Shown: in pieces, positions 1 to 20,000 of the stretch
How positions within the stretch are numbered: position 1 is the first letter of the stretch
How the letters are laid out: every line of letters starts with the position of its first letter
NCBI GenBank assembly: GCA_002256025.1
Contig: NKIB01012576.1
Location: 55,625-75,624 of the forward strand
DNA length: 20,000 bases
Source: Asterionella formosa
Lineage: Eukaryota
Direction of reading: 5' to 3'
Translations under genes and position numbers: made by a program
The notes under the pieces: model-generated
What the model saw: the letters and a program-made list of their open reading frames with translations, nothing else
Database searches by the model: none
What the model was told of the DNA's origin: nothing

Positions 1-640
1 ACCGGGTTCCTACCATATGTGTTATGCACACCGTGAATTTACAGTACCTGGTACGGAGTACCAGGTACCTTCCTTACCTTTCACAAGGAAAACAAGATGC
101 GATAAAACACGGTTTTTGCTACCAGGAAAATAGTGCTAAACTTCTCTCGATCTCTTATATATTGTACATCTTTACAGCGAATACCGTTTTTCAGATTTCT
201 GCAACCGTTATACCCGATAGCTGAAATTAAATACCAGTATGTATACTACCGGTTAATACCTAGCAGGAAATTCCGGGTCCTCCGAGTACCCGGTAGTTAG
301 CAAGTAAGTAAGTAATCAAATGAACGCCCATGCTCATAGTGCCTGATTAATTGTACCAGGTACATGGTACCTACATACGGTTATTAATGTGATACCAGAA
401 TATCCGCTCTTCTTTTAGTTTTTTCAGGGTGGAGTACTAAATATGATTCATTTTTTCCCTTGTACGACCCACTTGCTTGTATACATCTTGCGCATCATCA
501 TGCACCACATGTATACCGGTAATTCCGATAACATGAAAATTTATGTCAATAGACAGTATTTGATGTATATTTGATCGCAAGATCCGCAAGAGTCCATTCT
601 AGCCCAGCTTCGACTCTGTGCTGAAAGACATCCCACCATC

Positions 641-1521
641 ATGCCATCTGATGAATTGTCAGTTGAATCCGATGCACCGTCGTCAAGTGTTGCCTTAAGT
701 TCGAACACAATGGCCCGTCACGTTGAGATTGGACGAACAGTCAAAGTGAAGCAACTTCGGGACGATGCGGTTGCTGTTCTAGAAGAGATGCTTGCCACCA
801 AGATGGAAGAAGTCGGCATCTTGCAAGAGCAACTTGCCCTTCTGTCGAAACAACACGTGCGCGAAGCAGCAATGGTGGATCCCTATGGCGATTCTGGTAT
901 TTTCACGGGGCAAATTAATAATGAGAAGCCTCACGGCAAAGGTACGTCGTCACATCCATTGCCAGCAAGTTCTGTTCTGCTTGGCGTCTGTTATCTTATT
1001 CTGTGTCGCCCATCGCCATACATCACACAACAGGAACTATGAAATACGAAGACGGCCGCATCTTCGTTGGAGAATGGTCGGAAGGCCGCTGGCACGGGAT
1101 GGGCCGAGCATCCTTTTCCAATGGCGATTCCTACGACGGCCAGTATAAATACGATCAGCGTCACGGTGAAGGTTGTTACCGCTGGCATGATGGTCGCGTC
1201 TACACGGGTGGGTTTTACGGAGACAAGCGTCACGGCAAGGGGCGGTACGTGTGGCCTGATGGCGCCAAATACGAAGGTGAATTCAAAGATGGGCAGCATG
1301 ATGGTGTGGGAACCTATAGGTTTGCGGATGGCAGTGTGTACGCAGGAAACTGGCGTCAGGGACAATATCATGGTGTTGGCACTTGCACCTGGTCGGATGG
1401 ACGGATCTATACAGGTGAATGGCATATGGGACAAGCACATGGGCGAGGAAAAGAGACAAACCCAGATGGAACTATTCGTCATGATGGGGTGTGGTCGTAT
1501 GACACACCAGTGAGAAAGTAA
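641..1521 (+). CDS. MORN-repeat protein, two exons (641-941, 1034-1521), ~262 aa
   Basis: Intron 942-1033 (GTACGT...ACAG, phase 1) joins ...EKPHGK-G-TMKYEDGRIFVGEW... in frame. Tandem YxGxWxxGxxHGxG MORN motifs follow, preceded by a coiled-coil-like N-terminus. Confidence 0.9.
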
Positions 1522-1973
1522 GGAATTTTTCATTGATTGGAATTTTCTGGGGTGCAGTTATTGTGACTAACACCCGAATTTAACTATTATATTCACAGAG
1601 CTATTGGAGCAAAGTTAAGCTTTATTGCTGGTAGGAAACCGTATTAAGGTTTGAAGTGGTTTTCAATTTATCTTGTCATATTTCAGTGTTGCAGCTGGTT
1701 GAATTTTTGATTTGATGAAACTGCAAGTTGTGTTAAATACTCTCTTTCTCTGTTAGTGCCATGATAATGTTAGACCAAATCTCTAATGCCAGAAATGATG
1801 AACAAGTATTGACTAGGCTGTCCCTTGAGATATTAAGTATTCATTTTCCTTTGAACTGGTGATATTCACTATTATCGAGTCATGTTGACTCAAATGGAAT
1901 TGACACTTGAACCCATACTTATGTTGTGTCAAATCCTTATTTTGTTGCTGGCTTTAGTCATTGGACAGCTCAA

Positions 1974-2192
1974 AACAAAAACAAAATTTATTTTATTTTA
2001 TAGTATGTCACTTTTGACAAAGTTGATATTTGTGGAGGTTGTGAAATCGAACTTGCGCTCCCCAGAGGGGACCTGCATGTTGTCGGCCTCACCCCCTGGA
2101 ACCCTAGGGACCACATAAACAAATCAGGTGGAGAATGCAGGAATTGAACCCATCACCTCAGAAAGGTGTGCTTACTACCACTCAGCCATTCA
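1974..2192 (-). mobile_element. tRNA-derived SINE-like element, copy 1
   Basis: Minus strand has A box TGGCTGAGTGG (2178-2188), B box GGTTCAATTCC (2140-2150), a tRNA-Ala-like GCATTCTCCA end and an A-rich tail. Flanking direct repeats at 1960-1973 and 2193-2206 match 12/14. Homologous to 16311-16445. Confidence 0.75.
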
Positions 2193-2279
2193 ATTGGACT
2201 GGTCAATACATGTACGGTATATGTATTGAATGGTATATACCAGTAGCTTGTCTAATATACCAGTAGCTAGTCCAATCAT

Positions 2280-5200
2280 AGTTATTACCTCTTTGAAGCT
2301 TTGATTGCATCATTCAGCTCTTGAAATGGTGCATCATTGCGTGCTGCTCTGTCGCATTCTTCACTATTTGCTTGAGACTGTTGTGGCATCATCACCAACA
2401 GATTATTCCACTGAGCAAGCCAGAGTACTGCTTCTTTGAGAGGCATCAGTATTAGAATAGAGGTTGCAATTAGCTAGCTATTCATGTTGACGAGCAGCTT
2501 CCAAATCATGATTATATTCAGCGCAGGTTTGCTTCCAGGGAATATGAGAAGTTTTCTGACAGGGCCACAGGGTATTTCCACATCCTTGAATGAGATATGG
2601 AGGATGACTTGTGTTAATTATTGCACAAGGTTATCATTTCATTCAGAATGTGTGTGGTTCAAAAACATTGCAGGCTAAGGAAATGTCTGGTAACTTTCTC
2701 TGGTATAAGTGGCAAGAAATTCGAAAGAAAGTGCACAACAGAATATTCTTTAATAGTCAGCATCTGCCTCAGGATTTACAGAAGAAGCCAAGTGGGAAAT
2801 AAATTGCACTTCGGAATATATAATATCAGCATAGCTAGGAGTCAAAATGGCCCTGGAGAAATCTCAAGAATTGATGCAATTGTTTTCGTCCAGAGGAAGT
2901 ACCAATTTTCAAATGATGAAATGCTGCAGTTAGCTAACATGAATATCAATTGCAGAAGGAATGTTGGAAGCTTTTGAAAGGCAATTTATTGGATTTTCTT
3001 GCTATGAAAAGGATAGAAGAAACATGGATGGAAGTATAACATTTAATTAAAAAATGCCTTGACAGTGCTGGCATCAACTTGTTTCGAGGTGGAATGGACT
3101 GGAATTGGAGCTGTGACAACAGGCTCGGATAAAATATGTGTGGCGGTAGCTACTTGATGAAAAGATGTATATCTGATGGTAGATTAGGAGTCAAGAGAGG
3201 AGACACTTAAGTTGGTTTTAGCAGTAGAGAGATCAGTAGAAATAGTTGTTCCTGTCATCATGCTTTAGTGTCTGATTGAGCAATGGCAGGGAGTGCGGGC
3301 TGCAGCAATAAAGAACAGATTGAGGTGGTCTTTCCGGAGAATATGGGAGATTTGGAAGAATTAGAAAGGGAGAGTAAGGTCAGGAATAAATGTGGCTTTG
3401 AAGAAAAATTCACAGAAAGAAGGGTGCATACTAATAGATAGGCACCAAAATGCATTTTCACAGGAGGGCATGCAAGTGCTGATTCGGCTGATTTTTGTGG
3501 AGGGACCAGCAGGAGGTCTGTCAGAGGAAGTTGAGCAGGAGTAGGAGAGGAAGAGGAGTTGGTGGAGGGGGCAGCAGCATCCAAAACTGACATGTTGAAT
3601 TAGGAGGATGTCAGTACTATGTAGCAGAACTACAGACTGCCACTTAGCATGGTTATCCATCTGTTCTACCCTGGATTACATATTCATAGTACTAGGGAGA
3701 ATAAATGGAGCTGGTTAGCAGAGAAATATTACAACGTACCCCAGGTAAGCAAAGTCATTCAATAGTGAACAGGCACAGTATGGTGGAAATAGTTTATGAC
3801 CAATACATACTGGTATGTATGTTGAGCAACCTATGGATTAATACCGGACAGCCAACAGCTACCTGTTACCAGCCAGCAGTAAAACCAACATGGTATGAAA
3901 TTAATTATATAGCACACATTTGTAGAATTAAACATTTGGCAAACGTTTCTCTCTGTGTCCGGCGATGAATGGATTCGTAGTGATTTGCGCTGCATCTGTA
4001 TATATCATGTTTCCACTTTCCTTTACTACTCCGGTATACCCCGGAAAGTTCATTGTTGTATCATAAGATGTTGAAAGAATTGTATACCGGTATATACCAT
4101 GTACATATGGCTGGCTGCATCAAAGAAATTATTATAAAATTAGCCCACGTAGATCTGGTACAAAATATTATATAGCAATATCAGTTATGGCCGCCATCAG
4201 TGACCTTGCCATACATGATGCTTGGTTGCCGGTTGGTCAATTCAGGGAATATCTTAATGAAAAGTACTGTTATGCCAATGATATACAATTCAATACTAAT
4301 AGATTGATAAGTTAGTTAAAGAAGTTGTTTCCAAACCAATTTTTGGACCCCAATGAATTCAAGTTTTCTAGAGGCAAGAAGGTGATCATGCTATTCCTAC
4401 ATGAGAATCAAACAAAGAGCAAAGTAGACAAAGATTACATCTATGTTACAGAAAATTCAGTAATAGCGATTACTATGCTCCTTACTTATATGAATTGATC
4501 TGCATGGGAGGATAAATTTATCCCTTTGAAGAAGCAACTAAGAAGGAGTGGAAGTTGGGGTTGTGATGATCAAAATTGTCGTTATGGTCACAGGGCTGTG
4601 ACATCACCTAGTAGTACTTCACCTTGAACCTGAGATAAAGAAGTTGCTCTACTTACTACTTTTAATTCCACCAGTGCAAGCGCTATGACTAGTGTAGGAG
4701 AGCGAAGAACGGAAATCACCAAACTGGAGAAGAACAACTAGAGATGGAGGCAGAGGAAAGAAGGAGCAACTACTAAATTAGTATGCTAGAGGAGGAGGGA
4801 ATTAAGGGATGTGAATGTTCAACATAAGTAGATACTGATTCATTGTACCAATTCGAAGACTTGGGACTGAGCAACAACATCCAGTGAGACAAGAACTCAT
4901 CATTTGAGACTTGTCCCCCTGAAATCACCCATAACCATACCTATAGCAACAGCAACATCCAGCAAAAGCAAAAACATATTTGTACTCCACTGAAGCCAAG
5001 AAACTGTGCTCATTTGAATTCACCATGCCTTCAATCAACAACCAAATCTAAATCCTCAAGCAAATAAATGTTGCCAGCTCTGGATACCCCGCCCACCAAT
5101 TGATTCTGAATCTCAAGCACCAACAAAAAAGCCAATAAGACAACATCACCCATCCCCGCAAGTGGACAATCCACAACAGAAGTGCCAATACATTGCTTAT

Positions 5201-5750
5201 TCACTCCAAAAACATGAACACAAGACCTGGGAATGTTGTTGCACTATCACCTTCAAGTGATTAACAAACCAAAAACTCACACTGGCCACACATGCACACA
5301 TTGTCTCCAAATGATTCCGCAATTTTCGAAAACACGGCTTCGATGCATATCCAAATGAGAGTAAATTCCAAAGATTGGAAGCATGGATTTACAAAAGAAT
5401 CGAGATTGGAGGACTACACATTGAATGGAAATCAGTAAGAATTTGGATTCATCCCAAAGCAAAGAATTTCTTTGAAGTCGTTCAGCATGGGAACTGTCTT
5501 GATTTTGAGGAAGAGAAGACATTATTGCAGTCAATGGGAAGGAAGGGAAATGGGAGTACTTGCTGACACCGAAATGTCACTGCTAACTTGCATGAGAGGG
5601 AATCGATTCGGTTAGCTATTCTTGGGGTTGCGCCAAGAATTTCTAGCGTTGGGTTGCTCTGACCATGAAGAAGAGGAACGAGAACTTCAGGTCTGTGGTG
5701 CAAGAGAGCATCATGGTGTCAAGGGACAAAAGTGTTAGCAGCAAAAATAA
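2280..5750. repeat. Decayed, CpG-poor, probably transposon-derived region (possible non-LTR retroelement C-terminal remnant on minus strand ~2400-2930)
   Basis: No long ORF and strong CpG depletion. Broken minus-strand peptides (QLHQFLRFLQGHF; LWLAQWNNLL) are loosely reminiscent of LINE ORF2 tails. Family not identifiable by eye. Confidence 0.3.
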
Positions 5751-6303
5751 TTTTTAAGGCAAGCAAGACAATATATACTATGTGCATACTTCAAGATTTG
5801 GGAAGATCTTGACAAGCTAATGGCAAGATGACAGGAGGGCTGCCAAAGTTGACACAACAACCCATGAAGCGGACCCCATCAGCGTTGAGAAGCTTGTCAG
5901 CAGATTCAAAACTCACCGCTGTGCCCTTGATTTCGATACAACTTTCTGCCAGGCAACCTGTGTCTATGATCGAATGTAGCGAACAACAAAGCAACGAAGC
6001 AAACAAGAAACAAGCAGCAAAATCAGCAAACATGAACAAGAACAACAACAGATTGATGTTACATACCGGTACTACCTTTTGCAGGGAAATTAGCGGAGTG
6101 CAATATGTATACCGGTATTTCAAAGAATTTGCATCAATTTTTTGTGCGTCACAATATTTACTCTTAATTATTATATGCAAAAGAAAATCTATACTAATGC
6201 CTACGCATTCTACTATATTGATCTTCAGGTTGCAGCCAACCTTATTATGTGACAAGATCACAAAACATATGACACCATAAACATATTTTATGCCGGGAAA
6301 ATG

Positions 6304-6434
6304 ATATTTCGTCCCACTAACCCTACACATAGGCTCCTCAATGGTATCATCGGAGGATGAGGGTTGGGTTTAGGGTTTAGGGTTAAGGTTAGAGCTAGGG
6401 CTACCTGTATGCATAACATAGGGGGACGAAATAT
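6304..6434. repeat. Small inverted-repeat element enclosing telomere-like (T)TTAGGG repeats
   Basis: ATATTTCGTCCC (6304-6315) and GGGACGAAATAT (6423-6434) form a perfect IR, extending imperfectly inward ~30 bp. The interior 6361-6403 reads GGGTTGGGTTTAGGGTTTAGGGTTAAGGTTAGAGCTAGGGCTA. Confidence 0.7.
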
Positions 6435-6524
6435 AGAAAAGATATCTTTTTCCAATACGCACTGGTATAGATACTACCTGTTTACCTGGTAACAGGTATC
6501 TGCTACCGGCAGCATTAAAAAAAA

Positions 6525-6692
6525 GGGTACCAAGGTAGAGTACCGGTACTTGGTACCAGGTACCAGGTACCAGGCTACCAGGTACCGTTATGTCAAGAGT
6601 ATGGTACCAGGTACCTGGTACCAGGTACCTGGTACCAGGTACTAGTACCAGTCAAAAACTGGTACCTGGTACCTGGTACCAGCTACCAGTAC
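6525..6692. repeat. (GGTACCW)n heptamer satellite
   Basis: Tandem GGTACCA/GGTACCT units in three runs, with TACCGGTA, TACTAGTA and TACCAGTA variants. Confidence 0.9.
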
Positions 6693-6867
6693 ATATTACA
6701 TGTCGCTCTGTGATCATGCTCTATACATACCGGCATATCGGTATTACCGGTATGTAGTTCTCTTTCTATCAGCCATCAGAGACGTAAAATCATGGCCTTA
6801 CTATTGGTTGAGCGCTAATTTGCTAAATCAAGTCATTTATTTTTGAAAGAGCTGTCCATTTCTCATA

Positions 6868-7962
6868 ATGAATGTCCAGTTCACCCTCGTCGTTTTGTCA
6901 TTGGCAGTTTCCCATGCCAATTCAATGCCCATGATTCGCCCGTCACGTCGTCAGATACTCGCAACAGCCGCTGTTGCCTACATTGGCACACCGGAAGTAG
7001 CTCGAGCTGATAGCATGGAGTTATCTCTAAATGGTCCCTTGGTGCCGGGATTATCTTCACCTCGACTCGTGAGTATTGGGGAAAGCGCCTGGTCTCCTCC
7101 TCCTCTCGCCAGCGATCTAGGGAACACTCGCATCTTGGCCAAAGAATTGAACCCAACCCAGCAAATGCCATTTGGAGACCAAGAACTTTACTATGCACCA
7201 TTTCTCTTTGGGGCGTGGAACGTCACTGCAACTTTGAAAAGAAAGGTGTACCCCTACGGAACTAGTTTTCTTCCTTCGAAATCTCTCATAGAGGGATCGC
7301 CCCGAAACAGAATGGAACAAGTTGGTGATTCAACCTGTTATGAACTTCATTATTTTAGCACCCTGGCAAATGATTTTCAAAATAAATTGACTGTCAATTT
7401 GGGTCTGGGAGTGCCAAAATCAAAAATTATTGCTGACCGGGCATTCGATGCCATTTCCATTTCAATGGCGTACAAACACTTTACCCCTGTCCAAGAAGTA
7501 GACTGGAATCCCAGCAAAGATCCCACACACCTCTCAATTTCCTTTGGTGCAGCTCCTCTTGCTGAGGACATGAGACCACTTGGGAAACGACGGGGTGAAG
7601 TTTACATTGTTGCAAGACAGACAGAGACTGTATCAGATACCATCTTTGCTTGTTCTGAGAGGAGTCGTTCTGTAATTCTGTCCACTGGAGCTGTGGTCGT
7701 AAGCGATACAGAGGGAATCACAGAATATCACAAGAACGATGATAACCACATTACAGCTACTTCTAGAATAGCTGTCTACTTGACCCCTAACCCAAATTCA
7801 CGTGAAGGAGTTTTGTGGCAGCAAGTTGGAGGGAAGGCAGTTGCATTTTTTGATTATGACATTCAGATGGAAAGAATTCTTGAAAGTTTCACATTGGAAA
7901 ATGGAGCAAAGGTTGAAAAGGCTTGTGTCAAAACTCCAAAAGATTACATGCAATGCGAATAA
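6868..7962 (+). CDS. DUF6816-like conserved plastid protein with signal peptide and twin-arginine (Tat) lumen-targeting-like presequence
   Basis: Intact 364-aa ORF. Hydrophobic N-terminus, then SRRQILATAAVAYIG..ARA (RR + H-region + AxA). Motifs LYYAPFLFGAWNVTATL and IIADRAF are recalled as typical of DUF6816. Confidence 0.75.
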   Translation: MNVQFTLVVLSLAVSHANSMPMIRPSRRQILATAAVAYIGTPEVARADSMELSLNGPLVPGLSSPRLVSIGESAWSPPPLASDLGNTRILAKELNPTQQMPFGDQELYYAPFLFGAWNVTATLKRKVYPYGTSFLPSKSLIEGSPRNRMEQVGDSTCYELHYFSTLANDFQNKLTVNLGLGVPKSKIIADRAFDAISISMAYKHFTPVQEVDWNPSKDPTHLSISFGAAPLAEDMRPLGKRRGEVYIVARQTETVSDTIFACSERSRSVILSTGAVVVSDTEGITEYHKNDDNHITATSRIAVYLTPNPNSREGVLWQQVGGKAVAFFDYDIQMERILESFTLENGAKVEKACVKTPKDYMQCE

Positions 7963-8646
7963 ATATTATTCTTAGTCCTGGTGTCTGAAAGCCCAATGAC
8001 CAATTTAAAGCCTTCTTTACTGATGCAAAGTTGTATCTTTCTTGATCTGATTCAAACACTTATCAAGAGGGTACATCTGAATGCCAGCTAAATTTCATTC
8101 TGCAATTTTAAGGACAAAAATCAATGAAACCTAGAACTTGGAGCCAATCATATGCACTTGTTGTTTGCATTTTGTTGCCAGTATTGCAAAAATGAATTTC
8201 AAAAACATTAAACCTCAATAGATTCCTTTTTAAGGTTTCATGGCATGCATTCTAAAATATGCCAATAATAGTTGTTTGAGCTTGTTTAGCCTTGACCTCT
8301 GCACCACATACCACGTAAAGGGAATCAGTATATTGCTTCACTGTGTTGCCTTTTGCTGCTGATTACACGACATTTAAAACTGATACCATCAAGATCCTGT
8401 TAATAGGTGGGACCAAACCTGATCAACTGCTTGCCCAACCATAGAGGGCAAGGATTAATAACTCAACAAACCCAAATTTCCATCCACCTCGGAAATGGAG
8501 ATCTTTGGCTGGCATCTTTGCACTTCAGTCGTGTCACATTACTTCGCGCTCCCAGGGGCGTTAAACATTTTCCAAAACCTGCTCATGAAACAATTGCTTG
8601 GTTCATCCATTTTATTCAGCAAGAAAATCTAAGAGGCAGTACAACG

Positions 8647-9786
8647 ATGATGATATCCTTTGGCGCTGCCATCATCCTAGTTATGATCGTTCCATGCACA
8701 CGGGCTAGAAGTGCCTTCCCAAGAGACAACCTACTCAACACGAACACATTGCACCGACTTCAAAGCAAGGCCAGAATTGTTCAAGACGACTTTGACTTTT
8801 TCCGTTCCACGGATGATCTTGGTGAGCACGACGATGACGACGATGATGATAAGGCAACCCTTGTAGAGCTCCCTAGAAACGATGTTTCCTTTGGTAGAAT
8901 CTTTGAAAATAATTTGAAAGTAATACGCGCCGATGAATTGCAGTTATCATTCTCTTCTCCTGCTGTTGGAGTCGCAGCAATAGATTCTCCCATCGCACGC
9001 TCCTTTCGCTCGACAGGTACAACCATTTGTGGCTGCTTGGTCGGACAATTTGTCATTCTAGGTGCAGATACAAGAGCTACAGATGATCGTATGGTGGCGG
9101 ACAAGAGATGTGAAAAGATACACAAATTGGCCAGAAACATGTACGCATGTGGGGCTGGCACTTCGGCCGATTTGGACATGGTGACAAGGCAAGTCGAATA
9201 CAAGCTGCGCCTACAACAACAACAAGAATTGTCAATTGGTAATACTCCAAAACCAGCTTCTAATGAGCCGTCAGTGTCAGGAGCATGTCGTATGCTTCGA
9301 GATACCTTGTTTGAAGGTGGAGGAGAAATCGGGGCCAATTTGATTCTTGGAGGTCACGAGAATGGCAAGGCAGTGTTGGTTGCCATTCATCCTCATGGAA
9401 GTATGGATGTTGTACCATTTAGTGCTCTTGGAAGTGGTGGTCTTGCTGCCATGGCGGTCTTGGAACTAGGATATACTTCAGAGTTGACATTGGAGCAGGG
9501 AAAGGACTTGGTGAAACGAGCAATTATGGCTGGAATCAAAAATGATCTAGGCTCTGGATCTCAAGTAGATTTATTGGTTTTGGGACCAAATGATTTTATA
9601 GACTATCAAAGAGGCGTAATTCCAGAAGAGCAAGGCGAACTAAGGCGGCAAGTGGAAATGATGTCAGATGGGCAAGGGGTCAATGGTTTTGGGAACTCTC
9701 CATACAAGGTTCAGGCTCAAAGAGTCATGCTACCTGTCAAAGAATCAAACACAACCCAAAAGTGGAAGGAACTATTGGATTTCTAA
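8647..9786 (+). CDS. PSMB7: 20S proteasome subunit beta-2 (PUP1/PSMB7 family) with N-terminal signal peptide; probable periplastid-compartment copy
   Basis: RSTG|TTICG (Thr1 at 9019), Asp17 in GADTRAT, Lys33 in ADKRCEK, GAGTSAD, GSGG and AGIKNDLGSGSQVD. First ATG at 8647 (MMISFGAAIILVMIVPCTRARSAFP); the ORF-track start at 8407 is a GTG. Confidence 0.9.
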   Translation: MMISFGAAIILVMIVPCTRARSAFPRDNLLNTNTLHRLQSKARIVQDDFDFFRSTDDLGEHDDDDDDDKATLVELPRNDVSFGRIFENNLKVIRADELQLSFSSPAVGVAAIDSPIARSFRSTGTTICGCLVGQFVILGADTRATDDRMVADKRCEKIHKLARNMYACGAGTSADLDMVTRQVEYKLRLQQQQELSIGNTPKPASNEPSVSGACRMLRDTLFEGGGEIGANLILGGHENGKAVLVAIHPHGSMDVVPFSALGSGGLAAMAVLELGYTSELTLEQGKDLVKRAIMAGIKNDLGSGSQVDLLVLGPNDFIDYQRGVIPEEQGELRRQVEMMSDGQGVNGFGNSPYKVQAQRVMLPVKESNTTQKWKELLDF

Positions 9787-10357
9787 TATTCCAGTACATG
9801 TTAACAAGGGAGCTCAATTATTCTCAGCTTAGATTTAGTAGCAGTTCCAAATTTTCTTCTCATATTTATGTTGCTGAGACATTGTTTCATGAATTGGCCC
9901 AAAGGTTAGCATGGCACAACCTATTTTATTATCAGGACTGTATAATATATAAAATAAAAATGCACATTATGATGAAGTCAATTCTAATAGCGAACTCAGC
10001 TCACAATATCAGTCTGATGTGTCGTGATCAACACCCTGAAAATGGTTTTGGTAGACTTCACTTTTGAATGCTTCAGGTTAACCATTGAAAATGGAAAAAC
10101 TATTTGATGAAGTTGTTTTTTCAATGTAATGGGTTCAATGACTGTACTATAGGAATGCAATGTATTTATCTAGGGCCTTTTTATTGTTGATCGCAGTCAG
10201 GTCAGTGTTGCTGGTGTTGAAAAATGGCGACCTGATGACTGTGGGACAGGAACTCCGGGTACTAACACTGGCACACTAGTTACGAGGAGAGAAGATTCGA
10301 CAGTACCACTTACTTGGTATGAGGTGGCTCCACCAACCATACAGAAGTAGATAAGAC

Positions 10358-10383
10358 TGTTTCAAGATCATTATCTTGAAACA
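10358..10383. repeat. Perfect 11-bp hairpin
   Basis: TGTTTCAAGAT-catt-ATCTTGAAACA. The right arm recurs as TCTTGAAACAATC at 10453-10465. Confidence 0.7.
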
Positions 10384-10570
10384 ATCCAGTTAGTAAGAAC
10401 GAAGTTTGATCCGACTTTCTTCTTACTTTCAATTCAATCAAACATAACCGATTCTTGAAACAATCATAGGTTCAGGGCCTATGGTATGTCAGGGAAAATA
10501 GATTTTGCAACAGCTGGTAAGATTTCCAGGTTTCGGAGGCATTTTAATGCACCGCAATCATGAATTATCT

Positions 10571-10854
10571 GCAAGTTGCGGTCATTATCCTGAAACGGAC
10601 AGTGTGTCATCGGACAGGGGCTAAACGTCGTCAATGCATAGCACGACTCAGCGAAATAAATAACATAATTATTCCCGTTGCAAAAACAAGAGAACACACA
10701 GCATATGACTACCGGTATGCCTTTCAGGAAATTCCTATGAATTTCTTCTACTATTTATTTGGCTCAAAAATCGTCCTATGAATAGGAGACGTCCTTTTTA
10801 TAATGATTAATCGTGCCCTTGTCTGTCCATTTTAGGAAAATGACCGCGACTTGC
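10571..10854. mobile_element. MITE (284 bp) with GCAAGTTGCGGTCATT... terminal inverted repeats, copy A
   Basis: 32-bp TIRs at 10571-10602 and 10823-10854 (4 mismatches), with weaker inverted similarity further in. The interior is homologous to 15380-15490. No TSD visible. Confidence 0.8.
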
Positions 10855-11015
10855 CGGTACACTGGTATATACCCCGGTACCTAGTACCGGTACGTCCGGC
10901 AGTCTACTTATCAATGCTCTGTCGTTGCTTGGTATGGACGGATCGAATGAACGAGCGCGATTTTATCTGTTTTTCCCCTGGTGTGCTTGTGAGAGCCTTT
11001 CAACAACAATTACCA

Positions 11016-11825
11016 ATGGAGCAATCACTAGGCTCGACAAAATTCAGTACTCCAACAAAGGCGCCGCCTTCGAAGCAAAAGAAAAATGAATCATCAACGA
11101 ACAGTTCCAAATCAAACACAAACACGAAGAGTAACCAAATGGTACCAGGGATAATGCCGGTAGCACCTTCCTACATGACACCAACGAAAGCATCCTTATC
11201 CTATGCACAATATTACTGCAATCAACCCCCTATGCAACCAAAACGAGTTTATTTGATTCGTCACGGAGAATCCATGGGACAGACCGCTCGTCACTTGCAA
11301 ATGGATCGCCGGCGAGACTCCATGCTACGCGATTGTGGTCTAACCGAAAAGGGGATCCTACAAGCCAGTGCCTTGTCAGAAAATTTCGGGCACAAGGTGG
11401 ATGTTGTTATTTCATCACCACTAACTAGAGCCATACATACGGCCATGTTGGGATTTGTGGGTGTCCCTATTATCATTGATTATGCGTTGGCAGAAATGGG
11501 GAGCAAAGTTCCTGAAAATCATCCTCGGTCGTCCACGCAAGTGCTGCGAGATTTGAAGCATCATGTCAGTGGATCGATCGATACCACCACCTATGCACAG
11601 CCTGATGGATGGCCCGACTCCAGTATGTACGATGGTGATTTGAACAAACAACAGCGAGTGATGCGATCCATGAAAGCATTGGCACAGCGACCAGAAGCCA
11701 CTATTGCAATTGTGTGCCACTTTCATGTTATTCAAACCATTTTGAAAGATTGGACCATAAGGCCAGTAAACGCATCACCCTTGGTGTGTACATTACATCC
11801 CGATGGTCGAGTAGAACTATCGTAG
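11016..11825 (+). CDS. Histidine phosphatase / phosphoglycerate-mutase-like protein, ~269 aa
   Basis: RVYLIRHGES, LTEKGILQA, SSPLTRAIHTA and IVCHFHVI motifs. ATG 11016 follows a CAACAACAA leader. The start is uncertain (ATGs also occur upstream and downstream). Confidence 0.85.
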   Translation: MEQSLGSTKFSTPTKAPPSKQKKNESSTNSSKSNTNTKSNQMVPGIMPVAPSYMTPTKASLSYAQYYCNQPPMQPKRVYLIRHGESMGQTARHLQMDRRRDSMLRDCGLTEKGILQASALSENFGHKVDVVISSPLTRAIHTAMLGFVGVPIIIDYALAEMGSKVPENHPRSSTQVLRDLKHHVSGSIDTTTYAQPDGWPDSSMYDGDLNKQQRVMRSMKALAQRPEATIAIVCHFHVIQTILKDWTIRPVNASPLVCTLHPDGRVELS

Positions 11826-12221
11826 GTCCGACTTCGTTTAGAAAAATTTTCAATGCTGGACTCGCTTGTCGAGGTGGAAAGGTAATCGAACAACAAGCGA
11901 GGTGCAGTCAGTACCGTGATGATTAACAACAAAGTGGAAACAAGTTGGTATTATGAACAACATAAATCAATATGACTATCGGTGCCAGTATACCGATACT
12001 GCGACCATTAATTACGATAATGATTAGGTCTACCATCAGGTGGACTGCTATAACCGGCACAAATACTATTTTGCATTTCATATTACTGGTACCGCCCAGG
12101 TATCCAATAAGGCATGGCAATTCTACCGGACATCATTCGACTCAGGATATCAGGTTAAATTAATGCACCAAGCAACAACCCATCCCCATTAGTTCTTTCC
12201 ATTAGGTTGTATGCTATCAGT

Positions 12222-13598
12222 TTACCTGAATCCCTTTCCCTCCCCCGCATTCGGAAACCGCGCAACTCGGGCGTTGTCTGGATTCCTTCGACCAGGCGAG
12301 GCAATACCAAGGTACGAAGGTCCTCCTGGACTAATATTCATGCTATCCAACAAATTGTAATCCAATAAGGAACCGTCTTGGGCTTGGACATAACTTTCCA
12401 AAGCCATTCGTCTTCCTAGATCGGAGCGGGCACCTGGAATACTATCTTGCAATCGACCGCCTGACGATACGGCCCACAGAGATGCCTGTCTAATAGCGTC
12501 GGCTGTCCCTTTGTCACCCAATGTTGCCTGGAGCGTTTGAAGTGCGGCCTGAGTTTCAGGATCACGTGTACCGGGCCGAACTAACTGTGGAAGCTGATGA
12601 AACGAGTCATCACGAAGGGCTAGGGGAAAACCCCGCTCATTGACTCTTGCCACAAGTGATGATGGTGAAGTATTGTCAGGAACGATGCGTCCATATGACG
12701 ATAATAGTCTAGACTCTACGCCGAAGCGGTCAAGATTGTATGAGTTTGGTGATATGTGTTGCTCAAGAAGTAGCTCGCGGTGATCGTTGCTTGCTTGTTG
12801 AGCCCGAAGAGCATTTCGTGTTATTTCTGCACGTTTCCTCAAATGGGCTAACGCTTCTTCTGTTTTTCTGATCGACGACATGGCAGCTGAGTTCATGAAC
12901 TGCTGATTTGATTGTTCCATCACCATTTGACTTTGTAATCGCCTTATGGCGTGACCTTGAATAGAGTCCATTTGGTGCAACATCTCGAAGCCTCCTGTTC
13001 TTCCTCCGCGGGGAGCAGCTGCCATCATTGATTGCTCCAAAGATCGATGCCAACCAGGATTTCTGCTCTCATTCGTCAATGACCCGGCGTTGGAAGGAAA
13101 ATCCAGAAGCATGTTTCTTCTCTGTTCTAAAAGAGTCGAAGGAGGCATTGGATCAAACGCTGGTTGCATAAGGTTTGCACTGTGATTCCTTGCCCTGGCC
13201 GCGGTTTCTTGAAGTAGAATCTTCGTCGACAACATTTCCTTATGCTCACGTTTCTGTTCCAGGGCTCGTTTGTCTCGAATAGCATGGCCAACTTTTTCAA
13301 TCGCACATTTTCTCTCCACAGTGAACCACGTTTTCGTGGCAGGGTCCTGCTTCAAAAATCGGCCGCCTTCTGCGACGATCACGTCGGCAATATCTGACAC
13401 GATTACCATCTTTTCAATCCGAGACTTGCAACTTTCGTAGCCCTGAAGTCGTTGTGCAACAATCTCTCGAAACCTGCGGTTTCCAATGTGATTCCAACAC
13501 GCTGCTCCTCGGCCCAGTAGCACATCGTGTTGTGTGATTTCTCGAATACCTGTTTCCTGCTCAGTTTCTCTTTCGTCGTCGTCAACGACAGCACTCAT
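12222..13598 (-). CDS. DUF6824 domain protein (diatom-expanded family), ~458 aa
   Basis: DVLLGRG..NHIGNRRFR..Y..EK..GGRFLK..W..EKVGHAIRD signature followed by a low-complexity tail. Likely ATG at 13598, after AAACAAACAAAC. Confidence 0.88.
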   Translation of the reverse strand: MSAVVDDDERETEQETGIREITQHDVLLGRGAACWNHIGNRRFREIVAQRLQGYESCKSRIEKMVIVSDIADVIVAEGGRFLKQDPATKTWFTVERKCAIEKVGHAIRDKRALEQKREHKEMLSTKILLQETAARARNHSANLMQPAFDPMPPSTLLEQRRNMLLDFPSNAGSLTNESRNPGWHRSLEQSMMAAAPRGGRTGGFEMLHQMDSIQGHAIRRLQSQMVMEQSNQQFMNSAAMSSIRKTEEALAHLRKRAEITRNALRAQQASNDHRELLLEQHISPNSYNLDRFGVESRLLSSYGRIVPDNTSPSSLVARVNERGFPLALRDDSFHQLPQLVRPGTRDPETQAALQTLQATLGDKGTADAIRQASLWAVSSGGRLQDSIPGARSDLGRRMALESYVQAQDGSLLDYNLLDSMNISPGGPSYLGIASPGRRNPDNARVARFPNAGEGKGFR

Positions 13599-14300
13599 GT
13601 TTGTTTGTTTGTTTCTGATACGCTCAGCTATGACCGACCTATTAGATGTCAGAGGAAGGTATTGGTCCGGTGTTATCTCAAACGACAAATCGTCATAACT
13701 TATCATGCTTTTGTTTGTATACACAGCAGTATGTAACGAGAAGCGTATACGTAATTCTGTTCGCATATTCAATAGGCACATCACGCAGAAAACATGACAG
13801 TTGCGTTTTCCCAAACGCCAGTGTTCACCGCAGAGTGATGTAACTTCAGCCACGATTGATTTAAAACCATTCTTTGGAGTCTGATCAAATCTGACCTTGC
13901 AAGACTTACCCGTTAAGGCATGTGCCTTTTGTAATAAAATAGGACCAGGACATTTGCATTATTGGGCAATGAAAATTCTACAGTAATTTTGTTCTGTATG
14001 TGTAGCAAGTATGAACAACCGTAAAAACTGTACAGTAAAAAAACCGACTCAGAACCGCGGAGAATCAAACAGAGCGATTCTTCGTAAACTAATCCTCGAT
14101 TGGTTGCTGTCGTCCCGAACTACTCTGAATGCAGTACATACTCGAACCACCTAAATAAACCTGATCCAGAATTCAAATAAGAATATAAACGTGAAACGGT
14201 GTATCGTATAAATATGCTTGACGTGTGACATATGACTGATTATATATACAGATAATTTACATTTTCCAATGCCTGAAAAGCATCCCAACATCCTTTCAAC

Positions 14301-14351
14301 AGGTACCAGGGTCCCAGATACCACCGGTACCAGTACCAGGTACCAGGTACC
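14301..14351. repeat. (GGTACCA)n-type array
   Basis: AGGTACCAGGGTCCCAGATACCACCGGTACCAGTACCAGGTACCAGGTACC. Confidence 0.8.
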
Positions 14352-14676
14352 GAGCGTTCAGCAAGTGAACACGGAATTTTATGTAGTACCAGCACCGGAA
14401 CACTCAACCGGTGTCTACCAATAGTGACAAACCAAAACACAAACGTCTAGTAACAGGGTATACCGGTAGTAAGTATTTAGGGATTGATGGCTAGATTTGA
14501 ATAGTGTTTGGGTTTCTAAATAGTTACTGGTAGTACATCACCTTTGCGAATGTCATTGCAGTCATCAATTACCGCACCCGTTCAAGAGCTAACCGGTCTG
14601 TCCTTCAAACGCATGATACATTTATGTCGAAAATGGTTCACCTGTGCACTCCATTGTCTCAACTTTCAATATTTTT

Positions 14677-14826
14677 AGTACCATAGTACTGTACTCCGTA
14701 TGTAGTCCGGCGAACCTGCAGTACCCTGGTACCAGGTGCCAGGTAACCAGGTACCTGGTACACATCACCTGACCCGTCACAATAACCTGCGACTCCCTGG
14801 TACCGGTACTCCGTACTAACGGTACG
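14677..14826. repeat. Cluster of TA-C(n)G-TA / GGTACCW units
   Basis: TACCATAGTACTGTACTCCGTA, TACCCTGGTACCAGGTGCCAGGTAACCAGGTACCTGGTA and TACCGGTACTCCGTACTAACGGTA. Confidence 0.75.
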
Positions 14827-15345
14827 TGACCACAATGTTATTCCCAGCACATGAAAACCGGTATTACCCACGTTGACGGGGCTTTGTTCGATCGTGTCAT
14901 TGTCCGATAGCACTTCGTTTCATCTACCGGTAGTTGGTGTTGGTATGAATATGCATGTAGGTATACCATACTGAATTGCCAGGTAGAGTTGCGGGAAAAG
15001 ACTAGGTACTTTTACTGGTCAGTTCTTGGTATACCTCAGTGTATGTCGGGCGTATGCTCAACGGGGAAAACCGTTACGTGTAGTCCTGCGAGGTCTGTCA
15101 TATGACATGCAGGCGCCTGGTGCTACCGCCTGTAGAACCAGCGCGCATTTCAATTGTGAGTACGGATGGAGTATCTGAGGGAAAAAGCGCCAAGGGGTTA
15201 GAACAACTGAGCCACGACACAGCGCAAGACAACAACACGCACTCGGGGTGCTTGCACCAGTACTTTACTTGGTTAGCTATTGTCGCATGAGTGCTTCGCT
15301 TATATGCGGTTTTTCACTTTGGCCAGAAAAAATAAATTTGGAGAC

Positions 15346-15643
15346 TTCAGGAAATTCCATACATTTCTTTACGTTTCCTGAAGTTCATAGGAATTTCCTG
15401 AAAGTCATATTCACATGCTGTGTGTTCTCGTTTTGCAATTAGAAGAATTCCGTTAATTATTTCGCTGAATCATGGTATGAATAGAAGATGTTCTTTACAT
15501 ATATATATGTAAAATATGTTGCTGTTCAGTAACACATTGTTTGTTACAACAACCAGATGCAGTGGTCATTTTCCTTAAATGAACAATTTAATATGATATA
15601 AAAAGAGCTGAATCTTCATTTGATTAAAATTACCGCAACTTGC
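15346..15643 (-). mobile_element. Diverged/rearranged copy B of the GCAAG-TIR MITE
   Basis: 15380-15490 aligns with the reverse complement of ~10625-10745. TIR end AAAATTACCGCAACTTGC at 15626-15643 and an extra TIR-like piece at ~15560-15585. Left boundary uncertain. Confidence 0.7.
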
Positions 15644-15684
15644 AGGCGTGTCCATTGCTTACAACGCTGGAAAATAACTCGTGA

Positions 15685-15912
15685 CTCAAATACTTTCCAA
15701 AATCCGTTCTTGGTGGGGGATTCCCTGGTTGCATTGGATCTATTGATTGTGCTCATTTCTTTTGGAATTGCTGTTCTGCTGGACTAATCACTCAATGTAA
15801 GGGAAAGGAGAAGGCACCAATGCTTGACTTTCAAGTCATAGTTTCATATACAAACAAAGTTCTATTTGTTTCAGATGTCCATTTCGTTTGTAACAAAGAC
15901 AAAGCCATTGCA
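15685..15912 (+). pseudogene. PIF/Harbinger DDE transposase fragment
   Basis: GFPGCIGSIDCAHFFWNCCSAGLITQCKGKEKAPMLDFQVIVS...NKDKAIA matches the Harbinger GFPGxxGSIDCxHxxWxxCP...GK..P...ND pattern. Truncated on both sides. Confidence 0.85.
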
Positions 15913-16310
15913 GAAAAACCTACCAATATTCAGTGGTTCAAATCTTTGATCAAAGAACATTTTACCAGACAGGAACTTGGCATTCTACTACATAAACATT
16001 TGGGTGGCTGTGTGGTGTGGTTGGGGAGATGATAAGACAGCAGGTCGATACTTAGAAGCGGGCATGGAAGATTTTATGAAAGTTATGAATCTATGGTTGG
16101 GAAGATGCTAAATTTTGTAGAGATGATCGGCCCAGTAGGTGCCAACGCATGTTGCGAACTATTACATCACATAGAAAATCCGGGCGAGGCTCAATGGAAT
16201 GCTGTAAAAGATTGCTTGGATACATTTCAATGGGTTTTTTCATCGGAAGCTGAAAATGAGACTACCTCGAACAATGAGAGTTCAAGACATTGTGGATAGT
16301 TCATTTGGTA
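15904..16310 (+). pseudogene. Ty1/copia (CoDi-like) reverse transcriptase C-terminus and start of RNase H, frameshifted
   Basis: KP..IQWFKSLIKEHFT.QELG.L.KHLG / WGDD..GRYLE..MEDF / YESMVGKMLNFV..IGPVGANACCEL..HIENPGEAQWNAVK / KLKMRLP..RVQDIVDSSF. Confidence 0.8.
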
Positions 16311-16525
16311 GGGAAATGGCTTAATTGGTTTGTATACCTCAAGAGGTGGCAGGTTTGATTACTGCATTCTTCACCTGTCTTTTTTTAATGTTGTCCCAAG
16401 GCTTCTGAGGGGTGCGTACTAAGACTGACAAAGATAAAGGTCCCGTTCTACTGTATGGACACATAAAACTAGTACTAATTGTTTCCATTCAAGTGGGCAT
16501 AAGTGCAATTATTGGATAGCTTTAA

Positions 16526-17729
16526 GGTTGCTGCATTTGAAACCCTAGGCAAAAATTAAAATATTGCTTAGGGTTGCCAAAATTCCCTGGAATTAAGAAT
16601 TTAATTAGCTATTTTTGAATGACGTGATTCCATTTGAAATATTTAAATCAGTGGAAATCTGCGAATACGTACATAGATTCCTTGTCGAAATCGCTAAATA
16701 TATATATAGGCACTCTTAGTCGCTGTATGTATATATACTCCGATTAACGATTTTATATGCTATGCATTGAATCCGTTCGAAATATTCAAATCGTTTAATA
16801 TAGATACCAGTATACATATTTAGATTCTACATCCCTTCATGTGCATACACCAGTACTACAATCCATACTCCGATCGACGACTATGGGTAAAGTATACGAC
16901 CCGGCGGCTCAGCAGCTCGGCAAATATTTGAAAGTGCACTCAAGGAGCGGTACGCTTATGTCCAATGATGATCATCAACTGGTACCAGGTACCCGTCGTG
17001 AATATAGCACCGGTCTGTCAGTACACCCAAGAAAATGTTACATGTTTATCCAATGTGGCCGGTGTGGGTTTGCAAGACCTCGCAAACCAGGCCAATCAAA
17101 CAGAGGAATGTAATTCACATTCACCAATCATATTATATATGTGGAAGCGGGCACTTACAATGGAACTTTTTGGACAGGAGATTTTGGGACTTAAAATTCC
17201 GGCACACGACTACCATTCCGATGATGACGTTTCGGCACTAAATAATTCTGATTCCGATATTTTGGCGACTGTAGAAAAGGCCGATTTTGTCAAGTTTTTG
17301 GACGACGATAGCTAAACGTTGGCTGGGTCTGACGGCGATTTAGATACATACCGGTAGGCAACTTTCAAATAGCATCAGTATGTAACTTCTGGCGAGAAAC
17401 TGCAGAACAAAGGAACTTCGTTTTTTTTACTTTGCCAAATAAACAGATTTCCCCGAAATTTTCGAGTCTTTTTAGCCAAGTTTAAAAAACCGAAGTTCCT
17501 TTCTGCAGTTTCTGACCAGATCCTATATACTGACGATATATAGAGTGGACCTACAACCCTACTTTGTCCGAAGACTGTATGTAAGCATATGGAAAGGGTG
17601 TGTATTGGTGAAAGTTTCGTTGAGCGTTATACATATTTAATTTGTATGTGAAAAGTATGTGTTTGATTAGTCTGACTGAATATTATTTTATTAACCCTAC
17701 CTCGAGCTAGGGATTCAAATGCAGCAACC
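16526..17729. mobile_element. Non-autonomous DNA transposon, 1204 bp, TTAA TSD, GG...CC termini (Kolobok-like)
   Basis: TIR GGTTGCTGCATTTGAAACCCTAG (16526-16548) versus the reverse complement of 17707-17729 matches 22/23. TTAA at 16522-16525 and 17730-17733. Confidence 0.8.
17357..17551. mobile_element. Fold-back MITE (~195 bp) flanked by TA
   Basis: Long inverted arms (TCAGTAT..TCTGG..AGAAACTGCAGAA..AGGAACTTCG.TTTTTT and its reverse complement at ~17470-17533) around a ~25-bp centre. TA at 17355-17356 and 17552-17553. Confidence 0.78.
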
Positions 17730-17754
17730 TTAAAATACAATAAAAATTTAATTA

Positions 17755-17955
17755 ACATTTTTGGATAGTTCATTCAGTGACAATCCTGACACTCAGGAAG
17801 TCAACAAGTGCCTGCATGGGAACAATTTGGTTCTCTTTTGATTAATTGGATTTCAAAAGGTCAGCCAATTGTGGCAGTATTGAGCACTGCAGATGAATAT
17901 GTGGCTTTATCGGAAGGATCTAAAAAAACAACCTGTATTACAAATCTACTTAACT
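17755..17955 (+). pseudogene. Ty1/copia RNase H fragment (continuation of 15904-16310)
   Basis: LDSSFSDNPDT/RKSTS../GSLLINWISKGQPIVAVLSTADEYVALSEGSKK...ITNLL, with two frameshifts. Matches copia DSD.A..D.RKSTSG...W.SK.Q..VALST.EAEY.AL. Confidence 0.85.
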
Positions 17956-18204
17956 GTTAAACGATTTCTTAACAGCTGCCGAGTCGGGGAATATTTGTCG
18001 GTTTTGGGAACGAGTACAGTACGAGAATAAGCAAAATTACCGCAACTTGCTGGTTCTGTAGACCTACATGATATTGCATCTATTTCAAATGTACAGGTAC
18101 TAAAATATAAGAATATTTTCGACTCCTGTTCCGTTCCTAAATTCCATCCTCGCTCATGGCTCGATGCAATAGCTGCGACTAGCTAGTCTACTTCACTTTC
18201 AAGA

Positions 18205-18941
18205 ATGGTTCTTTTGTTATTGTGCTGCATTTTCGCGCTGCTGTCGATCCTTCGTATCGCCTTCGTTTTGCAGCAAATTCGGAGCAGACGGCTGTCGCTA
18301 GCGCGTCCGCCACGATCCAAGGCACCCATCAAGACCCTCGTTGTTCTCGGATCCGGAGGTCATACCACGGAAATGTTGCAGCTATTGAGCAACTTGGACC
18401 CACACATATACGCACCAATGATTTACGTCGTAGCCGATACAGACGATACATCTGAACGCCGGTACAAGGCAGCTGGCGGAAGACAGCCCGATGTCGTCTT
18501 CACAATTCCTCGGAGCCGCGAAGTCGGGCAATCTTACCTGTCGTCAATTGGATCCACACTATACTCTTTTGTTTTTTGTTGTCGGCTAGTGTTTCGAATC
18601 CGACCGAATTTGCTCCTTTGTAATGGACCTGGTACATGTTTGCCAGTTGCGATTTGTACGCTATTTTATCGGATCCTTGGTTGGTGTGAAGGTAACTTAG
18701 TCTTTGTCGAGTCATTTTGTCGAGTTGCAAGGTACGCAAATATGTTCCCAATTCCTTCATGATGTGCGAATGTTTCATAATTTTCTGACCGAACCTGGTT
18801 TTTATTAGTCTCTCCCTTACTGGAAGACTATTGTATCCAGTTGCGGACCTTTTTGTAGTTCACTGGGATGAACTACATGCCAGATATCCTCGATCAACGA
18901 CAGTCTCTACTTTTGTTCCCAACAAATCAAAGTTTTCATGA
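18205..18941 (+). CDS. ALG14: UDP-N-acetylglucosamine transferase subunit ALG14, two exons (18205-18731, 18809-18941), ~219 aa
   Basis: N-terminal TM, VVLGSGGHTTEM, IPRSREVGQSY, NGPGTC and FVESFCRV. Intron 18732-18808 (GTACGC...CTGAC...TTAG) restores SLSLTGRLLYPVADLFVVHWDEL..RYP. Confidence 0.93.
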
Positions 18942-20000
18942 GCAAAACGTACCGACGTTTCAGATGAGGTACTATTAAACCAGTTGCGTTCCACTAATAG
19001 CAACCAACCAAGACCAGAATCAGCACCGAATGCAATGCAACTCTATGGGATGTGATCTCGTCTCAATTATACTGATCAACTCATGTGAACTCTCCAAAAT
19101 ATAGTTAAAAGAGGAATATAAAAATGTCCTCATGGCTGAGTCGGTAACCTTTTTTGATGGCAAGGTTGTAGAGAATGGTTGTAGATTGCTGTACATGCCA
19201 TGATTCAAAGACAATGAGTGAGCGAGTTGATGAAGTCTAAAGTTTATGAAGTGGAGAAATGGTGGGAGTATCAGCACTACCATCAGCCAGGCACTGTAGA
19301 TGTTTCAATGTAGCGAACATGATGAAGTATTAGACTAGACTACTGGTATTCATCTTCCTGGTGATATTGTACCCATTCAAAGCCTCAGAGTATAGTGGTA
19401 CATTACTACTGGTATGTTTGTGTTCAAAAAATCTTTAACTATATGAACTTTTATGTGTCAACTATAGCAGGCTGTTGAGTCCCTGCTATAGATTAATATT
19501 TATGTGAAAAGGTAGTCTCCTGGCTTGCTTCATCAGATCAGGAGGAACACAGATGAACCTTGCCTCAAAAGTACAAAAAGCAATTCATTTCAGGAATGTG
19601 TTGGAATTAACATGTTTCAAACAAAAAACACAGGAGGTCACTCTTTTTATGACAAGAAAAAAGTGAAATACAGCCACACTTGTTGGCAAAGAAGGAACAT
19701 TACAAGTACTACCAGTACTCAAGTGTCACTGCTGACCAAGGACTAATAGTAGGCTAGTGTTACTGGAGCATCAGCTGATCATGTTGTAATTAGGACTTGA
19801 GCTCTAGAAATACTGGTTATGATTGTTTCCATCTTTTGATTTTTTGCAGTAGACTGCAATCACATTTTTGCTGCATCTAAGCCGCGTATTACGTGAAGTG
19901 ACCATCACATAAATAAGCCTAGTTGATTTTGAATGCATCACATGAATTAGTTGAATACATCAAAATACGTAGTTGAATATATCTATATATTATCTGAATA

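Follow-up and report, generated by a model that had tools for sequence, protein, structure and literature searches.

The TACCGGTA-type words of the window, by which we mean the whole stretch of 20,000 nucleotides analysed here, are best read as micro-insertions at TA left by an insertion and excision process, as a sequence-only reading of this DNA had proposed. Support for this comes from gains at a repeat site at 17350, from orthologous loci in which the same bases were gained at two different TAs, from mini-MITEs that differ by such units and from MITE ends with abutting scars. For the word at 10710-10717, we regard as fairly probable an origin as the excision footprint of a cut-and-paste element of the IS630/Tc1/mariner type, with the MITE family of copy A as the likeliest source.

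A filled and an empty site in two related repeats

The word at 10710 lies inside a repeat, copy A, whose homologous block in copy B was located by BLAST (Table 1). Read directly, copy A at 10707-10720 is GAC-TA-CCGG-TA-TGC, and copy B around 15408-15409 is, as the reverse complement, GAA-TA-TGA. Over a wider span, site A (10690-10745, forward strand) reads GAGAACACACAGCATATGAC-TA-CCGGTA-TGCCTTTCAGGAAATTCCTATGAA, and site B (reverse complement of 15380-15429, with the TA at 15408-15409) reads GAGAACACACAGCATGTGAA-TA-TGACTTTCAGGAAATTCCTATGAA. The two sites are identical at 47 of the 50 bases aligned in this block, and the sole indel consists of the 6 bases, CCGGTA or equally TACCGG, that convert TA into TACCGGTA. 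The earlier claim of a filled site (TA-CCGG-TA) in A and an empty one (TA) in B is therefore borne out by the sequence. That this is the only indel holds within the quoted block and fails in a longer alignment (A 10540-10900 against B 15660-15300), where B has a 3-base gap and about 23 and about 75 additional bases. The description of both repeats as MITE copies likewise stands for A, a clean TIR-bounded and TA-flanked element, and not for B, which is not a clean MITE copy.

Copy A is short and non-coding (no ORF), has TIRs at 10571-10588 and 10837-10854 with one mismatch each to the 18-base pattern, and carries a TA target-site duplication, as a Stowaway-like MITE should. Four copies of the 18-base TIR are present in the window, at 10571 (+), 10837 (-), 15626 (-) and 18033 (-), against 0.04 expected. 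Copy B shares the left TIR with copy A and begins with this TIR preceded by CCT, followed by a mini-MITE-like piece of about 95 bp, the flanks of which are not TA, and then by the block collinear with the interior of A; the TIR-like piece is either nested or additional, and copy B has no recognisable right end and no TA flanks.

Table 1 Features of the window, with positions counted from its first letter
Feature	Position	Strand	Basis or remark
Two TACCWGGTA words, 5 nt between	45..67		Word counts
TA-CC(N)GG-TA words, largest cluster, with 7-bp runs (GGTACCW)n	6483..6752		Word counts
MITE copy A, 290 bp: TA(10566-7)/TCT-GCAAGTTGCGGTCATT...AATGACCGCGACTTGC-CGG/TA(10858-9)	10568..10857	+	TIRs, TA flanks
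Copy A block homologous to copy B	10624..10745	+	BLAST, 122 nt, 77%
Filled site, TACCGGTA within MITE copy A	10710..10717		Extra bases CCGGTA 10712-10717 or equally TACCGG 10710-10715
Scar-like stack abutting the right end of MITE A: CGG-TA-CACTGG-TA-TA-TA-CCCCGG-TA-CCTAG-TA-CCGG-TA	10855..10892		Sequence reading
Further clusters and isolated words (14300-14351, 14725-14808, 14461, 14925)	14300..14932		Word counts
Copy B block homologous to copy A	15380..15492	-	BLAST match to 10624-10745
Empty site, single TA, homologous place in copy B	15408..15409		A/B alignment
Mini-MITE-like piece heading copy B	15553..15646	-	Exact TIR 15626-15643, preceded by CCT 15644-15646; degenerate second TIR ending CTGG at 15553
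Second filled site, TACCGGTA in a high-copy repeat	17349..17356		Other copies: TA, then directly the downstream sequence
Further end of this TIR family, CCA followed by an exact 18-mer	18033..18053	-	Flank AA, not TA

From the two copies found, we infer that CCGGTA was gained in A rather than deleted from B. Three 11-base anchors for a third copy of the A/B repeat had no match in 54 metagenome loci, a relaxed BLAST search returned only a 29-nt match of 83% in L049, too diverged across the TA, and a 20-base anchor gave one unrelated bacterial match in genome_contigs and none in viral_contigs. Of the indels in contigs of sequencing runs X1, X5, X7 and X8, none of the 12 listed falls at 10710 or 15408. 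These contigs do not bridge the repeat: among the pieces listed, the longest of X5 and X7 break off near 10243-10244 and start again at 10769-10817, and the target site is crossed by none of X8.

Putative scar words are enriched and lie outside supported genes

The word TACCGGTA occurs 12 times in the window against 0.10 expected, a count reached by none of 200 shuffles. TACCWGGTA (18 occurrences, 0.10 expected) and TACCAGTA (12 occurrences, 0.48 expected) likewise exceeded every shuffle, and in a census of TA-X-TA words across the window the three most enriched forms of X were CCWGG, CCGG and CCAG/CTGG. The outer flanks of these scar words are variable and the TA boundary is constant. None of the 42 scar words falls in the Pfam-supported ORF spans, which cover 5,763 of the 20,000 bases, the words being clustered and not 42 independent trials. 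Two other classes, TA-GC-TA (11 against 3.2 expected) and TA-CA/TG-TA (29 against 12.1 expected), are also enriched in the window and may be scars of other element families.

The window itself looks like compact diatom nuclear DNA. Its ORFs match DUF6824, DUF6816, a proteasome subunit, a histidine phosphatase, Alg14 and MORN repeats, of which DUF6824 and DUF6816 are presumably diatom-associated families, and its GC content is 37-47%. In the ORF at 8407-9786 the proteasome-subunit domain (residues 202-391) is preceded by about 200 residues, which may form a putative N-terminal extension. Adjoining the largest scar cluster, an inverted repeat of about 130 nt (6304-6434, arms matching at 15 of 16 positions) surrounds TTAGGG/TTTAGGG runs at 6360-6403, an interstitial telomeric tract within a hairpin-like element.

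Gains at TA in other repeats and in orthologous loci

At the second filled site the window reads TA-CCGGTA-GGCAACTTTC (17349-17356). Contigs that agree with the window as far as 17350 and run on from there, without CCGGTA, into the sequence after 17356 number 53 in run X1 (agreement 0.85), 4 in X5 and 4 in X7, and the continuation of the empty contigs, read by eye, matches the window sequence after 17356 in 28 of 30 letters. The region around 17349 stands at approximately 600-1000x single-copy depth in X1, indicating that the empty contigs at 17350 are other copies of a high-copy repeat. This region also holds a 1.2-kb element (16520-17735) with perfect 16-base TIRs (TTTAAGGTTGCTGCAT); the same depth of about 600-1000x in X1 is found around it, as well as at 16009-18009 and 19344-20000, and X1 and X7 contigs join 16525 to 17743.

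The orthologous metagenome loci L013, L050 and L026, which may derive from related species rather than from the window's own, are 94-97% identical over 1.3-1.9 kb. Across 1,350 shared columns they differ by 57 substitution columns and 10 gap blocks, and 6 of the 10 gap blocks involve CC(N)GG-TA units. Relative to its orthologues, L026 has a clean 6-bp fill that turns TA into TACCGGTA and, at a TA inside its mini-MITE, a clean 13-bp fill of CCAGGTA plus CCGGTA. In one case the loci differ in which of two TAs, 4 bp apart, is followed by CCGGTA, L050 and L013 having it at one and L026 at the other; its removal leaves one identical 54-base sequence in all three loci, a pattern that deletions from a filled ancestor cannot explain. 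Four independent mini-MITE copies (L001, L002, L023 and L025) are empty where L013 and L026 carry units. The other 4 gap blocks are indels of exactly 5 bp unrelated to CC(N)GG words, two tandem duplications (GTAGA and CATCT) among them, and may represent a second stereotyped indel class.

A TA-bounded insertion whose empty state is a single TA, the form expected of an IS630/Tc1/mariner footprint, was found in A against B, at 17349 and in L026 against L050 and L013. These comparisons bear on the direction of the change at 10710. It could be supposed that the ancestor of A and B already carried TACCGGTA as an older scar and that a precise deletion between the TA repeats then removed CCGGTA from B; the A/B indel has no outgroup and is seen in two copies only, deletions at two-base microhomology are common, and at 77% identity the two repeats are old enough for either event. 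We nevertheless consider such a loss unlikely, since the filled state is the derived one wherever an outgroup exists (17350, the mini-MITE family and the two-TA case) and a more than 100-fold excess of words needs a process of net gain.

A candidate source family with matching ends

A scan of metagenome contigs for the TIR returned 54 loci, about 19 of them of diatom type, which may belong to related species; about 35 were chance matches in bacterial-looking contigs and were left out by eye on the basis of GC content, missing motif and flanks. Counts of TIR ends and of word density omit L050, L026 and L044, which are orthologues of L013 and L018. The family is multi-copy, with four TIRs in the window, the roughly 19 of 54 metagenome loci and an X1 depth of 3-60x single-copy in the bins that hold it. 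Its ends follow the pattern CCN-GCAAGTTGCGGT(A/C)ATTTT. Upstream of the core GCAAG, 16 of 27 TIR matches (2 of the 27 probably spurious) are preceded by CCA (7), CCT (6) or CCG (3); a TA lies exactly 3 nt upstream in 11 of these 27 matches, again counting the 2 probably spurious ones, and is absent at 7 of the 16 CCN ends.

Eight elements are complete, namely copy A of the window and those in L001, L002, L003, L013, L023, L025 and L035. Their right ends are AGG, TGG, CGG or a near variant, and TA stands directly outside 10 of their 16 ends, on both sides in 3 of the 8; it is absent at 6 of the 16, which sequence decay of about 20%, as between A and B, would account for. The starts in CCA, CCT or CCG, the ends in AGG, TGG or CGG and the TA flanks point to a putative TA-targeting MITE whose ends would spell both halves of the scars. 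The bases held between the TAs are accordingly the terminal bases of an element that is present, and both end types (CCG and CCW) occur together with both scar types (CCGG and CCWGG).

Scar words are also concentrated at the outer side of these ends. Their density is 20.0 per kb within 0-50 nt of a TIR end, falls through 9.8, 6.0, 3.4 and 0.2, and is 2.1 per kb beyond 800 nt, these being raw figures from 14 loci and the window for words that are clustered and in non-coding DNA. Units abut the element end in phase (...TA-CCWGG-TA-CCW/GCAAG) in several independent loci, namely L003, L013, L025, L038, L042, L043 and copy A of the window, and joints in contigs of run X1 (15646 to 6610, and 18052 to 6560 and 6658) show the same adjacency of array and end at other places. 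At about 376-413 in L003, two MITE ends point towards each other, and the 19 bases between them are scar units only (...CAACTTGC-ATAG-CGG-TA-CCAGG-TA-CCA-GCAAG...).

The third base of the ends complicates this picture. In 6 of the 8 complete elements both ends carry the same top-strand letter there (A/A in four, T/T in two), where a perfect TIR would have inverted complements, and this counts against a simple footprint reading. Either complementarity of the overhang tips is maintained, or the element ends at GCAAG inside pre-existing CCWGG words. Under the second of these, the palindromes would be targets, with an element running from GCAAG to CTTGC that inserts in the middle of CCWGG or CCGG, duplicates 1-2 bases and finds words made by another source. 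The agreement of the base beside GCAAG with that beside CTTGC in 6 of 8 elements fits such targeting, as do the variable third base (A 7, T 6, G 3) next to 18 constant bases and the presence of TA before CCN at 9 of 16 ends, little different from the background in the window, where 23 in 60 CCWGG words have TA on the left. It is nonetheless improbable in our judgement. It requires that another source, not itself seen, should likewise have CC..GG ends, and we know of no transposon superfamily that makes a 1-bp duplication. Of the 6 complete elements associated with arrays, 4 are abutted by an array on one side only, an arrangement to be expected seldom if elements inserted into arrays at random. 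The missing TAs are also explained by about 20% decay, and 6 of 8 is not significant against an even chance.

The generic TIR scan of the window, its output swamped by the arrays, gave no further element with TA/CC ends, and none of the 16 window ORFs scanned had a transposase domain. A gene downstream of a TIR in L042, considered as the transposase of an autonomous element, encodes an LRR protein and was rejected. Neither the X-run matches listed nor the metagenome loci of the TIR scan included a locus at which one allele carries the MITE and another a scar.

Proposed mechanism and its consequences

Excision sites of Mariner/Stowaway elements, according to PMC4561436, retain target-site duplications and short pieces of the element ends because the transposase cuts inside the element on one strand, cleavage being staggered within the element. 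On this model, an element would have inserted at the TA still seen in copy B, duplicating it, and would have been mobilised in trans, as a Stowaway MITE is. A later excision by staggered cuts inside the element's own ends, followed by host end-joining across the gap, would leave TA, CC, GG and TA, and the scar at 10710 would be the trace of one element's visit to the interior of MITE A. Three-base overhangs of CCA or CCT joined with a one-base overlap would give TACCWGGTA, and CCG overhangs paired over two bases would give TACCGGTA. Repeated many times, the process could account for the TACCGGTA, TACCWGGTA and TACCAGTA words of the window's non-coding DNA and for its (GGTACCW)n runs, re-insertion into the TA of a fresh scar would stack units beside the element, and slippage may add to the arrays. 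We infer from the words and ends the excision itself, its stagger length and an acting transposase.

A stronger version of this model, which we put forward tentatively and would not expect to hold in full, is that the MITE family walks: it would re-insert into its own fresh scar and leave a one-sided trail of 6-7-bp units that becomes the abutting (GGTACCW)n minisatellite, with third bases that co-vary so that the overhang tips pair and the donor seals cleanly. If so, scars rather than point mutation or slippage would be a main source of indel variation in the promoters of this diatom.

That no transposon took part, the words having been spread by slippage or conversion from (GGTACCW)n arrays or kept as sites of a factor recognising GTAC or CCGG, is very improbable: the words do lie in intergenic, promoter-like DNA, and array unit number does differ by 7 bp between orthologous loci, a change inside arrays that could be slippage, but copy B and the other empty sites hold a TA only, with no unit to slip on, the outer flanks vary around a constant TA boundary, and presence or absence differs between loci that are 94-97% identical, unlike conserved sites.

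If the excision-footprint reading is true, one small cut-and-paste family wrote thousands of identical 6-7-base scars into the intergenic DNA of this freshwater diatom, and the writing would still be going on, since near-identical populations differ by scars. The words would then form a readable record of transposon traffic, offer a simple explanation for GGTACC-rich tracts and represent a steady source of promoter indels. They would also be a caution against taking over-represented palindromes as regulatory motifs.

Comparison with known systems

The canonical footprint of Sleeping Beauty is TAC(A/T)GTA, and the footprints of Tc1 and Tc3 are TA-CA-TG-TA. The logic proposed here is the same as in these systems, with 2-3-nt 3′ overhangs joined between TAs and an ambiguous central A/T at the tips. 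The difference lies in the letters, which here are CC/GG and not CA/TG, and the two classes CCGG and CCWGG fit the end variants CCG and CCW. Slippage in minisatellites and microsatellites likewise yields 7-bp differences in unit number in (GGTACCW)n runs, but slippage has no means of generating CCGG de novo at a lone TA, which is the situation at 10710, at 17349 and at the ortholog sites.

Footprints of hAT elements (Ac/Ds) likewise leave a short palindromic sequence at the donor site (PMC4561436). In hAT footprints the palindromes copy flanking DNA via hairpins and are associated with 8-bp TSDs (PMC4561436), whereas the insertions described here combine variable flanks with constant bases that match element ends.

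The closest likeness is to Mariner-like and Stowaway elements, which are similarly non-coding, TIR-bounded and TA-flanked, and whose footprints (rice OsMar/14T32; PMC4561436) similarly have a TA duplication on both sides with a few element-end bases between. Compared with plant Stowaway, the family described here has ends in CCN-GCAAG, a far higher density of words (42 in 20 kb), 7-bp runs stacked on element ends and a source transposase that is only putative. A limited literature search, which is no proof of absence, found no account of scars as dense as these, or stacked in this way, in diatoms. The mechanism is an ordinary one, of the Tc1/mariner/Stowaway footprint type, and it is the density of the scars and their stacking on element ends that are unusual. 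New from this window are a candidate source family within the window itself and the evidence across populations.
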